Source: Planctomycetota bacterium (GTDB taxonomy: Bacteria > Planctomycetota > UBA11346). Taken from it: DNA of 41,825 bases. Every line of letters begins with the position of its first letter. Positions within the stretch are counted from its first letter, which is position 1. The stretch lies in contig PLEW01000244.1 of NCBI GenBank assembly GCA_003136555.1, positions 34,114 through 75,938 of the forward strand, written 5' to 3'. Below the pieces are notes generated by a model that saw only the letters and a list, made by a program, of their open reading frames with translations, had not been told where the DNA came from and did no database searches. Below, one piece after another: positions 1 to 41,825 of the stretch. The position numbers and the translations under genes were made by a program.

Positions 1-2
1 TC

Positions 3-362
3 GGCCTCGCCCAGCTGCACCAGATGCGCGGGCGGCTGGGGCGCGGGGCGCTGCCCGGACGCTGCCTGCTGTTCCACCGCGGAGCCGATCCGCCGGCCCG
101 GCTCGCTGTCCTGCTCACCCACGATGACGGTCTCGAACTGGCCGCCTACGACCTGTCGGAGCGCGGTCTCGGCGAACTCCTCGGTACCGCCCAGCACGGC
201 CACCAGCGACTGCGCATCGCCGACCTGGTGCGCGATGCCGATCTCCTCGACCGGGCCCGTGAGGAGGCGCAGCGCCGAGGAGCTGCTGGCGACAGCCACC
301 ATCGGGGTCTCGCACGCCTGCTTGCCGGCGGCCACCCCGCCAACCTGCCGTCAGGCGGCTGA
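3..362 (+). CDS. recG: ATP-dependent DNA helicase RecG, C-terminal fragment (5' part lies outside the window)
   Basis: Frame open from the window edge reads GLAQLHQMRGRLGRG (RecG helicase motif VI), followed by the TRG-like DGLELAAYDL..RGLGELLGTAQHG motif. Confidence 0.9.
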   Translation, partial: GLAQLHQMRGRLGRGALPGRCLLFHRGADPPARLAVLLTHDDGLELAAYDLSERGLGELLGTAQHGHQRLRIADLVRDADLLDRAREEAQRRGAAGDSHHRGLARLLAGGHPANLPSGG

Positions 363-440
363 AGCGCCGTGCCGAGCCAACTGCCGGCTCACCGGCATGG
401 GCAGTTGGCGCCAGGGCGGATGGCGCAATGATCGTCCGCC

Positions 441-1406
441 GTGGACAGTGCCTATCAGCAACTCGCCAACCGCCTCTCCCGCGTCCACCGGCATCTGCGC
501 AAATGGGCGCGCCGCACCGGCACCACCTGCTACCGCCTATACGAGAAGGACATTCCCGACCAGCCGCTGATCGTCGACTGGTACGACGGCTCGGCGGTGG
601 TGTGGGCCTTCGAGCGCACCCGCAATGACACCAGCGCGCTGGAGGATGCCTGGCTGGCGCAGGTCACTGATGCCGTCTGCGCCGCCCTCCAGCTCCCGGC
701 CGAGCAGGTGTTCCTCAAGCGCCGGTTCCGCCAGAAGGACCGCCAGTCCGGCGACGGGCAGTACCATCGGCTCGAGCACCGCCACTGCACCAAGGTGGTG
801 ACCGAGCAGGGCCTGCGCTTCGAGGTCAACCTCTCCGACTATGTCGATACCGGGCTGTTCCTCGATCACCGACCGACACGCGCGCTGGTGCGGGCCCAGG
901 CCGCGGGCCTGGCGGTGCTCAACCTCTTCGCCTATACCGGATCATTCACCTGCGCCGCGCGCTCCGGCGGTGCCGCAACCACCACCACCGTCGACCTGAG
1001 CCACACCTACCTGGAGTGGGCAGGCCGCAATCTGGCGCTCAATGGCTACGCCGCGCACGCCGATCATGCGCTGGTGCGCGCAGACTGCCTGGAGTTCCTC
1101 GACGGCCTGGCACGCCGCACTCCCCGCTACGATCTGGTGATCTTGGACCCCCCCACCTTCTCCAACTCGAAGTCGATGTCCGGTTCGTTTTCGGTCTCCA
1201 GGGACCATCCGACGCTCTTGACCCAGTGCCATGCGGTGCTGCGTCCCGGCGGGGTGCTCTATTTCAGCACCAACTGCCGCGGCTTCCAGCTTGCCAGCGT
1301 AGGCGTTCCGCCATTCGCCATCACCGACATCAGCGAGAGCAGCATCCCGGAGGATTTCCGCAACCGCCGCATCCACCGCTGCTGGCGCATGGTGCGCAGC
1401 TCCTGA
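441..1406 (+). CDS. Class I SAM-dependent rRNA methyltransferase, stand-alone RlmK-like (C-terminal half of RlmKL; RlmI/K family)
   Basis: ANRL..HLRKWA....CYRLYEKD, VNLSDYVDTGLFLDHR, VLNLFAYTGSF (SAM-binding), LDPPTFSNSK and C-terminal IPEDF...IH motifs. Confidence 0.85.
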   Translation: MDSAYQQLANRLSRVHRHLRKWARRTGTTCYRLYEKDIPDQPLIVDWYDGSAVVWAFERTRNDTSALEDAWLAQVTDAVCAALQLPAEQVFLKRRFRQKDRQSGDGQYHRLEHRHCTKVVTEQGLRFEVNLSDYVDTGLFLDHRPTRALVRAQAAGLAVLNLFAYTGSFTCAARSGGAATTTTVDLSHTYLEWAGRNLALNGYAAHADHALVRADCLEFLDGLARRTPRYDLVILDPPTFSNSKSMSGSFSVSRDHPTLLTQCHAVLRPGGVLYFSTNCRGFQLASVGVPPFAITDISESSIPEDFRNRRIHRCWRMVRSS

Positions 1407-1559
1407 AGCTGCGCTGGGCAGGGCGGAGGCCGGGGGCCAGCACCGTCAGCCGGCGGTCCTGGTGGCGGTCGGCGCGGGCGATTGATGGCTCAATGGCTGG
1501 GGCGGATCACAGCGAGTCCCGCTTGCAGAGCTTGCACGAGGTCGCCACTATCGTCGTCT

Positions 1560-3005
1560 ATGGCGCTCCCAGCTCCTCTCGTACCTCTCCATGAGGCGAC
1601 CCTCATCGACGAGGCGGCCGTGCTGCTCGGCCAGGATCTCGGGGTGCTGATGGAGAATGCCGGCGCCGCCATCGCCCGCGAGGCGCAGCAGCTCGCCCCG
1701 GACGGCACCATCCTGGTCGCCTGCGGTCCGAGCAACAATGGCGGGGACGGCTACGTATGCGCCCGGCTGCTCGCCCAGTCTGGTCGCCGTGTGCAGGTGT
1801 GGCCGGTGGTCAAGCCGCGCAGCGAGCTGTGCGAGGCGCAGGCCCAGCGCCTGCCGTCATCCGTCGAGCTGCTCACGGCGGTGCCGGGCGAGCCCCCGGC
1901 ACTGCTCATCGATGCCGTCCTGGGCGCCGGCATGCGCGGCCGACCCAGGGAACCGATCGCCTCGGGGCTAGTGGCCCTGAAGGCGCTCGCGTGCAAGATC
2001 CTGGCGGCCGACGTGCCGAGCGGCCTGGGAAGCGACCTCTGCCTGCCCGCGACCCTCACGGTCTGCCTGCAAGTGGCCAAGCTCGAGCTCCTGCGGCAGA
2101 GCGGCATCGGCGAGTTCAAGACGGTCGACATCGGGGTGCTGCCGGCTGCCTACCAGGATGTCCAGCCGACCTGCTTCCGGCGCTTCCCGCCGCTGAAACG
2201 GACAGGGCACAAGGGCACCCATGGTGAATTGCTGGTGGTCGGAGGCGGTGTGTTCCCCGGGGCCTTGGAGCTGGCGTGCCGGGCGGCGGTGATGACCGGC
2301 TGCGACCTGGTGCGCGCCTGGACCGGCGAGGGTCCCAAGCTGCCGCCGACGGTGGTCTACCACCGCCAATTCAACCGCACCCTCAGCCCGGCCGACCCGG
2401 AGGAGCTCACCCCCCTGCTGGTGCGCGCCAGCGCGGTGCTGATCGGCAATGGCCTGGGCCGCGAGCCGGGCTGCCATGAGGCGGCCCAGCAGGCCTTCAG
2501 CCTGGCCGTCGAGATGGGGGTGCCGGTGATCGTCGATGCCGATGCCATCGCCGCGCTCACCGACCAGCTGCGCAACCTTCCCGATGGCGATGCCCACATC
2601 CTCATCACCCCGCATCGCACCGAGGCGCGCAACCTCCTCGGCATGCCCATCGATGAGGAGACCCTGCACGGCTTCGCCCGTCCCGATCGCGTGCTGCTGG
2701 CCAAGGCGGTGGTCGACCTGATCAGCGATGGCTGGCGCTGGCAGCGCAATCCCCGTGGCAATCCGCGCATGGCCGTCGGTGGCACCGGCGATGTGCTGGC
2801 CGGCCTGGCCGCCGGACTGATGGCCCGCGGCGCGAGCCCATTCGATGCCGCGCGCATGGCCGCACTGTGGATCACCAGCGCCGCCGACCAGCTGTGGCAG
2901 GAACAAGGGCCCTGCTATGACGCCGAGAGCGTGCTGGAGCGCCTTCCCGCCACGCTGCGCTCGCTGCTGGCACCGCTTGGCATGTGGCCGCCGATGGTCG
3001 GGTGA
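1560..3005 (+). CDS. nnr: Bifunctional NAD(P)H-hydrate epimerase/dehydratase (YjeF/Nnr)
   Basis: LMENAG, CGPSNNGGDG and DVPSG (epimerase domain); HKGTHG, GNGLG, DADA, ITPH and MAVGGTGDVLAG (dehydratase domain). Start moved to the ATG at 1560. Confidence 0.9.
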   Translation: MALPAPLVPLHEATLIDEAAVLLGQDLGVLMENAGAAIAREAQQLAPDGTILVACGPSNNGGDGYVCARLLAQSGRRVQVWPVVKPRSELCEAQAQRLPSSVELLTAVPGEPPALLIDAVLGAGMRGRPREPIASGLVALKALACKILAADVPSGLGSDLCLPATLTVCLQVAKLELLRQSGIGEFKTVDIGVLPAAYQDVQPTCFRRFPPLKRTGHKGTHGELLVVGGGVFPGALELACRAAVMTGCDLVRAWTGEGPKLPPTVVYHRQFNRTLSPADPEELTPLLVRASAVLIGNGLGREPGCHEAAQQAFSLAVEMGVPVIVDADAIAALTDQLRNLPDGDAHILITPHRTEARNLLGMPIDEETLHGFARPDRVLLAKAVVDLISDGWRWQRNPRGNPRMAVGGTGDVLAGLAAGLMARGASPFDAARMAALWITSAADQLWQEQGPCYDAESVLERLPATLRSLLAPLGMWPPMVG

Positions 3006-3034
3006 AGCGCGGGTGCCCACCCTGCGGCGAGCGC

Positions 3035-3820
3035 TCAGCGCTGGAGCACTTCGTCGCTGAGGACCGCATCGTCCACCGCCCCGGGCGCAATGCTGATTAC
3101 CTGCCAGCGGTGGGTGACCTCATCACTGCGGTATTCGACCACCAGCGGCAGCCCGGGAAGCGTGGCCAGGTTGCTGGCGAGCGAATCCTTGTCGTCGGCT
3201 GAACTGCTGAGCAGGCCGATGGCATAGAGGTTCGGCAGCCCTTGGGCCAGCACCACGGTGCAGGACTTGCCGTCTGCGCGCATGGCGAAGCGCTTGGCGG
3301 GGATGCCCTCAAGCACGACGTCCTGCGCATCGTGATCGAGCTCGCGCACCGGCGGCAAGGCGGCGAGCGGGACGGTTTCGCGCTTGCCGCCGACATAGAG
3401 CAGCTCCTGCGCATGCGCGCGATCGACCAGCAGGCGCGGGCCGTCACCGGTGACCTGCATGCGGCCGCCCTTGATGGTGAACACGCTGGTGCCCACTTGG
3501 ATGGGCTTGCCGCTGGCCAGTACGATCCGCTCGAGCTCGGCTTCGTAGGTGCCGATATCCTCAAGCAGGATGCGCCGCACCGTCAGGGGGGCATTGTGCA
3601 TGTCCTGCTGGGCCTTCTGCAGGCGATCGCGCAGGATGCGGGAGTAGTCATCGAGCTCCACCCGGTCGGAACCGCCGACCGACGACGGGCCGACCAGGGT
3701 CTCCTCGACGGTGATGACACCTGACCATTCCACACCCCAGCCGGAGGCCGCTAGCATCAAGGGCAAAACCAGGCCCAAGGCCCGATTAAGCCAGCCGCAG
3801 CGGTGCTTTACCATAGCCAT
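3035..3820 (-). CDS. Exported hypothetical protein, possibly DUF4412-like
   Basis: Signal-peptide-like N-terminus ([22 protein letters not shown]) and a C-terminal [10 protein letters not shown] motif. Start is ATG 3820 or 3814. Confidence 0.65.
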
Positions 3821-4098
3821 CCACCGTACCGCTGCGCGCCCGGCTGGCAATTGCAGGTACCCGACAGCGGTGGCGGCGCCTAGCGGCCCACCGCAGGGGG
3901 TCGGCACGGACTGATGACGGACCGCGCTCCGGCACGGCGGACAGCGCTCTCAGGGCATGGTCTCTCCGGGGCAGGTTGTTCGGGCAGGATCGGCGGTCGA
4001 CGCTACTGGGTGTGCGGAAGCCTAGAGCGAGCCACCACTTGCCACAACGCAGGAAGGCCAACAATGCGCCCTCCCCTAACGCCGCCGAGGCCCCCACG

Positions 4099-5010
4099 AT
4101 GGATCACCTTGATCAGCTCGAGCAGCAGAGCGTCTTCATCTTCCGCGAGGCATTCCGCCATTTCGAGCGGCTGTGCATGATGTGGTCGATCGGCAAGGAT
4201 TCGACCGTGCTGCTGTGGCTCGCACGCAAGGCCTTCTTCGGGCACATCCCCTTCCCGCTCATCCACATCGACACCAGCTACAAGCTGCCGGAGATGATCC
4301 AGTACCGCGACCGGCTGGCGATGGAATACAGGCTGACCATGATAGTCGGACAGGACGAGGCCACGATCAAGGCCCGCAACACCTTCCCCGACAAGTTCAA
4401 GGCCAATCCGGCGATGAGCGAAGCCGAGCAGGCGCTCGCGCGCAAGGAGTGCTGCTCGCTGCTGAAATCGTCCGCCCTCAAGGCGACGCTCCAGGGCACT
4501 GGCATCCGCCGCCGGCTCAACCTGACCACCGGCGTCTACGACATCGACCCTGATCACGAGCCTTACCACGGGGTGATCGGCGGTGCCCGCTCGGACGAGG
4601 AAGGCAGCCGTTCGAAGGAGCGCTACTTCTCGCCTCGCGACAAGAACAACGCCTGGGATGTCGGTGATCAGCCGCCTGAACTATGGAACCAGTTCAAGAC
4701 CGATTTCGCCCCCGGTACGCACGTGCGCATCCATCCGCTCCTGGATTGGACCGAGCTGAACATCTGGGAGTACATCAAGCGCGAGTCCATCCCCACCGTG
4801 TCGCTGTACTACGACCAGGGCAAGGGCACGCGCTACCGCTCGCTCGGCTGCGGTCCCTGCCAGAAGCCGATCGAGTCGACCTCCAAGAACGTCGACGAGA
4901 TCATCGCCGAGCTCAAGAGCGGCCGCCTGCACAACATCGCCGAGCGCTCGGGCCGCATGCAGGATGGCAAGCACGGCTTGGAAGAACTGCGCCGCGAAGG
5001 ATACATGTGA
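4099..5010 (+). CDS. cysD: Sulfate adenylyltransferase subunit 2
   Basis: [71 protein letters not shown] and LRREGY motifs; lies directly upstream of cysN. Confidence 0.93.
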
Positions 5011-5125
5011 TGGCCATCAGCCGCTGCAGACCGCCGCACGCACCCGCCGTGCCCGCCCGTTCCATGTGCGCGGCGGCCCGCACCACCCACCGCCTGGCCC
5101 GAGCCGCGCTTCCGGGAAGGATGCC

Positions 5126-6949
5126 ATGACTCCATCCGCACCGATCGCGGATCGCGTCGAAGCCGATCGCGACCAGATGAACATCGTCATCGTCGGCCAT
5201 GTCGACCACGGCAAGAGCACGCTGGTCGGGCGGCTGCTCGCCGACACCGGTTCGCTGCCCCAGGGCAAGCTCGAGGGCGTCCGGCGGGAATGCGAGCGCA
5301 CCGGCAAGCCGTTCGAGTACGCCTTCCTGCTCGATGCGCTCTCCGACGAGCAGGACCAGGGCATCACCATCGACACCGCGCGCTGCTTCTTCAAGTCGAG
5401 CAGCCGCGACTACATCATCATCGATGCGCCGGGGCATATCGAGTTCCTCAAGAACATGATCTCCGGTGCGGCACGAGCCGAAGCCGCGCTGCTGATGATC
5501 GATGCCAAGGAAGGGGTGCGCGAGAACTCGCGCCGGCACGGCTACATCCTCGGCATGCTCGGCATCAAGCAGGTGGTGGTGTGCGTCAACAAGATGGATC
5601 TGGTCGGCTACCGCCAGGATGTCTTCGATGGCATCGAACGGGAGTACCGCGAGTTCCTCGCGGGGATCGGCGCGGTCAGCCCGCGCAACTTCGTCCCCAT
5701 CGCCGCGCTCAGCGGTGAGAATCTCATCACGACCAGCCCCAACATGCCGTGGTACCGTGGCGAGAGCATCCTCGCGCTGCTGGACGGATTCACCAAGCAG
5801 CCGCCCAAGACCGCCCAGCCGCTGCGCATGCCGGTCCAGGCCATCTATAAGTTCACCAGCCATGGCGATGAGCGGCGCATCGTCGCCGGACGCATCGAAT
5901 CCGGCCAGGTGAAGGTCGGCGACGAGGTGGTCTTCAGCCCTTCGAACAAGAGTGCGCACATTAGCACCATCGAAGGCTTCAACACCCAGCCGAGGAGCGA
6001 GATAACGGCCGGCTGGTCGACCGGCTTCACCCTCAGCGAGGAGATCTACATCACCCGCGGCGAGGTGATGAGCCGGAAGTCCCAGGCCCCGCTGGTCGGC
6101 ACGCGCTTCCGCGCCAACCTCATCTGGCTGGGCCGCAAGCCGATGGCCCAAGGCCGCGACTACAAGCTCAAGCTGCATACCTGCACCCAACCGGTGCGCA
6201 TTCAGAGGCTGCTCAAGGTCCTGGACGCGTCCCAGCTCGACGGGGTGCTGGAGAAAGACTCCATCGGCCGTCATGACGTCGCGGATGTAATCCTCGAGAC
6301 CCGCCAGCCGGTGGCCTTCGACCTCACCACCGACATCGAAGGGACCGGCCGCTTCGTCATCGTCGACGGCTACGACGTCGCCGGCGGCGGCATCATCACC
6401 CAGGCTGTGCCGGACGACCAGGATGAACTGCGCAGCGAGGCACGCCTTCGCGACTTCTCCTGGGTGCAGGGCAGCATCACCGTCGAGGAGCGCGCCAAGC
6501 GGCTGGGCCACCGCCCGGCCCTGGTGATGTTCGTCGGCAAGCAGAACTCCGGCAAGCACCGCTATGCCCGCGCGCTCGAGCGCGCGCTGTTCGATCGCGG
6601 TACGTTCAGCTACTTCATCGACGGCACCAACGTCCTGATGGGCGTCGATCATGATCTGACCGTCGACGCCACCCAGGCCGAGCTGGTGCGCCGCTTCGGC
6701 GAAGTCGCCTACCTGCTGCTCTCCGCCGGCGTGATCCTGGTCTCCACCACCAATGCCATCGGTCTGGCCGATCACAGTTCGGTCCAGGCCCTGATCGGCG
6801 CCTATGCCTCGGTCGCCGTCGAGGTCGATCCCGGCGGCCTCTCCACCGCCCCCTGCGACCTGCGCATCCGCGGCACCGAGACCGAAGCCGAGGTGATCGC
6901 CCGGATCATCGCTCTGCTCGGCCAGAAGCAGGTGCTCGGAGCACCCTGA
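5126..6949 (+). CDS. cysN: Sulfate adenylyltransferase subunit 1 (GTPase) fused to a degenerate APS-kinase-like domain (CysN/CysNC)
   Basis: [27 protein letters not shown] and IAALSGEN GTPase motifs; TGRFVIVD; C-terminal CysC-like segment. GGAAGG lies upstream of ATG 5126. Confidence 0.9.
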
Positions 6950-6993
6950 CGCTGCGCTGGCGTCAGCTGTGCGCAGAGGCACCACCGCCGCTC

Positions 6994-7755
6994 TCAGCGG
7001 TTGCGCTCGAACACCACCATCACGCGCTCCGGATCGCCATCCTCGAGCACTACTCGCCGCTCGCTGACGAAGCGATAGCCGAGTCCGGTACAGGCGGCCA
7101 GCGCGGCCTGGCGTTCATCACCGGCGAACGCCGGCCCCTTGTAGATGACCAGATGCCCGGATTTCTCCAGCAGATCCGCCGCCTCCTCGAGGATCAGCGA
7201 GGCCTGGCCCATGGCCCGGCAGGTGACCAGCTGGCAGGATCGGCGCAGCCCGCTGGCCTTGATCGCCGCTTCCGATCCGCGCATATGCAGTGCGCGCGCC
7301 TGCGCATTGCCGGTCAAGGTGCAGGCGGCGGAGAGGAACTCGACCTTCTTCAGGCGCGCATCGACCATCACCCACGGCATGTTCGCCAGCCAGGTCGCCA
7401 GCGGCAGCCCCGGATAGCCACCGCCCGAGCCGAGGTCGACGCATGCCGCCCCCTGGGAGAGGTGGCGCAGGCGGGTGTCGCCGACCAGGGCCAGGCTGTC
7501 GAGGACATGGAGCTTGAGGTAATCGCGCGGTTCGATGATGGTGGTGAGGTTCAGCCAACGGTTCACCCCCACCAAATGGCCATAGAGGGCCTCCATCTGC
7601 GTACGCCTGGCATCGGCGTCGGGGATGCCGAGCTCGCGGCAACGCACGGAAAACCAGCGCCAATGCTCATCGCCGAAGGCGATCGGCGGGTGCAGGGCGG
7701 GTTCAACGCTGCCCATCGCAGGGTCATCGGCTCTTTGCAGTTCGCGTTTCGACAT
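6994..7755 (-). CDS. rsmG: 16S rRNA m7G527 methyltransferase RsmG (GidB)
   Basis: NRWLNLTTI, HVLDSL, DLGSGGGYPGLPLA, DARLKKVEFL, TCRA and YKG motifs. Confidence 0.92.
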   Translation of the reverse strand: MSKRELQRADDPAMGSVEPALHPPIAFGDEHWRWFSVRCRELGIPDADARRTQMEALYGHLVGVNRWLNLTTIIEPRDYLKLHVLDSLALVGDTRLRHLSQGAACVDLGSGGGYPGLPLATWLANMPWVMVDARLKKVEFLSAACTLTGNAQARALHMRGSEAAIKASGLRRSCQLVTCRAMGQASLILEEAADLLEKSGHLVIYKGPAFAGDERQAALAACTGLGYRFVSERRVVLEDGDPERVMVVFERNR

Positions 7756-7870
7756 AGTCCGATGGGAGCTTCACCGTCCGCTGGGCCATGCCATCGCTAA
7801 TACGCCCCCGGTCCGCAGGCCCGAAGCTCCCCCCGCTTGCCAGCGCCACCTTCCGCCCATCATCGTCAGC

Positions 7871-9043
7871 GTGGACTACCTCGTCATCGCCCGCAAATAC
7901 CGCCCTCAGACCTTCACCGAGGTGACCGGCCAGGAGGTCGTGGCGCGCACCTTGACCAATGCGATCAAGTCGCAGCGCGTCGCCCATGCCTACCTGTTCA
8001 CCGGGCCTCGCGGGGTGGGCAAGACCAGCATGGCGCGCATCCTCGCCAAGGCGCTGTGCTGCGAAACCGGGCCGACCACCGAGCCGTGCGGCGTCTGCCA
8101 GCATTGCCGCATGATCACCGACAGCGGGCATCCGGACGTCGCCGAGATCGACGCCGCGCGCTACAATGGCGTGGATGCGATCCGCGAGCTCTCGGACAAT
8201 GCCAGCTTCTCCCCGACCCTGGCGCGCTTCCGCATCTACATCCTCGACGAAGTGCACATGCTCTCGACCTCGGCGTGGAATGCCCTGCTCAAGCTGCTCG
8301 AGGAGCCCCCGGCCCACGTTCGCTTCATCTTCGCCACCACCGAGGTCGAGAAGGTGCTGCCGACGGTGCTGTCGCGCTGCCAGCGCTTCGACTTCCGCTC
8401 GATCGACCTCGATGCCATCGTCAAGCGCCTGCGCGAGATCTGCGTCAAAGAGCAGGTCCAGCTGACCGATGCGGTGCTCTACCGCATCGCCCGCGCCGCG
8501 GGAGGCGGCATGCGCGACGCGCAGACCCTGCTCGACCAGCTGATCGCGGTATGCGACGGCGAGGTCATCGAGGAGGACCTCAACCTGCTCCTCGGGGCAG
8601 CCCGCGGCGGCGATCTCGATCTGGTGGTCAATGACCTGCTGTCGGGCAATGCCAGCGCCGCTATCGAGACGCTCGATCGCATCGTCGCTGGCGGGGTGGC
8701 GCCGACGACCTTCCTCGAACAGCTCATCGATCACGCCCGCACCGTGCTGCTGGTGCAGGCCTGCGGGAGGGAATCGCCGGCCGTCCGCCGCCTCGGCACC
8801 TGCACGCCCGCCCTCGAGGCCCAGGCCAAGCTGGCCACCCCCGAGAAGACCATGCGCACCTGCCAGATCCTCATCGGCAGCCAATTGGCGCTGCGCCAGG
8901 GAGCCGACCCGCGCTTGCAGCTCGAGCTCTCCTTCGTCCGCATCGCCGGACTCGGGCAGCTGCTGGATGCCGACACCCTGCTGCGCCGCATCGAGCGCCT
9001 GGAAAGCGCGCCGGCAGGAGCGTCTGCTCCGCACCCCCGGTAG
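7871..9043 (+). CDS. dnaX: DNA polymerase III subunit gamma/tau, zero-frame (gamma-length, 390 aa) product
   Basis: GTG start, YLVIARKYRPQTF, Walker A GPRGVGKTS, Zn module C..PCGVCQHC, DEVHML, LLKLLEEPP, SRCQRF and GGMRDA; ends at TAG 9041-9043. Confidence 0.95.
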   Translation: MDYLVIARKYRPQTFTEVTGQEVVARTLTNAIKSQRVAHAYLFTGPRGVGKTSMARILAKALCCETGPTTEPCGVCQHCRMITDSGHPDVAEIDAARYNGVDAIRELSDNASFSPTLARFRIYILDEVHMLSTSAWNALLKLLEEPPAHVRFIFATTEVEKVLPTVLSRCQRFDFRSIDLDAIVKRLREICVKEQVQLTDAVLYRIARAAGGGMRDAQTLLDQLIAVCDGEVIEEDLNLLLGAARGGDLDLVVNDLLSGNASAAIETLDRIVAGGVAPTTFLEQLIDHARTVLLVQACGRESPAVRRLGTCTPALEAQAKLATPEKTMRTCQILIGSQLALRQGADPRLQLELSFVRIAGLGQLLDADTLLRRIERLESAPAGASAPHPR

Positions 9044-9076
9044 GGCCGGGACCGTCCCCGTCACGGTCACCGGCCC
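9016..9076 (+). other. Putative programmed -1 recoding signal in dnaX
   Basis: SD-like AGGAG at 9016-9020; C run at 9034-9038 (CAC CCC CGG TAG); hairpin GGGCCGG-GACCGT / ACGGTC-A-CCGGCCC at 9043-9076. Confidence 0.65.
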
Positions 9077-9630
9077 GCACCGAACTCCCCTCCGAGCATC
9101 ATCCTTCCGCGGCGCGCCAGGGAGAGGGCGCCCCTGCCTGGCCGCTCACCCAGCAGGCCGACGCTGCGCCAGCCGCTCCCAGCCCGGCCGCGCCAGCCTC
9201 GTCGCCACGTCCAGCCGAGCTGGCCCCCCAGGCCCTGCTGAGCCTGCTGCAGAGCCGTTGGGGTGAACTGGCCCGCAACGCGATGCGCGATGGCCAGGTG
9301 AGCCTCGCCGCAGCACTCACCGACAGCGCGCCGGTGGCGCTCGCGGGCGACCTGCTGACCGTCGAGCTGCCGGCCCCCTTCTGCGCCCAGCTGACCATCC
9401 GTCCCGACATGACCCAGCAGTTCGAGGCCGTGCTGCAGGCGGTCGCCGGACGACGGCTGCGGGTGGTCGGCCGTCCGCGCAAGGGCCAGGCGGGCGATGA
9501 GCGCACTGACCGCTACCGCCAGGCGCAGGATCATCCCCTCGTGCAGCTGCTGATGAAGCGCTTCGAGGCGGACATCGTGGCGCGCGAGATCATCCCCACC
9601 GAAGAATGGCTCAGGCGCATGCAGTCCTAA
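9034..9630 (+). CDS. dnaX: Tau-specific C-terminal extension of DnaX, encoded in the -1 frame
   Basis: The -1 frame is open across the gamma stop. It encodes a Pro/Ala linker, then LQSRWGELARNAM...LAAAL....VALAGDLLTVELP and AQDHPLVQLLMKRFEADIV, typical of DnaX C-termini; TAA at 9628-9630. Confidence 0.8.
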   Translation, partial: PPVGPGPSPSRSPARTELPSEHHPSAARQGEGAPAWPLTQQADAAPAAPSPAAPASSPRPAELAPQALLSLLQSRWGELARNAMRDGQVSLAAALTDSAPVALAGDLLTVELPAPFCAQLTIRPDMTQQFEAVLQAVAGRRLRVVGRPRKGQAGDERTDRYRQAQDHPLVQLLMKRFEADIVAREIIPTEEWLRRMQS

Positions 9631-9763
9631 TGGCGTACCGGCAGCCGGTCGTCAATGTCACACGCATGAGCATGGGGCGTTGCTCGATGTCGCATGGCGA
9701 CGAAATGTCCATGGCCCATCCGACATACTCTCCTAGCATCGCCCGCCAGCGGACCATCTTCCC

Positions 9764-12529
9764 ATGAAGCCAGAGCCTATCAGCGTGGATGCTCCCATCC
9801 GTCGCGATGAGACCTCCGAACTCATGGGCCAGGGCGGAACCTACCTCCGCCAGCCAACCCAGATCGGACCCTACAAGATCATCCGCGTCATCGGACGCGG
9901 GGGAATGGGGACGGTGTACCGGGCACAGGTCGTCGTTTCTTGCGAAGTGCCTATCGGGCAGGAAGTTGCGATAAAGCTTCTGCGCGAGACCGAGGAGAAG
10001 GAACGACTGCGTTTCGCACGCGAGGCCGGCTACCTCCAGGCGCTGCGGCATCCGGGGATTGTGCGCGTACTGGATGCTGGTGAATTCGAAGGCCAGCCCT
10101 ATCTGGTGATGCAGCTCGTCGAGGGCGGCCATGCCGACGACCTGCTGGTGCCGGGCAAGCCTTTGGACGAGCAGCGGGTGGCCGATCTGGCCATCCAGGC
10201 ACTCGAGGCGCTCCAGGTGGCCCACCTAGCCGGCATCCTGCATCGCGATATCAAGCCGGGCAACATCATGATCACCCCGTCGGGCCAGGTGAAGCTGGTC
10301 GATTTCGGCCTGGCCCAGTACATGGACGCCGAATCGCATCTGACCGCCACCGGGGCAGTGGTCGGCACCCCCGCCTACATGAGCCCGGAACAGGCTGCCG
10401 GACGGCGCAACGAGGTGGGCCGGCGCTCCGACGTCTACAGCATGGGCGCATGCCTCTATGAGCTGGTGACCGGCCAGCAGCCGTTCACTGCGGACAACTC
10501 GGTCGCCTTGCTGCGCCGCATCATCGAGGAGCCGCTGGTGCCGCCCTCGCAGCTGCGCAAGGACCTCCACCGCGATCTCGAGACCGTGATCCTCAAGGCG
10601 ATGGCGAAGGATTACCGCGACCGCTATGAGAGCGCCGAGGCGATGGCCGCCGACCTGCGCCGCTTCCGCCTGGGCGTGCGCATCCGTACCGGGCGTCCTG
10701 GCACCCTGCTGCCCTTCTTGCGCACCGCCTGGCACCACCGCAGCACCATTGCCGGCCTCGGGCTGCTGCTGTTCGTTTCGGCCTCCCTGGCGACCCTGAT
10801 GGTGGTCCAGGGCCTCAAACGGGCGAAGGCGCAGAACTCCAGCCCGAGCCCCGTCCTGACCACCACCGAGAAGCCTCCGGAGGACGATCCCTCGCCTTCC
10901 GATCCGTGGGTCGCGACCTTCAAACAGGCTGAAGCGCTCGATAACCCGAAGAGCGCCCTGAAGATCAAGCCCGCACCGACCTTCGGCAAGGACGCGGTCC
11001 GGACCGAGACCATCAAGCGGGTGAGCGGCTCGGTGCGGCTCTCGGTCAACATCGAGCTGCGCGACGTCAACTTCCTGGTCGAATTGATGATCAACGACCG
11101 CGACATCGGCCGCGGATACCGCCTACGGCTGATCGGCAGCAAGAACAACGACCGTCTCGAACTGCTGCGCGAGAAGCGGGTGGTCACCAGCCGCGACCTC
11201 GGTCAGCTGTCGCGCGGGCAGACCATGCGCATGACCATCGAGCGCAACGACAACACCATCATCGGCCTGATCGGCAAGCGCGAGCCGCTGCGCCTGCCCG
11301 ACCTGGTGCCCATCGAGGGCGAGAACGCCTCGGGCGTCTACATCGCCTATGTCCCCGGTGAGGTGCGCATCAGCGACATCCAGCTCGACCGCCAGCGCAG
11401 CACCCTGTTCATCAGCGCCCTGGAGCTGGCCGACAACGAGCGCCAGGAGAACAACTTCGGCCTGGCGAAGGAGAAGTACGAGGAGTTCCTCCATGATCAC
11501 CCCCAGTCGCCGCAGGTGCGTGACGCCCAGCTGCGCATCGGGCTGTGCCTCGAGGCGATGGACAATCCGCTGGCCTACGAGCAGGCGCTCAACACCTTCA
11601 TCGAGGTGGCCTCGGCCAATCGCGACGATCCGCGCTACGTCCTCACCGCCACCGTGCATGCCTGGAGCTGCGCCCTGCGCCTGGGGCGCTACGAGGAGGC
11701 AGAGGAGTTCTTCGATGCCGTGCGCCGCGACAACGACCTCAGCACCGTCCTGGCCACCGTCTCGGAGGCGATGATCCAGGACCTGGTCAAGGACTACCTC
11801 ACCAGGGCCAGCACCATCGCAGCCGCGGAACCTGAGCGGGCGGTAAAGCTGTACACCGATGGCGCGGAGATCGCCACCTACCTCAAGCAGACCGACGCGG
11901 CGGGCCTGGCGGAGACCGCCGCCGGCGACATCCTGATGTCCCTCAATCGCAGCAACGACGCGCTCGAGCGCTACCGCGCGGTCAGCAGCAACATGGAGCT
12001 GCCCGTGCCGTTGCGCATGAAGGCCCTGCTCAAGGTGGCGGAGGCGGAGCGCATGCGCGACCATCTGGAAGCCGCCGAGATCGCCTACGAGGTGATCCTG
12101 TCGCATCCGCAGCCGGTCGAGGACTACCAGTCCCAAGCGCGTCTCTGGCTCGGCGACATCTATGCGCAGAAGGGCGATACCGCCGGTGCGCTCGCCTGCT
12201 GGGGAAAATCGAAGGAGGACAAGAGCCTGGCCGGCATGATCATGCGCCACATGCTCAACGGCGAGGTGCCCATGCCCACCGGCGATGACCGTTTCCACGC
12301 CAATGATATCGAGTACTTCAATGCCCGCCTCGCCCTGCTGCGCGGCCATCCGGAGCAGTTCCTCGAACGTCTGCAGCACGTCGTCGACATGGGCCCGGCA
12401 AATGATTGGCCGTCACCCTTCGCCCAGCACCTCCTGCAAGTGCTCCAGAGCGGTCGCAGCGAGGCCGATGTCGAGGCCCACCCCTCTCCGGCAGCCGAAT
12501 CCAGCGAGATCGCCCAGCCGGTGCCCTAG
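9764..12529 (+). CDS. Membrane-anchored Ser/Thr protein kinase with an extracytoplasmic beta-rich domain and TPR repeats
   Basis: GRGGMG, VAIK, HRDIKPGN, DFG and GTPAYMSPEQ; TM segment IAGLGLLLFVSASLATLMVV; TPR-like repeats (AKEKYEEFLHDHPQSPQVRDAQLRIGLCL and others). Confidence 0.9.
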   Translation: MKPEPISVDAPIRRDETSELMGQGGTYLRQPTQIGPYKIIRVIGRGGMGTVYRAQVVVSCEVPIGQEVAIKLLRETEEKERLRFAREAGYLQALRHPGIVRVLDAGEFEGQPYLVMQLVEGGHADDLLVPGKPLDEQRVADLAIQALEALQVAHLAGILHRDIKPGNIMITPSGQVKLVDFGLAQYMDAESHLTATGAVVGTPAYMSPEQAAGRRNEVGRRSDVYSMGACLYELVTGQQPFTADNSVALLRRIIEEPLVPPSQLRKDLHRDLETVILKAMAKDYRDRYESAEAMAADLRRFRLGVRIRTGRPGTLLPFLRTAWHHRSTIAGLGLLLFVSASLATLMVVQGLKRAKAQNSSPSPVLTTTEKPPEDDPSPSDPWVATFKQAEALDNPKSALKIKPAPTFGKDAVRTETIKRVSGSVRLSVNIELRDVNFLVELMINDRDIGRGYRLRLIGSKNNDRLELLREKRVVTSRDLGQLSRGQTMRMTIERNDNTIIGLIGKREPLRLPDLVPIEGENASGVYIAYVPGEVRISDIQLDRQRSTLFISALELADNERQENNFGLAKEKYEEFLHDHPQSPQVRDAQLRIGLCLEAMDNPLAYEQALNTFIEVASANRDDPRYVLTATVHAWSCALRLGRYEEAEEFFDAVRRDNDLSTVLATVSEAMIQDLVKDYLTRASTIAAAEPERAVKLYTDGAEIATYLKQTDAAGLAETAAGDILMSLNRSNDALERYRAVSSNMELPVPLRMKALLKVAEAERMRDHLEAAEIAYEVILSHPQPVEDYQSQARLWLGDIYAQKGDTAGALACWGKSKEDKSLAGMIMRHMLNGEVPMPTGDDRFHANDIEYFNARLALLRGHPEQFLERLQHVVDMGPANDWPSPFAQHLLQVLQSGRSEADVEAHPSPAAESSEIAQPVP

Positions 12530-12547
12530 CGCGCCCGCAGCCACTCC

Positions 12548-12629
12548 GGCAGGCGCGCAGCAGCCTGCCCCGACGGTGCATGGCCAATCCTCTCCGCGGC
12601 ACCCCATCACCTGGTGCACGATGCCGCGG
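12548..12629. terminator. Two GC-rich hairpins between convergent genes (possible termination or stability elements)
   Basis: GGCAGGC/GCCTGCC at 12548-12569 and CCGCGGCA/TGCCGCGG at 12594-12629; no U-tract. Confidence 0.25.
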
Positions 12630-12662
12630 CTGGAGGCGGAGGCGCTGCCGGGGAGGTCGACG

Positions 12663-12833
12663 TCAGTCGTCCTCCTCTTCGGCTGCCTCCTCGTCTTCAT
12701 CGAGGTTTTCCTCCATGTCCTCGTTTTCCTCGTTGACGATGTCGACGAACTCGTCGAGCGCGTCGCGAATTGCTTCGTTGACCTTGAACCCCTCAGTCTT
12801 GAGGAGCTTGATGATATCCTCTTCCAAGCCCAT
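12663..12833 (-). CDS. Small highly acidic protein (56 aa), absent from the ORF track
   Basis: AAGGAG SD 7 nt before the ATG; translates to MGLEEDIIKLLKTEGFKVNEAIRDALDEFVDIVNEENEDMEENLDEDEEAAEEEDD*; fills an otherwise empty gap. Confidence 0.85.
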   Translation of the reverse strand: MGLEEDIIKLLKTEGFKVNEAIRDALDEFVDIVNEENEDMEENLDEDEEAAEEEDD

Positions 12834-12968
12834 TGGCGAACTCCTTACGGTGACGGCTGTGGCGGTTTCCTAGCAGGAGGGTTGGCGAACGCCAGAGCCT
12901 TGTCCTGATCACGCCTGAAGGCGGACCCTTCCGGCCCGGTGGCGCCGCATCGCCTGCCGATGACTCCG

Positions 12969-12996
12969 GACGTAGGGCTCCGCCCGCCGCTGTCAA
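12969..12996 (-). promoter_or_regulatory. Possible sigma70-type promoter for the acidic small protein
   Basis: Perfect TTGACA at 12996-12991, then 16 nt, then a weak TACGTC -10. Confidence 0.3.
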
Positions 12997-13066
12997 TGCA
13001 TCGCCTTTTCTGAGGCCATCGGGCAATGGCGCTTGAGCGCTCCAGGAAGGGGCTACATCGGCCTGC

Positions 13067-13612
13067 ATGAGCCCGTCCGATACCCTGCCGGCCACCATCG
13101 GCATCCTCACCGTCTCCGATCGCGCCAGCGCCGGACAGTACCAGGACCTGGGCGGTCCAGCGATCAGCGACACGCTGAGCGCCTATCTGCGCAGCCCATG
13201 GCGGAAGGTCTACCGCTGCATCCCCGACCAGCAGGAAGTCATCGAGGCGACGCTCTGCGAGCTCTGCGACCAGCAGGGCTGCGATCTGGTGGTGACCACC
13301 GGGGGGACCGGTCCGGCACCGCGGGATGTCACCCCGGAAGCCACGGAAGCCGTCTGCAGCAAGCTCCTGCCCGGCTTCGGCGAGCTGATGCGCACGACCT
13401 CGCTGCGCTACGTGCCCACCGCCATCCTGTCGCGCCAGACGGCCGGTATCCGCGGCCGCAGCCTGATCATCAACCTGCCCGGCAAGCCCAAGAGCATCCG
13501 CCAGTGCCTGGATGCGGTGTTCCCCGCCGTGCCCTATTGCCTCGATCTCATCGGCGCAGCCCGCCTGGAGACCGATGAAGCGGTCCTGCTCGCCTTCCGC
13601 CCCCCGGCGTGA
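13067..13612 (+). CDS. mog: Molybdopterin adenylyltransferase Mog
   Basis: IGILTVSDRASAG.Y.D..G, TTGGTGPAPRDVTPEAT, PGFGELMR, VPTAILSRQTAGIRG, NLPGKPKSI and VPYCLDL. Confidence 0.95.
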   Translation: MSPSDTLPATIGILTVSDRASAGQYQDLGGPAISDTLSAYLRSPWRKVYRCIPDQQEVIEATLCELCDQQGCDLVVTTGGTGPAPRDVTPEATEAVCSKLLPGFGELMRTTSLRYVPTAILSRQTAGIRGRSLIINLPGKPKSIRQCLDAVFPAVPYCLDLIGAARLETDEAVLLAFRPPA

Positions 13613-13648
13613 CTCCGGGGGGATCGCCCGAGCGCACGCCCAGCCCAC

Positions 13649-15277
13649 CTAGAGGATCTCGACCAGCTGGAAGCCGGGGTTCTGGCTGAGGCAATAGCGC
13701 TTGTCCCATTCGCTGGGCAGCAGCACCACCGGCTTGCCGCGATGATCCTTGGCCAGCAGGGTGCCATGCGTGGGCTTGAAGGCATCGACGTCGCCGACCA
13801 GCCAGCCGCTGCACTGGTAGGGCAGGTCGCTGAGCTCGGTCTCGACCCCGTACTCGTCGCGCAGGCGGTACTGGAAGACCTCGAATTGCAGACGTCCGAC
13901 GGCGGCAATGAAGGGATCGCCCAGGGGGTTCTCCCAGCTGCGCAGCACCTGCACCGCCCCCTCTGAAGCCAGCTGAGCCATGCCACGGTCGAACGATTTG
14001 CGCTTGGTCAGGTCGAGGGGACGCACGCGGGCGAAGACCTCGGGGGGGAACTGCGGCAGCGGCGCATGCTCGAAGCCGTCCTTCGCCGGCCCCCCCTGGC
14101 TGATGATGGTATCGCCGATGGCGAACCCGGAATTCACCAGGCCCACCACATCTCCGGGGTAGGCGAGATCGAGCGTCGTGCGGTCGCGCGCGACCAGGGT
14201 CTGGGGTCGACTCAGGCGCACCTCGCGGACGAATTCGCCACGATGGTAATGCTTGACCACCAGATCGCGCTCGAAGCGGCCGCTGACGATGCGTACGAAG
14301 GCGAGGCTGTCGCGATGGCGCGGATCCATGTTCGCCTGGATCTTGAAGGCATAGGCGCTGAAGGGCGAGCGGATCGGGTCGATCTCGATGGTCGCACCTG
14401 CCAGGGTGGTCGCCTGCCGGGGTCCCGGCGCGGGGGCGAGGGCGATGAAGGCGTCATAGAAGGGCTCGATGCCGAAGTTCGTCAGCGCCGAGCCGAAGAA
14501 CACCGGGGTCACCTGATTGGCGAGGAAGGCCGCATGGCTGAACGGGTTGCCGGCCACCTCGAGCATCTCGAGGTCGTTGCGCATCCTCGCCGCCAGCACC
14601 TCCCCGAGCTGCGCCGCCGCGCGCGCATCCGCGAGGGGGATGCGCATCATCTCGGCGCGCTGCGCGCCGCCGGCCGCGGTCTTGCGGAAGACCAGCAGGT
14701 CGCGGCTCGCACGATCCACGATCCCGGCGAATTCGCGCCCCATGCCCACCGGCCAATTCATCGCGCTCGCCTGGATGCCGAGCACCTCCTCGACTTCGGT
14801 CATCAGCTCCAGGGGATCGCGGCCCGGTAGATCGCACTTGTTGATGAAGGTCAAGACCGGGATGCCGCGCAGCTTGCAGGCGGTGAACAGCTTGCGCGTC
14901 TGGGTCTCCACGCCCTTGGAGGCATCCAGGACCATGATCGCGCTGTCGGCCGCCGTCAGCGTGCGGTAGGTATCCTCGCTGAAATCCTGGTGGCCAGGGG
15001 TATCGAGCACATTGATGATGTGGCCCTTGTACTCGAATTGCATCGCCGAAGCGGTGATCGAGATGCCGCGCTCCTGCTCCATCGCCATCCAGTCCGAGGT
15101 CGCCATGCGCCCGGTCTTGCGATTCTTGACCATGCCCGCCGTGCGGATCATGCCGGCGTAGAGCAGCAGCTTCTCGGTCAAGGTGGTCTTGCCGGCATCC
15201 GGATGGGCGATGATCGCGAAGGTGCGGCGACGGCTGGTCTCTGCCGGCAGTTCAGGGGCGCTGGGGAGTTCGGACAT
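13649..15277 (-). CDS. prfC: Peptide chain release factor 3
   Basis: RRRTFAIIAHPDAGKTTLTEK, SDWMAMEQERGISI, DTPGHQDFSEDTYRTL, FKIQANMDPRHRD and AVGRLQFEV. Start at ATG 15277. Confidence 0.96.
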   Translation of the reverse strand: MSELPSAPELPAETSRRRTFAIIAHPDAGKTTLTEKLLLYAGMIRTAGMVKNRKTGRMATSDWMAMEQERGISITASAMQFEYKGHIINVLDTPGHQDFSEDTYRTLTAADSAIMVLDASKGVETQTRKLFTACKLRGIPVLTFINKCDLPGRDPLELMTEVEEVLGIQASAMNWPVGMGREFAGIVDRASRDLLVFRKTAAGGAQRAEMMRIPLADARAAAQLGEVLAARMRNDLEMLEVAGNPFSHAAFLANQVTPVFFGSALTNFGIEPFYDAFIALAPAPGPRQATTLAGATIEIDPIRSPFSAYAFKIQANMDPRHRDSLAFVRIVSGRFERDLVVKHYHRGEFVREVRLSRPQTLVARDRTTLDLAYPGDVVGLVNSGFAIGDTIISQGGPAKDGFEHAPLPQFPPEVFARVRPLDLTKRKSFDRGMAQLASEGAVQVLRSWENPLGDPFIAAVGRLQFEVFQYRLRDEYGVETELSDLPYQCSGWLVGDVDAFKPTHGTLLAKDHRGKPVVLLPSEWDKRYCLSQNPGFQLVEIL

Positions 15278-15480
15278 CGATGCACAACCTCGTCGCTGGA
15301 GCCGCGCCCGTGGCCGGTGGGCGAGGGCGCCATAGAGCAGGGGCAACACCATTCACAGCATCGGGCGCGGCGCAACTGGGTTTCCGTGCCCCTGCCACAC
15401 TGCGCCATGCCCGCTCGACGGTGCAGCGCCCGCAGGCCGACAGCGCTCGACCGCCAGGCCCGGGATGATGTGATGCGGCC

Positions 15481-16035
15481 GTGTCCACCCCCAGGTACCA
15501 ACCCTTCTATTGCGAGGAGAACATCTGGCAGCTCTGCCAGGATGCCACGCTGCCCGTCGGCGCCCACCTGGTCGCGGTGATCACCGGATCAGGGCGGCAG
15601 CAGCGCCAGCGCCGTTGCGCCTTATGGCATCAGCGCCTGGCACCCCACCCCGGCGGGGCGCTGCTGTGGGACTACCATGTCGTGCTGCTCGCCGACGCCG
15701 GCCCCTGGCAGGTGTGGGACCTCGACAGCGATCTCGGGGCGCCGGTCGCCGCCGCGGCCTATCTCGCCGCCACCTTCCCCGGCCAGGAGCACCTCGCACC
15801 GATGCTGCGTCCGCAGTTCCGCCTGATCCAGGCCGCCGCATATGTCGCGGCGCTGCGCAGCGACCGCTCGCACATGCGCACGGAATCCGGAGCCTACCGG
15901 CAGCCTCCGCCCTCCTGGCCGCCACCCGGCGGTGGCGGGACGCACAACCTCGATCGTCTGCTCGATCCAACCGACCCCTTCATCGGCGAGGTGGTGGATC
16001 TGCCCTCCTTGCGGATACGTCTCGCCTGCCGCTGA
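15481..16035 (+). CDS. Protein N-terminal glutamine amidohydrolase homologue (NTAQ1/WDYHV1 family)
   Basis: YCEENIW.LC, WDYHVVLL, WDLDS.L, FR.I.A..Y....SDRSHM and PPP motifs are collinear with eukaryotic NTAQ1; triad Cys11/His66/Asp80. Confidence 0.9.
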   Translation: MSTPRYQPFYCEENIWQLCQDATLPVGAHLVAVITGSGRQQRQRRCALWHQRLAPHPGGALLWDYHVVLLADAGPWQVWDLDSDLGAPVAAAAYLAATFPGQEHLAPMLRPQFRLIQAAAYVAALRSDRSHMRTESGAYRQPPPSWPPPGGGGTHNLDRLLDPTDPFIGEVVDLPSLRIRLACR

Positions 16036-16089
16036 CGGCGCAATCCGGGGAGCAAAGCGAAGCGGCCAGGATGGCGAGCAGCACCCTCC

Positions 16090-17637
16090 TCAGCGGGCGA
16101 AATCGCGCATGCCGTTGCGCAGCCGCCGCTGCAGATCGCGGTGGCGGCTGCCCTGGAATCCGCGCGCCAGCCCCGCGGCGCGGGTGAACTGCTCCAGGGC
16201 GGCGGTTCGGTCATCGAGCATGCCCAGCGCCTCGCCCAGACCGCACAGGTTGAACAAGCGCAGGCCATCCCCGTCGATGGCCACCTGGACATGCCCGGCG
16301 CCATCGACCCCGTCGATGTGGGCGAAGCAGGCTTCCGCCTCCCGGTGGAGACCGGCGATCAGGCGCCAATCGCTCCCGGGTATATGGTCGGGGCTGGCGC
16401 AGACCGCCTGCCAGTAGAGGCATTCGGCGCGCTCCTGCACCTCGTCCGCGCGCTGGAAGGCGCTGGCGGCATCGCCATAGGCCGCCGCGATCTGCCCCCA
16501 ATCCCCCGCCATGCGCTCCTGGCCGATCCTCAGCCAGCTGGCCATGTCCTTGATGATGCGCCCATATCCCCGCCAATCGCCCGAGCGCCGACAGAGCTCG
16601 GCGGCACTGCGGTAGGAGCCGCTGAGCACATCGCGCTCCTCGACCTGGATGCCGAACTTCCCCCAGCGCCGGAGATTGGCGAGCAGACCCTGGCAGCGAC
16701 CCTGGCGATCGATGTCGCCGGCCTCGGCGAACAGGGTCTCCGCCTCATCGAGGCAGGTGCGCCACTGCTCCATGCCGGCAGAGGACATGTCCATGCGCAG
16801 CATGCCCAGGTACAGGATGCTGACCCCCTCGGCGGCGATCGAGCCATGCTCGACACTGCGCGCCGCACCGCCGGCGAAAATCGCGCACGCGGCATTCCGC
16901 GCATCCGCATCCATGCACCAGGCGCACTGCGACAGCGCCGCACCGCGACCCTCGATCGCCAGCACATCGTCGGTGCTGAAGAGCGGATCGCTGGCGCAGG
17001 CCGCCAACGCCGTGTCGACCGACTGGTCGGCGCGCTCGCCCTGGACCGGGTCGATGCTGGCGGCAAGGTAGGCGTCCTCGGCCAGGAGCATCGGATGGCG
17101 CAGCGGCCACTGGCGCACGCGGTTCTGCCACTGCGCCCGCAGCGCCGCCGCATGCGGCATTCCAGGGCGGGATTCGCCCTGGCGACGTGCCAAGGCGAGC
17201 TGCGCGAAGATCTGGCCGGCAGTCAGCAGGCCGACCGCCTGGCCATCGCCCTCCCAGGCCGCGACCACCGGCCGGAGGCAATCGACGCGCTGCATGCCAT
17301 TCCACCAGCCCAGATCCACCAGGCGCGCAGCTGCGCTCAGCGAGCCGGCATTGGCGGCGGCGACCAGCCTGATCTGGTGAGCGGTCGGCTCGATGCGCGC
17401 CGGCTCGCGCAGGTCGTCGCGGATGAGCCCCTCGAGGGCGCGACGAACCTGGTCGAGCTGCACACCCTGCGTCAGCGCCGATGCCTCCTTGATCCACCCG
17501 GCCTCATCCGTGAGCTGCCCGGAGGGCGCCGGGGCATCCCCCGGCGAGGAGGGCGGCAATGCCGCTTCCGCGGCCGGCGCTGATGCGCCCAATGCCACGC
17601 CCACAAGCACGAGCAGCCAGGAGGGGAACCGCCTCAC
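16090..17637 (-). CDS. Exported hypothetical protein with C-terminal TPR/SNAP-like helical repeats
   Basis: GTG start, signal peptide MRRFPSWLLVLVGVALGASAPA; repeats such as LDEAETLFAEAGD, YRSAAELCRRSGD and YGDAASAFQRADE. Confidence 0.7.
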   Translation of the reverse strand: MRRFPSWLLVLVGVALGASAPAAEAALPPSSPGDAPAPSGQLTDEAGWIKEASALTQGVQLDQVRRALEGLIRDDLREPARIEPTAHQIRLVAAANAGSLSAAARLVDLGWWNGMQRVDCLRPVVAAWEGDGQAVGLLTAGQIFAQLALARRQGESRPGMPHAAALRAQWQNRVRQWPLRHPMLLAEDAYLAASIDPVQGERADQSVDTALAACASDPLFSTDDVLAIEGRGAALSQCAWCMDADARNAACAIFAGGAARSVEHGSIAAEGVSILYLGMLRMDMSSAGMEQWRTCLDEAETLFAEAGDIDRQGRCQGLLANLRRWGKFGIQVEERDVLSGSYRSAAELCRRSGDWRGYGRIIKDMASWLRIGQERMAGDWGQIAAAYGDAASAFQRADEVQERAECLYWQAVCASPDHIPGSDWRLIAGLHREAEACFAHIDGVDGAGHVQVAIDGDGLRLFNLCGLGEALGMLDDRTAALEQFTRAAGLARGFQGSRHRDLQRRLRNGMRDFAR

Positions 17638-17714
17638 CCCTTGTGTATAGCGCCGAAGCGCTCGCCAGCCAGCGATGAGCGCAGGCGACAGGGGTCGGCG
17701 CAGCCTCGAGCCGG

Positions 17715-20336
17715 TCAGGCCTTGAGGGCGAAATCGGGGACGCGGGCGCTGAGCTGGGAGAAGTCGAGATAGCGGTAGATCGACTTCTCGAACGGATTCA
17801 CGCAGGTGCTCATGGTCTTGAGGTATTCCTCCTTGGTCGGGATGCGGCCGAGGATCGAGATCACTCCCGCGAGCTCGGCACTGCCGAGATAGACCTTCGC
17901 ATCACGTCCCATGCGGTTGTCGAAATTGCGCGTCGAGGTCGAATACACTGCTGAGCCCGGGCGCACGCGCGCCTGGTTGCCCATGCACAGTGAACATCCC
18001 GGGATCTCGCGCCGGGCGCCGATGGCGCCGAAGAGGCCGTAGTGACCCTCCTGCTGCAGCACCGCCTCGTCCATGCGGGTCGGCGGGCAGATCCAGGTGG
18101 TGGCCGTCAGGTATTCCACCTTGCTGTTCTTGTACACGTTGGCGAGTGCGCGGAAATGGCCGATATTGGTCATGCACGAACCGACGAAGACCTCGTCGAT
18201 CTTCTCGCCGGCGACCTCGCTGAGGGTCTTGATCTTGTCCGGATCGTTGGGACAGGCGAGCAGCGGCTCATCGATCTGGTTGAGGTCGATGACGAAGATG
18301 CGGGCGTACCGCTTGTCAGCCGCCGCGCTGGCCGAGCCGATCCGGCGACCGCCCACGCTGATGTCGACGGTCGACGTCAGCTCGAGCCCGGCATCGGCAC
18401 GCAGCAGGGTCGGCTTGGCCAGCCAGGCCTCCATGGCGGAGATGCGCCGCTCGATGGTCGGCCTGGCGCCATAGCCGTCCTTGAGCATGTCCTTCAGCAG
18501 AGCGATGTTGGAACGCAGGTAATCGGCGACCGAGGCCTCGGAGAGGTTAACTACGCACGCTGCCGCCGAGCGCTCGGCGCTGGCATCGGAGAGCTCGAAT
18601 GCCTGCTCGGCGGTGAGATGCTCGAGCCCCTCGATCTCGAGGATGCGACCGTTGTAGACGTTCTTCTTGCCCTTCTTCTCCAGGGTCAGATCACCGCTTT
18701 GCAGCGCGATCCAGGGAATGGCGTTGACCAGATCGCGCAGCGTCACCCCGGGACGCAGCGCGCCGGTGAATCGCACCAGCACCGATTCCGGGACATCGAG
18801 GGGCATGTAGCCGATGGCGGCGGCGAAGGCCACCAGCCCGGAGCCGCCGGGGAAGCTGATGCCGATCGGGAAGCGCGTATGGCTGTCCCCACCGGTGCCC
18901 ACCGTATCGGGCAGGCACATGCGGTTCAGCCAGCTGTGGATGATGCCATCCCCGGGACGCAGCGACACGCCGTTGCGCTCGACGATGAATTCGGGCAGCC
19001 AGCGATGCATCTTGGCATCCTTGGAGCTCGGATAGGCGGCGGTATGGCAGAAGCTCTGCATCACCAGATCGGCGGAGAAGCTCAGGCAGGCGAGCTCCTT
19101 GAGCTCGTCCGCGGTCATCGGGCCGGTAGTGTCCTGGCTGCCGACGGTGGTGACCCGGGGTTCGCAGCTCATACCTGGGCGAACGCCGCGGACGCCGCAG
19201 GCCTTGCCGATGATCTTCTGCGCCAGGGTGTAGCCCTTGCCATCGTCGTTCGGCAGGTCGGGCTTGGCGAACAGCGGTGATTCGCCGAGCTTGAGGTAGG
19301 CGCGTGCCCTCCACGTCAGCGCCCGGCCGATGATCAGGTTGGTGCGCCCGCCTGCCCGGTATTCGTCGAATACCGTCGGCGACTTGACCGTCCCCACGGC
19401 GATGGTCTTGCCGCCCTTCAGCACTTCGCCGGTCTGGGTGCGGATGGTGATCTCATCGCCGGTGGCCAGCGCGGAGATGTCGGCGGTGTAGGCCATGCCT
19501 CCGGCATCGCGGAAGGTGTCGAGGAATATCGGCGCGATGATGCCGGCCAGGAGGAAGGCGGCGGTGCGCTTGTTGGGCACGTGCGGGATGTCCCGCCCGG
19601 AATACCACATCACCGAGTTGGTCGCGGATTTGCGCGACGAGCCGGTGCCGAACACGTCACCGATGATGATGGTCCTCTTGCCGGCCTTGCGGTTGGCGTT
19701 CAAGGCCGCGATCGCACCGGGGTCCTTGGTCTTGTAGATGTCCAGCGCATGCAGCGGGATGTCCGAGCGCGTGCCCGCGCTCTGCGCCGGCGACAGATCG
19801 TCGGTATTGGTCTCGCCGGGGATCTTGTAGACCACCCCGCTGACCTCGGGCTCGATCACCGCTCGGCTGGTGAACCATTCCGCCTCGGCCCAGCTGAGGA
19901 TCACCTCCTTGGCGGTGGCGTTGCCGCCCTCGGCAAGGGCGCTGACCACCTGGAAGTTGTCGAAGATCAGCACCGTCTGCTTGAGTGCCTGGGCGGCCTG
20001 GGCGCTCAAGGCCCCTTCCAGCTCGCGCACCAGGAAGGGCACATTGTAGCCGCCGATCATCGTCCCCAGCAGACGCACCGCCTCCTCACGCGAGATCACC
20101 GGACTGGCCACATCGCCGTGCTCGACCGCGCCCAGCCACTCCGCCTTGACCTTGGCCGCCGGATCGACCCCGGGGCTGACGCGGTCGACCAACAGGCGCT
20201 TGAGCACCTCCGCCTCGCCGGCAGGCGGCTTGAGCAGCAGGGCGCACACCTGCGTGGCCTGGTCGGCGGTCAGCGGCAGCGCCGGGATGCCCAGCTTCTC
20301 TCGTTCAGCGGCGGCGGTGCGGTATTCGGCTAGCAT
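17715..20336 (-). CDS. acnB: Aconitate hydratase B / 2-methylisocitrate dehydratase
   Basis: GIPALPL, RVSPGVD.AAKVKA, GETNTDDLSPA, GTGSSRKSATNS, SQDTTGPMT, QSFCHT, DSHTRFP, GSCMTN and PGCSLCMGNQ. Start at ATG 20336. Confidence 0.96.
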   Translation of the reverse strand: MLAEYRTAAAEREKLGIPALPLTADQATQVCALLLKPPAGEAEVLKRLLVDRVSPGVDPAAKVKAEWLGAVEHGDVASPVISREEAVRLLGTMIGGYNVPFLVRELEGALSAQAAQALKQTVLIFDNFQVVSALAEGGNATAKEVILSWAEAEWFTSRAVIEPEVSGVVYKIPGETNTDDLSPAQSAGTRSDIPLHALDIYKTKDPGAIAALNANRKAGKRTIIIGDVFGTGSSRKSATNSVMWYSGRDIPHVPNKRTAAFLLAGIIAPIFLDTFRDAGGMAYTADISALATGDEITIRTQTGEVLKGGKTIAVGTVKSPTVFDEYRAGGRTNLIIGRALTWRARAYLKLGESPLFAKPDLPNDDGKGYTLAQKIIGKACGVRGVRPGMSCEPRVTTVGSQDTTGPMTADELKELACLSFSADLVMQSFCHTAAYPSSKDAKMHRWLPEFIVERNGVSLRPGDGIIHSWLNRMCLPDTVGTGGDSHTRFPIGISFPGGSGLVAFAAAIGYMPLDVPESVLVRFTGALRPGVTLRDLVNAIPWIALQSGDLTLEKKGKKNVYNGRILEIEGLEHLTAEQAFELSDASAERSAAACVVNLSEASVADYLRSNIALLKDMLKDGYGARPTIERRISAMEAWLAKPTLLRADAGLELTSTVDISVGGRRIGSASAAADKRYARIFVIDLNQIDEPLLACPNDPDKIKTLSEVAGEKIDEVFVGSCMTNIGHFRALANVYKNSKVEYLTATTWICPPTRMDEAVLQQEGHYGLFGAIGARREIPGCSLCMGNQARVRPGSAVYSTSTRNFDNRMGRDAKVYLGSAELAGVISILGRIPTKEEYLKTMSTCVNPFEKSIYRYLDFSQLSARVPDFALKA

Positions 20337-20415
20337 GGTCGGCCTCAGGGTGGTGGTTGGGCACAGCCTAGGACGCGCGAGCGGCCTTACCAATGCGAGC
20401 GACGCTGGTCGAGCC

Positions 20416-20447
20416 ATAAGAAAAACTTATCGAGTTTTTTTACCGAT
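20416..20447. promoter_or_regulatory. LysR-type operator between acnB and the LysR gene
   Basis: Perfect dyad ATAAG-N5-CTTAT at 20416-20430 (T-N11-A) plus adjacent ATCG-N11-CGAT at 20429-20447, in a conspicuously AT-rich patch. Confidence 0.75.
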
Positions 20448-20524
20448 CAGTAACATGCCAGGGTGCACCGGGGCCTCGGCCGGCCCCGGGCTACGCGCGT
20501 CCGCCACACCACAGGATCAACGGC

Positions 20525-21460
20525 ATGGACACCGAGCACCTGCAGCACTTCCTCCTCCTCGCGCAATCGGGGAACATGACCAAGACCGCCGCGCGCGTCC
20601 ACCTGACCCAGCCTGCCCTCTCGGGGCAGATCAAGCGCCTCGAGCATCTCCTTGGCGCGACGCTCTTCCACCGCCAGGGCCGCGGCGTGGCGCTGACCCA
20701 GGCCGGGGAGACCTTCAGGAGCTTCGCCGCCGATGCCCTGAACCAGATCGATGCCGGACGTACTGCGCTCGGTTCGCTCAGCTCGCTGGCCAGCGGCACC
20801 ATCTCGATCGGCGGCGGGGCGACCAGCACCACCTGCATCCTGCCCGCGATCATCGGCGCCTTCCACGCACGCTATCCGGGCATCCGCTTCAGCATCCGCG
20901 AGGCGACCTCGCGCACGGTGGTCGAGGCGGTGCTGTCTGGCGAGCTCGACCTCGGCCTGGTGACCCTGCCGGTGCCATCGTCGGTCGACGCGACACGTCT
21001 CTCCGTCGAGCCCTGGGTGGTGGACGAGCTGGTGCTGCTCGTCCCGCCGCATCACCCGCTGCGGAACCGGCGGCGCTTCACCTGGCGCGATCTACACAAC
21101 CAGCCCCTGATCGCCTTCGAGAGCGGCTCGGCGGTGCGTCAGCTGCTCGATCGCCAGCTCAGCCACCATGAGGTCAGGCCGTCAGTGGTCATGGAGCTGC
21201 GCGCCATCGGCACCATCACCAACATGGTCGCCGCCGGCATCGGACTGGGCTTCGTCTCGCGTCTCGCGGTGCCCCTCGCCCACGCCCTGCGCTGCGCCGA
21301 TCGCACGCTCGAACGCCAGCTCGCCGTGATCGAGCGGCGCGACCGCAGCCGGACTCCGACCATGGAGGCCTTCAGGGCCGCCCTCTTCGCATGGGAACCG
21401 ACGCCAAACCAGGCCCGCCGCGCCACGCGCAGCGAACGCTCCCGCCATGGGTCGGTGTAG
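20525..21460 (+). CDS. LysR-family transcriptional regulator
   Basis: HTH GNMTKTAARVHLTQPALSGQIKRLE..LG..LFHR; substrate-binding domain GELDLGL; divergent from acnB. Confidence 0.93.
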   Translation: MDTEHLQHFLLLAQSGNMTKTAARVHLTQPALSGQIKRLEHLLGATLFHRQGRGVALTQAGETFRSFAADALNQIDAGRTALGSLSSLASGTISIGGGATSTTCILPAIIGAFHARYPGIRFSIREATSRTVVEAVLSGELDLGLVTLPVPSSVDATRLSVEPWVVDELVLLVPPHHPLRNRRRFTWRDLHNQPLIAFESGSAVRQLLDRQLSHHEVRPSVVMELRAIGTITNMVAAGIGLGFVSRLAVPLAHALRCADRTLERQLAVIERRDRSRTPTMEAFRAALFAWEPTPNQARRATRSERSRHGSV

Positions 21461-21716
21461 CACGCACGCGCTTGCGCAGCGAATCGACACCGCCCTTGCC
21501 TGGTCGCCATCCCTTCGCAGCATGGATGGCCAGCATCCCATAGCTGAAATGGCATAACAGCGTCTCGCGCGTCCCCCATGCCTGAGTCCGCTGTTTGCAT
21601 CGTCCCGTCAACCCCCAGGTGCGGTATCCAGACATGATCCTGGCGTCCCAACCGCACTATCGCCCCAGCAGCGCCCCGCCCCAGCTGGGCGCTGCGCGGC
21701 AGGACCTGCAGCCACG

Positions 21717-24254
21717 GTGCTACCCGGCGCAATCGGCCCGGTCAGCGCCGTGAGCGGGCCTGCGGCATGCCTCGCGGTCCTGCAGGCAACCCTCGATGGG
21801 CTGCCGGCGCCGCTCGCCATCCTCGATGCCCGGGGCGTGGTGGTCTCGACCAACGCCGCGTGGAAGCGCGCTGAGCTGGACAACGGCGCCTGGGAAGACA
21901 GCGGCAGCGAACGGCACAGCTACCTGGAGGTGTGTGCCGGCGCCGACGGGCCTGACCACGACCACCTCGACGAGGTGACGCGCGGCCTCGAACAGGTGCT
22001 GGCCGGTGCGCTTGCGCACTTCGTGCTGCCCTATGTGGTGCGCAACTCGGTCGCCGAACGGCCCTTCCGCCTGGTCCTCACCCCGGTTGCGCAGCCCGTG
22101 GGCGGCGCCCTGGCGCTGCATGAGCACTGCGGCCGCGACACGCAGACGCTGCCGGGACCCACGGATGGCGGCAGCCTGCACCTGCAGTACGCAGACCAGG
22201 CACCGGCGGTGATGTGGGCCGCCGACGTCCAGCTGACGGTGGGCTGGATCAACCAGGCGGGCCGCGCCTTCACCGGAGCCACTCCGGGCAGCTGCCCGGA
22301 GTGGGACGAGCTCATCCACCCCGACGATCGCCCGCACTGCAGTGTCCAGCTGCGCGACTTCGCGGTGTCGCGCGAGCCCACCGTACGACGCTACCGCCTG
22401 GCCCGCCAGGATGGCGTCTATCGCTGGGTGGAGGAGCGCATCACCGGGATGCGCCATCCGGATGGCACCTTCGCCGGCCTGATCGCCTGCTGCAGCGATA
22501 TAACCGACGCCATAGATGGCGAGGCGGCGATCCAGGACCGCTGCCTCCAGCTCGAGCGCGAGCTGCGCTTCGCAGATACCCTGCTGGGGATGTCCCAGGC
22601 GGTCACCGGCAGCGACAACCGCGACCACCTGCTGGATTCCATGGCGAGCATCCTCGGCCGGGCGCTCGAGGTCGACCGCTGCCTGATCTTCGATGTACGC
22701 CTGCCCAAGAGGCAGGCCATCGCACTGTGCGAATGGCTGAACCCCGCCTGCCCACGCGCGACCTCGATCAGGCGCGACTACCCGCTCGAACTCTTCCCGG
22801 AGAGCCTGCGCTACCTGTGGGAGATGCGCTCGCCCCTCGAGAGCCATCGCGATCAGCCAAACGCCCGCCTCGCCAGCGAGGGCAGCGCGCCTCTGCTGCA
22901 TGAGGGGATGGACATCAACAGCCTGCTGTGGCATCCGATCGTCTTCAGCAGCGATGGCTTCTTCCTCCTGGTCTTCAACCAGGTCTCGCATCGGCGCGCC
23001 TGGAAGGGCGAGGAGCGGCGCTTCCTCGATTCGATGGCCAACCTGGTCTCCATCGGGCTGCAGAAGATCGGCATCGCCAGCGAGCTGCGCGAACGCGGAA
23101 AGCGGGTGCGCCTGGCCGAGAGGCTGGAGGCCATGGCGCGCGTCTCGGGCGGGGTGGCGCGCGAGGTCGGCAGCCTCCTGGCGAGCATATCGAGCGAGGC
23201 GCAGGCGTTGGCGGACCAGCAGCTGCTGTCCGGCCCTGTCGATGCCCATGCGCTGGAGCTGCTGAAGACCATCGACCGGGCGCGCCTGATCAGCAGCCAG
23301 CTGCACGCCTTCAGCCGACCGCCGCCGCGCAATCCGCAACTGGTCGAGATCGGCGCGCTGATCGCCGGCCTGACCGCTTGGATGGCCGGCTGGCGCGACG
23401 ACCGCATCGCGGTGGCCTCCATCCAGCCGCCCCAGCCGATCTATGTACGCGCCGATGGCAACCAGCTCACCGTGGCGCTGATGAACCTCGCCACCAATGC
23501 CCGGGAGGCGATGCCGGAGGGCGGCCGCCTGGCCATCGCGACCTCCCTGCTGGCGCTCGACCAGGCCATGGCGCAGGGCCATGGCGTGCCCGCCGGCGTC
23601 TATGTCGCCATCCGGGTCAGCGACACCGGACGCGGCATGCCGCCGGAAACAATCGAGCGCGCCTGCGAGCCGTTCTTCACCACCAAGCAGCGTGGCCAGG
23701 GGTACGGCCTCGGCCTGTCAAGCACGCATGGGCTGGTGCACAGCTACGGTGGCCTCATCGCCATCGACAGCCAGCCGGGGCAGGGCACCACGGTCACCAT
23801 CTCCCTGCCGACGGTGGCAGTCTCCTCCGACAAGGCCACGGTCACGCCGTTGTGCCTGCAAGCGCTCGGGGGCGATGAGACCGTGCTGCTGGTCGAGGAC
23901 GATCCGGCCGTGCTCGGCCTAGTGCGCGATGCGCTCCGCCACCAGGGGTATTCGGTCCTGACCGCGACCGGCGGCGCCGAAGCGCTGGCGGTCGCCCAGG
24001 CGCACCGCGGGCATATCGACCTGCTGCTCACCGATGTGGTCCTGCCCCAGATCAGCGGACCCTCGCTGGCCTGCCAGCTGCTCATCAGCCGCCAGGACCT
24101 GCGCATCATGTTGATGTCCGGCTATCCCGCCGACGCCTTCACCGCCAAGCGCGAGATCGCCCAGGCGGCCTTCCTCGCCAAGCCTTTTACCATCGACGAG
24201 CTCATCCGTACGGTGCGCTCCTCGCTCAGCCGGGACGCTTCAGCCCCGCCCTGA
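21717..24254 (+). CDS. Hybrid sensor protein PAS-PAS-GAF-(His-less DHp)-HATPase-REC
   Basis: PAS motifs (WDELIHPDD, DGVYRWV), a GAF segment, N/G1/F/G2 boxes (NLATNAREAM, DTGRGM, EPFFTTK, GYGLGL) and a receiver domain (VEDD, LLTDVVLP, MSGY, KPF). Start uncertain (GTG 21717 or 21750). Confidence 0.88.
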   Translation: MLPGAIGPVSAVSGPAACLAVLQATLDGLPAPLAILDARGVVVSTNAAWKRAELDNGAWEDSGSERHSYLEVCAGADGPDHDHLDEVTRGLEQVLAGALAHFVLPYVVRNSVAERPFRLVLTPVAQPVGGALALHEHCGRDTQTLPGPTDGGSLHLQYADQAPAVMWAADVQLTVGWINQAGRAFTGATPGSCPEWDELIHPDDRPHCSVQLRDFAVSREPTVRRYRLARQDGVYRWVEERITGMRHPDGTFAGLIACCSDITDAIDGEAAIQDRCLQLERELRFADTLLGMSQAVTGSDNRDHLLDSMASILGRALEVDRCLIFDVRLPKRQAIALCEWLNPACPRATSIRRDYPLELFPESLRYLWEMRSPLESHRDQPNARLASEGSAPLLHEGMDINSLLWHPIVFSSDGFFLLVFNQVSHRRAWKGEERRFLDSMANLVSIGLQKIGIASELRERGKRVRLAERLEAMARVSGGVAREVGSLLASISSEAQALADQQLLSGPVDAHALELLKTIDRARLISSQLHAFSRPPPRNPQLVEIGALIAGLTAWMAGWRDDRIAVASIQPPQPIYVRADGNQLTVALMNLATNAREAMPEGGRLAIATSLLALDQAMAQGHGVPAGVYVAIRVSDTGRGMPPETIERACEPFFTTKQRGQGYGLGLSSTHGLVHSYGGLIAIDSQPGQGTTVTISLPTVAVSSDKATVTPLCLQALGGDETVLLVEDDPAVLGLVRDALRHQGYSVLTATGGAEALAVAQAHRGHIDLLLTDVVLPQISGPSLACQLLISRQDLRIMLMSGYPADAFTAKREIAQAAFLAKPFTIDELIRTVRSSLSRDASAPP

Positions 24255-24282
24255 ACCGGACGGCGCCGCACGACGCGCCGTC

Positions 24283-25128
24283 CTAGGGCGCATCCTCGAC
24301 GCCGAGGCCGGCATCGATCTCGGACTTCAGCAGCTGCTCCAGGGAAGCGAGCACGGCGCCGCGACCTGGCAGATCGCCGACCAGCCCGCCTTTCACCCGC
24401 ACCTTCACCACCCGGCCATCGAAATCCCAAAGTTCGAGATCCCCGCCGGCGGAACGCACCTCGGGCATGAGCTTGGACTGGACCACCTGCTGGATGCGCA
24501 GCAGGGTCTGGATGCGGCCCTTGGGACCGGCCGGCGCGGCGTGCGCGGCGGGTGCCGCGGCGGGCGCGTGCAGCATCTCGTCAATGATCTTGGGGATGTC
24601 GCTGCGGCAGCTGCCGCAGCCGGTGCCCGCGCCGGTGGCATTGACGACCTCCTCGGGGGTGGTGCATCCCAGGGTGGAGACCGCCTGGCGCACGGTCTCA
24701 TCCAGCACCCCGAAGCAGCGGCACAGCAGGGGATCGAGATCCTGGTCGTGCTCGCTCTCGCCACCCTGGTAGGCGGCCAGGGCGGCGTGCAAGCCGACCC
24801 TCCCCCAGAGGAGCGGCGGCAGTGCCGCCGGGTCCAGCCCGCCGAGGTGGCGCGTCAGCGCGAGCGGCCCCACCGTCTTGGCCTCGTCAAGCTCCATGCC
24901 GAGCAGAAGCTCGGCCATGGCCGAGGTGGCCGCCACCTGGTCAGCGCAGTTGAACACCTGGAACTTGGCCTGGACGATGCGCTTGCCGGCCGCATCCACG
25001 CTGAGGTAGAAGCGCAGCGCATCCCCGACCACGATCGAGCCGACGTCCCCCACCGCACTGGCGTTGAGCAGCTTGCCGACATTGCGGGGCCGGCGCGCGT
25101 GGTCATCGAGGAGTTCGGCGGGCGTCAT
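24283..25128 (-). CDS. NifU-like three-domain Fe-S protein (IscU-like, BFD-like [2Fe-2S], Nfu-like) with degenerate terminal domains
   Basis: DH.RRPRNVG, GDALRFYL.VD, AKFQVFNC, central CRCFGV...GAGTGCGSC, and C-terminal P.V...GGDLEL. Start at ATG 25128. Confidence 0.85.
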   Translation of the reverse strand: MTPAELLDDHARRPRNVGKLLNASAVGDVGSIVVGDALRFYLSVDAAGKRIVQAKFQVFNCADQVAATSAMAELLLGMELDEAKTVGPLALTRHLGGLDPAALPPLLWGRVGLHAALAAYQGGESEHDQDLDPLLCRCFGVLDETVRQAVSTLGCTTPEEVVNATGAGTGCGSCRSDIPKIIDEMLHAPAAAPAAHAAPAGPKGRIQTLLRIQQVVQSKLMPEVRSAGGDLELWDFDGRVVKVRVKGGLVGDLPGRGAVLASLEQLLKSEIDAGLGVEDAP

Positions 25129-25175
25129 GTGCCATGCAGGGTTGCCACAGGCGCGCGTGAAGCAAGCGCCTGACG

Positions 25176-28079
25176 CTACTTGCCTGCCGGCAGGGCGGAT
25201 CCGGCACACACCCCCACCACCTGCAGGGCCTTGTCGTTGATCAGGTAGCGTTTCGCCAGCGCGCTGATCTCGGCGCTGGTGATGGAGGCGTAGTCCGCCT
25301 CCATCCGCTCCGCCCACTCGATGCGGAAGGGCTGGCTGGCGGAACGGCTGAGCACGGATGCCAGCCAATATTGGTTCTGCTGGCGCTGGGCCGCCAGGTT
25401 CTTGAGGATGGGGGTCATGACCTGGGCGAGCAGCTCATCGGAGACGCCCTTCTCAGCGAGCTCCTGGGCGATCGCCAGGATCGCGGAGCGTCCCTCCTCC
25501 ACCTTGGCCGGGGCCACCCCGACCTGGGCGATGAGGTAGCCGAAGCCGCGATAGGCTTCGCTGGCGGTGCGCATCGCGAAGGGGCTGTAGGAATCCCCGA
25601 GCTCCTGGCGGATCTTGACGCGCATGCGCTCGTCCAGCACGCCCGCCAGCACCCCGACCCTGCGGGTCCTGGAGATGTCATAGAAATCCTCGGTCGGCCA
25701 GGCCACATCGATCAGCGCCCGCGCCACCGTCCCCGGCACCTCGATGCGGTGCAGACCGGCGGGCAGGGGCGGGCTCTCGGCCAGGTGGGAGGTGTCGATC
25801 GGCTGCCCAGGCGCGGCCCTGGTGGCCAGGCCGACGACCGGCTGGCGCGTCGGCAGGCTGCCGAAGTACTGGGCGATCAGGCTGGCGGTGGATTCCAGCT
25901 GCACATCGCCGACCACGTTGACGACAAGGGGCGCGCTCTCCAGGTAGGGCGTCAACCACGGACGGACGGCGGCGAAGCCGACGCCAGCTGCCTCCTCCGG
26001 GGTAGCCGCCCGGCGTTGCGGGGCACCGCTGACGGCGAGCGCCTGGAAGGTGCGGCCTACCTGCGCATCCAGGCTGGTGGCGATGCTCTGCAGCTGCTGG
26101 TGCCATTCCGCCTTGGCGATAGCCTCGCCGTCGGAGCGCCAGCCCGGATCGGTGAGGAAGGCGCGGATCTCCTGGAAGCAGAGCTCGAGCTCCTTGGGCA
26201 GGCAGGTCGCGGTGAAGGCGAAACCATCCTCGTCGAAACGTGGACCGCTGAGGTGCACCGAGCTGGCCGCCAGGACATCGTGCAGCTCGTCCGCCGAATG
26301 CTTGCCCAGGCCGCCGGCGAGGAAGGCCCGCTCAGCGAACTCCCGCAGTCCCGGTTGGTGTGGCGCCGCTGGGATGGTGATGCGCACCTGGATCAGCACC
26401 TCGTTGGGCTTGACCTCGGTATGCCTGAGCCGCACCGCCACGCCATTCGCGAGCGTGCCCGGCCAGATTGCCAGAGGCAGGGTCGCCGGATGCTCGTCGA
26501 GCCAGCGGCCTGGGGCGGGCGCCTGGCCATAGGCCCAGGTCGCGGTCTTCTGCTGGAGCGGCGGCTCGACCTGGACCAGCTGGGAGGCCTTGTAAGCGGC
26601 TGCGAGCTTCTGTGCCCCATCGGCACCGAGATCATCGGCCCCGGTGACCACCAGGGCGCCATGGCCATCCGGGCAGGTCTTGGCCCAGATCGCCTGCACC
26701 TGGGCGGCATCGGCATGCTCGATCATCGGCCGCAGGAGGTCGCGCTCCTGCGCCGGGCTGAGGAACACCTCATCGGCATGCACCGAGCGGTAGAGGGCGT
26801 CGGTGAGCGCGCTGTTGCTGCGGTTGGCTGCGTGCGCGACCGCCTCGTCGAGCTGCGCGCCGAATTCGGCGCGCGCCACTGTGAGCTCGGCCTCGGTGGG
26901 ACCATAGTGCAGGAAGCGGCGCACCTCCTGTTCGATCACCGCTACCGCCTCGAGCGCGCCGCCCTGGCGCAGCTTGGCCTGGATGCCGGCGTGGAAGAGG
27001 TCGAGCCACTGGTACGACTCCGCCTCCGCCTCGATCAGCGGCCCCTGGGGATGCTTGGCGATGGAATCGCGGAAGCGGCGCGACACGATCATCTCCCCCA
27101 GGGTGCGCAGGACGCCTTCCTGGCGAGCCGCGAGGCTGTCATGCGGGCGGGGCCGGCCGCGCACCAGGATCAGGCTCAGGCTGGTGCCCTCCGCCTCCGG
27201 CTCGCGGTGGTAGCTGGCATCGAAGCCGTCGCTCTTGGGCTGGCCAATGGCGGGAGGCTGGGGCGCGGGGGTGCGCGCCTTCAGGCCCGAGAAGGCGGTG
27301 CGGATGCGCTCGCTGATGGTGGCGGGGTCGATGGCGCCGGCGACGGCCAGGACCATGCGTTCCGGCCGGTACCAGGTGTCGTAATAGTCCCGCAGCAGGC
27401 TCGCATCGGCATCCTCGATCGCCGACTTGATGCCGATGGCGAAGCGGTCGGGGATGAGCAAGCCGGGATAGTAGGCGTGATAGATGGTCAGCCACTCACG
27501 GAAACCGGGATTGTCGCGATCGCGCATCTCCGCCAGGATCACGCCGCGTTCGCGATTGACCTCGATGGGCGAGATGAGCATGCCACCGGCATAATCGGCC
27601 ATCACCTGCAGCCCGGTGGTGATGGTCGCCGCCCGCGGATCGGGCAGATCGAGCTTGTAGACGGTCTCATCGAAGCTGGTATGGGCGTTGGTATCGGCGC
27701 CGAATGCCAGGCCGAGTCCCTGGAGTACGGTGATGAGCTTGCCGGGTGGGAAGTGGGTGGTGCCATTGAAGGCCATATGCTCGAGGAAATGCGCCAGCCC
27801 ACGCTGCTCCTCGCGCTCGAGCAGGCTGCCGCTCTCCACCAGGAGGCGCAGGGATACCTTGTCGAGGGGCTGCTGGTTGGGCATCAGGCAGTAGCGCATG
27901 CCATTGTCGAGCCGGCCCCAGGTGACCGCCGGGTCGGGATGCAGGTCGCTGACCGCCTGCGGGAATTCCGGCGCCACCACCACACCGTCCGCCGCGCCGA
28001 AGAGCACGGCCCCCCCCTGGAGCAGGCCGAGGGCAAGGCCGAGGCTGAGTGCGAAGATCGGTGGCAGGCGCTGGCTCAT
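25176..28079 (-). CDS. Exported M16 (insulinase/PqqL-like) zinc peptidase
   Basis: Signal peptide; G.LDNGMRY, GSLLE, GLAHFLEHMAFNGT (HxxEH), NAHTSFDETVY and ERGVILAE; two-half architecture. Confidence 0.92.
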   Translation of the reverse strand: MSQRLPPIFALSLGLALGLLQGGAVLFGAADGVVVAPEFPQAVSDLHPDPAVTWGRLDNGMRYCLMPNQQPLDKVSLRLLVESGSLLEREEQRGLAHFLEHMAFNGTTHFPPGKLITVLQGLGLAFGADTNAHTSFDETVYKLDLPDPRAATITTGLQVMADYAGGMLISPIEVNRERGVILAEMRDRDNPGFREWLTIYHAYYPGLLIPDRFAIGIKSAIEDADASLLRDYYDTWYRPERMVLAVAGAIDPATISERIRTAFSGLKARTPAPQPPAIGQPKSDGFDASYHREPEAEGTSLSLILVRGRPRPHDSLAARQEGVLRTLGEMIVSRRFRDSIAKHPQGPLIEAEAESYQWLDLFHAGIQAKLRQGGALEAVAVIEQEVRRFLHYGPTEAELTVARAEFGAQLDEAVAHAANRSNSALTDALYRSVHADEVFLSPAQERDLLRPMIEHADAAQVQAIWAKTCPDGHGALVVTGADDLGADGAQKLAAAYKASQLVQVEPPLQQKTATWAYGQAPAPGRWLDEHPATLPLAIWPGTLANGVAVRLRHTEVKPNEVLIQVRITIPAAPHQPGLREFAERAFLAGGLGKHSADELHDVLAASSVHLSGPRFDEDGFAFTATCLPKELELCFQEIRAFLTDPGWRSDGEAIAKAEWHQQLQSIATSLDAQVGRTFQALAVSGAPQRRAATPEEAAGVGFAAVRPWLTPYLESAPLVVNVVGDVQLESTASLIAQYFGSLPTRQPVVGLATRAAPGQPIDTSHLAESPPLPAGLHRIEVPGTVARALIDVAWPTEDFYDISRTRRVGVLAGVLDERMRVKIRQELGDSYSPFAMRTASEAYRGFGYLIAQVGVAPAKVEEGRSAILAIAQELAEKGVSDELLAQVMTPILKNLAAQRQQNQYWLASVLSRSASQPFRIEWAERMEADYASITSAEISALAKRYLINDKALQVVGVCAGSALPAGK

Positions 28080-28256
28080 GTGCAATCCTCTGTGCTGTCT
28101 GACGGCAGTGGCCCGGACGGCTTACGCCCGGGTTCGGCAACGTAGTTGGACTGGGCAGCAGACACGGCTAGAAAGCCAGCACATGCAGCTTAGCGCGCTT
28201 GTCCAGATGCGATCCGCCACCCTCCGCCGCCAGCCGGACCAGGGAGCGGACTGCCC

Positions 28257-29996
28257 ATGCTGACAGCGGCCCGGCCATGGCAGTGCCGCCCGGCTCCGGC
28301 GGACATCATCAGCGAACTCGAGCACGAGTTGCGCCTGGGTCCGCTGACTGCCCGGCTGCTCGCCTTGCGTGGCGTGCAGGGATCCGAGCAGGCGCAGGCC
28401 TTCCTGGGCAAGCGCATGAAGGATCTGCATGCACCCGAGCTGATGCACGGCATGGCGGTGGCCGCCGCCCGCTTCGCCGACGCCATCGCCAAGCGGGAGC
28501 GCATCCTGATCCATGGTGACTACGATGTCGACGGCTCGACCTCGGTCGCCCTGCTGTGCCATTTCGTGCGCGTCTGCAGCCACCAGGCGATCGCCTGGAT
28601 ACCCCATCGCCGCATCGATGGCTATGGCCTGAGCGAAGCTAGCCTCCAGGCGGTGGTTGAGCACCGCGCGGATCTGATGATCACCGTCGACTGCGGCATC
28701 GCCGACCACGGCATCGCCCGGCGCATCGAGCAGGAGACCGGCTGCACGGTGCTCATCACCGACCATCATCTGCCCCAGGGCGAGCTGCCCGCCTGCACGG
28801 CGGTCTGCAATCCCAACCACCCGCAGTGCACCTACCCTGACAAGCATCTCGCCGGGGTCGGCGTGGCATGGAAGCTCGCCTGGGCGACCGCCAAGGTCCT
28901 CAGCGGCGGCGACAAGGTGACGGATCGCCTACGCGCCTTCCTGCTCGACAGCCTGAGCCTGGTGGCCATCGGCACCGTCGCCGACTGCGCTTCGCTGGTC
29001 GGCGAGAACCGCATCCTCGTCCACCATGGCCTGCTGGCGCTGGAGCGCAGCGCCAATCCAGGCCTGAGCGCCCTGCGCGAGCAGACCCGCCTCGAGGGCG
29101 CCATCTGCGCCGCCGACGTGGGCTGGAAGATGGGTCCGCTGCTGAATGCCTCCGGGCGTGTCGGCAGCGCGATGGCCAATATCCGCCTGCTGACCGCCGA
29201 TACCGAGCAGGAGGCCCGCGAGGTGCTGGGGACCATCGTCACCGAGAACGAGGAGCGAAAACGGCTGACCCAGATGCTGACCGCCGACCTGATGGCCGAG
29301 GTCGAGCACAATCCCGCCTACGCCTCGCGAGCCAGCCTGGTCTTCGCCGGCGAGGGCTGGCACGCCGGAGTGGTCGGCATCGTCGCCAGCCGGCTGGTCG
29401 AGGCCTTCGGCAAGCCGAGCGCCGTGATCGCCATCCAGGATGGCGCGGGGAAGGGCAGCCTGCGCAGCGTGCCCCTCATCCATCTCGGCGAGGCGGTGGA
29501 CGCGTGCCGGCACCTGCTGATCAAGGGCGGGGGCCACGCGATGGCGGCCGGCATCTCGATCCGCCACGATCAGGTGCAGGCCTTCAGCGAAGCCTTCGAG
29601 CGCCATGTCTCCGGCCGCGTACCATCGAGCCACCTGGTCCCACGGACCGAATATGATGGCGAGGTATCGATCAGCGCCCTGGACGCCGACTTCTTCACCC
29701 ATCTGGAATGGATGGCGCCCTTCGGCATCGCCAATCCGGAGCCCGTGCTCCAGGTCCGCGGTGCGCTGTTCGTCTCCCGGCCCAAGCTCTTCGGCAAGGA
29801 TGGCGACCATATGCGCGCCGCGATCAGCGATGCCGGCGGCGGGATGCGCGAGATGCTCGCCTGGCGCGCCAAGGAGCACTTCACCGATTTCTGTGCCGGC
29901 GGCTCGCGCTTCGATCTGCTGGTCCGCCCGCAAGCTGGCCGGTGGCGGGGGGGATTGCAGCCGCGCCTGGTCTTCGTCGATGGCAAGACGGTCTAG
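28257..29996 (+). CDS. recJ: Single-stranded DNA exonuclease RecJ
   Basis: HGDYDVDG, GYGL, ITVDCG, ITDHH, LAGVGVA, GTVAD, GENR, WHAGVVGIVASRL, GSLRS, GGHAMAAG and PFG.ANPEP. Confidence 0.95.
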   Translation: MLTAARPWQCRPAPADIISELEHELRLGPLTARLLALRGVQGSEQAQAFLGKRMKDLHAPELMHGMAVAAARFADAIAKRERILIHGDYDVDGSTSVALLCHFVRVCSHQAIAWIPHRRIDGYGLSEASLQAVVEHRADLMITVDCGIADHGIARRIEQETGCTVLITDHHLPQGELPACTAVCNPNHPQCTYPDKHLAGVGVAWKLAWATAKVLSGGDKVTDRLRAFLLDSLSLVAIGTVADCASLVGENRILVHHGLLALERSANPGLSALREQTRLEGAICAADVGWKMGPLLNASGRVGSAMANIRLLTADTEQEAREVLGTIVTENEERKRLTQMLTADLMAEVEHNPAYASRASLVFAGEGWHAGVVGIVASRLVEAFGKPSAVIAIQDGAGKGSLRSVPLIHLGEAVDACRHLLIKGGGHAMAAGISIRHDQVQAFSEAFERHVSGRVPSSHLVPRTEYDGEVSISALDADFFTHLEWMAPFGIANPEPVLQVRGALFVSRPKLFGKDGDHMRAAISDAGGGMREMLAWRAKEHFTDFCAGGSRFDLLVRPQAGRWRGGLQPRLVFVDGKTV

Positions 29997-30137
29997 CGAT
30001 GCAGGTTGGACGGTGAACCGCCGACATCCGCCACTGGCCTGGACTGGCGCTGCGGTGCGGGCTGCCTCCCCGCCAAGCGCCTGGGCCCGTCCCGGCGGCG
30101 GCCTCCCGCCGCGACCGGACAGCGGGACCTGCCAACC

Positions 30138-31037
30138 ATGAGCCGCGACGTGCTCGCCGGCTATCCGAGGCTGAGGCTGCTCGTGTACCGCTGCAAATCG
30201 GCGATCGCCCGCACCAGCCCGCTGTGGCTGGGCCGCATCCTCGCGTACGGCGTGGGTACGGTGCTGTGGGCCTTCGATGCCCGCGGACGCAAGGTGGTCG
30301 CGCGCAATCTTGCCCATTTCATCCCCGTGCGCTGCCCTGAGGCGCGTGCGCGAGCGGTGCGCAGGAATTACATCGCCTTCAGCTGGTACATCTACGAATC
30401 CTTCCGCCTGCACCGCCTGCCGCCGGCCTTCTTCCGCCCCCCGGCGCTGACCATCACCGACCCTTGGGGGGTGTTCGCGCAGCGGCCGCTGCGCACACCT
30501 GCCATCCTGGTCACCGTGCACAGCAATTGGGAGCTCATCACAGCCGCCATCTATCATCTCGGCCTGATCGAGCGCGTCGAGGTGATCGCGCTCAGCAGCG
30601 GCGACCGGGCGATCGATGCGCTGTTCGAACGCATGCGCAACGCCGTCGGCGCCCATAGCCTGAACCTCGATCAGGCGCCGTTGGGTGCGCTGCGCGCCTT
30701 GCGCGCCGGCAAGATCCTCGGGGTCGTCGGCGATCGCGATTATACCGGCAACGGCCTGCGCGTGCCCTTCGCCGGCGAGGCCATGTCGCTGCCGCTGGGA
30801 CCGGCAGCCCTGGCGGTGCAGACGCATGCCCCGATCATCCCGCTGTACCTCGCGCGTCGCACGCACACCAGCTTCTCCCTGGTGGTCGGTCGTCCGATCC
30901 ACGCCGATCCCACCTGCTCGAAGGCCGACCAGGTGGTCGCCCTGACGCACCAGCTTGCTGCGGTGATGGTGCGCTTCATCGTCGCGGCGCCGGCGCAGTG
31001 GATCTCCTTCCACGATGCCTGGCGGCGGCAGCCGTGA
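30138..31037 (+). CDS. Lipid A biosynthesis / PIM acyltransferase family (LpxL-like)
   Basis: RNL, LVTVHSNWE, GVVGDRD, VPFAG, GPAALA, APIIP and PAQW motifs. Start at ATG 30138. Confidence 0.85.
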   Translation: MSRDVLAGYPRLRLLVYRCKSAIARTSPLWLGRILAYGVGTVLWAFDARGRKVVARNLAHFIPVRCPEARARAVRRNYIAFSWYIYESFRLHRLPPAFFRPPALTITDPWGVFAQRPLRTPAILVTVHSNWELITAAIYHLGLIERVEVIALSSGDRAIDALFERMRNAVGAHSLNLDQAPLGALRALRAGKILGVVGDRDYTGNGLRVPFAGEAMSLPLGPAALAVQTHAPIIPLYLARRTHTSFSLVVGRPIHADPTCSKADQVVALTHQLAAVMVRFIVAAPAQWISFHDAWRRQP

Positions 31038-31059
31038 GGGCGCCGCAGCGAAGGCACGG

Positions 31060-31356
31060 CTAGTCGTGGATGTCGGCCTGGCGATTGGCCTTGGCGGCGG
31101 CGATGTAGGCCTCGGGATTGGCCTTGACGCGCTCGGCTGCCGCGGCATCGGCCACCGCGATGACCAGGCGCACGGCATGCTCGCCCTTGCCGGTGCTGAT
31201 CAATACCGGCGGGATGCTGCGATCGACCGCCCGGCCGGTGACCGGACAAATCGAATTGATCGGAACGAGATCGGCAGCACCCAGGACGGGGGAGGCGCAC
31301 AGGGCCAGCAGCAGGATCATGGGTGCGGGTCGCATGATGGGCGCAGATCCGGGCAT
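31060..31356 (-). CDS. Small exported protein with a degenerate YHS-like motif
   Basis: GGAG upstream of ATG 31356; signal peptide; NSICPVTGRAVD and KANPEAY. Confidence 0.65.
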   Translation of the reverse strand: MPGSAPIMRPAPMILLLALCASPVLGAADLVPINSICPVTGRAVDRSIPPVLISTGKGEHAVRLVIAVADAAAAERVKANPEAYIAAAKANRQADIHD

Positions 31357-31436
31357 GTGGAAGCTCCAGCGTGGGAGAGGATCACGCGACGACAAGGACG
31401 GTTCGCCCGCGGTCGGACAGCGGATGCCGACCCGGT

Positions 31437-31748
31437 TCAGTAGGTCAGATCGGCGCCGCATTCCTGGAAGAGGATCTTGCCATCGCCGATCCGCCCGGTC
31501 CGGCAGATGGCGCACACCAGCTCGACCAGCTCATCCATGCGCTCCAGGGCGATGAATCCAGAGACCTCTACCTTGGGCAGGAAGTCGATGGCGTACTCGG
31601 CATCGTGGTAGTTCTCGAGATGGCCCTTCTGCCGACCGTAGCCCCGGCATTCGGCCGCGACCAGGTCCTCGACCCAGCCGGTGGCGCTCAGCCGCTGGCA
31701 CAGCACTTCGGCGCGCTGCGGACGCACCACCATCATCGCCTTGATCAT
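31437..31748 (-). CDS. PII-family signal transduction protein (GlnB/GlnK-like), C-terminally shortened
   Basis: GYGRQKG, T-loop ENYHDAEYAIDFLPKVE and B-loop TGRIGDGKI. Confidence 0.9.
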   Translation of the reverse strand: MIKAMMVVRPQRAEVLCQRLSATGWVEDLVAAECRGYGRQKGHLENYHDAEYAIDFLPKVEVSGFIALERMDELVELVCAICRTGRIGDGKILFQECGADLTY

Positions 31749-31763
31749 GCGTGAACGACCGCC

Positions 31764-32735
31764 TCAGGCCTGCGCAACCGACTGGTCGATCACCATGCCG
31801 ATCGAGCGATGCTTGCGGTAGCGGCGCTCGAGCAGCTCCTCGATGTCCAGGGCCTTGAGCTCCACCAGGTTGCGTACCACGGCATCGCGCAGAAGGTGCG
31901 CCATCTGGACCGGCTGGCGATGCGCCCCCCCGGCCGGCTCCTCGATGATCTCATCGACGATGCCATGGCGCTTGAGCTCCTGCCCGGTCAGGCCCAGGCG
32001 CTGGGCCGCGAGATCCTTCTTGTTGCCATCCTTCCATAGGATGGCGGCGCAGCCTTCCGGGCTGATCACCGAGAAGTAGCTGTTCTCGAGCATCAGCATG
32101 CGGTCGCCGACGCCGATGCCGAGCGCACCGCCGGAGCCGCCTTCACCGATCACCACGATGATCACCGGAGTGCGCAGCAGCGCCATGTCACGGATGTTCT
32201 CGGCGATCGCGATCGACTGGCCGCGCTCCTCGGCATCGACGCCGGGGAAGGCGCCGGGGGTGTTGATCAGGCACAGCACGCCGAGTCCGAACTTCTCGGC
32301 CAGGCGCATCTTGCTCATCGCCTTGCGGTAGCCCTCGGGATGCGGCATGCCAAAATTGCAGCGCCGGCGCTCATGGACATCCTTTCCCTTCTGCTGGCCG
32401 ATGAGCATGCATTGGTGGCCACCGATGGTTCCCAGGCCGCAGATGATCGCCTCATCGTCGCCGAAGGCGCGATCGCCCGACAGGGGCACGAAATCCTCGA
32501 TGATCTGGTCGATGTAGTCGGAGGATTGCGGCCGCAGGGGATGGCGGGAGAGCTGCACCCGCTGCCACGGGGTCAGCGAGGAGAACATCCTGCGGGTCTC
32601 AGCCGACAGCTTCTCGCGCAGCGACTGGACCTCGCCGGACATGCTCAGCCCGGTGGTCTCGCTCAGGCGTTCGAGTTCGACGATCTTCGATTCGAGCTCG
32701 ACCAGCGGCTCAAGGAAGTCAAAGGGATTGCTCAC
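31764..32735 (-). CDS. accA: Acetyl-CoA carboxylase carboxyltransferase alpha subunit
   Basis: DFLEPL, WQRVQLSRHPLRP, GDRAFGDD, NFGMPHPEGYRKA, TPGAFPG..AEERGQ, GEGGSGGAL and SVISPEGCAAILWK. Confidence 0.96.
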   Translation of the reverse strand: MSNPFDFLEPLVELESKIVELERLSETTGLSMSGEVQSLREKLSAETRRMFSSLTPWQRVQLSRHPLRPQSSDYIDQIIEDFVPLSGDRAFGDDEAIICGLGTIGGHQCMLIGQQKGKDVHERRRCNFGMPHPEGYRKAMSKMRLAEKFGLGVLCLINTPGAFPGVDAEERGQSIAIAENIRDMALLRTPVIIVVIGEGGSGGALGIGVGDRMLMLENSYFSVISPEGCAAILWKDGNKKDLAAQRLGLTGQELKRHGIVDEIIEEPAGGAHRQPVQMAHLLRDAVVRNLVELKALDIEELLERRYRKHRSIGMVIDQSVAQA

Positions 32736-32845
32736 GATGTCTCCATGCGGTCCGGCGCCATCCTAGGCCTCCTCGCGGCGAAGGAAGCCATCACCCTGGG
32801 CAGCGTGCCGGTTGGCCTGCCCCATCCACCAGATAGCGTGCGGGC

Positions 32846-33478
32846 ATGCGCCATCATCGCGAAGTCGAGCTGAAATGGGCGCTGCGCGCCGACCAGTATG
32901 CCGAGCTGTGCAGCCGGCTCGACCATGAGCTCGGGCCCGCGCGCCTGCTCAGGCAGGACAACCGCTTCTTCGACAGCCCTGATCACTGCCTGCGCCAGCA
33001 CGGCCTCAACATCCGCCTCCGCCATGAGAACGGCCGCCTGCTGCTGACCTGCAAGCGCCGCCTGGCTGCCGCGGATGCCCATGGGCTGCACCAGCATGAC
33101 GAATGGGAGGAATGGCTGGATGCCGGGCTGTGGTCGCGGCTGGATGATCCCCAGGTCGAGCTGGCCCACGTGCTCCCGCTGCCAGCGCCGATCATCGCCT
33201 CCCTCGGCGAGGCGCCGCTGCAGGCGCAGGGCGGGTTCAGCAACCTGCGGCGCGAGCACGACGACCACCATCCCGGAGCCAGCGCCCTGCTGTGCCTCGA
33301 CCGCACGGTGTACCCCGGCAATCGCATCGACCATGAACTGGAGATCGAGACCGCTCAGCCGCAGGAGGCCGGCGACCGCTGGCGCGCCACCCTCACCGCC
33401 TGGGGCATGACGCCGGTGGCGCAGCCGCTCACCAAGTTCGCCCGCTTCCTGTCGGCGAGCAGCGCGCAGGCACCCTAG
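32846..33478 (+). CDS. CYTH-domain (triphosphate tunnel metalloenzyme) protein
   Basis: EVELKW, Q.N.FFDS, IRLR, LTCK, LD.T, ELEIE and KFARF. Confidence 0.85.
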   Translation: MRHHREVELKWALRADQYAELCSRLDHELGPARLLRQDNRFFDSPDHCLRQHGLNIRLRHENGRLLLTCKRRLAAADAHGLHQHDEWEEWLDAGLWSRLDDPQVELAHVLPLPAPIIASLGEAPLQAQGGFSNLRREHDDHHPGASALLCLDRTVYPGNRIDHELEIETAQPQEAGDRWRATLTAWGMTPVAQPLTKFARFLSASSAQAP

Positions 33479-36400
33479 GGCGGCAGCGGTGGGAGCGAGA
33501 TCGCGGAGATGGCTCCCGCGCGGTCGGCGAAGATCAGCAGCCCATGAACCTCGAGCGGCGCACCAAGCAGCGGCGAGGCGCTGGCGAAGCGTCGCTGCAG
33601 CGCCCCGGTCGAGCGCGCGTAGACGTAGATGGCACCCTGTTCATCGGCGATCAGCGCATGCTCCCCGGCCAAGCCCATGAAGCTGATGGCGGCGCTGTCC
33701 GCCGGCAGGTTCTGCGACCACACCAGTTCGGCATGGCCATCCTTCCAGCCCAGCAGGCGCATGCTGCGGTCGCTGCGTGCGACCAGCAGCTGGCTATCGG
33801 CGGCGACCACCTGCCGGCCATCGGCCTGATCGAGCTGCGCATCATGGAATATCTCCAGGCGATCGCCGGCTGCGCCCGCCGGGCGCATGAGCTCGATGCC
33901 GGAGGCGACGGGGATGGCGATGATGCCCCCCTGATCGATGAGCATCCCGGGGCCGGAGCGCTTGGCCGACAGCACGACGCTGCTGACCAGGTGGCCGTCC
34001 GTCTCGTCGATCGCCTGCACCCGTTGGTCATCGAGCACCACCACCTTGTCGTCATGGAACCACAGCTGCGGTTCGAGCTGCCCGACCAGGCCGGTCACCT
34101 TCCACAGCTCGTGCTCGCTGGTACGGGCCGTGAGCTTGGCGCCGCTGCTTTCGGCCTCGACCACGAAGATGGCATGCCGGCCTGCCTCGAAGGTCAGCTC
34201 GTGCTCGCTGACGGCGGTGATCGCACCATGGCCGCGGTACAGGGTGTCGATGACCGCCAAGCCGCTGGTGCCCGGATTCCCGAGCAGCATCGCCAAGCCG
34301 TCGGTGGTGCCGACGATCACCCCCTGCTGGGTGGGCGTCCATACGGTGGTAAACTGGGCCGGGGCATTGTCGCCCTGGGGCGTGGCCAGGAGCTGATTGC
34401 GGCCGAGGGTGGACGCCACCGTGCCATCGCTCAGATGCAGGGTGGCGATGCCTTCGTTGTGGCGCACCAGCAGGAGGTGCTCATCGATGTCCCGCAGGCG
34501 TATCCAAGCCAGGGAGGTGCCGATCTGCCGCTGCCAGCGCACTTCCGGATGGAGCACGACCTGGACATGCTGCTCCTGCTCATCGGCGATTGCCGCCAGG
34601 TGCAGCACCTCCTGGCGATAGCCGGGGACAGCGATTTCGATGGTCAGATCGCTGGTGGCGAAGCGGCAGAAGCGCCGTTCGCCAGCCGCCAGCTGCACCG
34701 CACCGGCGACAAAGCCACCGCTTGCGATCGGAGTGGCGAAGCTGGTGGTGATGCGCGCATCGGGGATCTTCCGCCCGCAATCGCCATCGATGATCTCCAG
34801 GCGACCCGGCAGCATGACCGGCAGCTCCTGGCCGCTGCGTCCATGCGCCTGGCGAAACTGGGCGATCAGCTCCTGGACGCGACCCTGCTGCCCGGCGGTC
34901 CAGGCGCTGCGGATGGCGGCGAGGTCCTTCTCGCTCGCCTGGATCTCGCGTTGCGCCTCGGCGCATACCTCATGCGCGCGCTCCGCCGAGGGTCCCGCCT
35001 GGGCTGCCAGGAGGGTGGCCTGCTTGGCGACCGCCGGCCACGGCGTGCCCGGGTCCTTGGCGGCCTTCTCGAGCGCCGTAAGCCTGGGATCTACCGGAGC
35101 CGGCATTGGCGCCGGAGCCTGCCTCGGCACCGGTACGGCAATGGGTGCAGCCACTGGCACCGGCGCCTGGGAGGCGACGGGGGACGGGGCGGTTGGGGTG
35201 GCTAGCGGCACGCCCACGCTGGAAGTGCGGCTGGGGGTCGGCGCCTGAGCGCTGCGGGGCGGGATGGCGGTCGATGGCAGATTCAGCTGCCGGCGCAGGC
35301 TCTCGGCCTCACGGCGCGCCTTGACCACCGCAGCGACCTGGTAGGGCTGCTGGAACAGCATCGAGTACCAGGTGTACGGCTGGCCGTAGGCATCGATGAA
35401 ATGCTCCAGCTCGCGCAGCCGTGCGTCTGGCACGATGATAGATTCGATTGGCGCGAGCTCGCGCTCGGCGAACTGGTTGTGCAGCACCGGCACCCCCTGC
35501 CAGGCGCTCAGGCCGGCCACCACCACCACCGCGAACAGCAGCGTCACGGTACGCAATGTGCGCCTGCGACCGCTGTACTGCCGGGCACGCAGGGCGCGGG
35601 CCTGGAGCTCCTGGCTCTCGCGCATGTTCGGGCTGAGCGCCGCCGCGCGCTGCCAGATCACCGCCGCCTCCTCGTGCTGGCCCGAAGCGGCGAGGCGGTT
35701 GGCAGAGGCCGCCATGGACTCGGCCTCCTCCTGGAGATTGCGGTTGCGCGCTTCGGCGAGCTTGACCCTGAGGTCGCGCAGGCCCGAGCCGCTGCCGCCG
35801 GGGGCCACCGGCGGCGGCGTCATGGGGGCGGGCTGGGCATGGGTCACCGACGACGCTGGCCGTTTGACCGTGGGCTGCTCGACCGGCTTGAGCCAATCCG
35901 GCACCTCGGTCGGCAATGGCGCAGGCGGCAGGGGTGCGCGGGCAGCAGGCATGGCCGGCAGCACCGGTCGCGCGGCGGCCGGCAGCGCCGTGCCGCGACC
36001 GTTCGCATCGACGGACTGGTCATCGCGCTGGCCCTTGCTGGTCATGCGCGCGTGCTCAACCGCCTCGAGGTCGGACATGGCGCGGAATGGGCCTCGCGAC
36101 TTGCGCAGGACATTGGTCGTCCCGGCGATCTCGACCTCGAGCTCCTCGACCAGTTCGACCAGCTCGCGCAGCGAGGCGAAGCGATCGGCCGGGGCCTTGG
36201 CGATCATGCGCTGGACCAGCGAATCGACCCGCGGGTGGATGTTGGGATTGAAGGAGCTCAGCTTGGGAACCGGATCGTTCTTGTGCTTGAGCATGATCGC
36301 GAACGGGGTGTCGGCATCGAAAGGCAGGCTGCCGGTCAGGGCGAGGAAGGCGGTGCAGCCGAGATTGTAGATATCGGAGCGGAAATCGACATCGATGCCA

Positions 36401-37875
36401 TCGCACTGCTCGGGGCTCATGAAGGCTGGGGTGCCGACCCTGACCCCGACATTGGTGACATCGCGCTCCGCCCCGTGCCCCTTGGCCAAGCCGAAATCGG
36501 AGACCTTGCAGATGCCTTCCGCCGTGAGCATGAGATTGTCCGGCTTGATGTCGCGATGGATCACGCCCTTCTGGGCCGCCATCTCCAGGCCGAGCGCCGC
36601 CTGCCGCACGATGTCGAGCACCTCCACCTGGCCCATGCTGAACTGCTCATGCAGGATCTCGCCGAGGTCCTTGCCCTCGACGAATTCGATGATCATGAAG
36701 TAGACGCCCAGCTGCGGCTCTTCGCCGAAATCGTAAATGTGCAGGATGTTCGGGTGGTTGATCTTGGCCAGGCTCTTGGCTTCGCGTTCGAAGCGCGAGA
36801 TGAAGTTGCGGTTGCGCGCCAGTTCAGGCGGCAGCACCTTGACTGCGACGCTGCGATCCAGGCTCAGCTGGCGGGCGTGGTAGACCGATCCCATGCCACC
36901 CTCGCCGATCTTGCGGTCGATGAGGCAGCCGCGCAGCGCTCGGCCGATGAGCGGATCATCGCTGGCCTGGCGCGGTCCTCCCGAAACCACATGCCCCTTG
37001 GCGATGTTGAACGACGTATGGCATTGCGGGCAGACCTGCTGATCGTTCTCGAGCTTGGTGCTCAGGAAGCCGTGGCCGCATACCGGGCAGGTGATCTGCC
37101 GGCTGACCAGTTGCTCGGCAGGCGTCGGGGCGGGGAGATCGGCAACGGTGTGCTGCCGGGCGCGCTGCTGCTGCGCATCACGTTCCATGCGATCGAAGAG
37201 ATCCGGGTCAAAGGGGTCGCCTGAAATCGGGCTGGCCACACCGACCTTCGCCGCCGCTTCCTGGACGCTGCTGGATGCGGGCGAGACCCCCTGCCTGGGC
37301 GAGGCCGGGCGTACCGCCGGGACAGGCGCTGCCAGGCCCGCCAGCGGACCGTCCCTGCGCGAGGTCAGCGCCTTGGTGCGCTGGCGCAGCTCGGAGGTCT
37401 CATCCGGAGGGTACTCGTTGGAATCATGCCGCACCCGAACCGGCAGTACGGGGATATTTGCCGCCGGCTCGCTCTGGCTCGCAACCGCTGCTGGCGCGAC
37501 CGGCGGCAGGAGCATCGCTGGCGGCGGGGGCGGCGAGGACATGTGCGGTGCTGCAGGCACGTTCTGCGCACTGGGTGCTTCCGCCACCGGAGGTGCTGTT
37601 GGTGCCATGGCCACGGGCACCGGTGTAATGATCGGGGGGGGCGGCGGAATTGGTGCCAACAGCGGCAGGTCGACGGCGACCGCGGCAGGAGGCAACGCCG
37701 GAATCGCGATGGGAGGAAGGGCCGGCGCCTCGGGGGCGGGCGCAGGTACGGGCGCAGCGTCCTCACGCGTCGACGGCAGCCAGCGATGGTTGCAGCGCCG
37801 GCAGCTCATCCAACCCGATGGCAGGGGAGGCCCAGCATTCGGCTCGCGACAGCGTGGACAGAACAGGGAGGTCAT
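33475..37875 (-). CDS. Large receptor-like Ser/Thr kinase: two Zn ribbons, Pro-rich linkers, kinase, TPR-like helix pair, TM, PEGA-like segment and beta-propeller-like C-terminus
   Basis: CPRC..CRRC and CPVC..CPQC; GEGGMG, AVK, HRDIKPDN, DFG and GTPAFMSPEQ; TM segment VTLLFAVVVVAGLSAW; PQQ-like blades (G..VAS, ELWK, LVWSQ, TGALQ). Confidence 0.88.
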   Translation of the reverse strand: MTSLFCPRCREPNAGPPLPSGWMSCRRCNHRWLPSTREDAAPVPAPAPEAPALPPIAIPALPPAAVAVDLPLLAPIPPPPPIITPVPVAMAPTAPPVAEAPSAQNVPAAPHMSSPPPPPAMLLPPVAPAAVASQSEPAANIPVLPVRVRHDSNEYPPDETSELRQRTKALTSRRDGPLAGLAAPVPAVRPASPRQGVSPASSSVQEAAAKVGVASPISGDPFDPDLFDRMERDAQQQRARQHTVADLPAPTPAEQLVSRQITCPVCGHGFLSTKLENDQQVCPQCHTSFNIAKGHVVSGGPRQASDDPLIGRALRGCLIDRKIGEGGMGSVYHARQLSLDRSVAVKVLPPELARNRNFISRFEREAKSLAKINHPNILHIYDFGEEPQLGVYFMIIEFVEGKDLGEILHEQFSMGQVEVLDIVRQAALGLEMAAQKGVIHRDIKPDNLMLTAEGICKVSDFGLAKGHGAERDVTNVGVRVGTPAFMSPEQCDGIDVDFRSDIYNLGCTAFLALTGSLPFDADTPFAIMLKHKNDPVPKLSSFNPNIHPRVDSLVQRMIAKAPADRFASLRELVELVEELEVEIAGTTNVLRKSRGPFRAMSDLEAVEHARMTSKGQRDDQSVDANGRGTALPAAARPVLPAMPAARAPLPPAPLPTEVPDWLKPVEQPTVKRPASSVTHAQPAPMTPPPVAPGGSGSGLRDLRVKLAEARNRNLQEEAESMAASANRLAASGQHEEAAVIWQRAAALSPNMRESQELQARALRARQYSGRRRTLRTVTLLFAVVVVAGLSAWQGVPVLHNQFAERELAPIESIIVPDARLRELEHFIDAYGQPYTWYSMLFQQPYQVAAVVKARREAESLRRQLNLPSTAIPPRSAQAPTPSRTSSVGVPLATPTAPSPVASQAPVPVAAPIAVPVPRQAPAPMPAPVDPRLTALEKAAKDPGTPWPAVAKQATLLAAQAGPSAERAHEVCAEAQREIQASEKDLAAIRSAWTAGQQGRVQELIAQFRQAHGRSGQELPVMLPGRLEIIDGDCGRKIPDARITTSFATPIASGGFVAGAVQLAAGERRFCRFATSDLTIEIAVPGYRQEVLHLAAIADEQEQHVQVVLHPEVRWQRQIGTSLAWIRLRDIDEHLLLVRHNEGIATLHLSDGTVASTLGRNQLLATPQGDNAPAQFTTVWTPTQQGVIVGTTDGLAMLLGNPGTSGLAVIDTLYRGHGAITAVSEHELTFEAGRHAIFVVEAESSGAKLTARTSEHELWKVTGLVGQLEPQLWFHDDKVVVLDDQRVQAIDETDGHLVSSVVLSAKRSGPGMLIDQGGIIAIPVASGIELMRPAGAAGDRLEIFHDAQLDQADGRQVVAADSQLLVARSDRSMRLLGWKDGHAELVWSQNLPADSAAISFMGLAGEHALIADEQGAIYVYARSTGALQRRFASASPLLGAPLEVHGLLIFADRAGAISAISLPPLPP

Positions 37876-37886
37876 GGCCGGACCAA

Positions 37887-39923
37887 TCAGCTCTCTGACA
37901 TGCTGGTCGCTGAACTGAGCGACGCCGTCTTGGCTGGCGCTCCAGACAGCAGGTAGACCTTGGCCAGCACGCCACCGAGGATGACCGCGGCGATCAGCGC
38001 AGCGATGAGGATGATGCGCATCTGCTGCCGCCGCCGCAGCTTGGCGCGCAGACCAGTGATCTCGAGCAGCAGGCGGCTCTCGGCCCCGGTACTCGAGGCG
38101 GCGGTGTCGCGCACATCGCGCAGACCGCGCTCCAGGAGATCGATGCCGGCCTTGATATCCCCGCGCTCGAGCAGGTCCTTGCTGCGGTTCTGCAGCGCAT
38201 CGACCTGCTGCACCTGTTCAAGCGTGCGCGCTTCGCGCTCCTTGCTGCGCAGGATGGCGCGAGCGCGCTTGTCGGTCTCTCGATCCGCCAGGCGCTTGTA
38301 CATCTCGGCCGAGACGCGGAAATTGCCGGAGGCGAACAGCCGCTGCGCCTCGCCCTCCTGATCCTTGATCGACTGCTGGTCGCGAGCCGGCTCGCGCAGT
38401 TCATGGCCGCAGCGCGCACAGGCCGTCTGACCAGCGCGGTTGAGCAGGCCGCAGCGGGAGCAATTCAGCGATTCGACTGGAGCGCGCGAGGAGGACCGGC
38501 GTTCGGTCGTCGGTCGCTGCTGCCGATCGTTGTTCAGGCGTTCGCTGCCATGCTTATTCGAGTTGTCGCCGTCCTGGCCATGCGAATCGGTGCCCGGACG
38601 GCTCTTGCTCTTGCCAGCCTGCTCGTTCGCTGAGGTGCGTGCCGAATCGCGCGACGGCAGCATCGGCGGCATCGGTACCGCAAGCCCGGCCACCGGCAGG
38701 GCCGGCGGGATGACGACCTGTGGTGGACCCGCTGGCGGGATGGGCATGCTGGGGAGGGCAGGGATGAGCGGCGAGGACTTGCGCGAGGACATCGGCAAGT
38801 CGTTGGAGCGCACTCCGGAATCCTTGCTGGCGGCCCCCCCTCCCTGGACGCCCAGGCCCACGCCCAGCTCCACCCATGCCTGGCGGCACGCCTCGGCATC
38901 GCGGAAGCGATCATTGGCGTTCTTCGCCAGCATCTGCATGACCAGGTCGGATAACTCGCGTGGCACCGCGGGATTGAGCTTGGCCGGTGGTGGCGGCTGG
39001 TATTCCCTCTGCTTGGTCATGATCTCGAAGGAGGACTGGCCGGTGAAGGGCTTCTCCCCGGTCAGGGCCAGATAGGCGGTAACCCCGAGCGAATAGATGT
39101 CCGAGCGTCCATCGAGCTTGCGCCCCATGCATTGTTCGGGTGACATGTACGCCGGGGTGCCCATGGCCATGCCGACGGTGGTCAGATCCGTGCTGTCATT
39201 GCGGGTGACATCCTTCGCTAGGCCGAAGTCGGCTATCTTGGCCACCCCGTCCTTGGTGATGAGGATGTTGTCCGGCTTGATGTCACGATGGACGATGCCC
39301 TGCAATCCGACATGCGCCAGTCCTGCCAGGCATTGCACCAGGATCGGCACGATCTCCTCGGGGGACAGCATGAGCTGGTCGGCGATGCGCTTCGAGAGGC
39401 TCGAGCCCTCGATGTACTCGACCACCATGTACCACATGCCGTCGGTCTGCCCGAAATCGTAGACCGCCATGATGTTGGGGTGGTTGATGCGGGCGATTGA
39501 CTTGGCCTCGCGCTCGAAGCGTTTGATGAACTCCTCGTTGTCGCACAGGGCCTTGTTGAGGATCTTGACCGCCACTACGCGGTCCAGGCTGACCTGGCGG
39601 CCCTTATAGACCAGACCCATGCCACCCTGGCCGACCTTCTGCACCAGTTCGTAGCCGCCGAACTGGCGGCCGAGATAGGGATCCTTGCCCAGCGCTTGCG
39701 TCGCTGATGGATCGGCGGCGGCGATTTTGACGTCAGGGAGCTCCTGCAACGGCTGACGGTCGCTGTCATTGGCCGCATCGCCATCATCCAGCTGGAAATC
39801 GGGCGAACTGGTCATGCGCGTCATGTTGGTCGGGGCTTCACCCGCGGGATTGCCACGCATGCCCGGAAGATCGGGCAGGCTGGGTAGATCCCGCGGCGCT
39901 TTACTGTCGTCGGCGATCGCCAT
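37887..39923 (-). CDS. Ser/Thr kinase with Zn ribbon, helical region and C-terminal membrane anchor
   Basis: GQGGMG, VAVK, HRDIKPDN, DFG and GTPAYMSPEQ; CSRC..CARC; RRRQQMR followed by IILIAALIAAVILGGVLA near the C-terminus. Confidence 0.9.
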   Translation of the reverse strand: MAIADDSKAPRDLPSLPDLPGMRGNPAGEAPTNMTRMTSSPDFQLDDGDAANDSDRQPLQELPDVKIAAADPSATQALGKDPYLGRQFGGYELVQKVGQGGMGLVYKGRQVSLDRVVAVKILNKALCDNEEFIKRFEREAKSIARINHPNIMAVYDFGQTDGMWYMVVEYIEGSSLSKRIADQLMLSPEEIVPILVQCLAGLAHVGLQGIVHRDIKPDNILITKDGVAKIADFGLAKDVTRNDSTDLTTVGMAMGTPAYMSPEQCMGRKLDGRSDIYSLGVTAYLALTGEKPFTGQSSFEIMTKQREYQPPPPAKLNPAVPRELSDLVMQMLAKNANDRFRDAEACRQAWVELGVGLGVQGGGAASKDSGVRSNDLPMSSRKSSPLIPALPSMPIPPAGPPQVVIPPALPVAGLAVPMPPMLPSRDSARTSANEQAGKSKSRPGTDSHGQDGDNSNKHGSERLNNDRQQRPTTERRSSSRAPVESLNCSRCGLLNRAGQTACARCGHELREPARDQQSIKDQEGEAQRLFASGNFRVSAEMYKRLADRETDKRARAILRSKEREARTLEQVQQVDALQNRSKDLLERGDIKAGIDLLERGLRDVRDTAASSTGAESRLLLEITGLRAKLRRRQQMRIILIAALIAAVILGGVLAKVYLLSGAPAKTASLSSATSMSES

Positions 39924-40055
39924 GTCGGTGCGGGGTTCCTGCCCGAAGTGTAGACCTGCCTAGTCGCTAAAACAAGCGTCGGAGAAGATACTTACGGCCA
40001 GCGTGACACCTTGCATCACACCGCTCGCCATCCTGGGCCCCTGACCCCTGTGTTT

Positions 40056-41015
40056 CTAGTGATTCTGCAGATAGTGCTCGGCCTCGAGCGCCGCCATGCA
40101 GCCCATCCCGGCCGCCGTCACCGCCTGGCGGTAGCGGTGGTCCCGCACATCGCCGGCGGCAAACAGGCCCGGGATGTTGGTGTGGCAGCCTTCAGTGACG
40201 ACCAGATAGCCATTCTCGTCCATGATCAGCCCGGTGCCCTTGAGGAAGGCGGTGTTGGGGGTGTGCCCGATGGCCATAAACACCCCCTTGACATCGAGCT
40301 TGGATGGTACGCCGGTGCGGGTGTCCACCAGCGTGACGGCCTCCAGCCGGTGCTTGCCATCGACGTGGTAGCCGCCCAGGGTGCTGTGCCAGACCGGGGA
40401 GATCTTGGGGTTCTTGAGCGCCCGTTCGGCCATGATCTTGGAGGCCCGCAGCTCGCCGCGCCGGTGCACCAGATAGACCTTGCTGGCGAATTTGGTGAGG
40501 AAGTTCGCCTCCTCGCACGCGGTATCACCCCCGCCCACCACTGCCACCGGCACCTGCTTGTAGAAGGCGCCGTCGCAGGTCGCGCAGGCGGTCAGCCCAT
40601 GCTTGCGGTTGGGGCCGTCGGTGAGGAATTCAGCCTCCTCGGGCAGGCCCAGGTAGCGCGCGCTCGCGCCAGTGGCGATGATGACCGCGGTGAAGAGCTC
40701 GGATTGGTCGGTCCCCTGGAAGAGATCGCTCCAGGTGAGGCGGAACCCGCCATCCTCGCGCTCGATGCGGGTGACCTCGCAGCCCTGCTTGAGCACTGTG
40801 CCGAAACGTGACGCCTGCTGCTCGAAGCGCGTCATCAGCTCCGGCCCCATGATGCCCTCGGGGAAGCCGGGATAGTTCTCCACCTCGGTGGTGGTGGTCA
40901 GCTGACCACCCGCCTGCCGGCCGGTGAACAGGTGGGGGGCGATGTTGGCTCGGGCAGCGTAGATGGCGGCGGTGTAACCGGCCGGGCCGGAGCCGATGAT
41001 GGCGAGATTCTGCAT
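40056..41015 (-). CDS. trxB: Thioredoxin-disulfide reductase
   Basis: IIGSGPAGYTAAIY, GGQL.TTTEVENYPGF, CATCDG, VVGGGDTACEEA and GDV.D..YRQAVTAAG.GC.AA. Confidence 0.96.
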   Translation of the reverse strand: MQNLAIIGSGPAGYTAAIYAARANIAPHLFTGRQAGGQLTTTTEVENYPGFPEGIMGPELMTRFEQQASRFGTVLKQGCEVTRIEREDGGFRLTWSDLFQGTDQSELFTAVIIATGASARYLGLPEEAEFLTDGPNRKHGLTACATCDGAFYKQVPVAVVGGGDTACEEANFLTKFASKVYLVHRRGELRASKIMAERALKNPKISPVWHSTLGGYHVDGKHRLEAVTLVDTRTGVPSKLDVKGVFMAIGHTPNTAFLKGTGLIMDENGYLVVTEGCHTNIPGLFAAGDVRDHRYRQAVTAAGMGCMAALEAEHYLQNH

Positions 41016-41113
41016 GGCTGATCCTGCTGGTGGGAAGTCAGCAGCACAACCGCGGGGATGAATAGGTCAAGCAGCGTCGCACCCGCACCTTCGACCGTCA
41101 GGTCACCTGCGAT

Positions 41114-41782
41114 TCATAGAGCATGCGGCGCAAGCTGCGCACGGCAGGCCTGGCCGATGGCCGCGCTCGCGCGCGGCACCGTCACCCCCCAGTGCGACAG
41201 GTGGGTGCAGAAATCGCCATGGCGCCGTCCGAGGCGGTACTGCGGCTCGCGGCTCGGGGCCTTGAGATAGCGCTCCATCAGCGCGGACTGGTCCTCGACC
41301 AGCATGGCGGCGAGGTAGTACACCGCGCGCGCGGTCTGCCTCAGGGATGCCCCGAGGATCTTGCGCGGCTGTCCGTCCGCACTGGCGAGAGTCAAATCGC
41401 CATGGCCGCGGGTGGTGGGCAGATGGCCAGCCAGCGTCCCGATGGCTGGCGCGAGCACGCCATTGATGAGGTCGAACCAGCAGGAGGTCCCAAGCAGGGT
41501 GTTGCGCAGGCGCAGGGCGATCAGCAGCATCCCGGGCGCCAGGACCACCGCCCCGCCGCCCGACACGCGCCGGTGGATGGGAATGCGGTCTGCACGGGCA
41601 ACCCCGGTCTGCAGCTCGCGCTCGGGGTCCTGGTGGCGGCCGATCACCAGGCGCACGTCGTGCGGTTCGTGCAGACGCAGCCACGGACTGAGCGGATCGA
41701 GCACGGACTCGCACAGGGGATCGTCCGCACCGCCCGGGTTGGGCTCGACCAGGTCGGGATGGGGCTCGATGAAGCCGCTCAC
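41114..41782 (-). CDS. Lipoate-protein ligase A / BPL-LPL family protein (catalytic domain only)
   Basis: VIGRHQ, RRVSGGGAVVL, GDL.....KILGAS and PSREPQYR..R.H.DF motifs. Confidence 0.8.
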   Translation of the reverse strand: MSGFIEPHPDLVEPNPGGADDPLCESVLDPLSPWLRLHEPHDVRLVIGRHQDPERELQTGVARADRIPIHRRVSGGGAVVLAPGMLLIALRLRNTLLGTSCWFDLINGVLAPAIGTLAGHLPTTRGHGDLTLASADGQPRKILGASLRQTARAVYYLAAMLVEDQSALMERYLKAPSREPQYRLGRRHGDFCTHLSHWGVTVPRASAAIGQACRAQLAPHAL

Positions 41783-41825
41783 CGCCGGCAGTCCGTCCCG
41801 ATCATCGGCCCAGGATCAGCTGCCG

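What the first reader, a model, noticed from the sequence alone, without database searches (positions are those of the whole stretch)
9016..9630. dnaX with inverted recoding logic: gamma is the default product and tau needs a -1 shift at a C-run signal
Seen: the zero frame stops at ...CCG CAC CCC CGG TAG (9043), right after the clamp-loader domains (390 aa). The -1 frame is open across this stop and encodes a Pro/Ala linker plus a typical tau C-terminal domain (about 586 aa if joined). Three features surround the junction: AGGAG 13 nt upstream of a C_CCC tetramer (9034-9037), the C5 run itself, and a 13-bp GC hairpin starting 5 nt downstream of the tetramer (9043-9076). Known: E. coli dnaX uses SD + A_AAA_AAG + hairpin to shift OUT of tau and make gamma, while T. 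thermophilus uses transcriptional slippage. Inference: this locus has the same three-part architecture, but with a proline-codon C-run and opposite polarity, so the normally essential tau would depend on recoding. I do not know of this motif being described for dnaX.
Basis: partly seen in the sequence, partly recalled or inferred. Interest (0 to 1): 0.85.

Follow-up and report, generated by a model that had tools for sequence, protein, structure and literature searches.

The report
Frameshift-dependent tau in planctomycete dnaX
In a whole uncultured class of Planctomycetota the replication gene dnaX stops after the clamp-loader core, and the polymerase-binding tail (tau) can be made only if the ribosome slips back one base at a conserved C_CCN site just before a conserved RNA hairpin. 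This reversed layout is already in print for other bacteria, but with a different slip signal.

Summary
The zero frame of dnaX (7871-9043) ends at TAG after 390 aa. The -1 frame is open across that stop and encodes 198 more residues.

It is not an assembly error. Of 44 genomes of the same class with a dnaX match, 43 have an assembled junction, and all 43 show the same break. Each has an in-frame C_CCN, a stop 0, 3 or 12 nt later, and a GC hairpin starting 5-6 nt after the CCN with compensatory changes. The C-terminal part is always in the -1 frame. Two DNA assemblies and two RNA contigs show no indel at the C run.

The -1 extension is homologous to the C-terminus of uninterrupted DnaX proteins of the phylum. 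Its terminal motif is predicted to bind the Pol III alpha C-terminal domain.

Best reading (0.8): programmed -1 ribosomal frameshifting on a Z_ZZN-type tetramer, with gamma as the default product and tau as the recoded one.

The reversed polarity is not new (Antonov 2013; Atkins 2016). My searches did not find the C_CCY tetramer plus hairpin described for dnaX, nor its fixation in a class. No protein or ribosome-profiling evidence exists, and the efficiency is unknown. Verdict: new variant of a known kind.

The parts
7871..9043 (+). dnaX zero-frame ORF: GTG start, 390 aa, TAG stop. It holds clamp-loader domains I-III and is the gamma-like default product.
   Evidence: Translation. Pfam PF13177 (E 2.1e-46), PF22608 and PF12169. 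It is the only full-length dnaX in the genome.
9016..9020 (+). SD-like AGGAG, 13 nt upstream of the slip tetramer; a possible upstream stimulator.
   Evidence: Sequence. A 4-nt SD core lies in the -20..-5 window in 19 of 42 relatives, against 8.6% of background windows. Spacing is mostly 10-14 nt.
9034..9037 (+). C_CCC slip tetramer (Z_ZZN type). tRNA-Pro on CCC 9035-9037 can re-pair on CCC 9034-9036.
   Evidence: An in-frame C_CCN is invariant in 43 of 43 assessable genomes: CCCT 28, CCCC 12, CCCG 2, CCCA 1.
9038..9042 (+). 5-nt spacer between the tetramer and the first paired base. It holds the CGG codon and the first two bases of the stop.
   Evidence: The GG(C/U)CG stem starts 5-6 nt after the CCN in all 42 loci, whether the stop lies 0, 3 or 12 nt after the CCN.
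9041..9043 (+). Zero-frame TAG stop that ends gamma one codon after the slip codon.
   Evidence: In relatives the stop lies 0 nt (10), 3 nt (32) or 12 nt (1) after the CCN; TAG 32, TGA 6, TAA 5.
9043..9076 (+). GC-rich hairpin: 7 bp, an A bulge, then 5-6 bp. Inferred downstream frameshift stimulator.
   Evidence: Folds. There are 41 distinct hairpin sequences in 42 loci. On 25 CM-aligned sequences, 96.2% of cells pair and 7 of 12 pairs carry compensatory changes; 0 of 500 shuffles reach the covariation score.
9034..9630 (+). -1-frame extension: 198 aa plus TAA 9628-9630, the tau-specific part. Pro/Ala-rich linker about 9034-9225. Folded middle domain about 9226-9477. Conserved terminal motif about 9502-9624.
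   Evidence: Translation. hhalign against the C-termini of uninterrupted DnaX gives 95.1%, E 3.2e-8. AF2 pLDDT is 89-97 for residues 61-150. The middle domain resembles DnaA domain I. The terminal motif is predicted to contact the Pol III alpha C-terminal domain.

Best explanation
This is the single dnaX gene of an uncultured class-level lineage of Planctomycetota, and it is built for programmed -1 ribosomal frameshifting.

Standard decoding ends at TAG 9041-9043. It yields a 390-aa gamma-like clamp-loader subunit that lacks the polymerase- and helicase-binding tail.

A fraction of ribosomes slips back one base on the tetramer C_CCC (9034-9037), so that tRNA-Pro re-pairs from CCC/CCU to the overlapping CCC. 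A GC hairpin beginning 5 nt downstream stimulates the slip. In this genome and about half of its relatives an SD-like AGGAG 10-14 nt upstream probably helps too. Those ribosomes read on in the -1 frame for 197 more codons and make a 586-aa tau. The conserved C-terminal motif of tau binds the C-terminal domain of Pol III alpha.

Gamma is therefore the default product and the essential tau is the recoded one, so the tau:gamma ratio is set by frameshift efficiency.

Shown here: the anatomy, its conservation, the hairpin covariation and the homology of the extension. Inferred: that the shift is ribosomal, that it occurs at C_CCN, and that it is efficient enough to supply tau.
For: (1) There is one dnaX in the genome. 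The other two matches are 34% identical over residues 15-186 and 42% over 8-72.

(2) The class equals one order and one family, with 48 species genomes, all MAGs; 44 have a dnaX match. The junction is assembled in 43 of them. All 43 have the zero-frame stop at about residue 380-400 and the C-terminal part in the -1 frame. Amino-acid identity to the window ranges from 62% to 88%.

(3) An in-frame C_CCN is invariant in 43 of 43. The hairpin starts 5-6 nt after it in all 42 folded loci, even where the stop lies 0 or 12 nt after the CCN instead of 3.

(4) The hairpin covaries. There are 41 distinct sequences in 42 loci. On 25 CM-aligned sequences 96.2% of cells pair, against 79.6% in shuffles and 30-53% with the partner slid; 7 of 12 pairs carry double changes; 0 of 500 shuffles reach the covariation score.

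(5) The shift window is narrow: in L026 the -1 frame opens only 22 nt before the stop.

(6) The -1 extension stays open from the slip site to a conserved terminal motif in all 39 complete loci, although the linker makes the extension vary from 61 to 241 aa.

(7) The extension is homologous to the C-terminus of uninterrupted DnaX of the phylum (hhalign 95.1%, E 3.2e-8).

(8) A model of the complex places extension residues 160-197 on residues 285-337 and 356-357 of the 380 C-terminal residues of alpha that were sent. Score 0.66 against a best control of 0.01. That mark was reached by 58 of 80 solved complexes and 2 of 110 mismatched pairs. The runs agree in at least 94% of contacts and the partner's pLDDT is at least 77. 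Alpha-tau complexes have been solved, so this pass may reflect likeness.

(9) C_CC.U and C_CC.C are among the six Z_ZZ.N tetramers that shift -1 in E. coli with a downstream structure (Sharma 2014, passages read).

(10) Two RNA contigs from two studies cross 9034-9038 with no difference and no gap.
Against: There is no direct evidence for the product: no peptide, no ribosome profiling and no reporter assay.

In E. coli the six best tetramers gave only 0.26-5.6% shifting even with the strong IS3 pseudoknot, and C_CC.Y ranked below A_AA.G and U_UU.Y. An essential tau would need more than that, so efficiency in this lineage is an open assumption.

The SD-like element is missing from 14 (loose definition) to 23 (strict) of 42 loci.

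Taken singly, the hairpins are not exceptional for such GC-rich sequence: z is below -2 in only 20 of 42, and the mean z is -2.2.

The covariation count was made on an alignment fitted to the model's structure and covers only 25 of the 42 loci.

The RNA evidence consists of assembled contigs at depth about 3. Contigs drop rare variants and may derive from contaminating DNA.

All genomes are MAGs and related, so the 43 are not independent.
Confidence: 0.8

Rival explanations
1. Transcriptional slippage: RNA polymerase adds one C at the C run, and standard translation of the edited mRNA gives tau. This is the mechanism proposed for the poly-A type of two-ORF dnaX and shown for T. thermophilus.
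For: The window has five C's in a row. The published reversed dnaX genes are thought to use slippage at A7-A10 runs.
Against: In 28 of 43 relatives the motif is CCCT, and in most loci the run is only three or four C's. Slippage sites are described as homopolymers of eight or more nucleotides (Antonov 2013). A covarying hairpin at a fixed 5-6 nt spacing is the hallmark of a ribosomal stimulator and is not needed for polymerase slippage. Two RNA contigs show five C's, which is weak evidence because contigs hide minority variants.
Confidence: 0.06
2. Two separate proteins: gamma from the zero frame, plus an independently initiated or re-initiated C-terminal protein (for example from ATG 9283) that joins the clamp loader non-covalently.
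For: An ATG exists at 9283 in the window. Some relatives have GTG or TTG codons in the extension.
Against: No start codon is conserved in position. The first ATG is absent from 12 of 39 complete extensions, and L046 has no ATG, GTG or TTG at all. ATG 9283 lies inside the folded middle domain, at residue 84 of a domain spanning 65-148. The -1 frame is open back to the slip site in every locus despite linker length changes of up to 180 aa, which would be unnecessary for a separate gene. Uninterrupted relatives carry the same parts in one chain.
Confidence: 0.05
3. Artefact or decay: an assembly indel in a homopolymer, or a dnaX pseudogene in a MAG.
For: The genome is a MAG of 253 contigs and 86% completeness, and the break lies at a C run.
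Against: Independent per-run assemblies of two DNA runs, at depths 63.6 and 9.5, reproduce the stretch with no indel, although these runs may be the source of this DNA; 17 DNA runs hold all sampled words. The same frame break at the same codon occurs in 43 of 43 assessable genomes of 17 genera, with different nucleotide sequences. It is the only dnaX in the genome, and the extension is under clear protein-level conservation.
Confidence: 0.01
4. The -1 ribosomal shift happens by another route: a P-site slip of peptidyl-tRNA-Pro while the A site waits on the stop or on the intervening Arg codon, rather than a slip of A-site tRNA-Pro during translocation against the hairpin.
For: The stop lies directly after the CCN in 10 loci and one codon later in 32. 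The intervening codon is Arg in 30 of the 31 tabulated loci, and it is AGG, AGA or CGG in 14 of them.
Against: The commonest intervening codon is CGC (15 of 31), which is not expected to be slow in a GC-rich genome. In L019 the stop is 12 nt away, yet the hairpin keeps its 6-nt spacing to the CCN. Sequence alone cannot separate the two routes. This is a sub-variant of the best explanation, not a contradiction of it.
Confidence: 0.08

Closest known systems
E. coli / enterobacterial dnaX programmed -1 frameshift (SD-like element, A_AAA_AAG, hairpin), as described in Antonov 2013 and Atkins 2016 (passages read)
   Same: The gene is the same and the direction is the same (-1). The shift occurs at the end of clamp-loader domain III. 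A stem-loop follows the shift site, here starting 5-6 nt after it. An SD-like element lies upstream in the window and in 19-28 of 42 relatives, here 10-14 nt before the site. The two products share their N-terminus, and a stop follows within one codon in the frame that yields gamma.
   Different: The polarity is reversed: here the shifted product is the long one. The slip site is a proline tetramer C_CCN that allows one tRNA to re-pair, not a lysine heptamer allowing two. The SD-like element is not universal. No Rfam family matched the region.
Two-ORF ('reversed') dnaX found by GeneTack: 17 genes in 12 genera, 12 of them with A7-A10 runs, for example Chlorobi (Antonov et al. 2013, PMC3711429; restated in Atkins et al. 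2016, PMC5009743)
   Same: There is a -1 break at the DNA level between a gamma ORF and a tau-specific ORF. Recoding is required for tau, and the gamma stop lies directly after the shift site.
   Different: The published signal is a poly-A run, for which transcriptional slippage was proposed. Here the signal is C_CCN plus a covarying hairpin, with no homopolymer of slippage length. That data set held 2 Planctomycetes genomes, whereas every genome of the present class held in the collection I searched is a MAG.
Z_ZZN tetramer -1 frameshift sites with a downstream structure, as in IS1/IS3-family elements and tested systematically in E. coli (Sharma et al. 2014, PMC4066793, passages read)
   Same: A single tRNA re-pairs on a Z_ZZN tetramer and is stimulated by a 3' structure. 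[quoted passage not shown] This matches the observed usage here: CCCT 28, CCCC 12, CCCG 2, CCCA 1.
   Different: In the IS elements surveyed there, the tetramers in natural use were mainly A_AA.G, U_UU.Y and A_AA.A. Here the host gene is an essential chromosomal replication gene, and the required efficiency is presumably far above the few percent measured in E. coli.
Thermus thermophilus dnaX (transcriptional slippage at A9 gives gamma) and Caulobacter dnaX (gamma by proteolysis of tau), as summarised in Atkins 2016
   Same: These are other routes by which one dnaX gene yields both a long and a short subunit. They underline that bacteria repeatedly evolve ways of making both.
   Different: In both cases tau is the product of standard decoding of a single ORF, and the mechanisms are not ribosomal frameshifting.

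Membership tests
DnaX (DNA polymerase III gamma/tau clamp-loader subunit) | AAA+ clamp-loader module: the delta2-type ATPase domain, the lid, and gamma/tau domain III | tested here: met
   PF13177 at E 2.1e-46, PF22608 at 9.9e-13 and PF12169 at 2.3e-10, all above their cut-offs.
DnaX (DNA polymerase III gamma/tau clamp-loader subunit) | A tau-specific C-terminal region that binds Pol III alpha | tested here: inconclusive
   Pfam gives no hit on the extension. hhalign to the C-termini of uninterrupted DnaX gives 95.1%, E 3.2e-8. The complex model scores 0.66 against a best control of 0.01; that mark was reached by 58 of 80 solved complexes and 2 of 110 mismatched pairs. This is a prediction and may reflect likeness to solved alpha-tau complexes. 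Foldseek hits to E. coli tau (5fku_E, 2aya) are weak, E 0.19-0.39.
E. coli-type dnaX -1 PRF cassette | A slippery heptamer X_XXY_YYZ that lets both the P-site and the A-site tRNA re-pair | tested here: not met
   The codon before the CCN is CAC, AAC, CGC, GGC or AGC in 41 of 42 loci, and none of these can re-pair in the -1 frame; one locus has CCC there. Only the tetramer C_CCN is conserved.
E. coli-type dnaX -1 PRF cassette | A stem-loop a few nucleotides 3' of the shift site | tested here: met
   A hairpin starts 5-6 nt after the CCN in 42 of 42 loci, with mean dG -25.4 kcal/mol, and it covaries.
E. coli-type dnaX -1 PRF cassette | An SD-like element about 10 nt 5' of the shift site | tested here: inconclusive
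   It is present in the window (AGGAG, 13 nt upstream). A strict core is found in 19 of 42 loci and a loose core in 28 of 42, against 8.6% and 12.5% of background windows. It is enriched but not universal. No 16S rRNA 3' end was recognised among the hits in this MAG, so the anti-SD sequence could not be checked.
E. coli-type dnaX -1 PRF cassette | The frameshift product is the shorter subunit (gamma) | tested here: not met
   Here the zero frame ends after 390 aa, and the -1 frame adds 197 further codons after the slip codon.
Reversed two-ORF dnaX (Antonov 2013) | A -1 break at the DNA level between the gamma ORF and the tau-specific ORF, conserved among relatives | tested here: met
   Seen in 43 of 43 assessable genomes of the class.
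Reversed two-ORF dnaX (Antonov 2013) | A poly-A run (A7-A10) at the junction | tested here: not met
   None of the 43 junctions has an A run. An A10 run was seen only in an unrelated genome of the phylum, G029.
Z_ZZN tetramer -1 PRF sites | [quoted passage not shown] | tested here: met
   C_CCN is in frame in 43 of 43, and the hairpin is at fixed spacing.
Z_ZZN tetramer -1 PRF sites | Measured -1 frameshifting at the site | not testable with these tools
   This needs a reporter assay, mass spectrometry or ribosome profiling.
Rfam families of RNA elements (4227 models, release 15) | A match to a curated covariance model | tested here: not met
   Only three chance-level matches (E 3.5-7.3, far below the gathering scores) in 8900-9200.

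The most novel reading that the evidence does not exclude
A single-tRNA slip on a proline tetramer (C_CCY) is driven in this lineage to tens of percent by a simple hairpin, with or without an SD-like element. That would be far above anything measured for this motif in E. coli. It would be the sole source of an essential replisome subunit, so the tau:gamma stoichiometry of the replisome would be set, and possibly tuned with growth state or tRNA-Pro supply, at the level of translation. It would also imply that gamma as the default product is itself under selection. This bears on the old question of whether gamma has a function of its own.
Probability: 0.35. Interest if true: 0.75.

Novelty: new variant of a known kind. 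Interest (0 to 1): 0.6.

Why it matters
Tau couples the polymerases to the clamp loader and the helicase, so a cell whose only tau comes from a recoding event depends on that event for replication.

Reversed dnaX genes have been reported only bioinformatically, and mainly with poly-A runs. This case adds a second, mechanistically different signal. It is a Z_ZZN tetramer with a covarying hairpin, fixed across a whole class of uncultured Planctomycetota (43 of 43 assessable genomes).

It gives recoding researchers three things. The first is a natural, compact cassette of about 60 nt in which to ask how a 'weak' tetramer can reach useful efficiency. The second is 41 natural hairpin variants to compare. 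The third is an independent argument that bacteria select for making both gamma and tau.

There is also a practical consequence. Because the frame breaks here, automatic gene callers would be expected to report dnaX in these genomes as a truncated gene plus an orphan ORF; I could not check how databases annotate it. The junction rule found here could correct such calls.

Tried and rejected
RNAalifold on a plain MAFFT alignment of the 42 junctions (A3) found no hairpin, only 3 trivial pairs, because loop lengths differ. I replaced it with per-sequence folding and a covariance-model alignment.

The first CM search with a loose threshold also pulled in antisense hits of the near-palindromic stem and one unrelated hit in L031. 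That alignment (A5) was not used. The stricter run kept 25 sense hits of 42 loci, so 17 loci are not in the formal count.

A genome-wide regex for 'CCCN NNN stop GG[CT]CG' gave 36 hits on either strand without regard to frame. The dnaX site had the most stable hairpin of those 36 (-26.8 kcal/mol). The pattern is too loose to be informative, and I draw nothing from it.

A search for the 16S 3' end in the MAG with three short motifs gave only hits whose context did not look like a 16S 3' end. The anti-SD sequence could therefore not be checked.

tRNA scan: tRNA-Pro CGG (3 copies) and UGG (2 copies) were found and none with GGG. The MAG is 86% complete and lacks other expected tRNAs, so no conclusion is drawn.

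Sequence search of the extension profile against PDB gave only weak hits to DnaA domain I, E 0.012-0.9.

I looked for a second genome of the poly-A type near G029. Its family has 2 genomes, and the other (69% complete) gave no match with a 94-aa query. That case therefore rests on one MAG.

The phylum survey lists only the best 150 of 393 matches. I inspected 10 non-class loci with short open frames and cannot speak for the unlisted ones.

Literature: searches. The search 'dnaX + Planctomycetota + frameshift' returned 0 papers. Supplements were closed, so the 5 non-poly-A genes of Antonov 2013 could not be seen.
Full report
WHAT IS THERE. The window is contig C37 of a MAG with 253 contigs and 86% completeness. 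The dnaX zero frame runs from GTG 7871 to TAG 9041-9043 and gives 390 aa. Pfam finds the delta2-type AAA+ domain, the DnaX lid and gamma/tau domain III in it, and nothing in the -1-frame translation.

The last zero-frame codons are CAC 9032-34, CCC 9035-37, CGG 9038-40 and TAG. The -1 frame is open from 8635 to 9630. AGGAG sits at 9016-9020, 13 nt before the tetramer C_CCC (9034-9037). A hairpin of 7 bp, an A bulge and 5-6 more bp spans 9043-9076, starting 5 nt after the tetramer. The region 9010-9100 folds at -45.3 kcal/mol, z -3.69, and 0 of 200 shuffles fold as well.

NOT AN ARTEFACT. The genome has only one full dnaX. The two other matches are 34% identical over residues 15-186 and 42% over residues 8-72.

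Seventeen DNA runs hold all sampled words of 8700-9700. The per-run assemblies of two of them, at depths 63.6 and 9.5, reproduce 8850-9350 without a difference or gap. So do two short RNA contigs from two metatranscriptome studies, covering 8970-9214 and 8925-9096 at depth about 3. These are contigs and hide rare variants. The DNA runs may be the source of the MAG, so this is modest support.

The decisive evidence is comparative. The GTDB class of this genome consists of one order and one family, with 48 species genomes, all MAGs, in 18 genera. Of these, 44 have a dnaX match at E <= 1e-40. Record titles name the phylum Planctomycetota. I obtained the junction for 43 of the 44; the 44th, G059, ends at a contig edge.

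In all 43 the zero frame stops at about residue 380-400. Wherever tblastn detected the C-terminal part, it lies in the -1 frame: 21 loci and 16 of 19 assessable loci. L104 shows the same. Of the three loci without a tblastn hit, L047 and L048 still carry the terminal motif in the -1 frame, and L033 is cut by its contig end.

Identity to the window ranges from 62% to 88%, so these are 43 different sequences with the same break. They are related, however, and not 43 independent events.

THE SIGNAL. Anchoring the 42 loci on the stop showed one invariant feature: a CCN codon preceded by C, in the zero frame. With L104 the counts are:
- Tetramer: CCCT 28, CCCC 12, CCCG 2, CCCA 1.
- Distance from the CCN to the stop: 3 nt in 32 loci, 0 nt in 10, 12 nt in 1.
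- Stop codon: TAG 32, TGA 6, TAA 5.

The codon before the CCN varies: CGC 16, CAC 9, AAC 8, GGC 5, AGC 3, CCC 1 among the 42. There is therefore no X_XXY_YYZ heptamer. When a codon lies between the CCN and the stop, it is Arg in 30 of the 31 tabulated cases.

The GG(C/U)CG... stem begins 5-6 nt after the CCN in all 42 folded loci, wherever the stop lies. In L019 the stop sits in the hairpin loop. This fixed spacing to the CCN, rather than to the stop, is why I place the slip at C_CCN.

The 42 loci carry 41 distinct hairpins, with mean dG -25.4 kcal/mol and a range of -35.3 to -14.0. Against dinucleotide shuffles only 20 of 42 reach z < -2, which is unsurprising at about 80% GC.

Covariation is the stronger argument. 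I built a covariance model from 9 sequences and it aligned 25 of the 42 loci at E <= 0.013. On that alignment:
- 96.2% of cells form pairs, against 79.6 +/- 1.7% in shuffles and 30-53% when the partner is slid.
- 7 of 12 pairs carry changes on both sides.
- 42 cells carry double changes, against 14.5 +/- 2.7 in shuffles.
- 0 of 500 shuffles reach the covariation score.

The caveat is that the alignment is fitted to the structure.

There is no T run after the stem, so it is not an intrinsic terminator.

The SD-like element is enriched but not universal. A 4-nt core (AGGA, GGAG or GAGG) occurs in the -20..-5 window in 19 of 42 loci, and a looser G-rich core in 28 of 42. Background windows of the same genes give 8.6% and 12.5%. 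Spacing is mostly 10-14 nt.

No Rfam family matches the region.

THE -1 EXTENSION. Translated from the slip codon, the extension is complete in 39 loci and 61-241 aa long. It always ends with a conserved motif of roughly R-Y-x-x-A-x-x-H-P-L-V...F-x-A-x-I...R-E...W. A Pro/Ala-rich linker of very variable length precedes it.

In 27 of the 39 complete extensions, those aligned, a middle domain of about 85 residues lies between the linker and the motif. Extensions of 118 residues or fewer, 11 of the 39, have no room for it; the twelfth locus left out, L008, has a 150-aa extension with a Pro/Ala-rich stretch in its place. The frame stays open from the slip site to the motif in every locus despite these length changes.

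No start codon is conserved. Twelve of the 39 complete extensions have no ATG, and L046 has no ATG, GTG or TTG at all. The window's ATG 9283 falls inside the folded domain. This rules out independent initiation as the general mechanism.

The extension profile aligns to the C-terminal 200 aa of six uninterrupted DnaX proteins of other families of the phylum with 95.1% probability, E 3.2e-8, over 115 columns covering both the middle domain and the terminal motif.

AlphaFold2 on the 27-row alignment gives mean pLDDT 79.7, with 89-97 for residues 61-150. Foldseek places the middle domain nearest DnaA domain I (4tps_D: E 1.7e-3, prob 1.00, target TM 0.75, 82 columns) and then DciA (7ykm, E 0.16). 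E. coli tau C-terminal structures appear only weakly (5fku_E at E 0.19, 2aya at E 0.39). The profile search of PDB sequences agrees weakly (DnaA domain I, E 0.012). From my own knowledge, DnaA domain I and DciA are helicase-binding folds. That fits a tau domain-IV-like role, but this is inference.

To test the 'tau' reading I modelled the extension (residues 60-198, 27-row alignment) with the last 380 residues of the genome's DnaE1-type alpha (C186, found; 28-row alignment). The score was 0.66 in three runs against a best control of 0.01. That mark was reached by 58 of 80 solved complexes and 2 of 110 mismatched pairs. The runs agree in at least 94% of contacts, and the partner's pLDDT is at least 77.

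The interface joins extension residues 160-197, which are the conserved terminal motif, to residues 285-337 and 356-357 of the 380-residue alpha fragment, that is, to alpha's C-terminal domain. From my own knowledge, alpha-tau complexes have been solved, so the pass may show likeness rather than binding. Even so, it says that the part encoded only in the -1 frame looks like the alpha-binding end of tau.

MECHANISM. The best-supported reading is programmed -1 ribosomal frameshifting on a Z_ZZN tetramer. tRNA-Pro decoding CCY re-pairs on the overlapping CCC, and the hairpin 5-6 nt downstream is the stimulator. An upstream SD-like element is an accessory stimulator in part of the class.

Sharma et al. 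2014 (passages read) tested all 16 tetramers in E. coli and ranked them A_AA.G >> U_UU.C > U_UU.U > C_CC.U = C_CC.C > A_AA.A. [quoted passage not shown] The natural usage here (CCCT and CCCC in 40 of 43, CCCG and CCCA in 3) mirrors that ranking.

The same data are also the main worry. Such efficiencies are low for the only source of an essential subunit, so this lineage must do better than E. coli. Nothing here measures that.

Sequence cannot tell whether the slip happens while tRNA-Pro is translocated from the A site against the hairpin, or in the P site while the stop or an Arg codon waits in the A site.

Transcriptional slippage is unlikely. Most loci have only three or four C's, slippage sites are described as runs of eight or more, a covarying hairpin at a fixed distance has no role in slippage, and the two RNA contigs show five C's.

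WHAT IS KNOWN. Antonov et al. [quoted passage not shown] They found 17 genes in 12 genera with a -1 break at the DNA level. Twelve have A7-A10 runs, and transcriptional slippage was proposed.

Atkins et al. 2016 (passages read) restate that 'in many fewer bacteria' tau derives from frameshifting, with the gamma stop directly after the shift site. They mention an unpublished Chlorobium phaeobacteroides candidate with E. coli-like signals.

I found no paper linking dnaX, frameshifting and Planctomycetota: 0 papers, and nothing relevant. I found no description of a C_CCY tetramer signal for dnaX.

So the kind is known. What is new is the signal, the evidence that it is ribosomal in type, and its fixation in a whole class. 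I rate it 'new variant of a known kind', interest 0.6.

DISTRIBUTION OUTSIDE THE CLASS. In a sample of 401 genomes of the phylum, 386 have a match, but only the best 150 matches are listed. The listed non-class matches mostly have open frames above 500 aa.

I fetched 10 loci with shorter frames:
- Six are from one family (f73). They have an uninterrupted short DnaX whose tail goes straight from a linker to the terminal motif.
- Three are cut by contig ends.
- One (G029) has an A10 run followed by the C-terminal domain in the -1 frame. This is the published poly-A type, seen in a single MAG. It could also be a homopolymer error, and no informative relative was found.

The C_CCN type was not found outside the class among the loci I inspected.

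LIMITS. All genomes are MAGs. There is no protein-level, ribosome-profiling or raw-read evidence.

Noticed in passing
L059 / L070 (G029:C238, about 11150-11250, minus strand): A different family (f6) of the same phylum has dnaX with an A10 run just before a zero-frame stop, and the tau C-terminal domain follows in the -1 frame. This is the published poly-A type of reversed dnaX. It rests on a single MAG, so a homopolymer assembly error is not excluded.
   Followed up: partly
window 9226-9477 (extension residues 65-148): The folded middle domain of the tau extension is closest in fold to DnaA domain I (4tps, target TM 0.75) and next to DciA. From my own knowledge both are helicase-binding folds. 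This suggests that the domain-IV-like helicase contact of tau in this phylum uses a DnaA-domain-I-like module.
   Followed up: partly
L020, L022, L023, L038, L039, L044-L046, L048, L050 (extensions of 61-118 aa); L053-L056, L061, L062 (family f73): Several genera of the class, and the uninterrupted DnaX of family f73, lack the middle domain entirely. They keep only a linker plus the terminal alpha-binding motif of about 45 aa, so the middle domain is dispensable or has been replaced.
   Followed up: no
own genome G000 (tRNA scan of all contigs): tRNA-Pro genes were found with anticodons CGG (3 copies) and UGG (2 copies) and none with GGG. If this is real, CCY codons would be read by a wobbling UGG tRNA, which could bear on slipperiness. 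The MAG is 86% complete and also lacks other expected tRNAs.
   Followed up: no
G000:C186:31809-35621 (-) and G000:C99:13901-17584 (-): The genome has two Pol III alpha homologues: a DnaE1-like one of about 1240 aa, and a second whose frame runs to the contig start and holds masked residues.
   Followed up: no
window 9764-12529 (+): dnaX is followed here by a 921-aa ORF that looks like a Ser/Thr protein kinase with a repeat-rich C-terminal half (read by eye from the translation, not searched). In the uninterrupted relatives of family f73 the next ORF begins MPRGFSGMGDL; from memory I take this for the ybaB/ebfC-type gene that commonly follows dnaX, but I did not search it.
   Followed up: no
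window 9043-9076 and relatives: The hairpin is near-palindromic (GGGCCGG...CCGGCCC), so covariance-model searches also hit the antisense strand. The outer stem is also translated as Gly-Pro in the -1 frame, and the 3' arm as Pro-Ala, so RNA and protein constraints overlap there.
   Followed up: partly

What the first reader, a model, noticed from the sequence alone, without database searches (positions are those of the whole stretch)
15481..16035. Bacterial NTAQ1 (Nt-glutamine amidase): a eukaryote-type N-degron entry enzyme
Seen: full-length collinear match to NTAQ1/WDYHV1 signature motifs with an intact Cys11-His66-Asp80 triad. Known: eukaryotic NTAQ1 converts N-terminal Gln to Glu for arginylation by ATE1. 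The classical bacterial N-degron pathway (Aat, Bpt, ClpS) has no characterised deamidation tier. Inference: this organism may run a tertiary Gln-to-Glu step feeding a Bpt/ATE-like transferase and ClpS-ClpAP, or use the enzyme to prevent pyroglutamate formation. No signal peptide is visible, so a cytoplasmic role is more likely than an effector role. The gene is divergent from prfC.
Basis: partly seen in the sequence, partly recalled or inferred. Interest (0 to 1): 0.75.

Follow-up and report, generated by a model that had tools for sequence, protein, structure and literature searches.

The report
Bacterial N-terminal glutamine amidase (NTAQ1) homologue
An uncultured peat planctomycete carries an intact copy of the enzyme that in animals and plants converts an N-terminal glutamine to glutamate to mark proteins for destruction, and across bacteria this gene is found mostly in genomes that also have the enzyme able to use that glutamate, which makes a so far undescribed third tier of bacterial protein-degradation signalling testable.

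Summary
Window 15481-16035 (+) is a 184-aa ORF that matches Pfam Nt_Gln_amidase end to end (138 bits, cut-off 27) and human NTAQ1 (E 1e-23). The AlphaFold model (pLDDT 96) superposes on human NTAQ1 at TM 0.84. The Cys11-His66-Asp80 triad is present. So are the five residues that hold the substrate's free alpha-amino group in human NTAQ1, and all are near-invariant in 251 family proteins. There is no room for a signal peptide.

The genome also encodes Bpt, Aat, two ClpS, ClpP and a ClpA/C-like unfoldase. In a sample of the phylum, 18 of 21 NTAQ1-positive genomes carry Bpt, against 87 of 380 negative ones. Enrichment recurs in Myxococcota, Gammaproteobacteria and Spirochaetota.

No neighbourhood link, no expression evidence and no biochemistry exists. 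Databases already name bacterial members, and this scan noted one before on other DNA (e1-927892). My eight literature searches found no study of them.

Verdict: a real, probably active cytoplasmic Nt-Gln amidase. A role upstream of Bpt-ClpS is the best-supported reading but is unproven.

The parts
15481..16035 (+). ntaq1-like gene: 184-aa protein N-terminal glutamine amidohydrolase homologue (GTG start, TGA stop)
   Evidence: ORF list and sequence. Pfam PF09764 at 138 bits. Human NTAQ1 at E 1.3e-23. AF2 pLDDT 96, TM 0.84 to 8jju/4w79.
15511..15516 (+). Codons for Cys11 (catalytic nucleophile, equivalent to human C28) and Glu12 (equivalent to human E29, part of the alpha-amino water network)
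   Evidence: Alignment. Residue roles from PMC4214742 and PMC11168063. C present in 250/251 and E in 250/251 family proteins.
15670..15678 (+). Codons for Asp64-Tyr65-His66 (human D79-Y80-H81): substrate alpha-amino and backbone contacts, plus the catalytic His
   Evidence: D in 251/251, Y in 243/251 (plus 8 F), H in 251/251.
15718..15720 (+). Codon for Asp80 (human D97), third member of the triad
   Evidence: D in 251/251.
15871..15876 (+). Codons for His131-Met132 (human H148-M149), which contact the substrate alpha-amino group
   Evidence: H in 250/251, M in 250/251.
15353..15480 (.). Divergent intergenic region shared with prfC; presumed promoter region, no element identified
   Evidence: No sigma-70-like promoter and no terminator-like site found in 15150-16250. 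The prfC ORF ends here at 15352 at the latest.

Best explanation
The gene encodes a soluble cytoplasmic cysteine amidohydrolase of the NTAQ1 family. Using Cys11-His66-Asp80, it hydrolyses the side-chain amide of a glutamine at the free N-terminus of a protein or peptide, giving N-terminal glutamate plus ammonia.

The fold, the triad and the five residues that in human NTAQ1 hold the substrate's free alpha-amino group (here E12, D64, Y65, H131, M132) are shown by computation. The activity itself is inferred from them.

[quoted passage not shown] In that scheme the genome's Bpt transferase adds Leu to the new N-terminal Glu, ClpS binds the Leu, and a Clp unfoldase-ClpP protease degrades the protein. 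This second part is inferred only from gene co-occurrence and from the known specificity of Bpt.

Substrates would be fragments made by internal cleavage, because methionine aminopeptidase is not expected to expose Gln (my own knowledge, not tested here).
For: Enzyme identity:
- Pfam 138 bits over the full length.
- Only NTAQ1 chains are hit in PDB (15 of 15).
- AF2 model pLDDT 96, pTM 0.92.
- The Foldseek matches at E <= 0.001 shown in the list are all human NTAQ1 entries (the tool counted 17; ranks 1-17), TM 0.83-0.85, rmsd 2.3-2.5 A. The next fold is protein-glutaminase at TM 0.37.

Active site and N-terminus recognition:
- The human residues E29, D79, H148, Y80 and M149 contact the alpha-amino group (PMC11168063, passages read).
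- Their counterparts, and the triad, are conserved in 243-251 of 251 family proteins. C11, E12, D64, H66, D80, H131 and M132 are invariant in the 122-row alignment.

Downstream parts in the same genome:
- Bpt with ATE_N and ATE_C, over the NCBIfam NF002346 cut-off (190.7 vs 170).
- Aat over the TIGR00667 cut-off.
- Two ClpS and ClpP.
- Bpt is reported to add Leu to N-terminal Asp/Glu (PMC9351520; bioRxiv 2021.07.26.453911; passages read).

Co-occurrence of NTAQ1 with Bpt (ATE_C):
- Planctomycetota sample: 18 of 21 NTAQ1-positive genomes have ATE_C, against 87 of 380 NTAQ1-negative ones.
- By GTDB family, 6 of 8 NTAQ1-positive families hold a genome with both, while 26 of 103 families have ATE_C (hypergeometric P = 0.003).
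- Elsewhere, 39 of 50 NTAQ1-positive genomes have ATE_C.
- By record title or tree position: Myxococcota 8 of 15 against 18 of 100 background; Gammaproteobacteria 14 of 16 against 49 of 100; Spirochaetota 4 of 4 against 28 of 80.

The gene is inherited within the organism's family: the window protein sits in a clade of 15 rows, the 10 rows with a group code being GTDB family f1 and the other 5 (four of them same-genus) titled Planctomycetota (SH-aLRT 94).
Against: No gene for Bpt, Aat or ClpS lies within about 6 kb of the NTAQ1 gene in any of 76 loci, and no neighbour is conserved across lineages.

ATE_C was not found in 3 of 21 NTAQ1-positive Planctomycetota (G101 and G148 at 86-87% complete, G355 at 93%), nor in 11 of 50 other carriers, including 7 of 15 Myxococcota. 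The enzyme therefore cannot depend strictly on Bpt.

Within the organism's own family, Bpt is nearly universal (20 of 23) whether or not NTAQ1 is present (7 of 23), so the association lies between families, not within them.

The Fisher tests ignore shared ancestry, and carriers tend to be large free-living genomes.

The best Hsp100 is below the ClpA equivalog cut-off (791 vs 993 bits), so the unfoldase partner of ClpS is not identified.

No NTAN1 homologue was found (genome 86% complete), so only Gln, not Asn, would be covered.

The position of human E158 is Gln here and varies across the family.

No transcript evidence was found for the gene.
Confidence: 0.45

Rival explanations
1. It is a true N-terminal glutamine amidase, but its purpose is not Bpt/ClpS-dependent degradation. 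It might keep N-terminal Gln from cyclising to pyroglutamate, which would block the N-terminus. Or it might create an N-terminal Glu read by other lineage-specific partners.
For: The same active-site evidence applies.

A sizeable minority of carriers show no Bpt: 3 of 21 and 11 of 50.

Tightly linked same-strand upstream genes differ by lineage:
- A stand-alone Lon substrate-binding domain in Lentisphaeria, 20-bp gap. Pfam was run on L022 only; L028 and L029 have an upstream ORF of the same size and spacing.
- FHA-domain proteins in L068 and L082.
- DUF1003 in L058 and L070 (L065 inferred from like size and overlap).
- Alpha/beta hydrolases in Nannocystaceae and in L059/L063.

This suggests several different downstream users.
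Against: It does not explain the enrichment of Bpt among carriers in four separate taxon samples. No pyroglutamate-related gene was examined. In this window the gene has no same-strand neighbour at all.
Confidence: 0.3
2. It acts on free short peptides or small glutamine amides rather than on proteins, for example to release ammonia or glutamate from Gln-peptides as a nutritional or salvage function.
For: Human NTAQ1 recognises mainly the first residues and the backbone of its substrate (PMC4214742 and PMC11168063), so peptides would fit. Some carriers have peptidase-like neighbours: an S41 peptidase upstream in L084, and S33-like alpha/beta hydrolases in several Myxococcota.
Against: There is no transporter or catabolic operon around the gene in this window and no conserved metabolic neighbour across 76 loci. 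The co-occurrence with Bpt is not predicted by this reading.
Confidence: 0.12
3. It is a secreted or injected deamidase aimed at another organism's proteins, like known bacterial effector deamidases of the papain-like or transglutaminase superfamily.
For: The fold class is shared with bacterial effector-type and secreted deamidases. PMC4214742 lists SseI and protein-glutaminase as structural neighbours.
Against: The catalytic Cys is residue 11, so there is no signal peptide. Homologues start 3-25 residues before the same motif in most loci. No secretion genes are adjacent. The organism is a free-living peat planctomycete. The structural match to protein-glutaminase is weak (TM 0.37).
Confidence: 0.03
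4. It is a decaying relic of a gene transfer, with no function.
For: The sequence evolves quickly: 52-58% identity to same-genus copies (62% over 175 columns), against 65-70% for Bpt. Distribution is patchy: 21 of 401 genomes in the phylum sample.
Against: The frame is open at full length with no stops in any of the 21 phylum hits. All catalytic and substrate-binding residues are kept. GC content (0.71) is close to the flanks (0.66-0.73). The gene is inherited along the family.
Confidence: 0.02

Closest known systems
Human/mouse NTAQ1 (WDYHV1, C8orf32; protein N-terminal glutamine amidohydrolase; PDB 4W79, 3C9Q, 6KGJ, 8JJ*-8JK*)
   Same: Same Pfam family, collinear over the full length at 31-33% identity. 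Same fold (TM 0.84). Same Cys-His-Asp triad, and the same E, D, Y, H and M residues that hold the substrate alpha-amino group. Single-domain protein of about 180-205 aa.
   Different: The host is a bacterium without ubiquitin, ATE1-type arginylation or UBR ligases. The only candidate user of the product is the Leu-transferase Bpt with ClpS. The position of human E158, proposed to attract a positive second residue, is Gln here and variable in the family. It lacks the first ~17 residues of the human protein. No activity has been measured.
Bacterial Leu/N-degron pathway (ClpS-ClpAP with Aat, and Bpt as in Vibrio vulnificus)
   Same: The genome has Aat, Bpt, two ClpS and ClpP. Bpt is reported to accept N-terminal Asp/Glu, which is the product expected of this enzyme.
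   Different: The passages I read of the papers on this pathway name primary and secondary destabilising residues in bacteria, and none of them describes a deamidation tier. This enzyme would add one. The ClpA partner is not identified here.
Yeast Nta1 and mammalian NTAN1 (other N-terminal amidases)
   Same: The same logical step: turning a tertiary destabilising residue into a secondary one.
   Different: These are unrelated families. Yeast Nta1 deamidates both N-terminal Asn and Gln and belongs to the nitrilase-type fold (my own knowledge); NTAN1 is PF14736. No NTAN1 homologue was found in this genome. Nta1-like genes were not searched.
Protein-glutaminase of Chryseobacterium proteolyticum (PDB 2KSV/3A54)
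   Same: A Cys-His-Asp deamidase of glutamine side chains, and the nearest non-NTAQ1 fold.
   Different: It is secreted and is not specific for the N-terminal residue. The structural match is only TM 0.37 at 15% identity. It is not the same family.

Membership tests
NTAQ1 / Pfam PF09764 Nt_Gln_amidase | Sequence match to the family model above the curated cut-off, over the full length | tested here: met
   138 bits against a cut-off of 27; model positions 1-177 of 184. 137.4 bits on the genome scan.
NTAQ1 / Pfam PF09764 Nt_Gln_amidase | NTAQ1 fold (three-layer alpha-beta-alpha sandwich) | tested here: met
   AF2 pLDDT 96. TM 0.83-0.85 and rmsd 2.3-2.5 A to the human NTAQ1 entries that fill ranks 1-17 of the Foldseek list; the next fold is at TM 0.37.
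NTAQ1 / Pfam PF09764 Nt_Gln_amidase | Cys-His-Asp catalytic triad (human C28, H81, D97) | tested here: met
   C11, H66 and D80 align to them. They are present in 250, 251 and 251 of 251 family proteins. The geometry in the model was not measured.
NTAQ1 / Pfam PF09764 Nt_Gln_amidase | Residues that recognise the free alpha-amino group of the substrate (human E29, D79, H148, Y80, M149) | tested here: met
   E12, D64, H131, Y65 and M132. They are kept in 243-251 of 251 proteins.
NTAQ1 / Pfam PF09764 Nt_Gln_amidase | Deamidates N-terminal Gln, but not internal Gln or N-terminal Asn | not testable with these tools
   Needs an enzyme assay with a C11A control.
Hierarchical N-degron pathway (tertiary, then secondary, then primary residues) | A transferase that accepts N-terminal Glu is encoded in the same genome | tested here: met
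   Bpt has ATE_N and ATE_C and scores over the NF002346 cut-off. Its amino-acid specificity was not tested.
Hierarchical N-degron pathway (tertiary, then secondary, then primary residues) | An N-recognin and its protease are encoded in the same genome | tested here: inconclusive
   Two ClpS and ClpP are present. The best Hsp100 (853 aa) is below both the ClpA and ClpB equivalog cut-offs.
Hierarchical N-degron pathway (tertiary, then secondary, then primary residues) | The amidase and the transferase are functionally coupled (co-inherited, adjacent or binding) | tested here: inconclusive
   Co-occurrence is enriched: 18/21 vs 87/380, and 39/50 elsewhere. There is no adjacency in 76 loci, and 14 carriers lack a detectable Bpt.

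The most novel reading that the evidence does not exclude
Some bacteria run a three-tier N-degron pathway: N-terminal Gln is converted to Glu by NTAQ1, extended to Leu-Glu by Bpt, then bound by ClpS and degraded by a Clp protease. The hierarchical design thought typical of eukaryotes would then already exist in bacteria. The eukaryotic NTAQ1 may also descend from this broad bacterial family rather than the reverse.
Probability: 0.4. Interest if true: 0.75.

Novelty: new member of a known kind. Interest (0 to 1): 0.55.

Why it matters
The passages I read of reviews and primary papers on bacterial N-degron pathways list primary and secondary destabilising residues only. A working bacterial Nt-Gln amidase upstream of Bpt would add the missing tertiary tier. 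It would also show that the layered logic of the eukaryotic Arg/N-degron pathway has a bacterial counterpart, and it would bear on where the eukaryotic enzyme came from.

The question is directly testable. The protein is small and soluble. The gene also occurs in cultured strains: records titled Enhygromyxa salina, Halochromatium glycolicum, Halochromatium roseum, Lamprobacter modestohalophilus and Leucothrix pacifica. E. coli gave no match to either PF09764 or ATE_C in the control scans, so it can serve as a clean host for reconstitution.

Tried and rejected
**Complex prediction, NTAQ1 with Bpt** (collected). Result: no verdict (score 0.01, mark 0.32). It is not used either way.

**Expression**. 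19 peat DNA runs hold the stretch. Of 3 RNA runs laid, one gave a single 172-nt contig at 16099-16270, inside the downstream ORF and not the NTAQ1 gene. There is therefore no transcript evidence, and no evidence of silence.

**Eukaryotic sequences for a joint tree.** None of these returned a protein with a eukaryotic name:
- the top 120 of 206 hits;
- the top 150 of 1639;
- the top 120 of 569 with a more human-like bacterial query;
- 10 cluster look-ups.

The bacteria-versus-eukaryote phylogeny was therefore not done.

**Fusions.** Long ORFs in GC-rich loci (L025, L030, L035, L038, L039, L072, L076) are Arg/Pro/Gly-rich read-through upstream of an internal start, not real domains. Real-looking but sporadic fusions are listed under Noticed in passing.

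**Conserved neighbours.** Only generic histidine kinases and Ser/Thr kinases recur across phyla. These were rejected as meaningless.

**Promoter and terminator scan of 15150-16250.** Nothing found.

**Compositional sign of recent transfer.** None found.

**NCBIfam.** No model matches the protein.

**Literature.** Searches found no paper on a bacterial NTAQ1. Wang et al. 2009 (PMC2749074) is not held, so what it says about distribution could not be checked. Supplements were not opened.

**ESM Atlas**. It only confirmed bacterial clusters already named after the family.

Full report
**1. The observation**

Window 15481-16035 (+) is an open frame of 184 codons. It begins with GTG, the first start codon after an in-frame TGA at 15466-15468.

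- It matches Pfam PF09764 (Nt_Gln_amidase) at E 3.4e-40 and 138 bits against a cut-off of 27, covering model positions 1-177 of 184.
- No NCBIfam model matches it.
- phmmer against all PDB chains returns 15 distinct sequences, all human NTAQ1, best E 1.3e-23.
- In that alignment C11, H66 and D80 pair with human C28, H81 and D97. These are the catalytic triad described in PMC4214742 (passages read).
- prfC lies on the opposite strand at 13649-15352, with GTP_EFTU, EF-G_D2 and RF3_C domains.

**2. Structure and active site**

An AlphaFold2 model was built on a 122-row alignment. It has mean pLDDT 96 and pTM 0.92. In Foldseek against PDB the matches at E <= 0.001 (the tool counted 17) fill ranks 1-17 of the list and are all human NTAQ1 entries, with TM 0.83-0.85 on the query, rmsd 2.3-2.5 A and 31-33% identity. 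The next fold, protein-glutaminase, reaches only TM 0.37.

PMC11168063 (passages read) reports how human NTAQ1 recognises the free alpha-amino group of its substrate. It uses water networks held by E29, D79 and H148, plus Y80 and M149. The window protein has E12, D64, H131, Y65 and M132 at those positions.

I aligned the window protein with 250 family proteins of 150-260 aa, taken from the 258 proteins then held. Conservation was as follows:

| Window residue | Present in (of 251) |
|---|---|
| C11 | 250 |
| E12 | 250 |
| D64 | 251 |
| Y65 | 243 (plus 8 F) |
| H66 | 251 |
| D80 | 251 |
| H131 | 250 |
| M132 | 250 |

The position of human E158 is Gln here and varies across the family.

The catalytic Cys is residue 11 and opens the first helix. 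There is therefore no signal peptide. Most homologues start only a few residues before the same YCEEN motif.

The apparatus that makes NTAQ1 specific for an N-terminal glutamine is thus intact and under selection. The activity itself remains inferred.

**3. Organism and distribution**

The window lies in a 5.9-Mb assembly that is 86% complete. Four same-genus loci are identical to public records titled "Planctomycetota bacterium". Earlier notes on the genome also call it an uncultured bog planctomycete, and the DNA is held by 19 peat metagenome runs.

PF09764 was found as follows:

- 15 of 61 close relatives, including the window's own genome; without it, 7 of 10 same-genus genomes and 13 of 36 same-family genomes.
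- 21 of 401 genomes, and 12 of 287 genera, of a phylum sample, always as an open frame.

A scan of one genome per species returned 68 loci. Their record titles span Planctomycetota, Myxococcota, Lentisphaeria, Gammaproteobacteria, Spirochaetes, Bacteroidota, Acidobacteriota, Melainabacteria and others, and include cultured strains.

An exhaustive profile-free search found 1639 clusters at 50% identity with E <= 1e-3, and 980 with E <= 1e-10. The split between bacteria and eukaryotes among them is unknown.

Sources already label some bacterial members "protein N-terminal glutamine amidohydrolase".

I built a quick maximum-likelihood tree of 80 rows, dropping 12 duplicate, partial or frameshifted rows. 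It places the window protein in a clade of 15 rows with SH-aLRT 94. The 10 rows that carry a group code are all family f1; the other 5 are public records titled Planctomycetota, four of which coincide with same-genus handles. Planctomycete copies from other families fall next to Bacteroidota, Gammaproteobacteria or Spirochaetota.

The picture is vertical descent within families and transfer between phyla. GC content (0.71) does not differ much from the flanks.

**4. Is there a pathway for the product?**

The same genome encodes:

- Bpt, with ATE_N and ATE_C, at 190.7 bits against the NF002346 cut-off of 170.
- Aat, over the TIGR00667 cut-off.
- Two ClpS.
- ClpP.
- An 853-aa Hsp100 that stays below the ClpA and ClpB equivalog cut-offs.

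No NTAN1 homologue was found.

Bpt is reported to add Leu to N-terminal Asp or Glu, giving a ClpS ligand (PMC9351520; bioRxiv 2021.07.26.453911; passages read).

*Co-occurrence in the phylum sample.* 18 of 21 NTAQ1-positive genomes have ATE_C, against 87 of 380 NTAQ1-negative ones. The three exceptions are G101, G148 and G355, at 87, 86 and 93% completeness.

Relatives are not independent, so I also counted GTDB families. 26 of 103 families have ATE_C. Of the 8 families with NTAQ1, 6 contain a genome with both (hypergeometric P = 0.003).

*Co-occurrence outside that sample.* I tested 50 carriers. ATE_C was found in 39 of the 50.

I grouped them by record title or, for four vaguely titled MAGs, by tree position:

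| Group | Carriers with ATE_C | Background (centre genome removed) | Call for background |
|---|---|---|---|
| Myxococcota | 8 of 15 | 18 of 100 | 54 |
| Gammaproteobacteria | 14 of 16 | 49 of 100 | 55 (includes unpublished genome G606) |
| Spirochaetota | 4 of 4 | 28 of 80 | 56 |

Two pairs of near-identical NTAQ1 genes (L044/L045 and L023/L026) each split into one genome with ATE_C and one without. This suggests that some misses are due to incomplete bins.

**5. Evidence against a simple coupling**

- In none of 76 loci does a Bpt, Aat or ClpS homologue lie within about 6 kb.
- No neighbour is conserved across phyla.
- Inside the organism's own family, Bpt is almost universal (20 of 23) while NTAQ1 is not (7 of 23). 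The association therefore lies between lineages.
- Fourteen carriers show no Bpt.
- The gene stands alone in this window, between divergent prfC and a convergent ORF of unknown function.
- Tightly linked upstream genes in other lineages are diverse: a Lon substrate-binding domain, FHA proteins, DUF1003, alpha/beta hydrolases and an S41 peptidase. This hints that the N-terminal Glu, or the enzyme, may be used differently in different bacteria.

**6. Conclusion**

I am about 80% confident that this is an active cytoplasmic N-terminal glutamine amidase.

That it feeds Bpt-ClpS-Clp degradation is the best-supported role, at about 45%. It rests on the presence of every downstream part and on repeated, though not phylogenetically corrected, co-occurrence.

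A degradation-independent role for N-terminal deamidation comes next, at about 30%. Peptide salvage, an effector role and gene decay are less likely.

**7. Novelty**

The family and its reaction are known, and databases already name bacterial members. This scan had also seen one before on other DNA.

Eight literature searches found no paper that studies or discusses a bacterial NTAQ1. The papers I read on bacterial N-degron pathways name only primary and secondary residues. Wang et al. 2009 is not held, and supplements were not opened, so an earlier remark on bacterial homologues may exist.

I file it as a new member of a known kind. [quoted passage not shown]

Noticed in passing
L022:5318-5965 (+); likewise L028:2711-3346 and L029:5330-5965: In Lentisphaeria MAGs the NTAQ1 gene follows, on the same strand and after a 20-bp gap, an ORF of about 211-215 aa. 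In L022 this is a stand-alone Lon substrate-binding domain protein (PF02190, E 1e-31). Pfam was run on L022 only. This is a possible proteolysis-linked partner in that lineage.
   Followed up: partly
L068:5372-5977 (+) and L082:5330-5977 (+): FHA-domain proteins lie directly upstream (gaps of 8 and 5 bp) of NTAQ1 in two Myxococcota-type MAGs.
   Followed up: partly
L025:5132-5995, L041:5120-5986, L035:4892-6004, L076:5150-6004; L059:1192-2046, L063:5198-5980: Alpha/beta-hydrolase genes (Abhydrolase_1, with weaker S33 aminopeptidase-type hits) overlap or abut the start of NTAQ1 in Nannocystaceae-like genomes and in a second myxobacterial lineage. The two hydrolase groups are only distantly related to each other.
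   Followed up: partly
L058:2820-3443, L065:348-989, L070:1747-2520: ORFs overlap the NTAQ1 start by 10 bp in Kofleriaceae-type MAGs. Pfam shows DUF1003 for L058 and L070; L065 was not scanned.
   Followed up: no
Proteins P0157, P0168, P0201, P0181, P0182: Sporadic fused forms occur: low-molecular-weight phosphotyrosine phosphatase + NTAQ1 (two clusters), NTAQ1 + PrmA-like methyltransferase, UDP-glucose pyrophosphorylase + NTAQ1, and DUF309 + NTAQ1. Their organisms are unknown, and some may be gene-calling run-ons.
   Followed up: partly
window 16090-17637 (-): A 515-aa ORF convergent with NTAQ1. It has a signal-peptide-like start and no Pfam family, and its only homologue among the loci is in the nearest same-genus genome at 31% identity. 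A 172-nt metatranscriptome contig lies at 16099-16270.
   Followed up: partly
L023 and L026: Nearly identical NTAQ1 genes (tree branches 0.03 and 0.01) occur in MAGs titled Oligoflexales and Melainabacteria. This is either a labelling or binning conflict or a very recent transfer. This protein scores 129 bits against human NTAQ1, the highest of the four bacterial proteins tested.
   Followed up: no
G000:C210:4595-5043 (-): A second ClpP-like gene in the window's genome is split into two matches with an in-frame TAG.
   Followed up: no
L002:1471-2148 (-): NCBIfam names the bacterial Bpt family 'arginyltransferase' (NF002346). The papers read describe the characterised bacterial Bpt as a leucyl-transferase. 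Automated names for this gene may mislead.
   Followed up: no
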